Assembly (NCBI GenBank): GCA_046047315.1
Contig: JBJOID010000062.1
Coordinates: 5,896 to 69,895 of the forward strand
Length of the DNA stretch: 64,000 bases
Reading direction: 5' to 3'
Source of the DNA: Candidatus Hydrogenedentota bacterium
Lineage (GTDB): Bacteria > Hydrogenedentota > Hydrogenedentia > Hydrogenedentales > JAEUWI01
Shown: piece by piece, positions 1 to 64,000 of the stretch
How positions within the stretch are numbered: position 1 is the first letter of the stretch
Layout of the letters: every line of letters starts with the position of its first letter
Translations under genes and position numbers: made by a program
Notes under the pieces: model-generated
Databases searched by the model: none
What the model saw: the letters and a program-made list of their open reading frames with translations, nothing else
What the model was told of the DNA's origin: nothing

Positions 1-688
1 GGAAGCGGTCCGCCGGGATGCCCTTCGCGGCAAGGTGCCCCAGCGCGCTGCCCGCAATCATCAAGGGTATGGCCAGCAACACCAAGTTCAACGATGCGGC
101 GTCGAAATAACCCTGGTACACATTGAAGCTGGAAAGCAGGATCGCGTTGAAGAGGAAGAAGGCCTGAAGGATTCCCCGGAAGCGCTCCTTGTGCCAGCCC
201 TGTGTGTTGCCATAGACAATGACCGGGGGGCCGTCGGTGCCACAGGCGCCACCAAAGAATCCGGCGGAAAGGCCGGCCACGGCGTTCAGGAAGGGCCGCG
301 CCACGGGGGGCTGAGCCGGGGAACGCCGTAACTCGCGCAGCAGGGCATAGGCTCCGTAGGCCAGCAGCAGAACGCCGAGCAGCCGTTTGGCCAGCAGGGG
401 ATCGCCCGTGCGCAGGAAGAGCACACCGAGGGCGAGTCCCGGAATTGCTGCCGCCATCAGGCGGAAGGCCTCGCCCCAGAGCACGGCATGGCGGTTGGCA
501 TACAGGTTTTGCGCGCTGAGCAGGATGATGAGCATGTTCATCAGCGGCACCGCCTGGCCCATGCCAAGCACGGGGCCAAGCAGCGGCATGATGGTGAGCG
601 CGAAGCCGAAACCCGTGGCGCCGTGCACGAAGCCGCCCAGCGCGACGACGGCGGTCACGTAGGCAAAGTGTTCGGGAAGCGTGGACAC
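1..688 (-). CDS. TSUP (TauE/SafE) family membrane permease, partial (3' end runs off the window start)
   Basis: Not in the ORF track because its stop lies outside the window. Manual reverse-strand translation from GTG (688..686) gives VSTLPEHFAYVTAVVALGGFVHGATGFGFALTIMPLLG...AVAGLSAGFFGGACGTDGPPVIVYG...LLAIPLMIAGSALGHLAAKGIPADRF. The protein is hydrophobic and glycine-rich with TSUP-type motifs. An in-frame TGA sits upstream at 733..731. The plus-strand ORFs 35..331 and 387..662 are RS-rich antisense shadows. Confidence 0.55.
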   Translation of the reverse strand, partial: MSTLPEHFAYVTAVVALGGFVHGATGFGFALTIMPLLGPVLGMGQAVPLMNMLIILLSAQNLYANRHAVLWGEAFRLMAAAIPGLALGVLFLRTGDPLLAKRLLGVLLLAYGAYALLRELRRSPAQPPVARPFLNAVAGLSAGFFGGACGTDGPPVIVYGNTQGWHKERFRGILQAFFLFNAILLSSFNVYQGYFDAASLNLVLLAIPLMIAGSALGHLAAKGIPADRF

Positions 689-730
689 AACGGTGCACTC
701 TCGTGGAAGGGGGTGGGGATGGATTAGGAA

Positions 731-2299
731 TCAGGCGGAGGCGGCGCGTGCTTTCAGCAGCTTGTATTCGATGCTGTCCAGCAGCGCGGTGTAGCTCGCG
801 GAGATGATGTTCTCCGACACGCCGACCGTGCTCCACGGCATGGCGCCATCGCGCGACTCAATCAGCACGCGCGTCTTGGCCTTGGTCGCGTTCTGACCGT
901 CGATGATGCGGACCTTGTAGTCCTCAAGCTGCACGGTCTTGAGCTCGGGGTACTTGTCCTCGAGCGCCTTGCGCAAGGCGTTGTTGAGCGCGTCCACCGG
1001 GCCGTCGCCCTCGGCGGCCGTGTGCGCCAGCGTGCCGTCCGGAAACTCCAGCTTGATGGTGGCCTCGGCCATGCCGGCTTCCTCCGGCCCGCGCCGCGAC
1101 ACGGAGACATGGTATCCCTGTGTCTTGAAGAAGGTGGGGCAGTTGCCCTTCACCTTGCGGATGATCAATTCGAGCGAAGCGTCGGCTCCCTCGAATTCGT
1201 AGCCCTCGTTCTCGAGCGCCTTCACCTGCTGCATGATGTGCGTCGTTTCCGGCTCGTCCTTTTTCAGCTCGATGCCGAACTCGCCCGCCTTCTGGATAAG
1301 GCTGCTGCGGCCCGCCACTTCGCTGATGGCGATGTGCGTGCAGTTACCCACCAGGCTCGGATCAATATGTTCATAGCTCGCCTTGCTCTTGCCCACGGCG
1401 TCGGCGTGCATGCCGCCCTTGTGGGTGAAGGCGTCGCGACCCACGAAGGGCTGGCTGTCGCGCGGGACCATGTTCGCCAGCTCGGCCGTCAGCAGCGCCA
1501 CCTGCGCGAGCCGCGCCAGTTGCTCGGGGGACACCACGTCGTAGCCCATCTTGAGCTGGAGGTCGGGTATCACGGTGCAAAGGTTCGCATTGCCCGTGCG
1601 CTCGCCGTAGCCGTTGATGGTGCCCTGCACCTGCGTGGCACCCTCGAGCACGGCCATCAGCGAATTCGCGACGGCGCAACCCGCGTCGTTGTGGGTGTGG
1701 ATGCCGATCTGCGCCTGGGGCAGGCGCTCGCGCACCGCGCGCGTGGCCGCGGCCACTTCATGCGGCAGGCGGCCGCCGTTGGTCTCGCATAGGATCAGGC
1801 ATTCGGCGCCGGCTTCCTGCGCGGTCTGGAGCACGGTGAGCGCGTACTCGGCGTCCGCGTAGTAGCCATCGAAGAAATGCTCGGCATCGAGAAACACGCG
1901 ACGCCCCTGCGCCTTCAGATAGCTTACGGATTCCTGCACGATGCGCAGGTTCTCGTCCAGCGTCACGCGCAAGATTTCTGTGGCATGCGCGACGGAGGAT
2001 TTCGCGAAGATCGTCACCACCTCCGTCTGGGCGCTCAGCAAAGCCTTGATGTTCTGATCGTCCTCAACGCTGTTCTTGGGGTTGCGCGTCGAACCAAAGG
2101 CCGCCATTTTTGCGTGCTTGAGGTCGAGGTCGCGCGCGCGCTCGAAAAGTTCCACGGCCTTGGGATTCGAGCCCGGCTGTCCACCCTCGATATAGGCGAT
2201 GCCGAAATCGTCCAGCAGTTTCACGAGCCGGATCTGATCGTCGGAACTGAATTTAACCCCGGGACCCTGGGCGCCATCGCGCAGGGTGGTGTCGTACAT
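731..2299 (-). CDS. cimA: citramalate synthase / 2-isopropylmalate synthase family (CimA-type)
   Basis: The product is MYDTTLRDGAQGPGVKFS...YIEGGQPGSNPKAVEL...IGIHTHNDAGCAVANSL...GTINGYGERTGNANL plus a C-terminal LeuA-type regulatory domain. The ORF-track N-terminal extension (2300..2449) looks non-coding. I place the start at Met51, checked as 'cat' at 2297..2299. Confidence 0.8.
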   Translation of the reverse strand: MYDTTLRDGAQGPGVKFSSDDQIRLVKLLDDFGIAYIEGGQPGSNPKAVELFERARDLDLKHAKMAAFGSTRNPKNSVEDDQNIKALLSAQTEVVTIFAKSSVAHATEILRVTLDENLRIVQESVSYLKAQGRRVFLDAEHFFDGYYADAEYALTVLQTAQEAGAECLILCETNGGRLPHEVAAATRAVRERLPQAQIGIHTHNDAGCAVANSLMAVLEGATQVQGTINGYGERTGNANLCTVIPDLQLKMGYDVVSPEQLARLAQVALLTAELANMVPRDSQPFVGRDAFTHKGGMHADAVGKSKASYEHIDPSLVGNCTHIAISEVAGRSSLIQKAGEFGIELKKDEPETTHIMQQVKALENEGYEFEGADASLELIIRKVKGNCPTFFKTQGYHVSVSRRGPEEAGMAEATIKLEFPDGTLAHTAAEGDGPVDALNNALRKALEDKYPELKTVQLEDYKVRIIDGQNATKAKTRVLIESRDGAMPWSTVGVSENIISASYTALLDSIEYKLLKARAASA

Positions 2300-2485
2300 T
2301 TCAATGCGTTGAGCCACGTGACCGTACTCCGGCAACTTGCCCGGCACGCGCCCGCACGGCGCGGCGGCAACTTGCCACATTCCCTCGCGTACGATAGCAT
2401 AGCTGCCCAGCCCAATGGAACATCCTGTCTCGCAATGGGTTAGCGTCAAGTGTCGATTTTATTTTTGCTAAAAGTGAAAAATTCT

Positions 2486-3139
2486 ATGACTACTTCTTCA
2501 CACAGCTCCTTCCCCGACGCCCTGCCGGACTGCCTGAGAAGCGATGGCATTGCTTTGGAGGCGGCAACGTGCGAGCAGCTGTTGAAGTTCGCCGCTTTGG
2601 TGCGGCATTGGAATGCCTATGCCTCCCTCATGTCGGACCGGGACATTCACTTGATCGAGTCCCTGCACATTCCGGACGCCTTGAGCCTGGCCGGTACGCT
2701 TCTGGCCGCGATACGGCAGGGTCGGCAGTGGATTGATCTGGGAAGCGGCGGCGGCTTCCCCGCGTTGCCGGTGCGGATTCTGGCGGGAGAGCTGCCACTC
2801 ACGCTGGTGGAGCGCTCGGAGAAGAAGTCGGGCGTGCTCCAGCAGCAACTTACCAGCCTCCACCTCGATGGGGTCTCGCTGCGGGTGGGCAGTTTCCCGC
2901 AGGTGATTCCTCATCCGGAGGGACCCGTGGTCGTAACGGCCCGCGCCATCGAGAAGCCCGTCGTGGTGCATCAGGCGCTCGCCCAGTGGATGCGCCCGCA
3001 CGATGTGTTCCTCTGTCAGGCAGCCGCCCCCGAGCCGGTGTTTCAGTCGCCCATGTTCCACGTGGAACACATCACGGACTGCTGGACCGAGACCGGGCTA
3101 CGCCGGGGAAGCCTCTACCGCATCGAACGCCTCGCCTGA
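2486..3139 (+). CDS. rsmG: 16S rRNA (guanine527-N7)-methyltransferase RsmG/GidB
   Basis: SAM-binding motif DLGSGGGFPALP and overall GidB-like sequence. The ATG at 2486 gives MTTSSH; the upstream part of the ORF-track frame is a likely alternative-start artefact. Confidence 0.8.
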   Translation: MTTSSHSSFPDALPDCLRSDGIALEAATCEQLLKFAALVRHWNAYASLMSDRDIHLIESLHIPDALSLAGTLLAAIRQGRQWIDLGSGGGFPALPVRILAGELPLTLVERSEKKSGVLQQQLTSLHLDGVSLRVGSFPQVIPHPEGPVVVTARAIEKPVVVHQALAQWMRPHDVFLCQAAAPEPVFQSPMFHVEHITDCWTETGLRRGSLYRIERLA

Positions 3140-3156
3140 GGAGAGCCTACGAAAAA

Positions 3157-3188
3157 GGCGCCCGGACCAAAATCCGGGCGCCTTGACG
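3157..3188 (-). terminator. Rho-independent terminator downstream of the DUF1559 gene (possibly bidirectional for rsmG)
   Basis: Perfect 10-bp GC stem GGCGCCCGGA / TCCGGGCGCC with a 6-nt loop at 3157..3182. On the minus strand it is followed by TTTTTCG. Confidence 0.5.
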
Positions 3189-3224
3189 CAAGCGGTCGGG
3201 TGTTCCACGTGGAACACCGGGGGG

Positions 3225-4175
3225 TTACTCGAACAAGCTGTTCAATGCCGCGTGGCTTACCGTCGCGGGGAAGGTCTCGCCCAACCCCACGTATTCGACA
3301 TGTCCATCGAGGTACAGGGCATTGCACCCGCCCGGCACGTGGTTGAAGCCAACGCCGCCGCCGATATTGGTGCTGATCTTGTCCCAAGCCACAGGCAAGG
3401 TGGATTGCGCCCGCGCGGCCGCGCCGGGATTGTTGATGTCGGTAATCACGAAACGCTCGATGCCCTCGCGCAGGCGATAGAGGTTCGCGCTCTGGCCATT
3501 CCCGTCCGTGGTGTAGTCGAGGGTCGTTGCATCGCGCAGTGCCGCGAGGTCAATGTCCTCATCCAGAATGAAGTCATCCGCAGGATCCTTGTTCAGCGCC
3601 GCGTCACCCACCACCACGGAAAGTGCAATGAACTGGTTTGGCGCCTCGATAGGGGTCGGGGTCGGGAAAGGCACCACCGAACGGGGATGGGACTCGTCGA
3701 CCCGGTCGAGCGCGAAGCCCACGTAGTTGTAACTCTCATCCCCCTCGGTCACCACTCCCACGTAGGCGCAAGTGTCAGTCCCATCATCCGCTACCACCAG
3801 CAGATCATTCTCCTGTCCCACATCAGCGTCGCTTGGGCAGACCAGCACGTTCAGGTCGGTCAGGTATTCCGGATACAGCGCCACCATGTCGGCCATGAAG
3901 ACGCCGTTGTCGTGAAAGCTGTCGGGGTCGCAGCCGGTCGCATTCGCCGCCAGCCCGAAGGCATGGTCACCGTCCACCCGGGGATACCGCTCGCCCTTCG
4001 ACTCGGTGGCGTACATCTTGAGCACAAGCCCCAGCTGCTTCAGGTTGTTCTGGCACGAAGCCCTGCGAGCCGCTTCCCGGGCACGCGCGAGCGCGGGCAA
4101 CAGGATGGCAGCCAGAATGCCGATGATGGCAATCACGACAAGCAGTTCAATCAGGGTGAATCCATTCCGCTTCAT
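3225..4175 (-). CDS. DUF1559 (H-X9-DG) protein with prepilin-type N-terminal cleavage/methylation domain
   Basis: N-terminus [29 protein letters not shown] is a prepilin peptidase signal plus hydrophobic helix. C-terminal YLDGHVEYV motif. This family is highly expanded in Planctomycetes and Verrucomicrobia. Confidence 0.8.
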
Positions 4176-4341
4176 AAGGTCGCTCCTGCAAAAAGTCCTT
4201 CATCCTAACACACTTCCAGACGAAGCCGAAGCGGCAGAGGTTTCCACCACAGAGGAACAATCTGCATCCCGGAAACCGGCCGCCCGCGAGGTTCTCCGCG
4301 AAATATCCAGTAAAGCCGGGACCTTTGCCCGCCGATAGGCT

Positions 4342-4357
4342 TGGTACGCCGCTTGCG
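4342..4357 (+). promoter_or_regulatory. sigma54 (RpoN) -24/-12 promoter upstream of flgK
   Basis: TGGTACG-ccgc-TTGCG matches the TGGCACG-N4-TTGCW consensus with one mismatch. It lies about 62-76 nt upstream of the flgK ATG. Confidence 0.5.
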
Positions 4358-4417
4358 TGGAAGCCAACGGCGAAGTGCGCCATCACCACGGAACAAGCTG
4401 CGGGAGCAAACACACGG

Positions 4418-6133
4418 ATGGGTACCCTCTTCAGCGCGCTGGACATCGGCCGGGGCGGCCTTCAGGTGGCGCAGGTTCAACTCGACACGGCCAGCAACAA
4501 CATTGCGAACGTGAACCGGCCGGGCTTTTCGCGGCAGCGGGTCAACCTGCTCACGCGTGAACCGAACCTCAAGCCTTACGGCGCGCTCGGGCGCGGTGTT
4601 TTCGTGAGCGGTATAGACCGCCTGCGCGACCAGTTCCTGGATGTCGCGTTCCGCCAGGAAGTGGCCAGCTTCGGGGCGGCGGATACCGCCGCCACCTACT
4701 TCTCCCGCATCGAAGACATCTTCAACGAACCGGGAGACGCCAGCCTCTCGAACCGAATCAATGAGCTATTCGACGCCCTGCAGGATTTCGCCGCCGCCGT
4801 GGACAACCTGCCCACCCGTGTGGCCACCATCGAGCAGGCCTCCGCCCTGGCGGCCACCCTGAACGAAGTTGACCGCCGCCTCAACCTCCTGCGCTCGAAT
4901 GCGAATGATCAGGTGGGGGACACCGTCACGGAAATCAACTCCCTCGGCGAGCGCGTCGCCGAGCTCAACACCTCAATTCAGCGTCTGGAAGGTTCGGGAC
5001 GGGCGGCCAATGATCTGCGCGACCAGCGCGATGTGCTGCTCGACGAGCTCGCCGAGCTGGTCAATATCACCTACCGCGAACGCGACAACGGGATCGTGGA
5101 TGTGCTGATGGGCGGTGACCAGTTCATCACCGGACGCGACGTGCGCCTGCTGGAAGCGGTGGCCACACCGACCATCGACCCCGATCGGCCCGACATGCGC
5201 GAGGTCCGTTTCGCGGACACCGGCACCCCGGTCCTCGTGCGCGACGGCCGCCTGCGTGGACTGCTCGACATCCGGGACGACGCCATCGCGGGCGTCGAGG
5301 ATAGCGTCGATGAGCTTGCGCGTGGACTTATCAATTCCCTGAACGCCCTGCAAGCCTCGGGCAATGGCCTCTCCAACTTTGACGCGCCGCTTACCTCGAC
5401 CAACGCCGTGAGCGGCATCGACACCGCCCTCAACAGCGCGGGGCTGCCCGGCACGGTCACCGACGGTTCCTTCGATATCCTCGTCTATGACAACAGCGGC
5501 AACCTCGTCGAGACCCTGAACGTGCCCGTCTTTGCGTCGGGTCCGCTCATCCTGCAGAGCACACTCAACTCCGTGCGCCTGCTCATCAACGTGTCACCCA
5601 ACCTCAGCGCCAGCATCAGCGACGGCCTGCTCACGGTTTCGCCGGACGCCAACCGCACCTTCGTGCTGGCCAACGACACGAGTGGATTCCTCACCGCCTC
5701 CGGGTTGAACAGCTTCTACGCCGGCACCGACGCGGGCAGCATCGCCGTTAATCCCGACCTCGTGGCCCGGCCGGACTGGCTCAGCTCCAGCGACAGCCCG
5801 GACCCGCTTGAGACCGGCAACAACGCGGTTGCCCTCCTCATGGCGCAGCTTCGGGATCAGCCCGTCTTCTCCAGCAACACCGAGAACATCAACCAGTTCT
5901 ACGAGTCCGTGCTGGTGACCCTGGGGGTTGATGCGCGCGCCAACGCGCAGCTGCTCGAGCTTCAGGAAGACGCGGTAACCGACTTCGAATCCCGCCGGCT
6001 GGAGGTGAGCGGTGTCAATATCGACGAGGAAGTGACCAGCCTGCTTCAGTTCCAGCGCGCCTTCGAGGCTTCCGCCCGCGTCATCACCACGACCGACCGC
6101 ATGCTGGAAACCCTGCTGGGTATCGTCGCGTAG
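4418..6133 (+). CDS. flgK: flagellar hook-associated protein 1 FlgK
   Basis: N-terminus MGTLFSALDIGRGGLQVAQVQLDTASNNIANVNRPGFSRQRV and C-terminus VTSLLQFQRAFEASARVITTTDRMLETLLGI are both canonical FlgK. The start is set at the internal ATG at 4418; the upstream ORF part has no similarity. Confidence 0.85.
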   Translation: MGTLFSALDIGRGGLQVAQVQLDTASNNIANVNRPGFSRQRVNLLTREPNLKPYGALGRGVFVSGIDRLRDQFLDVAFRQEVASFGAADTAATYFSRIEDIFNEPGDASLSNRINELFDALQDFAAAVDNLPTRVATIEQASALAATLNEVDRRLNLLRSNANDQVGDTVTEINSLGERVAELNTSIQRLEGSGRAANDLRDQRDVLLDELAELVNITYRERDNGIVDVLMGGDQFITGRDVRLLEAVATPTIDPDRPDMREVRFADTGTPVLVRDGRLRGLLDIRDDAIAGVEDSVDELARGLINSLNALQASGNGLSNFDAPLTSTNAVSGIDTALNSAGLPGTVTDGSFDILVYDNSGNLVETLNVPVFASGPLILQSTLNSVRLLINVSPNLSASISDGLLTVSPDANRTFVLANDTSGFLTASGLNSFYAGTDAGSIAVNPDLVARPDWLSSSDSPDPLETGNNAVALLMAQLRDQPVFSSNTENINQFYESVLVTLGVDARANAQLLELQEDAVTDFESRRLEVSGVNIDEEVTSLLQFQRAFEASARVITTTDRMLETLLGIVA

Positions 6134-6140
6134 TAATAAT

Positions 6141-6845
6141 TTACTGTTCGCCTAGATAAATGCAGCGAGCGGTGTAGGTTTCCTGCACCACCACCGCCGT
6201 CGGCCGTTGGCCGTGACGCTCGATCCACCGCCAAATCCAGTGCGCAATGTGCTCGACAGTGGACTTGTCCAGTCCCTCGATGTCGTTCAGGTAACGGTGA
6301 TCGAGCGCGTCATAAAGTTGCGGCAGCAGGGATTCCAGCGCATCCAGATCCTCGGCGCCCGCCTCGCAGATGTAGCTGTGCCCGTGGACGCAGCGGCAGG
6401 CGTGGCCCTCGGGCAGCGACGGCAGCGACTGCGCCGCCTCAAAGGTGAACCGCCAGCGTTCGGGAAGGCCCTCGAAATCATCCGCCGGCATCGGAACCGG
6501 ATTGAAGCAACAGTCCCCGTCGATGCAGACCCGCACCCCGGCAAACCACCCGGGCGCAGGGAGCAGGCGCTCGTGCAGCCACGCCTCGATGGCGGGCACC
6601 CGCGTGTCGTTCTCCAGTCCCGGCACCTCGTTGAGGCACGCGTGATCCAGCAACGCCACCAGCGGCTTGAGCCGGGACTTCATCTCCGCAAAATCCACCA
6701 CCCAGCCGATGCCCGCGTCCGGCGCGCCATGGGCCAGCAAGTCCACGCGGTAGCTGTGGCCGTGCAGCCGCCGCTGCCGTTCATCCCCGAGGGGATTGCG
6801 GTGCGCCGCCTCGAAATAGAGGATTTTGCGCAGGTGGAACTTCAT
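6141..6845 (-). CDS. tandem-duplicated 6-pyruvoyl-tetrahydropterin synthase / QueD-fold protein
   Basis: Two PTPS-like halves: MKFHLRKILYFEAAHR...RRLHGHSYRV and ...CRCVHGHSYICEAG...TYTARCIYLGE. Only the second half keeps CxxxHGH. The ATG at 6845 was verified. Confidence 0.65.
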   Translation of the reverse strand: MKFHLRKILYFEAAHRNPLGDERQRRLHGHSYRVDLLAHGAPDAGIGWVVDFAEMKSRLKPLVALLDHACLNEVPGLENDTRVPAIEAWLHERLLPAPGWFAGVRVCIDGDCCFNPVPMPADDFEGLPERWRFTFEAAQSLPSLPEGHACRCVHGHSYICEAGAEDLDALESLLPQLYDALDHRYLNDIEGLDKSTVEHIAHWIWRWIERHGQRPTAVVVQETYTARCIYLGEQ

Positions 6846-6858
6846 GGCCGCGCCGGGC

Positions 6859-8265
6859 TCATCCCTGCCAGTCGCCGCTCTTCTTGAGCTCGTCGGCCAG
6901 GATGTCCAGCGTCTTCTTCAGCTTGTCCACCGCCTCGTCCACGTCGGCGCGGCTGATGATGTGCGGCGGAGAGAAGATGCAGATGTTCACCACCGGGCGG
7001 AAGATCAGGCCCATGCTCGCAGCGATTTCCGCGGCCCGCACCGCCACGCCGGGCTTCGGCGGGAAGGGTTCCTTGGTGGCGCGATTCTTGTAGAGTTCAA
7101 CGGCCGCCACGTTGCCCAACCCGCGCTTCTCGCCCACCAGCGGATGCGGCGCGATATGCGTGTCGAGCTGCGCCTGAAAGTACGCGCCCACGTCGCGCGC
7201 ATTGTCCACCAGGTTCTCGCGCTCGAATATCTCCAGATTCTTCAGTCCAGCGGCAGCGGCCACCGGATGGCAGGAATACGTGAAGCCGTGCGAGAAGGGG
7301 CCCACCTCGGCCGCCCCCTTGTGCAGCACGTCCCAAATCTCGTCCGAAACCACGCTCGCCGCCATCGGCACATAGCCGCTGGTCAGCCCCTTGGCCAGCG
7401 TCATGATGTCCGGCTGAAGGTTGTAGTAATTGCTGCCGAACCAAGTACCGAGACGGCCGAACCCGCAGATCACTTCATCGGCGATGAACAGCAGCCCGTA
7501 CTTGCGCACGACCGGGATGATTGCCTCGAAGTAACCCTGCGGCGGCGGCACCACGCCGCAGGCGCCCATCACCGGCTCAGCGATGAGCGCCGCCACGGTC
7601 TCGGGTCCCTCGCGCAGAATCGTCTCCTCCAGCTCCTTCGCCAGGCTCGCGCTGTAGTCCAGTTCCGACATCCCGGCCGGGGCGTTCAGGAAGTAATGCG
7701 GCTTGGACACATGCACAAAGCGGCCGCTGTCCAGCGGCACGTCGAACTGCAGGTGAAGCGGGGGCAGCCCGGTCATGCTCGCCGATGCCACGGTCACGCC
7801 GTGATAGCCCATCTTGCGCGAGATGATCTTCTTGCGCTCCGGACGGCCCAGCAGGTTGTTGTAGTACCACACGATCTTCACGTTCGTGTCGTTGCAGTCC
7901 GAGCCCGAAAGGCCGAAGAAGACCTTGTTCAGGTTGCCCGGCGTCAGCGAAGCGATCTTGTCCGCCAGCTCAAGCGAGGGCTGGTTGGCGTTGTTCTGGA
8001 AAGAGGTGTAGTAACAAAGCGTCTTCACCTGATCCGAAATCGCGTCAGCCATTTCCTCGCGGCCATAGCCGATGTCCACACACCACAGTCCCGCCATCAT
8101 GTCCAGGTATTCGTTGCCGTCCGAATCCCACACGCGCATGCCCTTGCCGCGCACAATCACGCGCGGGCCCGCGCCCTGGGTCTGGGGTATCGCCGTAAAC
8201 GGCTGAAGCGCGCTGGCCTTGGCCTTGGCGCGCAGCGATTGGGTGAGTTCGGTGGATGGATTCAT
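6859..8265 (-). CDS. class III PLP-dependent aminotransferase (omega-transaminase family)
   Basis: GLWCVDIGYGREEM...IADEVICGFGRLG...TLAKGLTSGYVPM (PLP lysine). The start ATG at 8265 gives MNPSTEL and has an AAGGAA SD. The N-terminal 41 aa of the ORF track are rejected. Confidence 0.8.
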   Translation of the reverse strand: MNPSTELTQSLRAKAKASALQPFTAIPQTQGAGPRVIVRGKGMRVWDSDGNEYLDMMAGLWCVDIGYGREEMADAISDQVKTLCYYTSFQNNANQPSLELADKIASLTPGNLNKVFFGLSGSDCNDTNVKIVWYYNNLLGRPERKKIISRKMGYHGVTVASASMTGLPPLHLQFDVPLDSGRFVHVSKPHYFLNAPAGMSELDYSASLAKELEETILREGPETVAALIAEPVMGACGVVPPPQGYFEAIIPVVRKYGLLFIADEVICGFGRLGTWFGSNYYNLQPDIMTLAKGLTSGYVPMAASVVSDEIWDVLHKGAAEVGPFSHGFTYSCHPVAAAAGLKNLEIFERENLVDNARDVGAYFQAQLDTHIAPHPLVGEKRGLGNVAAVELYKNRATKEPFPPKPGVAVRAAEIAASMGLIFRPVVNICIFSPPHIISRADVDEAVDKLKKTLDILADELKKSGDWQG

Positions 8266-8327
8266 GATGCATTCCTTACCCGGCAGGGCCGCGCGTGGCG
8301 GCATGCCGTTTCCTGCGCCGTCCCTCG

Positions 8328-9599
8328 TCAGCCCCGGTCGATGAGCGCCTCGCGCTCGGGACCCACCGACACATAGCGCAACCTGCATTCGATCTGCCGC
8401 TCAATCTCCAGCACGTAATTGCGGGCGGTTTCGGGCAGATCCTCAAAGCGGCGCACGCCGCGAATGTCTTCGCTCCAACCCGGCATCTCCATGTATACCG
8501 GGGTGCTCTCTTCCAGCACGGCATTGATGGGGAAGCGGTCGATGCGCTGGCCCTCATGCTCGTAATGCGTGCAAATCTTCAGGCTATTCAGGCCGCTCAG
8601 GCTGTCCAGCTTGGTCAGCGCCACCTCTGTCGCGCCCTGCGCCCATACCCCAAAACGGGTCGCCACCGAATCGAAATGCCCGATGGTGCGGGGACGGCCG
8701 GTGGCCGCGCCGTATTCCTCGGCAATCTCCCGCAACTCGTTCGCCTCGGCGTCGTTCATTCGGGTGAGGAATGGACCCTCACCCACACAGGTCGAGAACG
8801 CCTTGACCACCGCCACCACCCGGTCGGCGCTGCGGCCAAACAGGCCGCCACCCACCGGGGCGTAGGACGCCAGCGCGCAGGACGACGTGGTGTAGGGATA
8901 AATCCCGAAATTCAGGTCGCGTAGGGTGCCCAGCTGCGCCTCGAAAAGGATGTTCTTCCCGGCTGAGGCAGCCTCCTCCAGCAGAAGCGAGGTGTCTGTA
9001 ATCAGCGGACGCACCGCGTCGAGGTTCCGCTCCACCCAGGCGAGCACGCTGTCATAATCAATGCCATCGCACTTGCCATAGAACAAGCGGCAACGCTCCG
9101 CCTTCCACGCCACCAAGTCCTTCAGGCGGCGGCGGAAACGCTCCGGATGCAACAACTCACCCACCTGGATGGCCTTCTTCATCGTGCGGTCGCCATAGGC
9201 CGGGGCAATGCCACGCCGGGTCGAGCCATAGGCCTGGTTGCCCAGACGCTCCTCTTCCCAGGTGTCTTCCAGGCGGTGGAAGGGAAAGCAGATTGTGGCT
9301 CGATCCGAAACCCGCACCTGCGGCGAGATGCCCTTCAAGGCGATGTCTTCGAGCTCGCTGCGCAAGCCCTCGAGGTCAATGACCATGCCCGGTCCCAAGA
9401 TATTGATGGCCTTGGGGTTAAAGATTCCCGAGGGCAGCAGGTGCAGCTTGAAGGTGCCGTGCTGGTTCACCACCGTGTGGCCGGCGTTGTTGCCGCCCTG
9501 ATACCGGACCACGAAGTCGGCGTCCTGGGCGAAATAGTCCACCATCCGGCCCTTGCCTTCGTCGCCCCAGTTCGCGCCCACCACAATTTGAATGCCCAT
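8328..9599 (-). CDS. purA: adenylosuccinate synthetase
   Basis: MGIQIVVGANWGDEGKGRMVDYFAQDADFVVRYQGGNNAGHTV is the canonical PurA N-terminus. The ATG at 9599 was verified. Confidence 0.9.
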   Translation of the reverse strand: MGIQIVVGANWGDEGKGRMVDYFAQDADFVVRYQGGNNAGHTVVNQHGTFKLHLLPSGIFNPKAINILGPGMVIDLEGLRSELEDIALKGISPQVRVSDRATICFPFHRLEDTWEEERLGNQAYGSTRRGIAPAYGDRTMKKAIQVGELLHPERFRRRLKDLVAWKAERCRLFYGKCDGIDYDSVLAWVERNLDAVRPLITDTSLLLEEAASAGKNILFEAQLGTLRDLNFGIYPYTTSSCALASYAPVGGGLFGRSADRVVAVVKAFSTCVGEGPFLTRMNDAEANELREIAEEYGAATGRPRTIGHFDSVATRFGVWAQGATEVALTKLDSLSGLNSLKICTHYEHEGQRIDRFPINAVLEESTPVYMEMPGWSEDIRGVRRFEDLPETARNYVLEIERQIECRLRYVSVGPEREALIDRG

Positions 9600-19842: not shown

Positions 19843-21705
19843 CTAGTTTTCCATCATCATGGCATGCAGGCGTGTCGCGGCGCGGACCACATACTTGCTT
19901 TCCCGATCCTCGCGCGCCTTCGCCAGATCGTCGATCAATCCGGTGGCATGGCGGGGTGCGGCCTCGAGCGCCTGCACCGCCAGCAGACGCAGCCACGGAT
20001 CCTTTCCGCCCAACGCCGCCCTGATGACGGCCAGGGATTCCTCGATGGCCAGGTCGCGTTCCAGACAAAGCGCCGCAGCAGTGAGTGCAACCAGGGGCGA
20101 CGCATCCTTGATGTATCCGGCAAGCGTGTCGCTATCCCGCAAGGCGAGCACGGTCCAATAGCGAACCGAAGGCTCAGGCGACTGCGACAACGCGTCCAGT
20201 TCTCCCGCCTCGGCACTGGCCGGTTCAGCCGCCAGCATGGCCGCCCGCCAGAGGGTCTTCTGAAATCCGGGGCTTCGTTCTTCCAGTGCGCGCATCAGGT
20301 CGGCGCGCGGCGTCATCTCCCGTTGGAGCCGCCATAATTCCGCCTCGGGAATCAGCCCCATGTCGCCCGCATCACGGGACCATTGCGCGAGCGCGTTGCG
20401 CATGGCGGACAAACGTTCCGCGATTTCAGCCTTGGTCGCGAGGTTGTTCAATTCATGGGGGTCTGCCTCCAAGTCGTACAGCTCTTCCACGGGCTTGGAC
20501 GTCGCTGCCACCCAGGCCGTTGCCGGTGTGAGTTCCCCGGCCGCCTTGAGGCGGTGCAGCTCCTGCTTCACCGGACTCTGCTCCTCATATTCCATGTATT
20601 GGTCGTAAGGCTTCCAAGGCATGAAGTGACGCACATAGCGGAATCGGCCATCGCGCACCGACCGGATCAGGTCGTAACGTTCGTCCATGCGGTCGCGGCC
20701 CGAGAAGACAAGCGACGCAGTCGCATCGTCGAGAAAGTCTCTGCCCTGCATGCGCGAACCCGGAGCCAAACCCGCGAACGCCAGCATGGTGGGTGCCAAG
20801 TCGATCGAACTGACCAGGCGATTGTTCACGGTGCCGGGTGTGGCCTGCTCTCCACGGTACTGTTCCGGGATACGGAGAATGAGAGGAATGCGGGTGCCTG
20901 AGTCGTAGGGCCAGCGCTTGCAGCGCGGCAGCCCTGCGCCATGGTCGCTCCAGAAGACGACGATGGTTTCGTCGCCGAGGCCGTCCTCGTTGAGTTCCCG
21001 CAGCAGCGCGTCAGCCCACTGGTCCAGCGCCGCAATGCCGTCGTAATAGTTGGCCCATTGGCGCCGGACCACAGGCGTGTCCGGGTGATAGGGTGGCGGC
21101 GTGATGGCCGCAGGGTCGGCGCGGTCTTCCTCCTTCAGCCCCTCGGTGATGTAAGTGCGGCCCTTGTCATCCGCCCGCACCTGGCCCTCATGTGTGCCCG
21201 TATAGTTGAACACCGCGAAGAAGGGTTGATCAGGTTCAGGGCGGTTGCGCCAGTGTGCCCTGCCGCTCGATTCGTCCCACACCTCCTTGGGCTTCGCGAA
21301 ATTGTAGTCTTCCTTGCTGTTGTTGGTGCAGTAATATCCCGCCGCCCGCAACAACTGCGGCAACAGCTTGACGTCTTCCGGCAGAACCGGAAGCGTCGTT
21401 GGCGAAGCGCCCTCCCCGCCCGTGCGCATGTGGTGCGCGCCAATGGCCCAGGGATACATGCCTGTAATCACCGCCGCGCGATTGGGTGCACAGACCGGCG
21501 CCACTGTGAAGGCATGGGTGTAACGCAGCCCCTCTGCCGCAAGCGCGTCCAGCGTAGGTGTCCGGGCATGTGGGTCGCCATAGCAGCCAAGGTGCGGTCC
21601 CATGTCTTCGGCCGAGAGCCAGAGTATGTTGGGGCGATCAGCGGCGGCGCTTCCCATCCAAGACACCGCCACCAGCAAGGCGAACAACTTCCAGCAGCCA
21701 CGCAT
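19843..21705 (-). CDS. sulfatase (canonical CxPxR) with C-terminal HEAT-like extension
   Basis: Signal peptide MRGCWKLFALLVAVSWMGSAAA, sulfatase N-domain NILWLSAEDMGPHLGCYG, signature VCAPNRAAVITG (C-A-P-N-R). The ATG at 21705 has a GGAGGG SD. Confidence 0.8.
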   Translation of the reverse strand: MRGCWKLFALLVAVSWMGSAAADRPNILWLSAEDMGPHLGCYGDPHARTPTLDALAAEGLRYTHAFTVAPVCAPNRAAVITGMYPWAIGAHHMRTGGEGASPTTLPVLPEDVKLLPQLLRAAGYYCTNNSKEDYNFAKPKEVWDESSGRAHWRNRPEPDQPFFAVFNYTGTHEGQVRADDKGRTYITEGLKEEDRADPAAITPPPYHPDTPVVRRQWANYYDGIAALDQWADALLRELNEDGLGDETIVVFWSDHGAGLPRCKRWPYDSGTRIPLILRIPEQYRGEQATPGTVNNRLVSSIDLAPTMLAFAGLAPGSRMQGRDFLDDATASLVFSGRDRMDERYDLIRSVRDGRFRYVRHFMPWKPYDQYMEYEEQSPVKQELHRLKAAGELTPATAWVAATSKPVEELYDLEADPHELNNLATKAEIAERLSAMRNALAQWSRDAGDMGLIPEAELWRLQREMTPRADLMRALEERSPGFQKTLWRAAMLAAEPASAEAGELDALSQSPEPSVRYWTVLALRDSDTLAGYIKDASPLVALTAAALCLERDLAIEESLAVIRAALGGKDPWLRLLAVQALEAAPRHATGLIDDLAKAREDRESKYVVRAATRLHAMMMEN

Positions 21706-21857
21706 TTCTCGACCCTCCACAAGCTTCGTTACCGCTTTTCACGCGCTTGCGCTAGACTACGCGCGCCCGCCCGGTTTGTCCATGCTGTTGAATACGTCGG
21801 CGTGGCCCATCGTCAATCGACCACAGGTTCTTCAGTTCGAACTGCGGAGATTTCCAC

Positions 21858-23096
21858 ATGCCTCGCGTGACGCTTATTCTCATGTCGATTGTCCTCACGT
21901 TGGCGGGATGCCAGTCGAAACCGGCCCCCGTTCCGCCCCATGTCTACCTCGTGCTTACTGACGACCCCGCGACCAGCATCACCGTGCAGTTCCACACGCA
22001 GGATGCCGTGGCCAGTACGGTCGACTATGCGGCCCTCGGCGCGGACGGTCAGCCTGGCGAGACGCTTCACGCCGCGGGCACCTCACTCCAGGTGCCGGGT
22101 CTTGCCGACGGCCGCCATGTCCACGCGGTGCCGCTGAGCGGGCTGCGCCCCGGCACGCAATATCAATTCACCACCAGCAGCGGAGCGACGGGAAAGTTCA
22201 CCACGCTGGAAGGCGGGGAAGCGCCGCTGCGGGTGCTGTTTGCCGGGGACATGGGCACGGATGAATCTTCCGTGAACTTCATGAAGCGCGCCGCCGCGCT
22301 GGACCCCGATATCGCCATGCTCGGCGGCGACCTCGCCTACGACGACGGCAAGCTCCGCAAGGTGGGCGTGTGGGATGCATGGATGAACCACTGGCGGCAG
22401 CACATGGTGCGCAGCGATGGAAGCATGGTTCCCCTGATCGCCGCGGTGGGCAATCATGAAATTAACGGCGAGGACTCGAGTGATCCGCTCGTGAAGGCGC
22501 CCTTCTACGCGGGCTTTTTCGCGCAGGGCGGCAGTGCGCATTTCGTGCGCGACATCAGCCCTCTCGCCCGGATAGTGGTGTTGGACTCTGACTATTTCAC
22601 ATCGGAGCAAGAGCAGGCGCCGTTCTTGGACAAGGCCCTGGACAACGGGGACCATGCGGAGTATCTCATCGCGAACTACCACGTGGCCCTTTTTCCCACG
22701 CACAACGACTTTGACCAGGATCATCCCACGGCGGGCCGCAATCATTGGCTGCCGCTCTTTGATCGCCACGACGTGACCGTCGCCTTCGAGCACCATGATC
22801 ACGCCTTCAAGCGGACCCACCCCATCACGGGTGGTGCTGTCGATCCGGAAGGCGTCGTCTACCTGGGCGATGGCTGCATGGGCCAGGAGGCGCGCTCGGT
22901 CAAGGAGCCCGACGCCTGGTACTTTGCCAAGGCGGAACCCCGCGCCCACTTCTGGATCGCGGACATCACCGACGACGCGATGATCTGCAAGGCCGTGGAC
23001 GAGCAGGGGGTCGTCTTTGACACCGTCGAATTTGAACCGAGAGAATCCGCCGATGAGGCCCCAGTCCTCCCGGGCACCCCGGCGTCCGCATCGTGA
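21858..23096 (+). CDS. purple-acid-phosphatase-like metallophosphoesterase lipoprotein
   Basis: Lipobox LTLAGC; PAP N-terminal domain; metallophosphatase motifs GDMG, GDLAYD, GNHE, HHDH (FEHHDHAF). Confidence 0.7.
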   Translation: MPRVTLILMSIVLTLAGCQSKPAPVPPHVYLVLTDDPATSITVQFHTQDAVASTVDYAALGADGQPGETLHAAGTSLQVPGLADGRHVHAVPLSGLRPGTQYQFTTSSGATGKFTTLEGGEAPLRVLFAGDMGTDESSVNFMKRAAALDPDIAMLGGDLAYDDGKLRKVGVWDAWMNHWRQHMVRSDGSMVPLIAAVGNHEINGEDSSDPLVKAPFYAGFFAQGGSAHFVRDISPLARIVVLDSDYFTSEQEQAPFLDKALDNGDHAEYLIANYHVALFPTHNDFDQDHPTAGRNHWLPLFDRHDVTVAFEHHDHAFKRTHPITGGAVDPEGVVYLGDGCMGQEARSVKEPDAWYFAKAEPRAHFWIADITDDAMICKAVDEQGVVFDTVEFEPRESADEAPVLPGTPASAS

Positions 23097-23108
23097 TACA
23101 CTCGCCGG

Positions 23109-23531
23109 ATGAATCCCCCATTTGAACTGACATCCGAGGCTATCGATCCTGTGGCCTGTGCGGAAAGCCTGCGGGCATCCAGCTGCGGCGCCTGCGTCAC
23201 CTTTGAGGGCTGGGTGCGCGACCACAACGAGGGACGCGGCGTAACCCGCCTTGAGTACGAAGCCTACCCGGCGGTGGCCCTGAGCGAAGGGAAGCGCATC
23301 CTCGACGAAGTGATGGCGCGGCACGGCGTGATGCACGCCTATTGCGTTCACCGCGTGGGCGATCTGGCCATCGGCGACATGGCGGTCTGGGTGGGCGTGA
23401 GCGCCGGCCATCGCGGCGAGGCCTTTGCCGCCTGCCGCGAAATCATCGACGAGATCAAGAAGCGCGTGCCCATCTGGAAGCGCGAGCACTACGTCGAAGG
23501 CGACAGCGGCTGGTTGAACGCGGGCGCTTAA
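23109..23531 (+). CDS. moaE: molybdopterin synthase catalytic subunit
   Basis: GACVTFEGWVRDHNEGRGVTRLEYEAY...VGVSAGHRGEAFAACREIIDEIKKRVPIWKREHY. Confidence 0.85.
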   Translation: MNPPFELTSEAIDPVACAESLRASSCGACVTFEGWVRDHNEGRGVTRLEYEAYPAVALSEGKRILDEVMARHGVMHAYCVHRVGDLAIGDMAVWVGVSAGHRGEAFAACREIIDEIKKRVPIWKREHYVEGDSGWLNAGA

Positions 23532-25429
23532 GGCTCCGCCCGCAGGGCCGCGTGAATCTCTGCGGCGAGTTTATCGCCCAGGCCCGGCACGGCGGCGAGT
23601 TCTCCGAGCGAGGCCTCGCGAAGCTTCTTCACCGAGCCGAAGCGCTTGAGCAGGGATTTCGCGCGGGCGGGCCCGACGCCCGGCAGGTTCACCAGCGCGG
23701 TCTCGCGCATCGTCTTGCCACGCTTCTTGCGATGATACGTGATGGCAAAGCGATGCGCTTCGTCGCGCACCTGGGCCGCCAGCCAGACCACCGGACCCTT
23801 CTGGTCGAGAATGACGGGATTGCTGCGCCCGGGCAGGAAGAAGCGCTCGGGGCTGCGCCCCCCGGAATCTTGATCGCGCGACTTGGCGATGCTGACTACC
23901 GGCACGTCGTCGAGGCCGAGATCCTTCAGGGCGGTCACGGCCACGTTGAGCTGGCCCTTGCCGCCGTCGATGAGCACCAGCGACGGAAGATCATTCTCCT
24001 CGATGGCGCGCCGGTAGCGGCGCAGCAAGACCTCGCGCATGCTGGCGAAATCGTCCTGACCATCCACCGTCTTCATGCTGAAGCGCCGGTAGCGGGCCTT
24101 GTCGGGCTGGCCATTCGTGAACACCACCATCGACGCGACAGTCTGGCTGCCCTGAATGGTGGAGATGTCGAAACACTCGATCCGCTCCGGCAGCGTGGGC
24201 AGGTGCAGCGCCTTCTGCATTTCCTGCACGGCGTCGCCGCGCGCCTTCTCCTTCATGCGCTTCTCGGCGAACTGCTGGCGGGCGTTTCGCATGGCCATGT
24301 CCACCATCGCGCGCTTGTCGCCGCGCTGTGGACAATGCACCACGACGCCCTTGCCGCGCTGTTCCGAGAGCACCTCAGCCAGGGTATCGGCCTCCTCCAG
24401 GGGAAATGGCAACAAGATCTCGGCGGGAATCTGCGGCGCGTCGGCGTAGTATTGCAGGATGAGCGTCCCCAGCAGTTCTTCGACAGGCATCTCCTGCCGC
24501 TCGAACGAAAAGGCGCGGCCGCCGAGCATCCGCCCCCGGCGGTAAAACAGCGCCTGCACCTCGGTATAGCGGCCGTCGTTGTAGTACCCAAAGACGTCGC
24601 GCTCTTCCTCCCCGCGCAGGGTAACCGCGCGCTGCTTCTCCATGGTGCTGCGCAAATCATAGAGCCGGTCGCGCAGGATGGCGGCCGCCTCGAACTCAAG
24701 GTTGGCGGCAAGCTGCTGTATCTGTGACAGCAGCTTGGCTTCGAGCTCGGCGGTGCGGCCTTCAAGGATGTACAAAACCTGCTCGACGATCTCGTGGTAT
24801 TGCTCGCGCGTCACATACTTCACGCAGGGCGCCACGCACTGTTTCATCTGGTAATACAGGCAGGGGCGCACGCGGTTTTGCAGCACATGGTCGGAGCAGG
24901 TGCGCAAGGGAAACATGCGCTGAATCTGGCGCAGGGTGCGCCGCGCCGCGCCGGTGTCGTGGTACGGCCCGAAATAGCGGGCGCCGTCGCGCTTGAAGCG
25001 GCGCACCACCGTGATGCGGGGGAACTCCTCGCGCGGATCGAAGCGCAGGCTGATGTAGGTCTTGTCGTCGCGCAGGTGCACGTTGTAGCGGGGGCGGTGC
25101 TGCTTGATAAGGCTGTTTTCCAGCAGCAGCGCCTCCTTCTCGTTGGCCGTCACGAGAAAGGTGATGCGCGCCACCCGCCGCATGAGGAACTTGACGCTGT
25201 AGCGCGAGTCCGTCTCGCTGATGTACTGCCGCACCCGCGCGCGAAGGTTCTTCGCCTTGCCCACATACAGCGGGCGCTCCTTCTCGTCGAGCATCATGTA
25301 GCAGCCGGGGTCCTGCGGCACGGTCGCGATATCGAAACTTTCGCGAAAAGCCTCGACCGTGGCCCGCTGCTCCAGGCCGAAATTGAGGCTCAGTCCCGCA
25401 ACGGCGGGCGTGGGGCATTCGTCTTCCAT
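23528..25429 (-). CDS. uvrC: excinuclease ABC subunit C
   Basis: GIY-YIG (PGCYMMLDEKERPLYVGKAKNLRARV), UvrBC domain, C-terminal HhH; 633 aa. Confidence 0.9.
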   Translation of the reverse strand: MEDECPTPAVAGLSLNFGLEQRATVEAFRESFDIATVPQDPGCYMMLDEKERPLYVGKAKNLRARVRQYISETDSRYSVKFLMRRVARITFLVTANEKEALLLENSLIKQHRPRYNVHLRDDKTYISLRFDPREEFPRITVVRRFKRDGARYFGPYHDTGAARRTLRQIQRMFPLRTCSDHVLQNRVRPCLYYQMKQCVAPCVKYVTREQYHEIVEQVLYILEGRTAELEAKLLSQIQQLAANLEFEAAAILRDRLYDLRSTMEKQRAVTLRGEEERDVFGYYNDGRYTEVQALFYRRGRMLGGRAFSFERQEMPVEELLGTLILQYYADAPQIPAEILLPFPLEEADTLAEVLSEQRGKGVVVHCPQRGDKRAMVDMAMRNARQQFAEKRMKEKARGDAVQEMQKALHLPTLPERIECFDISTIQGSQTVASMVVFTNGQPDKARYRRFSMKTVDGQDDFASMREVLLRRYRRAIEENDLPSLVLIDGGKGQLNVAVTALKDLGLDDVPVVSIAKSRDQDSGGRSPERFFLPGRSNPVILDQKGPVVWLAAQVRDEAHRFAITYHRKKRGKTMRETALVNLPGVGPARAKSLLKRFGSVKKLREASLGELAAVPGLGDKLAAEIHAALRAEP

Positions 25430-25577
25430 GGTTCCTCGCGTGGAATGTATCGGCAGGCTCCGAAAGTTTAACGGAATGACGGCGTGCGTTGCCCGGCGGC
25501 GTGGTGTTGGCTATGCCACTCCGTGCGAGAAATCGTGGTACCCTTGGGGTGACGCTTGAAGCGGTCGAGGAGTCAGG

Positions 25578-26276
25578 ATGCTGCATCGCGGTTTCCGGAT
25601 AGGCGAACATTTTTCCACTGCCCTGCTCCTGCAACTTCTGTTTGGCCCCGGCCACCCCCCGGAAAAACGCTGGGCGGCGCTGCTGGCGCTTGGGGTAAAA
25701 CCCGAACCGGAAGCCTTTGATGCACTTCGACAGGCACTCCACCACCCGGACTGGGAGATGCGCCGCTTTGCGCTCGAGGCCGTGCGGCGGCACCCCAGGG
25801 TGGTGGATGCCCGCGCGCAGGTGATTGCGCTCCTTTTCGACGTGGATGACGAGGTGCGCCAGAAGGCATGCCGGGTGTGCGCGGAACTGGGATGGAGCGA
25901 CGCCCGCGCCGGCATCGTCACCTTGCTCCGCGCCGTGAACCCCGACGTGCGCGACACGGCCGCCAACGCCCTGGGTCTGCTCTGGCATGAGGACTATTTC
26001 GACGCGCTGCTCGAGCGCTACCGTGAGGACGAGCGCCGGGCCGTGCGCATCGCCGCGGCCAAGACCCTTCGGGCGCGCGTAAGCCAGCGGCACTGGCGTC
26101 GCCTCTTCACCCTATGGGCGCACGATCGCGAAGCGCGCCACCGGCTCTGGGCCTGTGAACTCCTCGAGCGTTTCGGAGGGCGGGCCTACCTGCCCCGGTT
26201 GGCTCCGCTCCTCGTCGACCGCAACCAGAACGTGCGCAAGGCGGCCAGCGAGATTGCCGGTCGCCTGGCGGCCTGA
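25578..26276 (+). CDS. HEAT-repeat protein
   Basis: Repeated HPDWEMRRFALEAV / DDEVRQKACRVCAEL / NPDVRDTAANALG / RNQNVRKAASEIAG units. Confidence 0.5.
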   Translation: MLHRGFRIGEHFSTALLLQLLFGPGHPPEKRWAALLALGVKPEPEAFDALRQALHHPDWEMRRFALEAVRRHPRVVDARAQVIALLFDVDDEVRQKACRVCAELGWSDARAGIVTLLRAVNPDVRDTAANALGLLWHEDYFDALLERYREDERRAVRIAAAKTLRARVSQRHWRRLFTLWAHDREARHRLWACELLERFGGRAYLPRLAPLLVDRNQNVRKAASEIAGRLAA

Positions 26277-26287
26277 GTCCCAACGGC

Positions 26288-27013
26288 TCAGGGCAGTTGC
26301 CGGATCCGCAGGTTGCGAAACTCGATGGGCGACCCTTCCGACTCGAGGGCGAGATAGCCCGTGGCTGGCGTGCATTCGGTGCCGCCCGACACCTCTTCCC
26401 CGTTCACCCACAAGCGTACCTCGCCGTTGATGGCGCGGATGTAGTAGACATTCCATTCCCCAACGCCCTTGCTCAGGTTCTTGCTGGGAAAGCTGCGCTT
26501 GCCATCCGGCGCAACCGGGGGAAAGGGCTTCATGTCGGAGACGCCCACCGGGAACACGTCGCCATGGCTGGTGAACCAATCCGCCTTCTTGCCGCCCTTC
26601 TCGTATTCCTCCGTGTAGCCATGGTCGAGAATCTGCACCTCAATGCCATGCGGCAGTTTGTTGCGACCAAGGTCGGTGACGGATTCCTCCGTCACCCAAA
26701 GGAAGACCCCCGAGTTTCCGGCGGACTTCATGTGCCGCCACTCCACCACCAGCTCGAAGTTGGTCACCTTGTAGGGCGTGCGAATCACCCCCACCGGACT
26801 GCCGGTGCAATAAATCATGTTGTCCTCGAAGCGCCACGTATCTTCGTCGCAGTTCACGTTGACGAAGTCCTCCTGCGTGAGCGGCCGCCAGCCGGGGCCG
26901 CTGTTGGCCTGCACCGAAACCATCGGCTCCACTCCCGCCTGCGGGGTGGCCTCAGCATGGGCCAGGGAGATGGAACACAGGATCAACACAACGGACAAAG
27001 TGAAACGCATCAT
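26288..27013 (-). CDS. DUF1080 (3-keto-disaccharide hydrolase / LamG-like) secreted protein
   Basis: Signal peptide MMRFTLSVVLILCSISLAHA and the C-terminal GYLALESEGSPIEFRNLRIRQL family signature. Confidence 0.7.
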   Translation of the reverse strand: MMRFTLSVVLILCSISLAHAEATPQAGVEPMVSVQANSGPGWRPLTQEDFVNVNCDEDTWRFEDNMIYCTGSPVGVIRTPYKVTNFELVVEWRHMKSAGNSGVFLWVTEESVTDLGRNKLPHGIEVQILDHGYTEEYEKGGKKADWFTSHGDVFPVGVSDMKPFPPVAPDGKRSFPSKNLSKGVGEWNVYYIRAINGEVRLWVNGEEVSGGTECTPATGYLALESEGSPIEFRNLRIRQLP

Positions 27014-27079
27014 GGTGGAGTCCTTCCATTTACGGCAGCTTGGGCCGAAGTCGTATCGTAGAGGGCCGGGGCCGCGCCT

Positions 27080-28387
27080 TCAAGGCGCAGCGAAAGGCAC
27101 GGAGAACAGTTGCCAAAAGGGCTTGTTGGCGTAATTCCGCCACGCGGGATCATTGTCGCCACGGGGATCGGGCCCGCAGAAGAAGAGCGTCCTTCCATCC
27201 GGAGTAACGGCCAGCTTGGCGTAGGCGCCCCCATCGGTCAGGAAGCGCAGCTTGCCAAAGTCCTGTTCGCGCACGCTCACGCTAAACATGTCGCCACCGG
27301 AAAGCGCCACCAGCGCTTCGCCGGAGGGGTGCCAACGCAGGCCTCCGTCGATGCCCACCACTTCGCCGGGCAGGCTGGTCACCTGGCGCGGCTCGCCGCC
27401 GTCCGCGTCTATCACAAAGAGCTGCTGCCGCCCCTCGGCGTCCTTGCCGTAGTAGGCGATGCGGCGGCCATCGAGCGAAGCCCGCACCACGCCCTCGGCC
27501 CAGCCGTGGGTCAGGCGGCGAATGGTCACCCCCTGGGGCGGCGAGGGAAAGCGGTCCGGCCCCCCGGCGTCCGCCGTCGTTATGTCCAGATCAGCGGGAA
27601 GCTCCGCCACGAAAAGCGATTGCTGATAGCTGCCATCGGCTTCGCGCACTTGACCAATGAAGGCGCGGCGCGTCCCGGCGGCGTCCACCCAGCTGTCGCC
27701 CCACGCGCGCTCCAGCTCACCGGGCTGCGACTTGCCCTTGGGCGCCACCGGCACCAGGATGGCAAACCAGTGCGACACGCCTTCCGGTGCATTCGGGTGC
27801 GGTTCCATATAGCCCACGGTGCGGTCGTAGTGGGGCATCAGGAAGTCGTCGTAGGTGAAGCCAATTCTTCGTCCGTCGCGGGCGTATTCGTGGCGGTGGG
27901 TGCCGCCCCGGTGTGCGCCGGGCACGGTGTCCCTGCCGGTGGCCACGTCGCGCCTATCCAGCCAGTGCGCCTCGCCCGGGCGGTCCCGAAAAACCAGCGC
28001 ACCGGTGCGGTTGGGCTTGGCATAGGGACCGCGCTCGGCGGTCTCGTGCAGGTGGGGTCCGTGAATGAAAATGATATTGCCGCCGTCGGGCGAGAACGAC
28101 GCCGCGCCAACCCCCGGCGCGGCCTCCGCCCCCACGCGGAACACGTTCAGCTCATAGAGCGGCAGCTCCTCCCGGGTGGCCGTGTCGAGCATGCCGATGA
28201 AGCTGCAATGCTCAATGCCGGGGCCGATGGTCTCGCGCGCGTCGAAGAGCACATAACGCCCATCGGGCGTGAAGTTGTCATTGTTGTCCAGATCGTGCCC
28301 GCGCGGACTAAAGGTCCATTGCGTCACCGGGGCGAAGGCCGCGCCCATGGCTATCGCCACCGCCGCGCTAAGCATTGCACCGGGCAT
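27080..28387 (-). CDS. secreted beta-propeller (PD40/TolB-like, DUF3748-like) protein
   Basis: Signal peptide; repeated blades with FSPDG / TPDGR / DGRRIAY motifs. Confidence 0.45.
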   Translation of the reverse strand: MPGAMLSAAVAIAMGAAFAPVTQWTFSPRGHDLDNNDNFTPDGRYVLFDARETIGPGIEHCSFIGMLDTATREELPLYELNVFRVGAEAAPGVGAASFSPDGGNIIFIHGPHLHETAERGPYAKPNRTGALVFRDRPGEAHWLDRRDVATGRDTVPGAHRGGTHRHEYARDGRRIGFTYDDFLMPHYDRTVGYMEPHPNAPEGVSHWFAILVPVAPKGKSQPGELERAWGDSWVDAAGTRRAFIGQVREADGSYQQSLFVAELPADLDITTADAGGPDRFPSPPQGVTIRRLTHGWAEGVVRASLDGRRIAYYGKDAEGRQQLFVIDADGGEPRQVTSLPGEVVGIDGGLRWHPSGEALVALSGGDMFSVSVREQDFGKLRFLTDGGAYAKLAVTPDGRTLFFCGPDPRGDNDPAWRNYANKPFWQLFSVPFAAP

Positions 28388-28394
28388 GGCATCC

Positions 28395-28694
28395 TCATTT
28401 CGGCAGGTTGATCTTCCGCTTCGTGTCGTCGGCCTGCCACTTGTAGAGCGTGGCTACATGCCCCACCAGGCCAACCACCTCGGCCCCGGTGCGCAGCGCG
28501 ATCTCGTCGAGCAAGGTGCGCTTCTCGTCCTTGTGCTCGTTGAACTTCAGCTTCACGAGCTCGTGCGCATCCAGAGCGTCGGCCGCCGACCGCACCAGCG
28601 CGTCCGAGACGCCCTGCTTGCCCACCAGCACGATGGGTTCCAAGTGATGCGCAAGCGTCCGAAGTTGCTTGCGCTGCGCGCTGGTGAGGGCCAT
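28395..28694 (-). CDS. yhbY: ribosome assembly RNA-binding protein YhbY (CRS1/YhbY domain)
   Basis: MALTSAQRKQLRTLAHHLEPIVLVGKQGVSDALV...ATLYKWQ, 99 aa. Confidence 0.8.
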   Translation of the reverse strand: MALTSAQRKQLRTLAHHLEPIVLVGKQGVSDALVRSAADALDAHELVKLKFNEHKDEKRTLLDEIALRTGAEVVGLVGHVATLYKWQADDTKRKINLPK

Positions 28695-28699
28695 GGCCG

Positions 28700-29767
28700 T
28701 TACTCCTGAGTGAGCTTGAAGGGATCGAACAGCGCGGCCGTCTGGCCTTCCTGCATCTTCTTCAAGTCTTCCTCGGGGTCGTTGTAGACCATTTCCTCAA
28801 GCGGCTTCTGCTCGGTGCCCATGTTCACGGCCAGCAGGGGATTTGCCGCCGTGAGCGCGTTGGCGCCGTCGAGGGTCATGCCGCTCTGCCAGGCATAGAG
28901 ACGCCGCAGCTTGGGCAACGCCTTCAGCGTTTCCACGCTGGCATCGGTCACCTGCGTGCCAAAGAAGTTCAGGTATTCCAGGTTCGACAGACCCGCCAGC
29001 TGCGCCACCCCCGCGTCGGTGATGCCCGTGCGCTCGAGGTGAATGCTCGTCAGGCGCGGCATGCCCGCCAGCGCGGCGAGCCCGGCGTCCGTCACCTTAG
29101 AACCGGCCAGGTTCAGCCAGGTGATGTTCTGCGCCACCGGGGCCAGCGCGGCCAGGTGCGCATCGGTCGCGCCTTCCGGCACAAACTTCAGGTCGGCCTG
29201 AAGCAGGGGAGAAGTCTGGTCGAGCGGCGCAAGGCGCACGCCCGACTGTGTGGCGGCGGCAATGGCCTCCGGCGCGGCGGGGGCCAGGCCCTCCGCCAGC
29301 TTCTTCAGCGCGTCCTCCGCGTAGAGCGGCGCGGCCGCCTTGCCGACACTGAGCGACGCGAACATGATCTGCGGCTCTTTGTACTCTTCCGCCCAGCCTT
29401 CAAAGGATGCGCCCTCGGCAATCCATTGCGTGATCGCTTCGATATCCTTCTTCGGCAGCGGGCCGCCCTTGGGGGGCATCAAGTCCTCGTCCCCGTCGGG
29501 CAGGGAGATACGCTGCACAATCAGGCTTTCCTCCGGCTTCGCCGCCACCAGCGCGGGACCGCTCGAACCGCCCGCGCCAATGTGCTCCGGGGCGTCCAGC
29601 CGCAAGCCGGCCTTGGGATTCTCCGCCCCGTGGCATCCCACGCACTTCGCTTCCAGAATTGTGCGAATGCGGGACGGCTTCACCGGTTCCGCCTGCGCAG
29701 CCATGCTGCCCGCCAACACGCATCCCACCATGGCCGCCTGCCATGCCGCGTTCCATTGCACCCTCAT
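28700..29767 (-). CDS. planctomycete cytochrome C (PSCyt1) domain + leucine-rich-repeat protein
   Basis: Signal peptide; CVGCHGAENPKAGLRLD haem-binding-like CxxCH; C-terminal LRRs (WLNLAGSKVTDAGLAALAGMPRLTSIHLERTGITDAGV...). Confidence 0.7.
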   Translation of the reverse strand: MRVQWNAAWQAAMVGCVLAGSMAAQAEPVKPSRIRTILEAKCVGCHGAENPKAGLRLDAPEHIGAGGSSGPALVAAKPEESLIVQRISLPDGDEDLMPPKGGPLPKKDIEAITQWIAEGASFEGWAEEYKEPQIMFASLSVGKAAAPLYAEDALKKLAEGLAPAAPEAIAAATQSGVRLAPLDQTSPLLQADLKFVPEGATDAHLAALAPVAQNITWLNLAGSKVTDAGLAALAGMPRLTSIHLERTGITDAGVAQLAGLSNLEYLNFFGTQVTDASVETLKALPKLRRLYAWQSGMTLDGANALTAANPLLAVNMGTEQKPLEEMVYNDPEEDLKKMQEGQTAALFDPFKLTQE

Positions 29768-29894
29768 TGCGCCTCTCCCTTGCTCGGTTCAAACGCCACG
29801 CCCGCGAGCATAACAAATGCCGAGGCAACGCGCCACCAGTGCTTGGACCGCCCGCGCGTGGAAGCGGTTGACAGCTATCGCTTAGAATGAAAAC

Positions 29895-31934
29895 ATGAAA
29901 AACATGCCTCAGATGCGCGAGATGTCGGTGCTGTCCTTCAATGAGCGCGTGTTGCAAGAGGCCGAAGATCTCCGCAATCCCCTGCTGGAACGCCTCAAGT
30001 TTCTGGGTATTTTCTCGTCCAACATGGACGAGTTTTTCAAAGTGCGCGTGGCCAGCATACACCGCCGCATCGAACTCAAGAAGCGGGGCATGAAGTCGCT
30101 GCTGGAGTCCATCAGCGACAAGTGCCGTGAACTCGACGAGCGCTTCCGCGTGGCCTATGCGGGCATCATGGCGGGTCTCGCCCAGCACGGCATCCGGATC
30201 ATCAACGAACAAGAGCTGCTCTCGTTGCCCGAGGAGACCATCCGCTGGGTGGATCAGTTCTTCCGTGAGAAGGTGTTGCCCAGCCTGGTGCCGCTGGTGG
30301 CCGACAAGAACCGCCCCTTCCCCCAGCTGATGGACGGCTCGCTTTACCTGGGCGTAAAGATGCTGGGCGAAAAGACCCGCTACGCCATCATCGAAGTTCC
30401 CCCCGACCAGCCCCGCTTTGTGCGCTTGCCCGACGGCAACATCATGTATCTCGACGACGTGATACGCCATGCGCTCAATGAAATCTTCTACATTTTCGAC
30501 TACGACAGCATCGGCGCCTATGCCTTCAAGATATCCCGCGACGCCGAGCTCGACATCGACAACGACTTCTCCGAGGGGTACGTGCGCAAGATGGAGAAGG
30601 TGTTGAAGCAGCGCCGCGGCGGCCGCCCCACCCGATTCGTCTACGACGCCGCCATGCCCGATGGCCTGCGCAAAATCCTCATGAAAGAGTTGCGCATCAA
30701 TAACGACGACTCGCTGCTGCCCGGCGGGCGTTATCACGCGATGAAGGACTTGATGAGCTTTCCCAGCGAGAACCGCGACCTGCTGTTTCCCAAGCAGGAT
30801 CCCGCGCCGCACCCCATTCTCGATCGCGAAAGCCGCCCCATGATGGCGCTCATTCGCGAGCGCGACCTGATGATCACCTATCCCTACCAGTCCTTCGACC
30901 ATGTCATCCGGCTGCTGCGCGAGGCCGCGATTGATCCCGAAGTGACCAGCATCAAGATATCGCTGTATCGCGTGGCCCGTAATTCGCAGGTGGTGAACGC
31001 GCTTTACAATGCCGCGCGCAACGGAAAGCAGGTGGTGGCCAACATCGAGCTGATGGCGCGCTTCGACGAGGAGAACAACATCCGCACCTCGAACCGCCTC
31101 ATTGAGGTCGGCGCCAAGGTGGTCTACGGCCTGCCCCCCATGAAGGTGCACTCGAAGATCCTGCTGATTGAGCGCAAGGGCGAGCGCATCGCCGGGCTTT
31201 CCACCGGCAACCTGAACGAGAAGACCGGCCGCCTCTACGTGGACACCATGCTGTTCACCGCCGACAAGCGCCTCACGGACGAGGTGAACCAGGTATTCGA
31301 CTATCTCCAGCAGGCCGCCGGGGTGCGGGTGGTCAGCCCGCCCCGCTTCAAGCACTTGCTGGTCTCGCCCTTCAACTCACGCAAGCGGTGGCTCCAATTG
31401 ATCGAGCGCGAGCGCAAGAAGGGCGACGAGGGCTACATCTTCATCAAGGTCAACCACCTCACTGATTCCCGCGTCATCGAGAAGCTGGTGCAGGCGGCGG
31501 ACGATGGCGTCCGCATGGACCTCATTGTCCGCACCACCTACGCCATGCACCCGCACCCCAACATCCGCGCCATCTCGATTCTCGATCGTTTCCTCGAGCA
31601 TCAGCGGGTGTACATCTTCGGCCGCGGGGCCGACCGCGAGATCTACATGAGCAGCGCCGACCTGATGGAGCGCAACCTCGACTGGCGCGTCGAGGTGGCC
31701 TTCCCCGTCCTTGACGCGCGCCTGCAGAACGAAGTGCAGCAGACCATGGCGTTGCAGGTGGCCGACACACACAAGGCCCGGGTGCTTGATGAGGAACAGT
31801 CCAACCACTACGTCGGCGGCGGCGATCTCGGCCTGCACGCCCAGCTCGAAACCCAACGCTATTACGACCAGCTCTGGGAGGTCTGCGGCGGCGGCTCCCG
31901 CCCCCCGATCCCCGTGCCGCTCAATCACGATTAG
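29895..31934 (+). CDS. ppk: polyphosphate kinase 1
   Basis: FNERVLQEA...FLGIFSSNMDEFFKVRV; two PLD-like HKD modules; 679 aa. Confidence 0.9.
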   Translation: MKNMPQMREMSVLSFNERVLQEAEDLRNPLLERLKFLGIFSSNMDEFFKVRVASIHRRIELKKRGMKSLLESISDKCRELDERFRVAYAGIMAGLAQHGIRIINEQELLSLPEETIRWVDQFFREKVLPSLVPLVADKNRPFPQLMDGSLYLGVKMLGEKTRYAIIEVPPDQPRFVRLPDGNIMYLDDVIRHALNEIFYIFDYDSIGAYAFKISRDAELDIDNDFSEGYVRKMEKVLKQRRGGRPTRFVYDAAMPDGLRKILMKELRINNDDSLLPGGRYHAMKDLMSFPSENRDLLFPKQDPAPHPILDRESRPMMALIRERDLMITYPYQSFDHVIRLLREAAIDPEVTSIKISLYRVARNSQVVNALYNAARNGKQVVANIELMARFDEENNIRTSNRLIEVGAKVVYGLPPMKVHSKILLIERKGERIAGLSTGNLNEKTGRLYVDTMLFTADKRLTDEVNQVFDYLQQAAGVRVVSPPRFKHLLVSPFNSRKRWLQLIERERKKGDEGYIFIKVNHLTDSRVIEKLVQAADDGVRMDLIVRTTYAMHPHPNIRAISILDRFLEHQRVYIFGRGADREIYMSSADLMERNLDWRVEVAFPVLDARLQNEVQQTMALQVADTHKARVLDEEQSNHYVGGGDLGLHAQLETQRYYDQLWEVCGGGSRPPIPVPLNHD

Positions 31935-31959
31935 CAGTCCGGCTCAGGGATTCTGCCCC

Positions 31960-33807
31960 TCAATCTCGCTTCGTAGTTGCGAGGAATTCGTTCAGCACGA
32001 GCAGCGACCAAAGCCGGTGGCCGTGGCTGGCTTGGCCCGATTGGTGTTCCTGAAAGAGGGCGCGCGCCAGTTCGATGTCGGCCAAGTGCTTCAGCGGCGC
32101 TTCTGATTCGAGGATGCGTTCCCGGTAGCGCTGGCCAAGTCCGCCGCGAAACCACGCGTCGATGGGAATGGCGAAGCCCCGCTTGCGCTGCCGTAAGACC
32201 GGGGGCGGCAGAACATTCCTGAAGGCTTCCTTCGCCACCCGCTTGCTCTCGCCGCCGGACAGCTTGAGCGCGAAGGGCAGGCTGGCCGCGAACTCGACGA
32301 TGCGGTGGTCCAGCAGCGGCACGCGCACTTCGAGCGCGTGCGCCATGCTCATGCGGTCCACCTTGGCGAGAACGTCGTCGGGCAGGTACAGGGCGGTGTC
32401 CACGGCAAGCATGCGGTCCCGCTCGTCCACGGTCCGCGCCGCATCCCAGGCCTCGCCAAAGGGATCCCAGTCCAGCGCCCGGCCCAAAAGCCGCTGCCGC
32501 GCAGGGGCGTCGAAGAGGGTGAGCCTCCGCCGGAAGGCTTCACGCAGCGGCAGCCCCGCATCTGCCAGGAAACGTCGCGCCTGCCCGGCGCGGGCTGAAC
32601 CGGGCGCGGCGCCGAGCAAGGTCCGCATGGCGTTGCGCAGGGGCGCGGGGATGCGCGCGGCCTCTCGGCTGAGCAGGGTATGGCGCAACCACGTGTAGCC
32701 CGCGAAGAGCTCGTCCCCGCCATCGCCCGACAAGGCCACGGTCACACGCTCGCGCGCAAGGCGCGACACCAGCCACGTGGGCAGGATGGAGGAATCCGCG
32801 AAGGGTTCGCCCATGCGTTGCACCAGCTTGGGCAGCATCTCGGCGAGGCCGGGTTGGGCGAGCGATTCATGGTGGTTGGTGTGGAAGGCCTGTGCCACGG
32901 CCCGCGCGTAGGGGCGTTCGTCGGCGGAGGCATCCTCGAATCCGATGCTGAACGTCTCGACGGGCGCTTCCGACTGCCGTGCCAGGGTGGCCACCACGCT
33001 GCTCGAATCGAGCCCGCCGCTGAGGAAGGCCCCAAGGGGAACATCGGCGATTCGCTGCATGCGCACCGCGTCGTCGAGCAATTCGCGGTAGCGGCCCGCC
33101 GCGTCGCCCAGCGTCCAGGCGGGGTCCGGCTTGTACTCCAGCCGCCAATAGGCGTCTTCCTTCAGGCCACCCGCGTGAAAACGAAGCCAGTGGCCGGGTC
33201 TCAGCTTCCGCACGCATTGATAAATCGTGCGCGGCGCGGGGATGTATTGCAGGGCGAAGTAGGCGTCGAGGGCCTCGCGGTCGATGCTGCCGCCATCCCG
33301 CAGGGCAAGGCGCAAGGCCCCAAGTTCAGAAGCAAAGGCAAGGCCTCGGGACTCGACGGCATAGTGAAGCGGCTTGATGCCAAGCCGGTCGCGCGCCAGC
33401 AGCAGGCTGTTATCCTGCGCGTCGTGCCATGCCAGCGCGAACATGCCATTAAAACGGCGGAATGCATCCGTGCCCCACTCGGCCAGGGCGGCCGCCACCA
33501 CTTCGGTGTCTCCCGTCGTCCGGAACGACGCGCCGCGCTGTTCAAGCTCCCGCCGAAGTTCACGAAAGTTGTAGAGCTCGCCGTTGTAGACGAGGTGATA
33601 ACGGGCATCCGCCCAGCTAAAGGGCTGGTTCGCGGCGTCGCTGCAATCAATTACCGATAGCCGCGTGTGGGTGAGGCCGCCGCCCGGAAAGGTAACCATG
33701 CCGCTCGCGTCCGGCCCGCGATGCGCCAGGGCGCGGTGCATGGATTCGAGCACGGAGCTTGTGTCCGTAGGAGTGGGGAAGTCGAGGAGTCCCGCGATGC
33801 CGCACAT
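31960..33807 (-). CDS. asnB: asparagine synthase (glutamine-hydrolysing) family amidotransferase
   Basis: MCGIAGLLDF Ntn Cys2; SGGLDSS PP-loop; 615 aa. Adjacent to glycosyltransferases, so it may be a polysaccharide-locus amidotransferase. Confidence 0.8.
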   Translation of the reverse strand: MCGIAGLLDFPTPTDTSSVLESMHRALAHRGPDASGMVTFPGGGLTHTRLSVIDCSDAANQPFSWADARYHLVYNGELYNFRELRRELEQRGASFRTTGDTEVVAAALAEWGTDAFRRFNGMFALAWHDAQDNSLLLARDRLGIKPLHYAVESRGLAFASELGALRLALRDGGSIDREALDAYFALQYIPAPRTIYQCVRKLRPGHWLRFHAGGLKEDAYWRLEYKPDPAWTLGDAAGRYRELLDDAVRMQRIADVPLGAFLSGGLDSSSVVATLARQSEAPVETFSIGFEDASADERPYARAVAQAFHTNHHESLAQPGLAEMLPKLVQRMGEPFADSSILPTWLVSRLARERVTVALSGDGGDELFAGYTWLRHTLLSREAARIPAPLRNAMRTLLGAAPGSARAGQARRFLADAGLPLREAFRRRLTLFDAPARQRLLGRALDWDPFGEAWDAARTVDERDRMLAVDTALYLPDDVLAKVDRMSMAHALEVRVPLLDHRIVEFAASLPFALKLSGGESKRVAKEAFRNVLPPPVLRQRKRGFAIPIDAWFRGGLGQRYRERILESEAPLKHLADIELARALFQEHQSGQASHGHRLWSLLVLNEFLATTKRD

Positions 33808-33858
33808 GGTTAGCGGCGTCCCGAGTGGGATGGACCGAATGGACTTGATGGACTGATG

Positions 33859-34980
33859 CTACGCACTGGGTCGACTCGCGGTGAGCAGTTCAAGGTAGAG
33901 CGCCTTGTACTCGGCCACCATGCGTTCGACGGTGAACAGCCTTTGTGCGCGCTCGCGGCCGGCGCTTCCCATGCGGGTGCGCAGGTCGGAGTCCTGCAGC
34001 AGACACAGGATCTTGTCCGCGAAAAGGGCGGGGTTGCGGAAGGATTCGAGCAATCCGGTGACACCGTCCTCCACGATCTCGGGTATGCCTCCCACAGCGG
34101 CCGCCACGACCGGGCGTCCCGCGGCCATCGCCTCTATCAGCACGTTCGGCGCGCCCTCCATCTTCGAGGTCAAAACGCAGACATCCATGGCCGCGTAGGC
34201 AAGCGGCATCTCGTCCAGGGTGTGTCGAATGTGCACGCGCTCGGGTCCCCGCAAGGCCATGCCCCGCTCAATGTACTCGCGGGTCGGGCCATTACCCAAG
34301 AGGAAATAGTGGGCCTCGGGAACCATCTTGGAGACCAGGCCGCTGGCGACCACGAAAAGTCCATGGTCTTTTATCTCGGTAAAGTTTGCCGCCATACCGA
34401 CGACGGGCAGGTCAGGGGGGATTCCGAATCGCTGACGGGCAGCGGCCGCATCCGGCGTCGCGAATGCGCCGGTGTCGAGGCCGTTGTATATCACACGATA
34501 ACGCGACTCAGACTCGTCCTCGTGCTCGGCAGCATAGCGTGCCACAGCGTGGCTGTTCGCCACGATGGCGTCGGCCAGGGCGTTCGCCTTGCGCACCAGC
34601 CACAGATGGCGGGCTTCCTGCCATTCCGCCAGTTCCCGACGCGTGGTGATAACCACTGGCACCCCGGCTTTGCGGGCGGCACGTGCGGCCCAGTAATCGA
34701 AGCCGAAGAGATAGGACTGGACGATGTCCGGGCGGCAGGACTTGAACAACCGGGTCAGTTTGCCGGTGAGGCGGAAGTCCCACCCGGTCGACGATTCGAG
34801 CACATGGACCTCTTGCGCCAAGGCGCGCGCCTGCGGGAAAAGGCTGCCCTCCTCCCGGGTGCATATCAGCGTGATGTCGTACTCGTCCCGCAATCCCGCC
34901 ATGAGCAGGAGCAATTGCCGCTCCGTGCCGCCCGGCTGCATCGACGGGATGACAAATGCGATACGGGATCGCGCGTTCAC
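33859..34980 (-). CDS. glycosyltransferase family 4
   Basis: RIAFVIPSMQPGGTERQ N-terminus and C-terminal EGAPNVLIEAMAAGRPVVAAAVGGIPEIV. Start set at the GTG at 34980, which forms a GTGA overlap with the upstream gene's stop. The alternative ATG at 35019 would overlap by 43 nt. Confidence 0.7.
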   Translation of the reverse strand: MNARSRIAFVIPSMQPGGTERQLLLLMAGLRDEYDITLICTREEGSLFPQARALAQEVHVLESSTGWDFRLTGKLTRLFKSCRPDIVQSYLFGFDYWAARAARKAGVPVVITTRRELAEWQEARHLWLVRKANALADAIVANSHAVARYAAEHEDESESRYRVIYNGLDTGAFATPDAAAARQRFGIPPDLPVVGMAANFTEIKDHGLFVVASGLVSKMVPEAHYFLLGNGPTREYIERGMALRGPERVHIRHTLDEMPLAYAAMDVCVLTSKMEGAPNVLIEAMAAGRPVVAAAVGGIPEIVEDGVTGLLESFRNPALFADKILCLLQDSDLRTRMGSAGRERAQRLFTVERMVAEYKALYLELLTASRPSA

Positions 34981-36014
34981 GAGAGCGTCTCCAGCGCTTC
35001 GAGCAGGCGGGGTGTCCACACGGCGAGCGAGAAGTCGCGCACAACCTTTTTCCGTGCGGCCTCACCCATGCGGGCGCGCTCGGCCGGGTCACGCAGCCGC
35101 TCGATGGCGGCCATCCACTCGTCCGGGCTATCCGCCAGCAAGCCTGTCTCGCCGTCCTCGATGAGTTCGAGCGCCACGCCAAAGCGGCTGGCGATAACGG
35201 GCTTTCCACAGGCCATGTACTGCAAGGCCTTCAGGCCGCACTTGCCCCGCCCCCATTCGTTCCCGGGCTGCGGCATCAAACCCACCGACATCCGCTGAAG
35301 CTGCGCCACCTCCGAATCGAGCGCCCAGTCCACCCGCTCAGCTGGAAACGCCAGCGGAACCGCACCCGCGCCGACCAGCAGCGCCGGGGTCTCGACACGC
35401 TGCAACACGGGCGCCAAGGGGTAAAGGTAGGGCGCGGTCGAGGGCGAACCCATCCAACCCAGCCGGTAGCGCGTGTCCGGCGGCGGGGCTGGCGTGAAGC
35501 GCTCCGTGTCCACGACGGTGGGAAAGTAACGCGGCCGGCCCCCCAGCCGCCCGGTTTCCGCTTCCAGCCAGTGGTTTCCCGCGAGCGTCAGGCGCGCGTG
35601 CCGCATCAGCGTCGCAGCCTGTGGTTCACCTTCGGGCGCGAAGGGCTTGATGAAGCGGCTGAGGGTATCGGGCGGTTGCCGGTGAACCGCGTCGTCCAGG
35701 TCGAAAACGACGCGTTGCCAGTCGGCCTCAAGGAGCCCGAGCATGCCGGGGAATGGCGCCGCAGTTAAGGATTTCTGCACGAAGACGCGGTCAAACTGCT
35801 CCAAGTCGCGCATTTGCCGGCCGCGCCGACAAGCCTCGATTACCTGCGCCACCATGGCGGGGCGCCACGGACCCCGGCCCTTGTCCGGCATCGCGCAGCG
35901 CAGCGTGCAGTCCACCCCGGCCGCCCGCAGGCCCGGCAGGAACTGGTGCACGCGGTAGCGGCTGCTCGCCGATGACGCTGGATACAGCGCAAGGAAGAGG
36001 ACCTTCATGCGCAC
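34977..36014 (-). CDS. glycosyltransferase (GT4/GT1-like)
   Basis: MRMKVLFLALYPASSASSRYRV...GKCGLKALQYMACGKPVIASRFGVALELIEDGETG. Confidence 0.65.
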   Translation of the reverse strand: MRMKVLFLALYPASSASSRYRVHQFLPGLRAAGVDCTLRCAMPDKGRGPWRPAMVAQVIEACRRGRQMRDLEQFDRVFVQKSLTAAPFPGMLGLLEADWQRVVFDLDDAVHRQPPDTLSRFIKPFAPEGEPQAATLMRHARLTLAGNHWLEAETGRLGGRPRYFPTVVDTERFTPAPPPDTRYRLGWMGSPSTAPYLYPLAPVLQRVETPALLVGAGAVPLAFPAERVDWALDSEVAQLQRMSVGLMPQPGNEWGRGKCGLKALQYMACGKPVIASRFGVALELIEDGETGLLADSPDEWMAAIERLRDPAERARMGEAARKKVVRDFSLAVWTPRLLEALETLS

Positions 36015-36202
36015 GCCAAACGGGTGAAATAGAATCGACCCTCCCGAGAGTTAATACCTTGGGCAATAACAGGCGACGAGCCGAAAAATGGCCCGCCACG
36101 GGGGGCTCCGCTTGGAACGGGTTCAACGGATGTGTACACTGTGGCCGTCTTCACCTTTCGCCCCGTCCGGGGTGACCAAAATTATATGGAGTTCCCCTGT
36201 CC

Positions 36203-37840
36203 ATGACCGCCGCTGATCTGTTCGTCAAGTGCCTCGAGGCCGAGGGAGTCGAGTATATCTTCGGGCTGCCGGGCGAAGAAAACGCCCACTTCCTCATGGC
36301 GCTGGAGAAGTCCACCATCAAGTTCATCCTCACCCGCCACGAGCAGTCGGCGGCCTTTATGGCGGAAACCTATGGCAAGCTCACCGGCCGTTCCGGCGTC
36401 TGCCTGAGCACGCTCGGGCCCGGCGCTACCAACCTGGTGACGGGCGTGGCCAGCGCCAACATGGACCGCGCCCCCGTGGTGGTCATCACCGGGCAGGCCG
36501 GCATACGCCGCCAGCATAAGGAAAGCCACCAGCACATGGACATCGTGTCCATGTTCAAGCCCATGACCAAATGGGCCACGCCGGTCATCCATCCCGACAA
36601 CATTCCCGAGGTGGTGCGCCGCGCCTTCAAGACCGCCGAGCGTGAAAAGCCGGGCGCCTGCCACATCGAGCTGGGTGATGACATCGCGGCGATGACCGCC
36701 ACCAAGAGTCCATTGAACATCAACTACCTGCGGCGCTCCGTGGCCGACGACAAGATCGTCGACATCGCGATGGAGGTGATTCGCTCGGCGAAGTACCCCA
36801 TCATCCTCGCCGGCAACGGCGCCATCCGTACGCGCGCCAGCAAGATGCTCCGTGAATTCTCCAGCCGCACCGGCATCGGCGTAATCAGCACCTTCATGGG
36901 CAAGGGCTGCGTGAGCCGCCACGCTCCCGAGTGCCTCTACACCATCGGCCTCAAGACCAAGAACCTGGCGAACGCCTCCATCGAGAAGGCCGACACCGTC
37001 ATCACCATCGGCTATGACCTCGTCGAGTATCACCCCGGCACCTGGAACAAGTGGGGCGACAAGAAGATCGTCCACATCGACTTCCTGCCCGCCGTGGTGG
37101 ACAGCGACTACCAGCTCGCCGCCGAGGTGGTGGGCGACGTGGCCCACACGCTCTGGATGATGAACGAGCGCGTGAAGGCCGAATCGTTGAAGTTCGATAT
37201 TCCCCACCAGCACCGCACCCGCGAGCTGCTCAAGTACAAGTTCGAGCAGTACAAGAACGACGACACCGAGGGCGCGATTCGCCCGCAAAAGGTGCTGTGG
37301 GACGTGCGCGAGGCCATGGGCCCCGAGGACATCGTGCTCAGCGACGTGGGTTCCCACAAGATGTGGGTCGCCCAGTATTACCACTGCGACGAACCCAATA
37401 CCTGCCTCATCCCCAACGGCTTCTGCTCGATGGGCTGCGCGCTTCCGGGCGCCATTGCCGCCAAGCTCGTGCATCCGGAGCGCCGCGTGCTCGCCATCAA
37501 TGGCGATGGCGGCGTGATGATGAACTTCCAGGAAATTGAAACCGCCGCCCGGCTTGGGCTGAATATCGTCATCATGGTCTGGGCCGATTGCGGCTACAAC
37601 CTGATCGAGTGGAAGCAGCAGCTGGAGTTCGGACACAACACCAATTGCTCCTTCAACAACCCCGACTGGGTGAAGCTGGCCGAGAGCTTCGGCTGCGCCG
37701 GATACTGGGTGACGCGGTCGAAGGACCTCGCCCCCACGCTGGAAGAAGCCTTCAACCAGAACCGTCCCGCCGTGGTAGCGCTGCCCATCGACTACCGCGA
37801 AAATGAGCGCCTGCAGGAGCAGTTGCAGATCGTGGTGTGA
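36203..37840 (+). CDS. thiamine-pyrophosphate enzyme, acetolactate-synthase-like
   Basis: MTAADLFVKCLEAEGVEYIFGLPGEENAHF...; TPP motif GDGGVMMNFQE. Confidence 0.75.
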   Translation: MTAADLFVKCLEAEGVEYIFGLPGEENAHFLMALEKSTIKFILTRHEQSAAFMAETYGKLTGRSGVCLSTLGPGATNLVTGVASANMDRAPVVVITGQAGIRRQHKESHQHMDIVSMFKPMTKWATPVIHPDNIPEVVRRAFKTAEREKPGACHIELGDDIAAMTATKSPLNINYLRRSVADDKIVDIAMEVIRSAKYPIILAGNGAIRTRASKMLREFSSRTGIGVISTFMGKGCVSRHAPECLYTIGLKTKNLANASIEKADTVITIGYDLVEYHPGTWNKWGDKKIVHIDFLPAVVDSDYQLAAEVVGDVAHTLWMMNERVKAESLKFDIPHQHRTRELLKYKFEQYKNDDTEGAIRPQKVLWDVREAMGPEDIVLSDVGSHKMWVAQYYHCDEPNTCLIPNGFCSMGCALPGAIAAKLVHPERRVLAINGDGGVMMNFQEIETAARLGLNIVIMVWADCGYNLIEWKQQLEFGHNTNCSFNNPDWVKLAESFGCAGYWVTRSKDLAPTLEEAFNQNRPAVVALPIDYRENERLQEQLQIVV

Positions 37841-37948
37841 CGCCGGAATCAGGACGAACGACGGAGGCAAGCCTCCCGCGCGAAAGCTGAGGCAAGCCCG
37901 CAGGATGCGGCCGAGCCTCGGCGCTCCAAAGGCCAATGGAGAAAGCCG

Positions 37949-39391
37949 ATGCTGAAGAAAGCCTATCCTTACTACCTCGCGAACAAGCCGGTTTTTGCCA
38001 ACGAGGACCTGGCGGTCATCGACAAGTTCACCGGCGAGGTGGCGACCCGCGTGGCCATGGCCGACGCCGGGGCCATCGACCAGGCCATTGGCGCCGCCGA
38101 GGACGCCGCCGTCGCCATGCGCAAGCTGCCCTCGTACAAGCGCCAGGCCGTGCTCGAGCACTGCGTGAAGCGTTTCCAGGAACGCTTCGACGAGCTGTCC
38201 GACGCCCTGTGCGTCGAGGGCGGCAAGCCCATCAAGGACAGCCGCGGCGAAACCACCCGCCTGATCGACACCTTCAAGATCGCCGCGGAAGAGGCGGTGC
38301 GCATCAACGGCGAAGTGATGTCGCTCGACCGAAGCGCCCGCGCCCATGGGTACAGCGGCATGTGGAAGCGCGTGCCGATCGGCCCCTGCTCGTTCATCTC
38401 GCCCTTCAATTTCCCGCTCAACCTCGCGGCGCACAAGGTGGCGCCCGCCATCGCGGCGGGCTGTCCGTTTGTGTTGAAGCCCGCCAGCCTCACGCCCATC
38501 GGCGCCTTGATCATCGGTGAGATCCTTGCCGAGACCGACCTCCCCGAAGGGGCTTTCTCGATACTGCCCTGCCGTCGCGATGGCGCCGGCCTCTTCACCA
38601 CCGACCCGCGCCTCAAGCTCATCAGCTTCACCGGCTCGCCGGAGGTGGGCTGGGACCTCAAGCGCGACAGCGGCAAGAAACCCATCGTGCTCGAGCTCGG
38701 TGGGAACGCCGCCTGCATTGTCGATGAAGACGCCGACCTCGACGACGCCGTGCCCCGCATCATTATCGGCGGGTACTACCAGTCCGGCCAGACCTGCATC
38801 AGCGTGCAGCGCATCCTCGTGCACGAAAAGATTTACGACGACTTCAAGGGCCGCTTCGTTGCGGCGGTGAAAGCGCTGAAGACCGGCAACCCGAAGGACG
38901 AAGACACCTTCATCGGGCCGATCATTTCCAAGGCCGAAGCCGACCGCATGGAGAAGTGGATGAACTCCGCCGAGGCCGCCGGCGCCACGCGCCTCTGTGG
39001 CGGCGAGCGCAACGGCAACCTCATCACCGGCGCCGTCTTCGAAAATGTCCCCAAGAGCGAGCCGCTCTATGCCGAGGAGTTCTTCGGCCCGGCCACAGTG
39101 CTGGTGAAATTCAGCGACTTCGACACCGCGCTCGAGGAAGTGAACGACAGCCGCTTTGGGCTTCAGGCGGGGCTGTTCACGCGCGACATCTACAAGGTGC
39201 ACCGCGCGTGGGACACCCTCGACGTCGGCGGCGTCATTGTCGGAGACGTGCCCTCGTGGCGCGTGGACCACATGCCCTATGGCGGCGTGAAGGACAGCGG
39301 CATCGGCCGCGAAGGCATCCGCTTCGCCATCGAAGACATGACCGAAATCCGCCTGCTCGTCCTGCGCACCCCGCCCTCGGAAGAGCGGTAG
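37949..39391 (+). CDS. aldehyde dehydrogenase family protein
   Basis: FNFPLNLAAHKVAPAIAAGCPFVLKP, catalytic Cys in QSGQTCISVQR, ELGGNA. Confidence 0.8.
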   Translation: MLKKAYPYYLANKPVFANEDLAVIDKFTGEVATRVAMADAGAIDQAIGAAEDAAVAMRKLPSYKRQAVLEHCVKRFQERFDELSDALCVEGGKPIKDSRGETTRLIDTFKIAAEEAVRINGEVMSLDRSARAHGYSGMWKRVPIGPCSFISPFNFPLNLAAHKVAPAIAAGCPFVLKPASLTPIGALIIGEILAETDLPEGAFSILPCRRDGAGLFTTDPRLKLISFTGSPEVGWDLKRDSGKKPIVLELGGNAACIVDEDADLDDAVPRIIIGGYYQSGQTCISVQRILVHEKIYDDFKGRFVAAVKALKTGNPKDEDTFIGPIISKAEADRMEKWMNSAEAAGATRLCGGERNGNLITGAVFENVPKSEPLYAEEFFGPATVLVKFSDFDTALEEVNDSRFGLQAGLFTRDIYKVHRAWDTLDVGGVIVGDVPSWRVDHMPYGGVKDSGIGREGIRFAIEDMTEIRLLVLRTPPSEER

Positions 39392-39394
39392 GCT

Positions 39395-39676
39395 TTATTC
39401 TTTCTTGTCCTCTGCCTTGGACTCAACGAACTTCCGGGCCCGTTTGGGGTCCGGCATGACGTCGATACCGAGGTAGCCCAGGGAACTGAAGAAGATCCAC
39501 GCGGCCACGGTTTCGTCGATGTTGCCGACAATGGGCAGCATGTCGGGTATCTCAATGAGGCCCGCGCCGAGATTGAGCAGCCATATCCCAGAAAGCAAGG
39601 CGAACACGGCGGCGATGCCTTTGCCGAAGCAACCCTGGGCGTCTTCCTCTACGATAACGGTGCGCTGTCCGGCCAT
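39395..39676 (-). CDS. DUF1232 (YkvA-like) small membrane protein
   Basis: LIEIPDMLPIVGNIDETVAAWIFFSS motif; 93 aa. Confidence 0.5.
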   Translation of the reverse strand: MAGQRTVIVEEDAQGCFGKGIAAVFALLSGIWLLNLGAGLIEIPDMLPIVGNIDETVAAWIFFSSLGYLGIDVMPDPKRARKFVESKAEDKKE

Positions 39677-47901: not shown

Positions 47902-48971
47902 ATGCCCTTTTCCAGCAGGTGCTGCAAGCCCTCAGGATCAGAGCTCCGCTTGAAGGCCATGTCGGTGGTGATGACGCCGCGCCGCATCAGGCGATAGAGC
48001 GACTGGTTCATGGTCATCATGCCTTCGCCCTTGCCGATTTCAATCATCGAGGGAATCTGCTCCAGCTTTTCCGAGCGAATCAGCGCGCGGATGGCGGGAT
48101 TGGGCAGCATGATTTCCATGGCCATCACGCGGCCCATGCCGTCGGCGCGCGGCACCAGTTGCTGCACCACCACCGCCTCAAGCACGAAGGACAACTGCGT
48201 GCGCACCTGATCCTGCTGGCCGCTGGGGAACACGTCGATGATGCGGTTCATCGTCTGGAGCGCATCGTTGGTGTGCAGCGTGGCGAAGGCCAAGTGGCCC
48301 GTTTCCGCCACGGTGATGGCCGCCTGGATGGTTTCGATGTCGCGCATTTCGCCGACCAGGATTACGTCGGGGTCTTGGCGCAGCACGCGCTTGAGCGCCT
48401 CGGAGAAACTGCGCGTGTCGGAATGCACCTCGCGCTGGTTGATAACCGACTGGTTATGGTTGTGCAGGTATTCGATCGGGTCCTCGATCGTGATGATGTG
48501 CACGTTGCGCTCGGAATTGATCTTGTCGATGATCGACGCGAGCGTGGTTGACTTACCGGAGCCCGTGGGCCCGCAAATCAATACGAGGCCGAGCGGGCGG
48601 TAGGCCAGGTCGGACACCGCGCGCGGAAGGCCCAGCTGTTCCGCCGACAAGATCTCGAAGGGAATGGCGCGGAACGCGCCCACCACGCTGCCGCGATCGC
48701 GGTACACGTTCAGACGGAAGCGGCTCAGTCCCTCGATGCCGAAGGAGAGATCGCATTCCTTCGTCGCTTCGAACTCGGACACTTGGTCCTCGTTCATCAC
48801 CGTGTAGATGATTTCCTGCGTCTGGTCCGCCATCAGGCGCGGATAGCCCTCAAGCGGTTGCAGCCCCCCATGCAGGCGGATCATGGGCGGCGCCCCCACC
48901 ACGATGTGCAGGTCGCTCGCGCCCTCGCGAATCATCTTCGTCAACAGCTCGCGAATGCTTGGCGTGGCCAT
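47898..48971 (-). CDS. pilT: twitching motility ATPase PilT
   Basis: MIREGASDLHI..., Walker A ICGPTGSGKSTTLASII, the PilT C-terminal AIRALIRSEK...GMMTMNQSLYRLMRRGVIT; 357 aa. Confidence 0.85.
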   Translation of the reverse strand: MATPSIRELLTKMIREGASDLHIVVGAPPMIRLHGGLQPLEGYPRLMADQTQEIIYTVMNEDQVSEFEATKECDLSFGIEGLSRFRLNVYRDRGSVVGAFRAIPFEILSAEQLGLPRAVSDLAYRPLGLVLICGPTGSGKSTTLASIIDKINSERNVHIITIEDPIEYLHNHNQSVINQREVHSDTRSFSEALKRVLRQDPDVILVGEMRDIETIQAAITVAETGHLAFATLHTNDALQTMNRIIDVFPSGQQDQVRTQLSFVLEAVVVQQLVPRADGMGRVMAMEIMLPNPAIRALIRSEKLEQIPSMIEIGKGEGMMTMNQSLYRLMRRGVITTDMAFKRSSDPEGLQHLLEKGM

Positions 48972-49012
48972 AATTCACCCCTCTCCAATCTACTTGTCGG
49001 CAGAACCCGACC

Positions 49013-50737
49013 CTAATCCGCAGGCGTATGCTCCAACACTTGCTCGATGGTGCTCAGGCCCTTGGCGGCCTTGGCCAGCGAGTTTTGGCGGAGCGACTTC
49101 ATGCCGCAGGCGATGGCGGCCTGTTTCAGTTCGTAGCCCGAGGCGCGGCGCAGCACAAGCGGTTGGATGTCCGGCCAGTTCAGCAGCACCTCGACCACGG
49201 CCACGCGGCCGCGATAGCCGCTGTCCTTGCACTTGCTGCATCCGCGTCCACGCACCCACTTGATCTCGTCGAGGTAGTCGAAGCCTCGGTACTGGATGCG
49301 GTCGAGCACCTCGTCCGGCACGTGGATGCGCTCCTTGCACTCGGCGCACACGCGCTTCATCAGGCGTTGCGCGGCGGCCAGCGCCACGGAGGATTGCACC
49401 AGGAAGGGCTCGATGCCCATGTCGATCAAACGGGGGAACACGCCCGCCGCGTCATTGGTGTGCAGCGTGCTCAACACGAGGTGGCCGGTGAGCGCCGCCT
49501 TCACGGCCACGTCCGCAGTTTCGCCGTCGCGGATTTCGCCCACCATCACCACATCCGGGTCTTGGCGCAGAATTTGCCGCAGGGCGTCGGCGAAGGTGAA
49601 GCCGATGCGCGAGTTCACCTGCACCTGGTTCACCCCGAAGAGGTCGTATTCCACCGGGTCTTCCACGGTCACCACGTTGGTCTCGATGTCGCACAGCTTG
49701 CTGAGCGCACTGTAGAGCGTGGTGGTCTTGCCGCTGCCGGTAGGGCCGGTCAGCAGGATCATGCCGTGGGGCAGCTGCAGCGCCTCGCGGAATGCGTTCA
49801 TGGGCTGCGGCTCGAAGCCGAGGCTGTCGAGGTCGAGCGTGAGGTTGCCGCGGTCGAGCACGCGCAGCACCACCTTCTCGCCAAACTTCACGGGCAGGAA
49901 GCCCACGCGGAAGTCGATCTCGCGGTCGTTGTAGCGAATGCGGAAGCGGCCGTCCTGCGGAAGGCGGTGCTCGTCGATGCGGCATCCGGCGAGAATCTTG
50001 AGGCGCGCGATGAGGTTGTGCTGGAGGCTCTTGGGCGGTCCCTTGGCCTCCTCGAGCGTGCCGTCCACGCGGTACCGGATGCGCATGATTTTCTCATACG
50101 GCTCGATATGGATGTCGCTCGCCCCGCGCTCAAGCCCGTTGAAGAGAATCAGGCGCACGAGCTTCTTGACCGGCTCGTCCTCCGCGCCCGCTTCGATCTT
50201 CGACACGTCCTCAATCTCGGACTGGTCTTTAAGCTCCTGCAGCGCGTCGGCCTCGCTGCCGCCGCCCACCAGCGACTTGTACAGGCTCTCCGCCTTGTCC
50301 CCGCCGTAGTGGCGGTTGATCGCGTCGCGCAGTTCCGAGGCCACCGCCACCACCGGTTCGATGTCGTAGCTGGTGAGCATGCGCAGGTCGTCGAGCGCCA
50401 TGATGTTCAGCGGGTCGGCCATCGCCAGTGTCAGCACGTCGCCGGTCACGGATACCGGCAGCATCTGGTACTGGCGCGCCAGCGTCTCCGGCACCTCGGC
50501 CAGCACCTCCTTGGGGATGGAGTAATGCGCCACGCGGATGTGCGGTATGCCCAGCTGCTCGCTCAGCGTGACGACCAGGTCTTCCTCGGAGAGGTATCCC
50601 TTTTCGACCAGCAGCGTCGGCAGGCTGTTGCCCGTGGCGCGTTGCAGGTTGATGCACTCGGTCAGCTGTTCCTGCGTGACCAGCTGCTGCTCCAGCAGCA
50701 TGTCGGGCAGGCGCTTCTTCGCAAACTTCGTTGCCAT
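49013..50737 (-). CDS. pilB: type IV pilus assembly ATPase PilB (GspE family)
   Basis: N-terminal MshEN-like RLPDMLLEQQLVTQEQLTECINLQ; Walker [19 protein letters not shown]; tetracysteine CAECK...CSKCKDSGYRG. Start ATG at 50737 (AGGAG SD). The ORF-track N-terminal 18 aa are rejected. Confidence 0.85.
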   Translation of the reverse strand: MATKFAKKRLPDMLLEQQLVTQEQLTECINLQRATGNSLPTLLVEKGYLSEEDLVVTLSEQLGIPHIRVAHYSIPKEVLAEVPETLARQYQMLPVSVTGDVLTLAMADPLNIMALDDLRMLTSYDIEPVVAVASELRDAINRHYGGDKAESLYKSLVGGGSEADALQELKDQSEIEDVSKIEAGAEDEPVKKLVRLILFNGLERGASDIHIEPYEKIMRIRYRVDGTLEEAKGPPKSLQHNLIARLKILAGCRIDEHRLPQDGRFRIRYNDREIDFRVGFLPVKFGEKVVLRVLDRGNLTLDLDSLGFEPQPMNAFREALQLPHGMILLTGPTGSGKTTTLYSALSKLCDIETNVVTVEDPVEYDLFGVNQVQVNSRIGFTFADALRQILRQDPDVVMVGEIRDGETADVAVKAALTGHLVLSTLHTNDAAGVFPRLIDMGIEPFLVQSSVALAAAQRLMKRVCAECKERIHVPDEVLDRIQYRGFDYLDEIKWVRGRGCSKCKDSGYRGRVAVVEVLLNWPDIQPLVLRRASGYELKQAAIACGMKSLRQNSLAKAAKGLSTIEQVLEHTPAD

Positions 50738-50803
50738 GGGCAGACTCCTAGCGCGGCGCGCGCGCCTTGCGCCGCCACTCAGCGCAAGCACTACTTCTCG
50801 TCA

Positions 50804-52957
50804 TCAGGCGGCCTGCTCGTCACCCAGATGGCTGAGGATTTCGCTTGCGGATTCGCAGGAGATTTCCTGGCCCACCAGGTCGGAATAGGCGATGATCTTT
50901 CTCAACGAACCGGTCATCTTCCGGATGTCTTTGGGCACCCGCATCGCCACCAGGTTCAGTATCTCGTCGGGCAGCCCGGCCTTTTGCGTCTGGGCCGCCT
51001 GCCGCAATATCTCGACGCGGGCCTCCCATTCGGGAGCCTTCAATTCGGCCACGATGCCGCTGGCGAACCGGGACACGAGGCGCTTCTCAAGCAGGCCCAG
51101 CCGGTCCGGCGCCTTGTCGGAAGCGATGATAATCTGTCTCCCGGCACGGTGCAACGTGTTGAAAATATGGAAGAATTCTTCCTGCGCCTCCACCCGTCCC
51201 CCGAGAAACTGGATGTCGTCGAGGATGAGCACTTCCCAACAGCAGTAGTTTTCCCTGAAGGCGTCCATCGCCTTGGCCGAGGCCGCCTCGCTCAAGCGGC
51301 GCGAGAAGTGGCTGGCGCTCACGTAGCCCACGCGCAAGGATGGATTCTTCTCGTTGATGGCGTTGCCAATCGCGCTGATAAGGTGCGTCTTGCCCAGGCC
51401 GACGCTGCCAAAGAGGAAGAAGGGGTTGTATTCCCCGCCCGGTTTGGCCGCCACAGCCTGCGCCAGCTTGAATGTAAATGCGTTGGCCTTGCCCGCGATG
51501 AAGTTCGAGAAGTTGAAAGTCTCGGTCGGCTGGTCGGTTTCCAGCGCGTCGTAGACCTGCTGGTCCGCCTCGCGCTGCGGGTCGTCGTCGCCCTGCTTCG
51601 GGATGCGCCCGTGAAAGGGCATTACCGAGCTGTGCGCCCCGCGCTTCACCAGACGGCTGCCGTCCTGGTTCTCGTGCGTGCTCACCTGCTCGGCCAGCAG
51701 GGCAGCCTGCTGCACGGACTGCAGCGCGCTCTCCGCGATCTGTTCCAGCTTCTGGCTGGTTTCCGCCTGGGCCTCGCGCAGGGCGCTTACCACCTGCGCG
51801 ATGCTGTCGCCATCGGAAGGCTTGGCGCCCATGGCGCGAATCTGCACCAGCAGCGCGGCCATCGCCTCCTGCATCGCCCCGCCCACACTGTCGCGAATCA
51901 GCGCGGCGAGGGCCTCGGGCGGCAGGGCAGCGTCCCCGCCAGCCGCCGGGGACGGCGCAGACACCGTCGCGCCCCGCAGGCTTTGTGAAAGTTTTTCTGC
52001 CATCTCGGCCTGGGAAGAGGCAATCAGTTGGGCAATGCTTTCGAGGCTGGGTTGCGCGGCCTGCTCGGCCCGCATCTTCACCATCAGCGCCGCCAGCGCC
52101 TCTTGAAAAGCGCCGCCCACGCTGTCGTGCAATACATTCGCCAACGCGCCCATGTCTACGCCGCCACCCGCCGCCGGGACCGCCGCCACGGGTTGGCTTG
52201 CGGGCAGCGATTCCCTCAGCGCCTCCTTGATGGCCTGCGCGTACACCTCGGGAGCAACGCCGCCGCCACCCCCATTTCCCATGTTCTTGCCGATATCCTG
52301 GAAGCCTTCACGCACCGCGTTCAGCAGGGCGGCCTGCGTGGATTGCAAGGCCTGCGCAATCGCCGCCGCCTCCGCACCCGACGACTGTGCGGGAGTAGCC
52401 GGCGCCGCTGGCGCGGAGTGCGTCGGGGCCGGCGCGGCCGTGGCGGGCTGGGGCCTGGGGGGTTCTGGCTTGGGGGCGGGCGCCGCGGCCCGCAGGCCCA
52501 GGCTTTCCGCGGTAAGGGAATGCTGGCCCCCGTTCTGCTGCTTGCTCGCCTGCTCGCCAAAGACCTTCTCGGAAACGATGGCGTAATGTTCCCAGTTGCA
52601 GAGAATCGGCTTGATGCGCAGCTCCGGGCAGGATTCCCGGATAGCTTGCAGCGCTTCGAGATCGAGTGGATCCACCATCGCCACCGTGAGGATGCGGCCC
52701 AGCTTGTCAATCGGCAGCACGTGGTGCTGGCGGCAAACTTCCGCCGGAATCAACTGCAGCACATCGGGCCCGATGTTGTAGTCCAACAGGCTCAAGTGAG
52801 GTATCTTGCACTGCTTCACCAGCGCGCTCGCCACCGCCTCCTGAGACACGAACCCCTGGCGCACGAGGATGCGCCCGAGAAAGCCGCCCTCCGCCGCCTG
52901 CATGGCGAGTGCCGCGTCGAGCTGCTCCTGGCTGATCAGCCCTTCTTCCAACAGCAA
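50804..52957 (-). CDS. novel fusion: GspE-N/MshEN domain + repeat-containing Ala/Pro/Gln-rich linker + DnaA-type AAA+ domain (DnaA domain III) with no DNA-binding domain IV
   Basis: N-terminus (K)TLGQLLLEEGLISQEQLDAALAMQ...GRILVRQGFVSQEAV...LIPAEVCRQHHVLPIDKLGRILTVAMVDPLDLEALQAI is a T2SSE_N/MshEN fold with the 24-residue motif. Linker aa ~140-470 carries tandem repeats of about 78 aa (ALANVLHDSVGGAFQEALAALMVKMRAEQ... / ALAALIRDSVGGAMQEAMAALLVQIRAMG...). The C-terminus aligns to E. coli DnaA domain III: TFNFSNFIAGKANAFTFKLAQAVAAKPGGEYNPFFLFGSVGLGKTHLISAIGN (Walker A), LILDDIQFLGGRVEAQEEFFHIFNTL (Walker B), IIIASDKAP (sensor 1), LEKRLVSRFASGIVAEL (Arg finger), IRKMTGSLRKIIAYSDL (sensor 2). The protein ends at SHLGDEQAA, so domain IV is absent. 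Only 66 nt separate it from pilB. The ORF-track start is a TTG; the true start may lie further upstream. Confidence 0.7.
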   Translation of the reverse strand: MLLEEGLISQEQLDAALAMQAAEGGFLGRILVRQGFVSQEAVASALVKQCKIPHLSLLDYNIGPDVLQLIPAEVCRQHHVLPIDKLGRILTVAMVDPLDLEALQAIRESCPELRIKPILCNWEHYAIVSEKVFGEQASKQQNGGQHSLTAESLGLRAAAPAPKPEPPRPQPATAAPAPTHSAPAAPATPAQSSGAEAAAIAQALQSTQAALLNAVREGFQDIGKNMGNGGGGGVAPEVYAQAIKEALRESLPASQPVAAVPAAGGGVDMGALANVLHDSVGGAFQEALAALMVKMRAEQAAQPSLESIAQLIASSQAEMAEKLSQSLRGATVSAPSPAAGGDAALPPEALAALIRDSVGGAMQEAMAALLVQIRAMGAKPSDGDSIAQVVSALREAQAETSQKLEQIAESALQSVQQAALLAEQVSTHENQDGSRLVKRGAHSSVMPFHGRIPKQGDDDPQREADQQVYDALETDQPTETFNFSNFIAGKANAFTFKLAQAVAAKPGGEYNPFFLFGSVGLGKTHLISAIGNAINEKNPSLRVGYVSASHFSRRLSEAASAKAMDAFRENYCCWEVLILDDIQFLGGRVEAQEEFFHIFNTLHRAGRQIIIASDKAPDRLGLLEKRLVSRFASGIVAELKAPEWEARVEILRQAAQTQKAGLPDEILNLVAMRVPKDIRKMTGSLRKIIAYSDLVGQEISCESASEILSHLGDEQAA

Positions 52958-53278
52958 CTGCCCCAGGGTTTTCTGGGGCTCGAAGGTGGTGCCTCCAAGG
53001 AGGCTATCGGTGGATGAACCAGCCGTGACCCGTACTCCAAAGCAAACGCGACCGCAACGCAGAAACCAAGGAAGTTTCTTGACACAAGCTACGAATAAGA
53101 CGCATCGTAGCCATCTTGAATTCTACCCGGCTTCGGTATCCCCGTCAAGCGGTGAAAGCTGCGCAGGCCGATGAACAGGGCGCGGGGGCTGGTTGGCAGG
53201 GGTTCGACATACAGCGGCGGACCTGTCAGAATTTTTTTGGGAGAATACGTTGATGGGCTGCCGAAGGAGATTTGTCCT

Positions 53279-54217
53279 ATGGACGCGATAGCGACCCACG
53301 GGCTGACCAAGGAGTACCGGCAGCTTGGCCGGCAGACGCGGCGCAGTCTGGACAACCTGAGCATCCGCATCCAGCCGGGGGAAGTCTTTGGCTTTCTGGG
53401 TCACAATGGCGCGGGCAAGACGACGACCATCAAGATCCTCTGCGGGCTGGTGAAACCGACGGCGGGGGAGGCCACCCTCTTTGGCGAAAGCGTGCGGGAA
53501 CGGAAAGCGCGGCGCCACTTGGGCTATCTGCCCGAGCAGCCCTACTTCTACGAGTACCTGACGCCCCGCGAGACGATCGACTTCTACGGCCGCCTGCGGG
53601 GAAGAAGCACGGCGGAACGCACGCAGGACTGGGAGTACCTGTCCAAGCTACTCGACCTGCGCGGCATCGCCGACCAGCGCATCAAGAGTTTCTCGAAAGG
53701 CATGCGCCAGCGCATCGGCTTCGCGGTGGCGCTCGTGGGGAATCCCCCGCTGCTGATTCTCGACGAGCCCATGAGCGGGCTCGACCCGGTGGGCCGCCGA
53801 AGCATCCGGGAATTGATTCTTCGTTGTCGCGACGAAGGCAAGACCTTGTTTTTCAGTTCGCATGTGCTGGGCGACGTGGAGCAAATCTGCGACCGGGTAA
53901 GCATCCTGGCGAAGGGGAGGCTGGTCCGCGAGGGCCGCATCGATCAGCTGGTGGGGCGTGAATCCTACGGCGTGGAGATCATCCTACGCGGGCTCGACGC
54001 CGAGGGCCGCGCCCTTGCGCGGGAACGCGCCGACAGCCACCGGCAGGTGGACGACCTCGACATATTCACCACCGGCGACAAGGCCGCCGGCAACGGGCTG
54101 GTGCGCCTGGCGCTGGACCGGAACGCGGAGCTGGTGGACTACAACCCGCTCAAGGATTCGCTGGAGGCCCTGTTCATGCGCGAGCATGACGCCGCCCGCC
54201 GGGAGGACACGGCATGA
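53279..54217 (+). CDS. ABC transporter ATP-binding protein
   Basis: Walker A GHNGAGKTT, signature FSKGMRQRIGFAVAL, Walker B LLILDEPMSGLD. ATG verified at 53279. Confidence 0.85.
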   Translation: MDAIATHGLTKEYRQLGRQTRRSLDNLSIRIQPGEVFGFLGHNGAGKTTTIKILCGLVKPTAGEATLFGESVRERKARRHLGYLPEQPYFYEYLTPRETIDFYGRLRGRSTAERTQDWEYLSKLLDLRGIADQRIKSFSKGMRQRIGFAVALVGNPPLLILDEPMSGLDPVGRRSIRELILRCRDEGKTLFFSSHVLGDVEQICDRVSILAKGRLVREGRIDQLVGRESYGVEIILRGLDAEGRALARERADSHRQVDDLDIFTTGDKAAGNGLVRLALDRNAELVDYNPLKDSLEALFMREHDAARREDTA

Positions 54218-54975
54218 GGGTCTTCACGATTGCGCAGAACACCTTCCGCGAGGCCGTCCGCGACAAGGTGCTGTATGTGCTGCTGTTCTTCGCCGCCGCC
54301 GCAATCCTCGGCTCGAAGGCGCTGGGCTGGATCAGCATTGGGCAGGACATCAAGATCGTCAAGGACATCACGCTGGCTTCCATCAGCGTGTTCGGCGCGC
54401 TCATCGCCATCTTCAGCGGCACCAGCCTGCTCTATAAGGAGATCGACAAGCGCACGCTCTACACCATCCTCAGCCAGCCCATGCACCGCTGGGAGTTCGT
54501 GCTCGGGAAATACCTCGGCCTCATGCAACTGCTGGGCATGGTGGTGCTGATCATGACGGCGGTCTCAGCGGCTTACGTCGTCGTGTTGGGCGGCGCGCTC
54601 GACGGGCTTTATTTTCTGGCCGCCCTGCTGATCTTCTGGAAGCTGCTGCTGGTCACCGCATTCGCCGTGCTGCTCTCGTCGATCACCTCGCCCATCCTCG
54701 GCGCCGTCATCCTTTTCTGCCTCTACGTTTTCGGGCATGCCACGGGCGTGTTCCTTGATCTGCCGCCGCAGTTTGACGGCACCCTCGCCAAGACCGCGCT
54801 CGAGGGCTTTTACCACGCCTTCCCAAACCTGGCCAATTTCGACATCGCGGCGGAGGCCGCCAACGGCGTGCCCGTGTCCCCGGCCTATGTGGCCTATGTA
54901 CTGGCCTATGGAATCCTATACAGCGCGGTGGTGTTGCTCTTCGCCACCGTGGCTTTTGACGGCAAAGATCTATGA
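54214..54975 (+). CDS. ABC-2 type transporter permease
   Basis: Six-TM hydrophobic profile; 4-nt overlap with the upstream ATPase gene. Confidence 0.65.
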   Translation: MRVFTIAQNTFREAVRDKVLYVLLFFAAAAILGSKALGWISIGQDIKIVKDITLASISVFGALIAIFSGTSLLYKEIDKRTLYTILSQPMHRWEFVLGKYLGLMQLLGMVVLIMTAVSAAYVVVLGGALDGLYFLAALLIFWKLLLVTAFAVLLSSITSPILGAVILFCLYVFGHATGVFLDLPPQFDGTLAKTALEGFYHAFPNLANFDIAAEAANGVPVSPAYVAYVLAYGILYSAVVLLFATVAFDGKDL

Positions 54976-56018
54976 ACGCCTCCCCGCGAACGGGCCGCGC
55001 GATTCGCGCCGGGGCAGCGCTGCTCTTGGCGGCCGCCGTGATTGCGGTGCAGATGCGCATCGACGCCGTGCGCCCCGCGCGCGACCCGGACGACATGGCC
55101 TACCTGCCAAACGAGCGCCTGCTTACCCATTTCACCGGGGGCCTGAGCAACGTCATGGCGGACTACATCTGGGTGCAATGCTGCACCTACGTGGGCCGGC
55201 AGGTGAAGTCGAGCTGGAATTTCGAGTGGCTGCGCCAGATGGTCGAGACCGTCGTGCGGCTCGATCCCTATTTCGTGCCGGCCTACCGGTATGGCGCGAT
55301 GTTCCTCGCGACGCTCAAGGCGGAGGACGAAGCCGCGCTGGACCTGTTGCACCGGGGAATGATCATCAACCCGGATTCATGGGAGCTCCCCTACGAGGCC
55401 GCCATGGTGCACCTGCTCAACCGCCGTGAGGAGGCGGACTCCAAATACAACGCGGCCTTCTACCTGAAGCTGGCCGTCGAGACCGGCAAGGCGCCCGGAT
55501 ACGTGGCCGATACCGCCGCATCACTGCAGGGCCAGTACAACCTTATTGGCCTTGAGAAGGAAATGTGGGAGAAGGTGAAGGACAGCGAAGACCCCTTCCT
55601 GAGCGGGCTCGCGCGCACGAAACTTGAAGAGGTGGGCATCCGGAGCAACGTGCAGGTGCTCAACGATCTCGTCGAGCGCTACCGTGTGCAGCACGGTTCC
55701 ATGCCTGGGCGGATCGAACAGCTGGTGGAAGCGGGATACATCCCCGCCATTTCACCGGACCCGCAAGGGGGGCGCTATTTCCTCGGGCCGGATGGCCAGG
55801 CCATGAACGAGACCTTGCTGCACAATGCCGCGCGCGAGCAGCGGGGGCACATCGAGAACGCCATCAAGCGCTACCGCGAAATGCGCGGGGTGAACCCGGA
55901 AAAGCTGGAGGACCTGGTGGGACCAGACATGTTTTCGAAAGTACCCATGCACCCCTGGCCGGGCAAGCAGTGGCGCTACGACCCTGCCACCGGCACGCTG
56001 GAGGAACATGCGGAGTAA
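54972..56018 (+). CDS. hypothetical protein (N-terminal TM anchor, helical repeats) co-operonic with the ABC transporter
   Basis: ATGA overlap with the permease gene; no recognisable catalytic motifs. Confidence 0.4.
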   Translation: MNASPRTGRAIRAGAALLLAAAVIAVQMRIDAVRPARDPDDMAYLPNERLLTHFTGGLSNVMADYIWVQCCTYVGRQVKSSWNFEWLRQMVETVVRLDPYFVPAYRYGAMFLATLKAEDEAALDLLHRGMIINPDSWELPYEAAMVHLLNRREEADSKYNAAFYLKLAVETGKAPGYVADTAASLQGQYNLIGLEKEMWEKVKDSEDPFLSGLARTKLEEVGIRSNVQVLNDLVERYRVQHGSMPGRIEQLVEAGYIPAISPDPQGGRYFLGPDGQAMNETLLHNAAREQRGHIENAIKRYREMRGVNPEKLEDLVGPDMFSKVPMHPWPGKQWRYDPATGTLEEHAE

Positions 56019-56030
56019 CCGTCGCTCCGA

Positions 56031-56891
56031 CTACCGCGCGTAGGGCGCGAAGGCGGTCTTGAAGGCAGCCTTGTTCGCGGCCTTGCGGCCCGCGTCATCA
56101 AGGCCCGCATCGCCCAGCTTGGCGGCGGTCTCGGCGTCCACGGGCGTGCCCGACCATGCCGCCGCATTGTAGAAGTCGGGCCGCGCCAGCAGCGCGTTCA
56201 GTTGCTTGAGCAGCATGCCCTTGTTCTGCACCACCAGGTCGGTCGGGTTGTCCATCAGCATCTGGCGATTCTGGGGATCGATCAGGCCGGTGATGTGTCC
56301 CGCTGCGCCGCCTCCCTGCTTGAGGGCGTTCACCAGCCCCGGCCAATCGGCGATGTCGCCCTCGCTCAGTCCGCCGCCACCACCGCCCGCCGCGCCGCCC
56401 CCCATCGAGCCAAGGTCGATCTCGGGAATCTTCACCCCGCCGATAACGGAAAATGTGCCGGTCTCCATGTTGAGGGCCATCTTCTCGCCCTGCATGTTCT
56501 GCGCGCGAGGGCTGTTCATCACGGGGTTGCCCGTGAACACCAGTTCGCCGGTTTCGAAATTCCACTCGGCCTTGCCCGCCGTAATGTCCGCCTCCGGATG
56601 CTTGATGCGCACGTTGCCCGTGAGCACGATGAGTCTCGGCTGGCCGCCGCCCTCCGCCCACTCGAAGGTGATCTTGTCCGCGGCGATGGGCAGGTCCCCC
56701 TTGGCCTCGTCGCCGGACAGCAGCACGATGCGCACGCCGCCCGACATCTCCTCGATGGCGCCGTTGAAGTTGCCCACAATGGCGCCCGCCTGCTCGATCT
56801 TCATCTTGCTGTAGCCGCCCATGCTGCCCGCTTGTGCGAACACGGGCAGGCCCGCCAACAGCAGGGCCGTAGCCAGGATTGTTTGCTTCAT
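56031..56891 (-). CDS. LptA/OstA-N-like periplasmic protein with Gly-rich insert
   Basis: Signal peptide MKQTILATALLLAGLPVFAQA; OstA-like beta-jellyroll repeats (RIVLLSGDEAKGDLPIAADKITFEW..., LVFTGNPVMNSP...); GGGAAGGGGGG insert. Confidence 0.45.
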   Translation of the reverse strand: MKQTILATALLLAGLPVFAQAGSMGGYSKMKIEQAGAIVGNFNGAIEEMSGGVRIVLLSGDEAKGDLPIAADKITFEWAEGGGQPRLIVLTGNVRIKHPEADITAGKAEWNFETGELVFTGNPVMNSPRAQNMQGEKMALNMETGTFSVIGGVKIPEIDLGSMGGGAAGGGGGGLSEGDIADWPGLVNALKQGGGAAGHITGLIDPQNRQMLMDNPTDLVVQNKGMLLKQLNALLARPDFYNAAAWSGTPVDAETAAKLGDAGLDDAGRKAANKAAFKTAFAPYAR

Positions 56892-57517
56892 GATGGGGAA
56901 ACCTCTCCTTCGGTCGGGACGGCGGTCTCGACAGTCTCGGCGGGCGGCGTGAAGGCCACCTCGCCCTGCACGTCATAGAGCGTGAAGCTGCCGTCGTCGG
57001 GGTACATTTTGAATTGCTGCGCGAACAGGTGCATGGCGGGATCGGTGACGGTGACGGGCGTGTCGCTCGCGGCGAGCCCGCCCGAGCCGGGTTCCCCCTG
57101 CAACCACTCCACGCGCTCCATGGCCACGGTCATCGGGCCGATCTGCGTTGTGACGCCGCCCTCCAACAGGGCGCTCTCCTCCTCGCGCAGGCGTCCGGTG
57201 GCCGCCACGAAGACCACGGGCGCGTCGCCCTGCTGGCGGGGATGCACGGTGGCCCGCGCCCCGGTGAATCGCCAGGTTCGGGTTTCATCCTGTGAGAAGC
57301 CCTCCGCCTCCACGCTGAAGGCCGGGCTGCGTTCCTGCCCCGGCACGGCGGCATCGGCATAGAGGTGCAGCTGGATGCCTTTCATTTCCAGGGCGTCGGC
57401 TGCCGCTTCGGGCTTGGGCGCCTCCTGCGCGGGTTCGGGCGGCGCGGCGGGTGGCGTGGCCGGCGTGCAGGCCGCCAACAGCATCGCGGCGCCCATTGGG
57501 AGTAGGCCTCGCTTCAC
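56888..57517 (-). CDS. periplasmic lipoprotein, LptC-like (putative)
   Basis: Lipobox LLAAC; about 200 aa; immediately upstream of, and overlapping, the LptA-like gene. Confidence 0.3.
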   Translation of the reverse strand: MKRGLLPMGAAMLLAACTPATPPAAPPEPAQEAPKPEAAADALEMKGIQLHLYADAAVPGQERSPAFSVEAEGFSQDETRTWRFTGARATVHPRQQGDAPVVFVAATGRLREEESALLEGGVTTQIGPMTVAMERVEWLQGEPGSGGLAASDTPVTVTDPAMHLFAQQFKMYPDDGSFTLYDVQGEVAFTPPAETVETAVPTEGEVSPS

Positions 57518-58281
57518 TCGGCGTTCTTCCGGTAGACGAGACGCAGGCCCTTGAGCGTGAGCCAGTCGTCCACGATGTCGATGCTCTTGCCCACGCCGGC
57601 GATGACGCCCGCGAGGCCGCCCGTGGCGATGACCTTGGGCTCGCCTTCCATCTCCGCCTTGATGCGGGCCACCAGCCCGTCCACCATGTCGGCATAGCCA
57701 AAGATGATCCCCGAGCGGATGTTGGCCACCGTGTTCTTGCCGATGGCCGTCTCAGGGGCGATCAGTTCCACGCGCGGCAGCTTGGCGCAATTCTCGAAGA
57801 GCGCGTTTGCCGAAAGGTTGATGCCGGGGCAGATGATGCCGCCGCGCCACTCGCCCTTCGCCGTGACCACGTCGAAGTTGGTGGCGGTGCCGAAGTCCAC
57901 AATGATGAGCGGGCCTCCGTACTCCTCGATGGCCGCAACGCTGTTCACGATGCGGTCCGCGCCGACTTCCTTGGGGTTGTCGCACTGGAGCACCAGCCCG
58001 GTCTTGATGCCGGGGCCGACCATCAACGGTTCGAGGTGGAAAAAGCTGCGGCAGACCTGCTGCAGGTTGAGGTTCAACTGGGGCACCACGCTCGATATGC
58101 ACGCGCCCGTGATGCTGCGGGGATCCACGTGGATGGTGGTCATGAGCATGTTGAACAGGATGCCCAGCTCGTCCGCGGTGCGATACGTCGTCGTCACGAT
58201 GCGCCAGTGCCCGGCGAGCTTATCGCCGTCGTACAGGCCCAGCACCGTGTTGGTATTTCCTACGTCCATCACCAGCAGCAT
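57514..58281 (-). CDS. coaX: type III pantothenate kinase
   Basis: MLLVMDVGNTNTVLGLY...DRIVNSVAA...GTATNFD...GGLAGVI. Confidence 0.9.
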   Translation of the reverse strand: MLLVMDVGNTNTVLGLYDGDKLAGHWRIVTTTYRTADELGILFNMLMTTIHVDPRSITGACISSVVPQLNLNLQQVCRSFFHLEPLMVGPGIKTGLVLQCDNPKEVGADRIVNSVAAIEEYGGPLIIVDFGTATNFDVVTAKGEWRGGIICPGINLSANALFENCAKLPRVELIAPETAIGKNTVANIRSGIIFGYADMVDGLVARIKAEMEGEPKVIATGGLAGVIAGVGKSIDIVDDWLTLKGLRLVYRKNAE

Positions 58282-58285
58282 GCGG

Positions 58286-58960
58286 TCAACTCCCTTGCTC
58301 CCAGCCTTCCCATCCCGTCACGGCCACCTGCCCGGCCCCGGTGCGTACCAGCAGGGCGCCGTCTTCCCGGATGCCCTCGGCCACGCCCTCGATGCCGTCG
58401 CGCCGGATAGGCTGCCCTATGATACCGCAGGCTTCCGACCATGCGCGATAGATTGCGTCGATCCGCCCCGAGCGCCAGTGCTCGAGGTGTGGAGCGAGCG
58501 CGGCGAGGATCGCATCCAGCAGCGCCCGGCGGTCCTGCTCTTTCCCGGTGACCATGCGCAGCGAGGTGGCGATGGCGCGCAATTCCTCCGGGAAGTCCCC
58601 GGGGGCATGGTTCACGTTGAGGCCAATTCCGAGTGCGTTCCATCCGGCACGGTGCTCGACAAGGATGCCGCATAGCTTGCGGCCATCCACCAGCAAATCA
58701 TTGGGCCACTTGATGCGCACGGGCACCAGAGGGGCGAGCGCTTCGCGCAGGGCCAGCGGCGCGGCGAAGTTAAGCCCCTGCGGCGTGCCCCGCAGCGCAA
58801 TGCTGAACCACAAGCCCAGCCCCGGCGCGCTTTCCCAGCGGCGCCCGTGTTGTCCCCGCCCCGCCGTCTGTCGGTCCGCCACCACCACCAGCCCCTCCTC
58901 CTGCGATTCCAGCGCGACCGTATTGGTGGAGCTGGTCTCTTCCAGCCATTCAATGCGCAA
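58286..58960 (-). CDS. birA: biotin--[acetyl-CoA-carboxylase] ligase (group I, no HTH)
   Basis: ADRQTAGRGQHGRRWESAPGLGLWFSIAL (GRGRxGRxW motif). Confidence 0.85.
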   Translation of the reverse strand: MRIEWLEETSSTNTVALESQEEGLVVVADRQTAGRGQHGRRWESAPGLGLWFSIALRGTPQGLNFAAPLALREALAPLVPVRIKWPNDLLVDGRKLCGILVEHRAGWNALGIGLNVNHAPGDFPEELRAIATSLRMVTGKEQDRRALLDAILAALAPHLEHWRSGRIDAIYRAWSEACGIIGQPIRRDGIEGVAEGIREDGALLVRTGAGQVAVTGWEGWEQGS

Positions 58961-58963
58961 GGT

Positions 58964-59806
58964 TCAGGCCTCGATCAGCAGCGACACATCGGCGGCGGGC
59001 GCGGAGTGGGTGAGGGCACCGACGGAAATGAGGTCAACGCCGGTCTCGGCGACGGCGCGCACGCGGTCCAGGCTCATGTTGCCGCTGGCTTCCAGCAGCA
59101 CGCCGTCGCGACTGGCGCGCGTGATGCGCACAGCCTCGGCCATCACGTCCAGCGGCATGTTGTCCAGCAGCACCGCGCCGGCTCCCGCGTCGAGCGCCTC
59201 GCGCAGTTCTTCAAGGGTCGTCACCTCAATCTCGACGCGCACGAGATGCGGGGCTGCCTCGCGCGCCGCCCGGAGTGCGGCGCCCACGCCGCCCGCCGCC
59301 CGGATGTGGTTCTCCTTGATGAGCACGCCGGAGGCCAGGTTGTAGCGGTGGTTATGCCCGCCGCCATGGCGCACGGCCTCGCGCTCCATCGGGCGCAGCA
59401 AGGGGGTCGTCTTGCGCGTGTCGGTAATCTTGACCGGCAGTGGCGCCACCGCCTCGGCATAACGCGCCGTGAGCGTGGCGATGCCGCTGAGACGCTGAAG
59501 GAAATTCAGCGCCACGCGCTCGCCCGCCAGCACGCCGCGCGTCTCTCCCTCAAAGGTGGCCAGCGCGTCGCCCGGGGCGAAGCGGCTTCCGTCGGCCATG
59601 GCCTCCCATCCGGTTGCCCGGGCACGGGCCAGCTCCAGCGCCCGCCGGAATACCCGCATCCCGCTCAACACCCCCGCCTGTTTCGCCACCAGCCGTACGC
59701 GGCAGCGCGCCCCCTCGGGGACCGTGGCGTTCCCGGTCAGGTCGCCGGGGCCAATATCTTCTTCCAGCGCCTCGCGCAGGCGCCGGTCCAGCCAGTCTTC
59801 CGTCAT
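58964..59806 (-). CDS. nadC: nicotinate-nucleotide pyrophosphorylase [carboxylating] (quinolinate phosphoribosyltransferase)
   Basis: DIGPGDLTG...VLAGERVALNFLQRLSGIAT...IKENHI...VEIEVTTLEELREALDAGA...LDNM. Start ATG (MTEDW) verified at 59806..59804. The upstream part of the 521-aa ORF-track frame is antisense shadow of surE. Confidence 0.85.
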   Translation of the reverse strand: MTEDWLDRRLREALEEDIGPGDLTGNATVPEGARCRVRLVAKQAGVLSGMRVFRRALELARARATGWEAMADGSRFAPGDALATFEGETRGVLAGERVALNFLQRLSGIATLTARYAEAVAPLPVKITDTRKTTPLLRPMEREAVRHGGGHNHRYNLASGVLIKENHIRAAGGVGAALRAAREAAPHLVRVEIEVTTLEELREALDAGAGAVLLDNMPLDVMAEAVRITRASRDGVLLEASGNMSLDRVRAVAETGVDLISVGALTHSAPAADVSLLIEA

Positions 59807-59896
59807 GTCATGTCTCCGGGAACAGGGCCGCATGATAGCAAAGCGCGCACCTCCGCCGTTCTTTCGTCGCGCCGACAGGCCCGCAAATGCTAGGCT

Positions 59897-60607
59897 ATGC
59901 GCCTTATGAAACTTCCCGAACACATCCTGATTACCAACGACGACGGCATCGACGCGCCGGGCATCCGCCTGCTGCAGCGGGTGGTCGAAGCGGCCGGGGC
60001 GAAGCCCGTGCTGGTGGCGCCCGTCGACGCCCAGAGCGGTTGCAGCCACCACATCAACCTGTACACCCCCTTTCCCGTCGAACAGCGGGGCGAGCGCGAA
60101 TTCGCCGTGCACGGTTCCCCGGCCGATTGCGTGCGCGTGGCCCTGCACACCTTCGCGCCAAGGACGCAGCTGGTGTTGTCCGGCATCAACGCCGGCGGAA
60201 ACATGGGCCACGACGTGTATCTTTCCGGCACGGTGGCGGCGGCGCGCGAGGCGGCCTTCAATGGCCTTGCCTCCATCGCGCTTTCGCAATACATCAGCCC
60301 GGCGCAACACCTCGATTGCGAAGGACTGGCCCGGCGCGCCCATGCGGTGCTGGCCCGGCTGCTGGAAGAACCCCTGCCGCCGCGCGCCTTCTGGAATGTG
60401 AACTTTCCCGACACCGCGCCCGCGGCTCCCGAGCCCCGCCTCACGCGCTGCGACCGCTGCCGCAGCCCACTGCCCAACCGCTACACGGTGACCGACGCCG
60501 GCCACAAGTATGAGCGCGGCCACTACCACGCGCGCGTTTACGACGAAGGTTCCGACGTGGCCACCTGCCTCGGTGGCGACATCGCCATCACCCTCATCGA
60601 ACTGTAG
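59897..60607 (+). CDS. surE: 5'/3'-nucleotidase SurE
   Basis: HILITNDDGIDAPGIRLL...SGINAGGNMGHDVYLSGTVAAAREAA. The true start may be Met4 at 59906. Confidence 0.85.
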   Translation: MRLMKLPEHILITNDDGIDAPGIRLLQRVVEAAGAKPVLVAPVDAQSGCSHHINLYTPFPVEQRGEREFAVHGSPADCVRVALHTFAPRTQLVLSGINAGGNMGHDVYLSGTVAAAREAAFNGLASIALSQYISPAQHLDCEGLARRAHAVLARLLEEPLPPRAFWNVNFPDTAPAAPEPRLTRCDRCRSPLPNRYTVTDAGHKYERGHYHARVYDEGSDVATCLGGDIAITLIEL

Positions 60608-60636
60608 CGGCCAAAGTAGCCCTCGCGCGTCGTTCC

Positions 60637-61833
60637 TTACCGGCTCAGGTAGATCCGGATGTTGTGCGTGCTGCGGCCGGAGGCGAGGATATCGGGTTTG
60701 CCGTCGCCGTTGAGATCGCCCACGGCCACGTCCTCAGTGGCGATGCCGCCGTCGTCCACGGCATGGCGCTCGAAGCGCAGTTCCCCGCCCGGGGCGAAGG
60801 CTTCGAAGGTGTAGCAATAGAGCCCAACCCGGTCGTTGCGGGGGCTGGGTTCGCGATAGCCCGCCACGAGTTCATCGCGCCCGTCGCCGTCGAAGTCCGC
60901 CCACGCGATGGCGTGTCCCTGATTGTAGGACTCGTCGAGCACATGTCGCCGCCACGACCCGGCCTCCTCGATGGGGCCGGGCTTGTTGGGCGTGTAGACC
61001 GCCACGATGTTGCCGTGCCACGGCTCGATGGTGGCGAGGGCCGGCACGCCCTCGGCCAGGGCGCCCGTCTTGATCTCACTGGCCCCGCTGCGCGGCCAGG
61101 GCAGCGGACTGCCCGGCGATATGACGCGCGAATCCCAGTCCGAATCGGTTTGCCGCACCAGCGCGATCCCTTCGAAGGAAACCGTCAGCAGCGCGTCGCG
61201 CCCATTAGACGCGCGAAAGGGGATCAGGTTGTGCATCACGTGGAAGTCCTGCGTGATCACCTCGACCGGCCAGGGCTCCGTGAGGGGACTGGACGGCGGC
61301 GCCAGGCGCAGCAACCGCACGCCCGCCTCGCGGAAATCTGGGTCGCTGCTGCCGCGCCCCTTCAGGGGCGCCACGTAGAGCTCGGGCTTGCTGTCGCCGT
61401 TGCTGTCCGCCCAGCGGATGCGGTGCAGCGAAGGCTCCTCAAGCAGGTCCACCCGTTGCCACGGCGCACGTGGGTCGCCGTTTCGCGCGAGCAGGTGGAG
61501 CGAGCCGCCGGACAGGGTGTTCTCGAATTGCCAGTCCGCCCCGGCGGCCACCTCGGGAAGCCCGTCGCCATCGATGTCGGCCAGCGCCATGCAGACGTTG
61601 AGATTCTTCAGGCGCGGCGTAATCACGTGGCGCTGCCAGCCGGGGTTCTCATGCCAGGCTATGTCGTCGTTGCTCATGGCCACCACGTCGAGGTCGCCGT
61701 CGCCGTCGATGTCGGCCAGGGCCACGGCCGGCACCACGCCCGCATTGGCGTTCAGCTCGACCATCTCGAAGGATGGCGGGGCCGCCTGCGCGGCGAGGGA
61801 CAGGGCCAGCAGGGCCGGGCATAGCAGGTTCAT
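60637..61833 (-). CDS. secreted FG-GAP/VCBS-repeat (integrin-alpha-like beta-propeller) protein
   Basis: Signal peptide; repeated DIDGDGDLD / DIDGDGLPE / DFDGDGRDE / DLNGDGKPD calcium-binding loops. Confidence 0.6.
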   Translation of the reverse strand: MNLLCPALLALSLAAQAAPPSFEMVELNANAGVVPAVALADIDGDGDLDVVAMSNDDIAWHENPGWQRHVITPRLKNLNVCMALADIDGDGLPEVAAGADWQFENTLSGGSLHLLARNGDPRAPWQRVDLLEEPSLHRIRWADSNGDSKPELYVAPLKGRGSSDPDFREAGVRLLRLAPPSSPLTEPWPVEVITQDFHVMHNLIPFRASNGRDALLTVSFEGIALVRQTDSDWDSRVISPGSPLPWPRSGASEIKTGALAEGVPALATIEPWHGNIVAVYTPNKPGPIEEAGSWRRHVLDESYNQGHAIAWADFDGDGRDELVAGYREPSPRNDRVGLYCYTFEAFAPGGELRFERHAVDDGGIATEDVAVGDLNGDGKPDILASGRSTHNIRIYLSR

Positions 61834-61853
61834 GGCGATACTCCCGTCGAAGG

Positions 61854-63353
61854 TTAGCGGCGCGCGGGCAGGTGCGGCAGATGCAGCCGCCGTTCCAGCC
61901 AGCGGGAAAGCCGCACAAAGGGCAGGCCCAGCAGCAGATAGATGATGGCGACCACGATCCCGGCGCCCAGGTAGTCGTAGTAGGTGGTCGATATTTGGCC
62001 ATAGGCCTTGGTCAGTTCAACCAGGGTGATGACCGACACCAGCGAGGAGTCCTTGAGCAGCGAGATGAAATCATTCGTCACCGGCGGCAGCACAAGGCGC
62101 AATGCCTGTGGAGCGACCACATGCCGGATGGTTTGCCAGCGCGTCATGCCCAGGGCGAGCGCCGCCTCGGTTTGCGCGTGCGGCACGCTCAGGAAACCCG
62201 CGCGGTAGTTCTCGGCCTCGTAGGCCGCGTAGTTCAAGGCCAGCGCGGCCACCCCCGCCGCAAAGGGCGACAGGCTGATGCCAAGGCTGGGCAGGCCATA
62301 GAAGACCAGCAGCAATTGAATGAGCAGCGGCGTGCCGCGAACCACCTCGATGTAGGCGACCGCCAGCAGCGAAAGGGGGCGTGCCCCGTAGAGGCGCGCC
62401 AGCGCAATCGCGAAACCCAGCAACATCGCCAGCGCCATCGAGAGCACCGATATCTGGATGGTGACCAGCGCTGCCCGCCCGAACACGGGCAGATAGCCGA
62501 GGTAGCGGTCTACCCGGTCGCGCCAGGTGACTGGCTGTTCATGCCGCGCCACCCAGGCCTCGTAGGCCGAGGGCGCGACGGTGGCTGTGGCGAAGTCGCC
62601 GAACTCATTTGCCGTGAGGTCGTTCCAGAGATTCCACCGCTGGAGTATTTCCCGCAGCTCGCCGCTTTCCCGCATCGCCGTCAGCGCCTCGTTGAACTCC
62701 CGGCGCAGGACCTCGTTCTCCGGCGCAAAGGCAAAGCCATACACGATGCGGCCAATGGGCTCTCCCGCCAGCTTCACGTCGCGCCGGGGGCCCGCGTAAT
62801 ACAGCGCCACGGGGGCGTCGAAAAGCGCCGCATCCACCCGGCCGCGCGCCAGATCGTCCAGGCCGTTCACCTCGGTGGGATAGGCGCGGATGTCCACCCC
62901 ACCCAGTGATTCAAGCACGTAGTACGCGCCGGATTCCTTGAGCGTCGCCACCACCCGCCCCTGGCAGTCCTCGATGCCATCCAGCAAAAACTCGCCCCGG
63001 CGCACGCAGAGCTGAAGGCTGGTCACGTAATACGGGATGGAGAAGGCTACCGATTCCTCGTGCTCGGGCGTGATCTCCTGCCCCTGGATGGCCACGTCGT
63101 AGAGGTCCCGCCGCAGCCCCGGGATGAGCTTGTCCCACTCGTTCTGCACCAGCACAGGTTCGCGTCCGAGGCGGGCGGCAATCGCCTCGATGATCTCGAT
63201 CTCGAATCCCGCCAGGCGATCGCCGTCCTCGCTGTCCTGGAACACATAGGGCACGCCGCCCTCGAGGTCCGCGCCGTAGCGCAGCGCCGGCAGCGGATTC
63301 GCCTGCGCCGTGAGGCAAAGTAACAGCCCTGCCAGGGCCATCGCGCATCTCAT
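61854..63353 (-). CDS. polar amino-acid ABC transporter, fused substrate-binding and permease protein
   Basis: N-terminal SBP type 3 domain (signal peptide + GFEIEIIEAIAARLG), C-terminal His/Glu/Gln/Arg/opine permease domain (LALNYAAYEAENYRAG, EAA-like). Confidence 0.75.
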   Translation of the reverse strand: MRCAMALAGLLLCLTAQANPLPALRYGADLEGGVPYVFQDSEDGDRLAGFEIEIIEAIAARLGREPVLVQNEWDKLIPGLRRDLYDVAIQGQEITPEHEESVAFSIPYYVTSLQLCVRRGEFLLDGIEDCQGRVVATLKESGAYYVLESLGGVDIRAYPTEVNGLDDLARGRVDAALFDAPVALYYAGPRRDVKLAGEPIGRIVYGFAFAPENEVLRREFNEALTAMRESGELREILQRWNLWNDLTANEFGDFATATVAPSAYEAWVARHEQPVTWRDRVDRYLGYLPVFGRAALVTIQISVLSMALAMLLGFAIALARLYGARPLSLLAVAYIEVVRGTPLLIQLLLVFYGLPSLGISLSPFAAGVAALALNYAAYEAENYRAGFLSVPHAQTEAALALGMTRWQTIRHVVAPQALRLVLPPVTNDFISLLKDSSLVSVITLVELTKAYGQISTTYYDYLGAGIVVAIIYLLLGLPFVRLSRWLERRLHLPHLPARR

Positions 63354-64000
63354 GGCTGTCCGCTCCAGAACCGGCGAAGATAGCGGCGGGTGCGCTCATC
63401 CCTCGGCGAGACGAACAACCCGTCGCCCGGGGCCTCCTCGATGAAGTGGCCCCCTTCCATGTAGATGATGCGGTCGGAAGCCTCGCGCGCGAAGCGCATC
63501 TCGTGGGTCACCACCACCTGGGTCATCCCTTCGGCATGGAGCGCGCGCATCACTTCAAGCACCTCGTCCACCAATTCGGGATCCAGCGCCGAGGTCGGCT
63601 CGTCATACAGCATCACCTCGGGATCCATCGCCAGCGCCCGGGCAATCGCGGCGCGCTGCTGCTGTCCCCCCGAAAGCTGGTGCGGATATTTGTCCCGATG
63701 CGCCGCGAGGCCCACCTTTTCCAAAAGCGCCGCCGCATGCCGGCGCGCTTCCCCGCGTGGCCGACCCCGCACCACCGTGGGCGCAAGCGCCACGTTGTCC
63801 AAGGCGCTCAGGTGGGGGAAGAGATTCAGCGACTGGAACAGCAGCCCCACCCGCTCCCGCAGCCGGTGGGCCGCCTGGTGGAAGGCGCCGCGTCCCGGTT
63901 CCGCGTGCAGCGTGGCGTCGTCCACCCGCACCGTTCCCGCATCCGCGGCCTCAAGCCCGTTGATGCAGCGCAACAGGGTGCTCTTGCCGCAGCCCGAGGG
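63350..64000 (-). CDS. amino-acid ABC transporter ATP-binding protein, partial (5' end beyond window)
   Basis: LSGGQQQRAAIARALAMDPEVMLYDEPTSALDPE (signature + Walker B) and H-loop VVVTHEM. Walker A begins at the window end (GPSGCGKSTLLRCINGLE). Confidence 0.85.
   Translation of the reverse strand, partial: PSGCGKSTLLRCINGLEAADAGTVRVDDATLHAEPGRGAFHQAAHRLRERVGLLFQSLNLFPHLSALDNVALAPTVVRGRPRGEARRHAAALLEKVGLAAHRDKYPHQLSGGQQQRAAIARALAMDPEVMLYDEPTSALDPELVDEVLEVMRALHAEGMTQVVVTHEMRFAREASDRIIYMEGGHFIEEAPGDGLFVSPRDERTRRYLRRFWSGQP

What the first reader, a model, noticed from the sequence alone, without database searches (positions are those of the whole stretch)
3054..3218. Twin perfect palindromes (core GTTCCACGTGGAAC) 147 bp apart straddling the rsmG stop and a terminator
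TGTTCCACGTGGAACA (3054..3069, 16-bp perfect palindrome, inside the last codons of rsmG) and GGTGTTCCACGTGGAACACC (3199..3218, 20-bp perfect palindrome, intergenic) share the same 16-bp core around CACGTG. They bracket the rsmG stop and the strong hairpin terminator at 3157..3188. Identical long palindromes this close together are unlikely by chance, even in GC-rich DNA. They suggest a pair of binding sites for a dimeric regulator. The 147-bp spacing would allow looping, or they could be the ends of a small inserted cassette. A related half-site (GCCACGTGAC) occurs at about 2310..2319 in the cimA/rsmG divergent region.
Basis: seen in the sequence. Interest (0 to 1): 0.5.

Follow-up and report, generated by a model that had tools for sequence, protein, structure and literature searches.

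The report
Twin parS centromere sites at rsmG
The two identical palindromes are almost certainly parS sites, the well-known bacterial "centromere" sequences bound by the chromosome-partitioning protein ParB; they lie near the replication origin of an uncultured Hydrogenedentota bacterium, so this is an ordinary element in a little-studied phylum.

Summary
TGTTCCACGTGGAACA occurs exactly twice in the 64 kb window (3054-3069 and 3201-3216), where about 7e-6 copies are expected by chance.

The 16-mer is identical to the perfect-palindrome parS2/parS3 of Pseudomonas aeruginosa. It fits the universal parS consensus TGTTNCACGTGAAACA.

The window comes from a Candidatus Hydrogenedentota MAG. In more than 20 independent lineages of this clade, with RsmG only 35-83% identical, the same pair sits at the 3' end of rsmG.

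In the in-gene copy, the synonymous positions are frozen: CAC, GTG and GAA in 19 of 19 loci (P about 1e-17). The intergenic copy has an invariant 14-bp core and flanks with no conservation. Selection therefore acts on the DNA.

The sites lie about 13 kb from a DnaA-box-rich, AT-rich gap upstream of dnaN, which is the probable oriC.

The 147-bp spacing is not conserved. The ancestral spacing is about 100 bp, and this lineage gained a roughly 50-bp terminator hairpin.

The cassette idea and the "half-site" at 2310 are rejected.

Open point: no parA or parB gene lies near rsmG or oriC in this phylum, and I could not show that the phylum encodes ParB.

Verdict: a new member of a known kind, of low to moderate interest.

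The parts
3054..3069 (.). parS-1: a perfect 16-bp palindrome TGTTCCACGTGGAACA inside the 3' end of rsmG, read as codons (A)TG TTC CAC GTG GAA CA(C) = M-F-H-V-E-H
   Evidence: Searches show the sequence. It is identical to P. aeruginosa parS2/parS3. Synonymous sites are frozen in 19 of 19 orthologs.
3199..3218 (.). parS-2: a 20-bp perfect palindrome whose central 16-mer (3201-3216) equals parS-1. It is intergenic, between the stop of the convergent gene (3225) and that gene's terminator hairpin.
   Evidence: Searches show the sequence. In the downstream copy the 14-bp core is invariant in 16 of 16 lineages and the flanks carry no information.
2486..3139 (+). rsmG (gidB), the 16S rRNA m7G527 methyltransferase gene. 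Its C-terminal tail hosts parS-1.
   Evidence: Pfam GidB, E = 9e-20. It is 100% identical to P0001 from a Candidatus Hydrogenedentota MAG. See alignment A1.
3155..3184 (-). A G+C-rich hairpin with a 12-13 bp stem, followed by a U-run on the minus strand. It is the probable intrinsic terminator of the DUF1559 gene and possibly acts in both directions. It is a roughly 50-bp lineage-specific insertion between the two parS sites.
   Evidence: Folding gives dG -50 kcal/mol and z = -7.2 for the minus strand of 3140-3225. The block is absent from the 57%-identity relative L085. The simple terminator scan did not call it.
3225..4175 (-). A convergent gene for a prepilin-type N-terminal methylation / DUF1559 protein. 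Its 3' UTR would contain parS-2.
   Evidence: Pfam N_methyl plus SBP_bac_10/DUF1559. NCBIfam prepilin domain and H-X9-DG motif.
15921..16608 (.). Candidate oriC: an AT-rich gap containing DnaA boxes between an MshEN-T2SSE ATPase gene and dnaN, about 12.7-13.5 kb from the parS pair.
   Evidence: GC is 0.49 against 0.64 for the window, with 3 DnaA boxes where 0.08 are expected. The same synteny holds in L003, L013, L082 and L020, with 2-7 boxes and up to 6 perfect TTATCCACA.
16609..17715 (+). dnaN (DNA polymerase III beta clamp), an origin-region marker
   Evidence: All three Pfam DNA_pol3_beta domains match. dnaN lies 3-13.5 kb from rsmG in six lineages, and about 7 kb away in L166.

Best explanation
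The two palindromes are chromosomal parS sites, the centromere-like loading sites of the ParABS partition system, lying about 13 kb from the replication origin of a Candidatus Hydrogenedentota bacterium.

Inferred mechanism, taken from established ParB biology (reviewed in PMC7022226): a ParB dimer recognises each 16-bp palindrome through its helix-turn-helix domains. With CTP bound, the dimer closes into a clamp at parS and slides onto flanking DNA. This builds a partition complex over the origin region, which ParA moves apart after replication and which loads SMC condensin.

Shown here: (1) sequence identity with experimentally validated parS; (2) DNA-level purifying selection on exactly the parS footprint in both copies across a whole phylum-level clade; (3) linkage to dnaN and a DnaA-box cluster.

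Inferred only: that a ParB protein binds the sites. No parB gene was located.

The in-gene copy forces RsmG to carry the peptide F-H-V-E. That peptide is therefore a by-product of the DNA site, not a catalytic motif.
For: (1) TGTTCCACGTGGAACA equals P. aeruginosa parS2/parS3, the highest-affinity ParB sites, which are sufficient for segregation when near oriC (PMC4368675). It is also the P. putida consensus, is one base from the M. xanthus consensus, and fits the general consensus TGTTNCACGTGAAACA (PMC7022226 Table 1).

(2) There are only 2 copies in 64 kb, against 7e-6 expected.

(3) A pair of sites at the rsmG 3' end occurs in more than 20 distinct Hydrogenedentota-type loci. This includes genomes where the first copy overlaps the stop codon or lies just after it (L166, L167).

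(4) Codon test: His = CAC, Val = GTG and Glu = GAA in 19 of 19 loci. The codon straddling the palindrome edge varies (CAT, CAC, CGT, CGC, CCT, CAA, giving H, R, P or Q). P is about 1e-17 to 1e-19 given each gene's own codon usage. GAA is used for only 1 of the 11 other Glu codons in the window's rsmG.

(5) The intergenic copy has an invariant 14-bp core, partly conserved positions 1 and 16, and no information in the flanks.

(6) None of 52 outgroup RsmG proteins has an FHV[EK] motif, so the motif is not an RsmG requirement.

(7) Origin proximity: the T2SSE-gap-dnaN synteny and DnaA-box enrichment are conserved.

(8) In outgroup phyla, the canonical TGTTTCACGTGAAACA sits in the same neighbourhood (the starts of mnmG and rsmG, next to parAB).
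Against: No ParA or ParB gene was found in the window (about 46 ORFs scanned). None was found in 467 kb of window plus 34 Hydrogenedentota-type loci with profile HMMs, nor from about -23 to +47 kb around the candidate oriC. I could not show that the phylum encodes ParB at all (no literature).

GC skew does not change sign at the candidate oriC, so origin proximity rests on dnaN, DnaA boxes and AT-richness only.

No binding data exist.
Confidence: 0.9

Rival explanations
1. The sites are operators for a dimeric transcription factor other than ParB, which binds both sites, possibly with looping, and controls rsmG and/or the convergent pilin-like gene as part of a regulon.
For: The sites are perfect palindromes of operator size, occur as a pair, and show a sharply delimited conservation footprint. 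No parB gene was found nearby. In P. aeruginosa, ParB itself represses promoters next to parS3/parS4 (title and abstract of PMC5521831), so a regulatory side-effect is conceivable.
Against: The sequence is base-for-base the validated ParB site. The sites lie at the 3' ends of two convergent genes, not at promoters. No further copy occurs in 64 kb, even with 3 mismatches, so the window gives no sign of a regulon. The location tracks the origin region across lineages.
Confidence: 0.04
2. The in-gene palindrome is a by-product of a functionally required RsmG peptide (FHVEH), and the downstream copy is a chance or recent duplicate.
For: F191, H192, V193 and E194 are at least 90% conserved in the RsmG alignment.
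Against: Synonymous third positions are invariant in 19 of 19 loci, against background usage of 47-64% (P about 1e-17). The residue after E changes (H, R, P, Q) exactly as parS position 16 varies. The non-coding copy is equally invariant in 16 of 16 lineages. None of 52 outgroup RsmG proteins has the motif. In L166 the site overlaps the stop codon, and in L167 it lies outside the gene.
Confidence: 0.01
3. The palindromes are the terminal repeats of a small mobile or inserted cassette (MITE-like), or they are RNA hairpins or terminators.
For: The sites are identical repeats 147 bp apart. Each can fold into an 8-bp hairpin as RNA.
Against: The segment between them is the conserved RsmG C-terminal tail and is present in all relatives. 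There are only two copies in 64 kb. The pair occupies the same locus across a phylum-level clade. The core shows invariance rather than compensatory covariation, which argues against selection for RNA structure. Rfam gives no hit. No U-run follows either palindrome.
Confidence: 0.02

Closest known systems
Pseudomonas aeruginosa / P. putida chromosomal parS (parS2/parS3, TGTTCCACGTGGAACA)
   Same: The 16-bp sequence is identical. There are few copies, and they cluster within a few to about 15 kb of oriC. In P. aeruginosa, ParB binds the perfect palindromes with the highest affinity, and one origin-proximal site suffices for segregation (PMC4368675; PMC7022226 Table 1).
   Different: In P. aeruginosa, parAB lies about 7 kb from oriC. 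Here no parAB is found from about -23 to +47 kb around the candidate origin. Here the sites form a fixed pair at the rsmG 3' end, conserved across a phylum-level clade.
The canonical mnmG(gidA)-rsmG(gidB)-parA-parB origin cluster with parS, as in the Alphaproteobacteria among the outgroup loci
   Same: parS sites are embedded in or next to rsmG, in the origin region. Rhodobacterales, Bartonella and Asaia loci carry TGTTTCACGTGAAACA at the starts of mnmG and rsmG, with parA-parB immediately downstream.
   Different: In Hydrogenedentota the sites are at the 3' end of rsmG, with arms of GGAAC type. rsmG is flanked by cimA and a convergent gene, and parAB is absent from the neighbourhood.
Myxococcus xanthus parS (TGTTCCACGTGGAACG)
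   Same: It has the same GGAAC-arm variant. Several Hydrogenedentota lineages use exactly this position-16 G variant in both copies (for example L013; consensus from PMC7022226).
   Different: M. xanthus has 22 sites. Only two are seen per origin-proximal locus here.

Membership tests
Chromosomal parS (ParABS centromere site) | A 16-bp palindrome matching TGTTNCACGTGAAACA, or identical to an experimentally validated parS | tested here: met
   Both copies are TGTTCCACGTGGAACA, identical to P. aeruginosa parS2/parS3 and the P. putida consensus.
Chromosomal parS (ParABS centromere site) | Few copies, clustered in the origin-proximal domain | tested here: met
   There are two copies in 64 kb, with none more at up to 3 mismatches. 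They lie about 13 kb from dnaN and from a DnaA-box-rich, AT-rich gap that is conserved in relatives. Caveats: oriC is inferred, GC skew gives no support, and the rest of the genome was not available.
Chromosomal parS (ParABS centromere site) | Conserved as DNA (not as protein or RNA structure) at orthologous positions in related genomes | tested here: met
   More than 20 lineages carry the pair at the rsmG 3' end. Synonymous sites are frozen, P about 1e-17. The intergenic copy has an invariant core with uninformative flanks and no covariation.
Chromosomal parS (ParABS centromere site) | A cognate ParB (ParBc N-terminal CTPase domain plus HTH) encoded in the same genome | tested here: inconclusive
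   ParB is absent from the window and from 467 kb of related loci. The whole MAG could not be searched. A database search with a Chitinivibrionales ParB listed no Hydrogenedentota hit among the 120 shown.
Chromosomal parS (ParABS centromere site) | Specific ParB binding, CTP-dependent clamp loading, and a segregation defect on mutation | not testable with these tools
   This needs EMSA or BLI, ChIP-seq or genetics. The organism is uncultured.
Noc-binding site (NBS) | A palindrome of the type ATTTCCCGGGAAAT (consensus from my own knowledge) | tested here: not met
   The core here is CACGTG with GTTCC arms. This is the parS signature, not the NBS signature.
MITE / cassette terminal inverted repeats | Many dispersed copies, a variable presence at orthologous loci, and non-essential cargo between the repeats | tested here: not met
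   There are two copies only. They are present at the same locus clade-wide. The segment between them is the conserved RsmG C-terminal tail.
Intrinsic terminator / structured RNA | A stem kept through compensatory changes, a U-run after the stem, or a match to an Rfam family | tested here: not met
   This applies to the palindromes themselves: the sequence is invariant with no covariation, no U-run follows them, and Rfam gives no hit. The separate hairpin at 3155-3184 between them does look like a terminator.

The most novel reading that the evidence does not exclude
In Hydrogenedentota the chromosomal centromere is a fixed two-site module, typically about 100 bp apart, hard-wired into the 3' end of rsmG since the origin of the clade. 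It is read by a partition protein whose gene is unlinked from the origin, either far away or of a non-canonical type.

In the extreme version the phylum has no canonical ParB and another protein has taken over the parS sequence.

The persistence of a pair at about 95 bp even after relocation (L022) would then mean that the pair, not the single site, is the functional unit.
Probability: 0.08. Interest if true: 0.55.

Novelty: new member of a known kind. Interest (0 to 1): 0.25.

Why it matters
It gives an uncultured candidate phylum a centromere and, together with the DnaA-box gap upstream of dnaN, a probable origin. Both are useful for orienting and closing MAGs and for chromosome-organisation studies.

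It is also a clean example of a DNA-binding site imposing a near-invariant peptide (FHVEH) on a housekeeping enzyme. From a protein alignment alone, that peptide would be mistaken for a functional motif.

The consistent absence of parAB from the origin and rsmG neighbourhood departs from the textbook gidAB-parAB arrangement. It is worth a whole-genome check.

None of this changes what is known about how parS works.

Tried and rejected
(1) ParB search. The following found nothing in Hydrogenedentota-type sequence:
- tblastn with Roseobacter ParA/ParB.
- Profile HMMs built from 43-47 outgroup ParA/ParB sequences, run against 3,893 ORFs.
- Pfam and NCBIfam scans of about 46 window ORFs.
- Extension of the left flank through close relatives.
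- Look-ups on three genome-sized contigs.
A database search with a Chitinivibrionales ParB returned only hits from the query's own clade.

(3) Helical phasing of the spacing is uninformative. The values simply cluster near 100 bp, so every trial period looks non-uniform.

(4) The simple terminator scan missed the hairpin, because its rule absorbs part of the T-run into the stem. Folding shows the hairpin clearly.

(5) GC skew gives no origin signal.

(6) Rejected readings: the cassette-end, RNA-structure and coding-constraint explanations, and the 'half-site' at 2310.

(7) The Livny 2007 survey (PMC2168934) is not held in the library.

Full report
**Observation**

The sequence is as described. 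TGTTCCACGTGGAACA (3054-3069) is a perfect 16-bp palindrome. GGTGTTCCACGTGGAACACC (3199-3218) is a perfect 20-bp palindrome. Neither extends further, and they share 17 nt at a 147-bp offset. They are the only matches in the 64 kb, even when 3 mismatches to TGTTNCACGTGNAACA are allowed. At this base composition, 7e-6 exact copies are expected.

Copy 1 lies in the last 28 codons of rsmG and reads M-F-H-V-E-H (Pfam GidB). Copy 2 lies between the rsmG stop (3139) and the stop of a convergent prepilin/DUF1559 gene at 3225-4175(-). Between them is a very stable hairpin at 3155-3184. On the minus strand it is followed by a U-run, so it is most simply the terminator of the convergent gene. The rule-based scan missed it.

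The 'related half-site' at 2310-2319 is a bare CACGTG. That hexamer is not enriched in the window (15 observed, about 22 expected).

**Identity of the sequence**

The 16-mer is base-for-base the perfect-palindrome parS2/parS3 of Pseudomonas aeruginosa. ParB binds those sites with the highest affinity, and one such site near oriC is necessary and sufficient for proper segregation (PMC4368675). It is also the P. putida consensus, differs by one base from the Myxococcus xanthus consensus, and fits the general chromosomal consensus TGTTNCACGTGAAACA (PMC7022226 Table 1). Rfam has no match in the region.

**Source and context**

RsmG is 100% identical to a protein of a Candidatus Hydrogenedentota MAG.

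dnaN lies at 16609-17715. The 688-bp gap upstream of it, between an MshEN-T2SSE ATPase gene and dnaN, has these properties:
- It is AT-rich: GC 0.49 against 0.64 for the window.
- It holds 3 DnaA boxes where 0.08 are expected.
- The same gene order and gap recur in L003, L013, L020 and L082, with 2-7 boxes. L013 has six perfect TTATCCACA and L082 has four. L166 has the same gene order.

This gap is the probable oriC, 12.7-13.5 kb from the palindromes. In relatives, dnaN is 3-8 kb from rsmG. GC skew does not corroborate the origin.

**Conservation**

I aligned RsmG homologs and fetched orthologous loci from reference genomes, metagenomes and assemblies. More than 20 distinct lineages, with RsmG only 35-83% identical, carry a pair of these sites at the 3' end of rsmG.

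Usually one copy lies 78-144 bp before the stop codon and the other 2-63 bp after it. In L166 the first copy overlaps the stop codon, and in L167 both copies lie just downstream.

Spacing ranges from 83 to 161 bp, with a median of 101.5.

The window's 147 bp is explained by an alignment with its closest relatives. The 57%-identity relative L085 has the second site 12 bp after the stop. The window and its 83%-identity relatives carry an extra block of about 50 bp, which is exactly the terminator hairpin.

The intervening DNA is the conserved RsmG C-terminal tail, so it is not a cassette.

**DNA-level or protein-level constraint**

F-H-V-E is at least 90% conserved in the protein alignment, but the constraint is on the DNA, for these reasons:
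- In 19 of 19 loci, His is CAC, Val is GTG and Glu is GAA. Pooled background usage in the same genes is 64%, 47% and 47%, giving P about 1e-17 to 1e-19. The window's own rsmG uses GAA for only 1 of its 11 other Glu codons.
- The codon at the palindrome's edge varies freely (CAT, CAC, CGT, CGC, CCT, CAA, giving H, R, P or Q), tracking the known tolerance of parS position 16.
- The non-coding copy has an invariant 14-bp core GTTCCACGTGGAAC in 16 of 16 lineages, partial conservation at positions 1 and 16, and no information immediately outside.
- No compensatory changes occur, which argues against selection for RNA structure.
- None of 52 outgroup RsmG proteins has an FHV[EK] motif.

**Comparison with other phyla**

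In alphaproteobacterial outgroup loci, the canonical TGTTTCACGTGAAACA lies at the starts of mnmG and rsmG, with parA-parB immediately downstream. This is the textbook origin cluster.

In Hydrogenedentota the sites moved to, or arose at, the 3' end of rsmG, and parAB is not there. Profile HMMs built from 43-47 outgroup ParA/ParB proteins find nothing in 467 kb (3,893 ORFs) of window plus 34 related loci. The window together with L083 excludes parAB from about -23 to +47 kb around the candidate origin.

Whether the phylum encodes ParB elsewhere could not be tested. A database search with a ParB from a sparsely sampled lineage listed only that lineage's relatives. No paper links ParB with this phylum.

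**Mechanism**

Shown here: the sequence is a validated ParB site, it is under DNA-level purifying selection on exactly the parS footprint, and it is linked to the origin region.

Inferred from established ParB biology (PMC7022226): ParB dimers bind each site, close as CTP-dependent clamps, slide outward to form the partition complex, are moved by ParA, and load SMC.

The regulon, looping-distance and cassette readings are not supported.

**Verdict**

This is an ordinary, well-understood element (parS) that had not been described in this candidate phylum. It has a neat phylum-wide architecture and one open question, the location or existence of parAB. It is a new member of a known kind, with interest 0.25 and confidence 0.9 in the parS assignment.

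Noticed in passing
window 50804-52957 (-): A 717-aa protein that fuses an N-terminal MshEN / c-di-GMP-binding motif to a DnaA-type AAA+ domain but lacks DnaA's C-terminal DNA-binding domain (TIGR00362: 288 bits, below the 344 cutoff, matching profile positions 54-340 of 437). It sits beside a PilB-like gene (49013-50791), a PilT-like gene (47898-48971), a PilS-like kinase gene (46303-47901) and a sigma-54 response-regulator gene (44882-46399). This is an unusual architecture.
   Followed up: partly
window 15921-16608: Probable oriC: an AT-rich gap enriched in DnaA boxes between an MshEN-T2SSE ATPase gene and dnaN, with the same synteny in L003, L013, L020, L082 and L166. No canonical dnaA lies next to dnaN, and GC skew shows no sign change there.
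   Followed up: yes
L014 6661-6703 (protein P0081): The in-gene parS is duplicated in tandem 27 bp apart, giving RsmG the peptide MFHVEHPAPMVHVEH. The second copy has one mismatch.
   Followed up: partly
L022 8385-8495: A low-GC relative (GC 0.39) has no site in rsmG. Instead it has two TGTTTCACATGAAACA sites 95 bp apart in an intergenic region 1.5 kb downstream. Both carry the same core G-to-A change, so the paired arrangement and its spacing persist after relocation.
   Followed up: partly
L013, L016, L021 (both copies); L020 and L023 at position 10013: Within a genome, the two copies tend to share the same variant at parS position 16 (G/G, C/C, C/C). This hints at gene conversion or co-evolution with the binding protein. 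In L020 and L023 the only parS-like site found lies at the 5' end of the rsmG match (position 10013); none was found at the 3' end.
   Followed up: no
L166 10634-10649: In the 3.55-Mb relative, the rsmG stop codon TGA lies inside the first parS (CAA TGT TCC ACG TGA). The site therefore defines the end of the protein.
   Followed up: no
window 3225-4175 (-) and 28700-29767 (-): Protein families typical of Planctomycetes occur in this Hydrogenedentota genome: a DUF1559 / prepilin protein with an H-X9-DG C-terminal motif, and a PSCyt1 'Planctomycete cytochrome C' domain protein.
   Followed up: no

What the first reader, a model, noticed from the sequence alone, without database searches (positions are those of the whole stretch)
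50804..53125. Unprecedented architecture: MshEN (GspE-N) domain fused to a DnaA-type AAA+ module without DNA-binding domain IV, encoded as first gene of a pilB-pilT-pilS-pilR cluster
The 717-aa product has three parts.
- N-terminus: a type II/IV secretion ATPase N-domain (T2SSE_N) carrying an intact 24-residue MshEN-type motif, TLGQLLLEEGLISQEQLDAALAMQ. In MshE and PilB that motif binds c-di-GMP.
- Middle: a roughly 330-aa low-complexity linker with internal repeats.
- C-terminus: a domain that aligns almost residue-for-residue with DnaA domain III. Walker A GSVGLGKTHL, Walker B LILDDIQF, sensor 1 SDKAP, the box-VII arginines in RLVSRFASG and sensor 2 IRKMTGSL are all conserved.

It lacks DnaA domain I/II (helicase loading) and stops right after the AAA+ lid, so it has no domain IV and cannot read DnaA boxes. 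It is not Hda-like: its similarity to DnaA itself is much higher than Hda shows, and I see no QL[SP]LF clamp motif.

The gene is 66 nt upstream of pilB, which is followed by pilT and GTGA-coupled pilS and pilR. I know of no described family that combines these domains. Plausible roles are a c-di-GMP-responsive ATP switch acting on the pilus motor, or a DnaA-titrating or DnaA-mimicking factor that couples replication status to pilus or motility functions.
Basis: partly seen in the sequence, partly recalled or inferred. Interest (0 to 1): 0.85.

Follow-up and report, generated by a model that had tools for sequence, protein, structure and literature searches.

The report
DnaA-like ATPase attached to pilus genes
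This gene encodes a protein with the ATP-driven self-assembly module of the replication initiator DnaA, the head domain of the pilus-extension motor PilB, and no DNA-reading domain; it belongs to a large, unstudied family (usually mislabelled "DnaA") that nearly always sits beside type IV pilus genes, so it most likely works on the pilus machine rather than on replication.

Summary
The architecture is real. It has an MshEN/GSPII head (Pfam 61 bits), an Ala/Gln-rich helical linker with two copies of a family-specific repeat, and a DnaA domain III AAA+ module (182 bits; rmsd 1.8 Å to B. subtilis DnaA-III). It ends after the lid. No domain IV occurs anywhere in the window.

One flaw: the 717-aa ORF starts at a TTG inside the first c-di-GMP-type motif. 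The intact motif needs a start 26 codons upstream, where the window has GTA and 92-93 % identical relatives have GTG.

It is not unprecedented. About 100 clusters at 50 % identity share the architecture, and 175 GTDB species genomes (mostly Hydrogenedentota) encode a relative. None is characterised, and many are annotated "DnaA".

pilB lies directly downstream in 73 of 75 loci, and pilT-pilS-pilR usually follow. A second ~400-aa clade overlaps a pilM-pilN gene in 3 of 3 loci.

ATPase, arginine-finger and sensor residues are invariant. The hydrophobic ssDNA-contact position is lost in the window's clade.

Best reading: a pilus-machine accessory AAA+ switch, docked through a PilB-like head, possibly c-di-GMP-responsive. 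A role in DnaA titration is not supported.

The parts
53120..53148 (-). Sigma70-like promoter TTGACG-17 nt-TAGAAT upstream of the gene
   Evidence: Matches 10 of 12 consensus positions. Two such sites were found in the region against 0.3 expected. The sequence is identical in the 92 %-identical relative L004. This is a consensus match only.
53033..53035 (-). GTA codon at the position where close relatives have the GTG start codon
   Evidence: DNA alignment with L004. P0003 and P0004 begin MRVTAGSS.... Between this codon and TTG 52957, the two sequences differ by 3 synonymous changes and 1 non-synonymous change, which is consistent with the stretch being coding.
50804..52957 (-). Longest ORF with a canonical start (TTG), 717 aa. 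It is identical to NCBI protein P0001, annotated 'chromosomal replication initiator protein DnaA [Candidatus Hydrogenedentota bacterium]'
52811..52969 (-). 53-residue MshEN_N region: motif I TLGQLLLEEGLISQEQLDAALAMQ, spacer AAEGG, motif II FLGRILVRQGFVSQEAVASALVKQ. The first four codons lie upstream of the TTG start
   Evidence: Translation. NCBIfam NF053729 c-di-GMP_motif scores 54.6 bits against a cutoff of 38. Column statistics. Motif definition from PMC5013675.
52535..52975 (-). Complete MshEN / GSPII (PilB N1D-like) domain, residues 21-167 of the 743-aa reading
   Evidence: Pfam PF05157. TIGR02538 PilB positions 6-149 are matched. pLDDT is above 90. Foldseek matches MshE 5htl and PilF GSPII.
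51536..52534 (-). Ala/Gln/Gly/Ser/Pro-rich linker, predicted as long helices separated by disordered loops
   Evidence: pLDDT 30-77 and DSSP helices. Composition, Ala 21 %. Linker length ranges from about 60 to about 700 aa across the family.
52061..52156 (-). Family-specific repeat, copy 1 (DMGALANVLHDSVGGAFQEALAALMVKMRAEQ)
   Evidence: Repeat HMM, 39 bits, E 2e-14. Relatives carry 0-6 copies.
51827..51925 (-). Family-specific repeat, copy 2 (LPPEALAALIRDSVGGAMQEAMAALLVQIRAMG)
   Evidence: Repeat HMM, 58 bits, E 2e-20.
50816..51523 (-). DnaA domain III-type AAA+ module (IIIa plus lid IIIb). The protein ends 3 residues later
   Evidence: PF00308 at 182 bits. phmmer against PDB: 8bv3, E 4.5e-57. 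Foldseek TM 0.93, rmsd 1.8 A.
51380..51409 (-). Walker A, GSVGLGKTHL
   Evidence: G, K, T and H are invariant in 76 of 76 relatives.
51215..51220 (-). Walker B aspartates (DD in LILDDIQF)
   Evidence: Invariant in alignments A3 and A4.
51068..51082 (-). Box VII, R-L-V-S-R. It holds the arginine-finger equivalent of E. coli R285
   Evidence: Both arginines are present in 76 of 76 relatives. The arginine-finger role is taken from PMC3287180.
50921..50923 (-). Sensor II arginine (in DIRKMTGSL)
   Evidence: Present in 76 of 76 relatives.
49013..50740 (-). pilB (extension ATPase), starting 63 nt after the stop codon. Its own MshEN motifs read RLP... and SLP...
   Evidence: T2SSE 433 bits and MshEN 84 bits. 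TIGR02538 629 bits. Motif reading.
47898..48971 (-). pilT (retraction ATPase)
   Evidence: TIGR01420 at 471 bits, above its cutoff of 319.
46303..47901 (-). pilS-type sensor kinase. Its GTG start overlaps the pilT stop (GTGA)
   Evidence: 6TM_PilS, PAS, HisKA and HATPase_c domains. Sequence at the junction.
44882..46285 (-). pilR-type sigma54 activator (REC, Sigma54_activat, HTH_8). The likely start is ATG 46285, preceded by GGAGG

Best explanation
[quoted passage not shown] It is not a replication protein.

Shown:
- The protein joins a PilB-N1D-type MshEN head to a DnaA domain III AAA+ module. The module keeps every residue needed to bind and hydrolyse ATP and to contact a neighbouring protomer through an arginine finger.
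- It has no DNA-binding domain IV.
- Genes of this architecture are fixed next to pilus genes in at least two lineages.

Inferred:
1. [quoted passage not shown] By analogy with GspE-GspL, that partner is the PilM stator. Docking to PilB itself is also possible.
2. ATP drives DnaA-like head-to-tail oligomerisation of the AAA+ modules. Hydrolysis through the arginine finger disassembles the oligomer, which gives an on/off switch.
3. The assembled state controls access of the PilB and PilT hexamers to the PilM/PilC platform. It could do this as a gate. It could instead act as a loader or exchanger of the ring ATPase, since initiator-clade AAA+ proteins are best known for loading ring ATPases. The sign of the effect is unknown.
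4. In the Hydrogenedentia the head keeps most c-di-GMP-contact positions, while the neighbouring PilB has lost the motif II glycine. The protein may therefore supply c-di-GMP input to the motor.

The variable linker, with 0-6 copies of an amphipathic repeat, acts as a tether or as additional binding sites. It is dispensable for the core function, because short forms lack it.

In this particular window the normal start codon reads GTA. This copy may therefore be made from TTG without the first four motif residues, or the base may be a consensus error.
For: Architecture and fold.

ATPase and oligomerisation residues are invariant in 76 relatives and nearly so in 35 more distant ones (alignments).

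Synteny:
- Seven loci with gene calls, from proteins down to about 37 % identity, all show X-pilB-pilT-pilS-pilR. Short forms add pilC.
- In 80 GTDB species-representative loci, pilB is directly downstream in 73 of 75 assessable cases (gap 16-354 nt, median 59). pilT is next in 57 of 66. pilS plus pilR follow in 50 of 51.
- Genes upstream of X differ from locus to locus, so X is the first gene of the conserved block.

Independent support:
- The roughly 400-aa clade overlaps a pilM-pilN fusion gene by 4-8 nt in 3 of 3 loci, followed in two of them (L088, L089) by pilO, an AMIN-domain gene and pilQ; in L090 other genes follow pilM-pilN.
- A further variant lies among Roadblock/LC7 and PATAN-domain genes.

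The head matches PilB (TIGR02538 positions 6-149). The PilB N1D is thought to meet the PilM stator (review PMC11656802).

c-di-GMP positions in the family: L2, G3, L6, L7, L17 and Q24 of motif I, and L2, G3, L6, V7 and Q24 of motif II, are conserved. The 5-residue spacer is kept (compared with PMC5013675). NF053729 scores above its cutoff.

The co-encoded PilB has motif II glycine in 0 of 73 loci and motif I glycine in 39 of 73.
Against: - There is no experimental datum for any member.
- Binding to PilM or PilB is inferred from homology of the head and from gene order only. I could not model complexes.
- c-di-GMP binding is uncertain for this protein. Arg9 of MshE is Thr here, although it is Arg in 47 of 69 relatives. 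Arg38 is Phe in 72 of 76. Neither fits even the relaxed motif of Wang et al..
- With the TTG start, four motif residues are missing.
- The pilM-linked clade lacks both motif glycines.
- The NCBIfam c-di-GMP model also passes the neighbouring PilB, at 48 bits. The 'outsourced sensor' idea therefore rests on single positions.
- Nine of 66 loci have pilB but no pilT next to it.
- Two 'Fermentibacteria' loci carrying giant multi-AAA+ proteins have no pilB adjacent.
- The AAA+ module is so DnaA-like that an interaction with DnaA cannot be excluded.
Confidence: 0.55

Rival explanations
1. Replication-coupling factor. The DnaA-III module forms mixed oligomers with the cell's real DnaA, as a cap or dominant negative, or it stimulates DnaA-ATP hydrolysis as Hda does. 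Pilus activity or c-di-GMP would thereby tune initiation of replication.
For: - 39-46 % identity and rmsd 1.8 A to DnaA domain III, much closer than Hda.
- The arginine finger, box VII and sensor II are all retained. These are the surfaces DnaA protomers use to contact one another (PMC3287180).
- The organism evidently uses DnaA boxes: there is a cluster upstream of dnaN in the same window.
Against: - No dnaA, dnaN or origin-like region is adjacent in any of about 90 loci. The dnaN in this window is 33 kb away, and that distance is not conserved.
- There is no Hda-type clamp-binding peptide. The N-terminus is a folded MshEN domain.
- The Hda model scores 102 bits against a cutoff of 195.
- Gene-order conservation points to pilus genes in two independent contexts.
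Confidence: 0.1
2. Single-stranded-DNA handler for pilus-dependent DNA uptake. The DnaA-III module binds incoming ssDNA, as DnaA binds the unwound origin, while the head anchors it at the pilus base.
For: - DnaA domain III binds ssDNA in its ATP-bound oligomer (PMC3287180).
- The basic B-motif position is kept as R or K in 76 of 76 long forms.
- Short Abyssobacteria forms keep both the H and B motifs.
- Type IV pili drive DNA uptake in many bacteria (established knowledge).
Against: - The hydrophobic H-motif position (T. maritima V176) is K, A or S in the window's clade.
- The second basic position is an invariant Glu.
- The pilM-linked clade has lost both motifs.
- No comEA, comEC, dprA or comF genes were seen in the neighbourhoods examined.
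Confidence: 0.08
3. In this particular genome the gene is damaged or down-regulated. The start codon has mutated from GTG to GTA, so little or no full-length protein is made, or only an N-terminally clipped form from TTG 52957.
For: - GTA stands where relatives of 92-93 % identity have GTG.
- No other canonical start lies in frame upstream of the TTG.
Against: - The rest of the ORF is intact, with third-position GC of 0.83 like its neighbours.
- The window comes from a metagenome-assembled genome (P0001), so a single-base consensus error is as likely as a real mutation.
- Gene callers also started several more distant relatives at the equivalent Leu codon (P0008, P0010, P0011, P0103, P0110). 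A start at that position may be tolerated, or may simply be a gene-calling artefact.
Confidence: 0.12

Closest known systems
DnaA, chromosomal replication initiator (domain III, AAA+ initiator clade)
   Same: - The fold matches (rmsd 1.8 A, TM 0.93 to B. subtilis DnaA-III).
- Sequence identity is 39-46 %.
- Walker A/B, sensor I, box VII with the arginine finger, sensor II and the lid subdomain are all present.
   Different: - It has no domain I, no DnaA-type domain II and no DNA-binding domain IV.
- The H-motif hydrophobic residue used for ssDNA binding is lost.
- It is encoded in a pilus operon, not at dnaA-dnaN.
- It scores below the TIGR00362 cutoff.
Hda / HdaA (DnaA-related inactivator)
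   Same: It is a DnaA paralogue that keeps only the AAA+ module and lacks domain IV.
   Different: - Hda is about 230-250 aa with an N-terminal clamp-binding peptide. This protein has a 150-aa MshEN domain and a 330-aa linker instead.
- Similarity is far lower: 102 bits against a cutoff of 195, and rmsd about 5 A.
MshE / PilB / PilF N-terminal MshEN (GSPII, N1D) domain
   Same: - The fold is the same, with both subdomains.
- It has the tandem 24-residue motifs with a 5-residue spacer, and most hydrophobic, Gly and Gln positions are conserved.
   Different: - It is not followed by a T2SSE motor ATPase.
- The stacking arginines are replaced: Thr here in motif I, Phe family-wide in motif II.
- The C-terminal subdomain is unusually conserved and carries three to four conserved cysteines.
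PilB cofactors PilZ and FimX (Xanthomonas, Pseudomonas)
   Same: They are cytoplasmic proteins that bring c-di-GMP input to the extension motor. This is what the new protein may work like.
   Different: The folds are unrelated (PilZ; degenerate GGDEF-EAL). They have no ATPase module and are not encoded as the first gene of the pilB operon. The resemblance is functional and hypothetical only (review PMC11656802).
DnaC / DnaI / IstB helper ATPases (initiator-loader clade AAA+)
   Same: Each is a small AAA+ of the same clade with an N-terminal adaptor domain that targets a ring-shaped hexameric motor. There are weak Pfam and NCBIfam hits to IstB_IS21 and DnaI.
   Different: Those hits are far weaker than the hits to DnaA. 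Their targets are DNA helicases or transposases, not PilB/PilT. The 'motor loader' analogy is inference only.

Membership tests
DnaA (replication initiator, TIGR00362 / Pfam DnaA_N + Bac_DnaA + Bac_DnaA_C) | AAA+ domain III of DnaA type | tested here: met
   PF00308 at 182 bits. Foldseek to 8bv3: TM 0.93, rmsd 1.8 A.
DnaA (replication initiator, TIGR00362 / Pfam DnaA_N + Bac_DnaA + Bac_DnaA_C) | C-terminal helix-turn-helix domain IV that reads DnaA boxes | tested here: not met
   No PF08299 hit. The protein ends 3 residues after the lid. tblastn with two canonical DnaA proteins finds nothing beyond their residue ~350 in any frame of the window. Relatives end at the same point.
DnaA (replication initiator, TIGR00362 / Pfam DnaA_N + Bac_DnaA + Bac_DnaA_C) | N-terminal domain I (DnaA_N), and a whole-protein score above the curated cutoff | tested here: not met
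   No DnaA_N hit. TIGR00362 scores 288 bits against a cutoff of 343.9.
Hda / HdaA | Curated model score above cutoff, and a size of about 230-250 aa | tested here: not met
   TIGR03420 scores 101.7 bits against a cutoff of 194.8. The protein is 717-743 aa.
Hda / HdaA | N-terminal beta-clamp-binding peptide (QL[SP]L[PF]-type) | tested here: not met
   The N-terminus is a short variable tail followed by a folded MshEN domain. I saw no such peptide when reading the sequence. The only 'QLLLE' lies inside helix 1 of MshEN.
MshEN c-di-GMP receptor domain (Wang et al. 2016, PMC5013675) | MshEN fold with two 24-residue motifs separated by 5 residues | tested here: met
   PF05157 at 61 bits. NF053729 at 54.6 bits against a cutoff of 38. 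Layout read. Foldseek to 5htl.
MshEN c-di-GMP receptor domain (Wang et al. 2016, PMC5013675) | Key contact residues: R-L-G at the start of each motif, the central Gly, the Leu cluster and the terminal Gln | tested here: inconclusive
   The L, G, Leu-cluster and Gln positions are conserved. The motif-initial Arg is Thr (motif I here) and Phe (motif II, 72 of 76 relatives). The published relaxed pattern is not matched. With the TTG start, the TLGQ residues are missing.
MshEN c-di-GMP receptor domain (Wang et al. 2016, PMC5013675) | Measured c-di-GMP binding | not testable with these tools
   Needs ITC or DRaCALA on the purified domain.
PilB/GspE-type assembly ATPase | T2SSE (PilT-like ASCE) motor domain after the N1 domain | tested here: not met
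   No PF00437 hit in this protein. The neighbouring gene has it at 433 bits.
Type IVa pilus gene-cluster component (operational definition) | Conserved adjacency to core pilus genes across distant genomes | tested here: met
   pilB is directly downstream in 73 of 75 loci. pilM-pilN is coupled in 3 of 3 loci of the second clade.
Type IVa pilus gene-cluster component (operational definition) | Physical interaction with, or phenotype on, the pilus machine | not testable with these tools
   No cultured host.

The most novel reading that the evidence does not exclude
The DnaA-like module still recognises the cell's own DnaA. The protein would then be a physical link between the pilus machine and chromosome replication. 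When released from, or activated at, the pilus base by surface contact or c-di-GMP, it would co-assemble with DnaA-ATP. It would then either cap the initiator filament or trigger its ATP hydrolysis, so that attachment state sets the timing of replication initiation.
Probability: 0.08. Interest if true: 0.9.

Novelty: new variant of a known kind. Interest (0 to 1): 0.62.

Why it matters
- DnaA domain III is regarded as a dedicated replication module. Its known paralogues (Hda and HdaA) still act on replication. A large family in which this module is fused to a pilus-motor head and fixed in pilus operons would be a clear case of an initiator ATPase re-used outside replication.
- It would add a new class of accessory factor to the type IV pilus machine. 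It may also explain how c-di-GMP reaches a PilB whose own sensor motif is degenerate.
- There is a practical consequence. Public annotations widely label these proteins 'chromosomal replication initiator protein DnaA'. That can mislead origin prediction, marker-gene counts and completeness estimates for Hydrogenedentota genomes.

Tried and rejected
- **Hidden domain IV through a frameshift.** Rejected. No domain IV signal occurs in any frame of the window. Only 63 nt separate the stop from pilB. All relatives share the same C-terminus.
- **A one-off fusion or assembly chimera.** Rejected. There are hundreds of relatives with the same architecture.
- **A single evolutionary origin for the two pilus-linked clades.** Not supported. 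In a neighbour-joining tree of AAA+ modules the joint grouping had 0 of 100 bootstraps, against 96 for the long forms and 70 for long plus short forms. The tree is crude and the DnaA sampling is biased, so I leave this open.
- **Literature searches.** I found no description of the architecture. The MshEN paper's supplement lists no DnaA fusion.
- **Showing a separate full-length dnaA in the same genome.** I could not do this. The DnaA-box cluster upstream of dnaN is only indirect evidence.
- **AFDB fold search.** The library was unavailable.
- **Conserved cysteines in the head.** The tool returns no model coordinates, so I could not test whether they cluster or whether the head contacts the AAA+ module.
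- **My first regex-based motif count.** It was too strict and I replaced it with alignment-column counts.
- **My first synteny count.** It was corrupted by cross-hits between the head and PilB, and I redid it.


Full report
**1. What is in the sequence**

On the minus strand, ORF 50804..52957 encodes 717 aa. Pfam finds MshEN (PF05157, 61 bits) and Bac_DnaA (PF00308, 182 bits) and does not find Bac_DnaA_C. NCBIfam gives DnaA TIGR00362 at 288 bits, below its cutoff of 344. That match covers profile positions 54-340 of 437, so it stops before domain IV. Hda scores 102 bits. The MshE-related c-di-GMP motif model NF053729 scores 54.6 bits, above its cutoff of 38.

Against PDB sequences the best matches are B. 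subtilis and T. maritima DnaA domain III (E about 1e-57 and 1e-55). Matches for the head follow: PilF, PilB and MshE N-domains.

An AlphaFold model built on 76 relatives folds residues 21-167 and 505-740 with pLDDT above 90. The 330 residues between them form long helices of moderate confidence separated by disordered loops. Foldseek superposes the C-terminal module on B. subtilis DnaA-III at TM 0.93 and rmsd 1.8 A. Hda structures superpose at rmsd about 5 A. The head matches MshE and PilF GSPII.

The linker is Ala/Gln-rich and holds two clear copies of a repeat...DSVGGA(F/M)QEA(L/M)AAL(M/L)V(K/Q)(M/I)RA....

Downstream on the same strand lie pilB (ATG 50740, 63 nt after the stop), pilT, a PilS-type kinase and a sigma54-type PilR.

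**2. The start-codon problem**

The 717-aa product begins MLLEEG. Between the upstream stop at 53125 and this TTG there is no ATG, GTG or TTG.

Relatives of 92-93 % identity start 26 codons upstream as MRVTAGSS.... Aligned to one of them (L004), the window has GTA where the relative has GTG. The 26 codons in between differ by three synonymous changes and one non-synonymous change, as expected for coding sequence.

A sigma70-like promoter (TTGACG-17-TAGAAT, 53148..53120) is conserved upstream. Either the base is a consensus error in a metagenome-assembled genome, or this copy has lost its normal start.

**3. No hidden domain IV**

tblastn with two canonical DnaA proteins matches only this gene in the window, and only up to their residue ~350. 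Eighteen diverse relatives all end at ...ILSHLG.E.AA. A frameshift or assembly error is excluded.

**4. It is a family, and a large one**

- The exact protein is in NCBI as 'chromosomal replication initiator protein DnaA [Candidatus Hydrogenedentota bacterium]'.
- All 120 best database hits have MshEN plus Bac_DnaA and are 550-1044 aa long. Where named, they come from Hydrogenedentes.
- A profile search of 1.84 billion cluster representatives, followed by local domain mapping, shows about 100 clusters at 50 % identity with MshEN-linker-AAA+. The linker ranges from about 60 to about 700 aa and holds 0-6 copies of the repeat.
- Short forms of 440-460 aa belong to Abyssobacteria, which NCBI places as a class of Hydrogenedentota.
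- A scan of one genome per GTDB species found 175 stretches that encode a relative. Titles are overwhelmingly Hydrogenedentota, with a few Abyssobacteria, Poribacteria and Fermentibacteria, and some evidently mislabelled bins.

**5. Gene order**

In seven loci with gene calls, from proteins down to about 37 % identity, the order is always X-pilB-pilT-pilS-pilR. Short forms add pilC. Upstream genes differ from locus to locus.

In the 80 species-representative loci:

| Feature | Loci |
|---|---|
| pilB directly downstream (gap 16-354 nt, median 59) | 73 of 75 |
| pilT next | 57 of 66 |
| pilS plus pilR after pilT | 50 of 51 |

A separate clade of about 400-aa MshEN-DnaA-III proteins, from unnamed bacteria with T9SS-type genes, overlaps a pilM-pilN fusion gene by 4-8 nt in 3 of 3 loci. 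In two of these (L088, L089) pilO, an AMIN-domain gene and pilQ follow; in the third (L090) different genes follow pilM-pilN. One more variant sits among Roadblock/LC7 and PATAN-domain genes.

No locus has dnaA or dnaN adjacent. This is strong guilt-by-association evidence for a role at the type IVa pilus machine. The pilM link fits the view that the N1/MshEN domain of extension ATPases meets the PilM stator (review PMC11656802).

**6. What the residues say**

- Walker A (G, K, T, H), the Walker B aspartates, sensor I Asp, both box VII arginines and the sensor II arginine are invariant in 76 relatives and nearly so in more distant ones. The module should therefore bind and hydrolyse ATP and contact a neighbour through an arginine finger, as DnaA does (PMC3287180).
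- The ssDNA-binding 'H' position (T. maritima V176, E. coli V211) is K, A or S in the window's clade. The 'B' basic position (T. maritima K209) is kept as R or K. Abyssobacteria forms keep both, and the pilM-linked clade keeps neither. DnaA-like ssDNA binding is thus not a conserved property of these proteins.
- In the head, the family keeps L-G, the hydrophobic core, the Leu cluster, the terminal Gln of both motifs and the 5-residue spacer. The motif-initial arginines are R, T or H in motif I (T here) and F in motif II (compared with PMC5013675).
- The neighbouring PilB reads RLP and SLP here. Across 73 loci it never has the motif II glycine, and it has the motif I glycine in 39. Changes at those glycines are among those blamed for loss of binding in XpsE.
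- This suggests, but does not prove, that the new protein carries the c-di-GMP input in Hydrogenedentia.
- The pilM-linked clade lacks both glycines. The common denominator of the architecture is therefore docking plus an ATP switch, not c-di-GMP.

**7. Mechanism proposed**

Shown: the architecture, the intact ATPase and arginine-finger residues, the absence of DNA-reading parts, and fixed adjacency to pilus genes.

Inferred: the head docks at the PilM/PilB interface of the machine. ATP-dependent DnaA-like oligomerisation and hydrolysis-driven disassembly form a switch. The switch gates or loads the PilB/PilT hexamers. In Hydrogenedentia, c-di-GMP may bias it. The linker tethers the two ends and is dispensable in short forms.

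I put 0.55 on this general reading, with pilus association itself being considerably more likely than that. I put about 0.1 on a DnaA-directed role, about 0.08 on ssDNA handling in DNA uptake, and about 0.12 on this particular copy being impaired by the start-codon change.

**8. Relation to the known**

The protein fails membership of DnaA: it has no domain I or IV and scores below the cutoff. It fails membership of Hda on score, on size and on the absence of a clamp peptide. It fails membership of PilB/GspE because it has no T2SSE domain. It contains a bona fide MshEN fold whose ligand binding is undecided.

No Pfam or NCBIfam model is dedicated to the family. I found no paper that mentions the combination, and the MshEN survey does not list it. 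It is best called a new variant: an uncharacterised, pilus-associated branch of the DnaA/Hda AAA+ group.

**9. Verdict**

'Unprecedented' is wrong as to rarity, but right in that nobody appears to have described the family. The pilus interpretation gains strong comparative support. The replication interpretation gains none.

Interest is 0.62. The finding is surprising for both the DnaA and the pilus fields, rests on solid comparative evidence and is directly testable. The mechanism is still inferred, and the hosts are uncultured.

Noticed in passing
window 15924..16608: The 686-nt, lower-GC intergenic region upstream of dnaN (16609..17715) holds a cluster of DnaA-box-like 9-mers. These include a perfect TTATCCACA at 16278, one-mismatch boxes at 16210 and 16365, and several further TGTGGAT/TGTGAAT elements, followed by an AT-rich stretch. 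No dnaA gene is adjacent; a GspE/PilB-like ATPase gene precedes the region. It may be oriC or a DnaA-regulated dnaN promoter. GC skew shows no sign change in the window.
   Followed up: partly
window 13965..15923 (+): A second PilB/GspE-type ATPase with its own MshEN domain (T2SSE 418 bits) lies next to the dnaN region. The genome therefore has at least two such motors in 64 kb. A pilin-like N_methyl/DUF1559 gene (3225..4175) and flgK (4325..6133) are also present.
   Followed up: no
window 52535..52810 (MshEN_C part of the protein); alignments A3 and A4: The C-terminal subdomain of the head is unusually conserved. It carries Cys76, Cys101 and Cys146 (743-aa numbering), which are invariant or nearly so even in short forms. 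Long forms add Cys136, and His80 and His150 are conserved as well. This could be a metal or redox site that PilB N1 domains do not have. I could not check it in 3D because no coordinates are returned.
   Followed up: no
window 50560..50740 (N-terminus of pilB); 73 related loci: The co-encoded PilB has Pro in place of the motif glycine in both MshEN half-motifs (RLP..., SLP...). Across the phylum the motif II glycine is absent in 73 of 73 loci. PilB itself may therefore no longer bind c-di-GMP.
   Followed up: partly
L088 8001..10873; L089 8001..10848; L090 7001..9888: A separate clade of ~400-aa MshEN-DnaA-III proteins is translationally coupled to a pilM-pilN fusion gene. In two loci a TPR gene lies upstream and pilO, an AMIN-domain gene and pilQ lie downstream. 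Its AAA+ module is nearer to canonical DnaA (50-55 % identity), and its MshEN lacks both motif glycines.
   Followed up: partly
proteins P0201, P0205, P0211, P0212, P0215, P0219, P0222, P0227 and others: These proteins of 570-700 aa carry two tandem DnaA-III-type AAA+ modules, with no MshEN and (with one exception) no domain IV. They are another uncharacterised DnaA-derived architecture.
   Followed up: no
L084, L085 (titles 'Candidatus Fermentibacteria'); proteins P0177 (1990 aa) and P0179 (1876 aa): Giant proteins begin with MshEN plus a DnaA-III module and carry a second DnaA-III module near the C-terminus. They are not followed by pilB.
   Followed up: no
L091 4068..9366: A 495-aa variant (P0351) lies among AAA_22, Roadblock/LC7 (MglB-like) and two PATAN-domain genes. 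These gene types are associated with polarity and pilus-based motility control.
   Followed up: no
window 52960..52979 (-): A 7-bp GC-rich hairpin (GCCCCAG-AAAACC-CTGGGGC) lies immediately upstream of the TTG at 52957, within the codons for PQKTLG. It is identical in L004. It may affect translation start choice, or it may be coincidental.
   Followed up: no
loci L011, L012, L017-L019, L028, L030, L046, L048, L052 and others: Many public MAG records that carry this Hydrogenedentota-type operon are titled 'uncultured Nitrospirales/Nitrospiraceae bacterium', and one is titled 'Candidatus Bathyarchaeia archaeon'. These are probably placeholder or mis-binned labels.
   Followed up: no
family N-termini: Most long forms begin with a conserved M(L)FGR(R)K peptide ahead of a variable low-complexity tail. 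The window's subclade lacks it. Its function is unknown.
   Followed up: no
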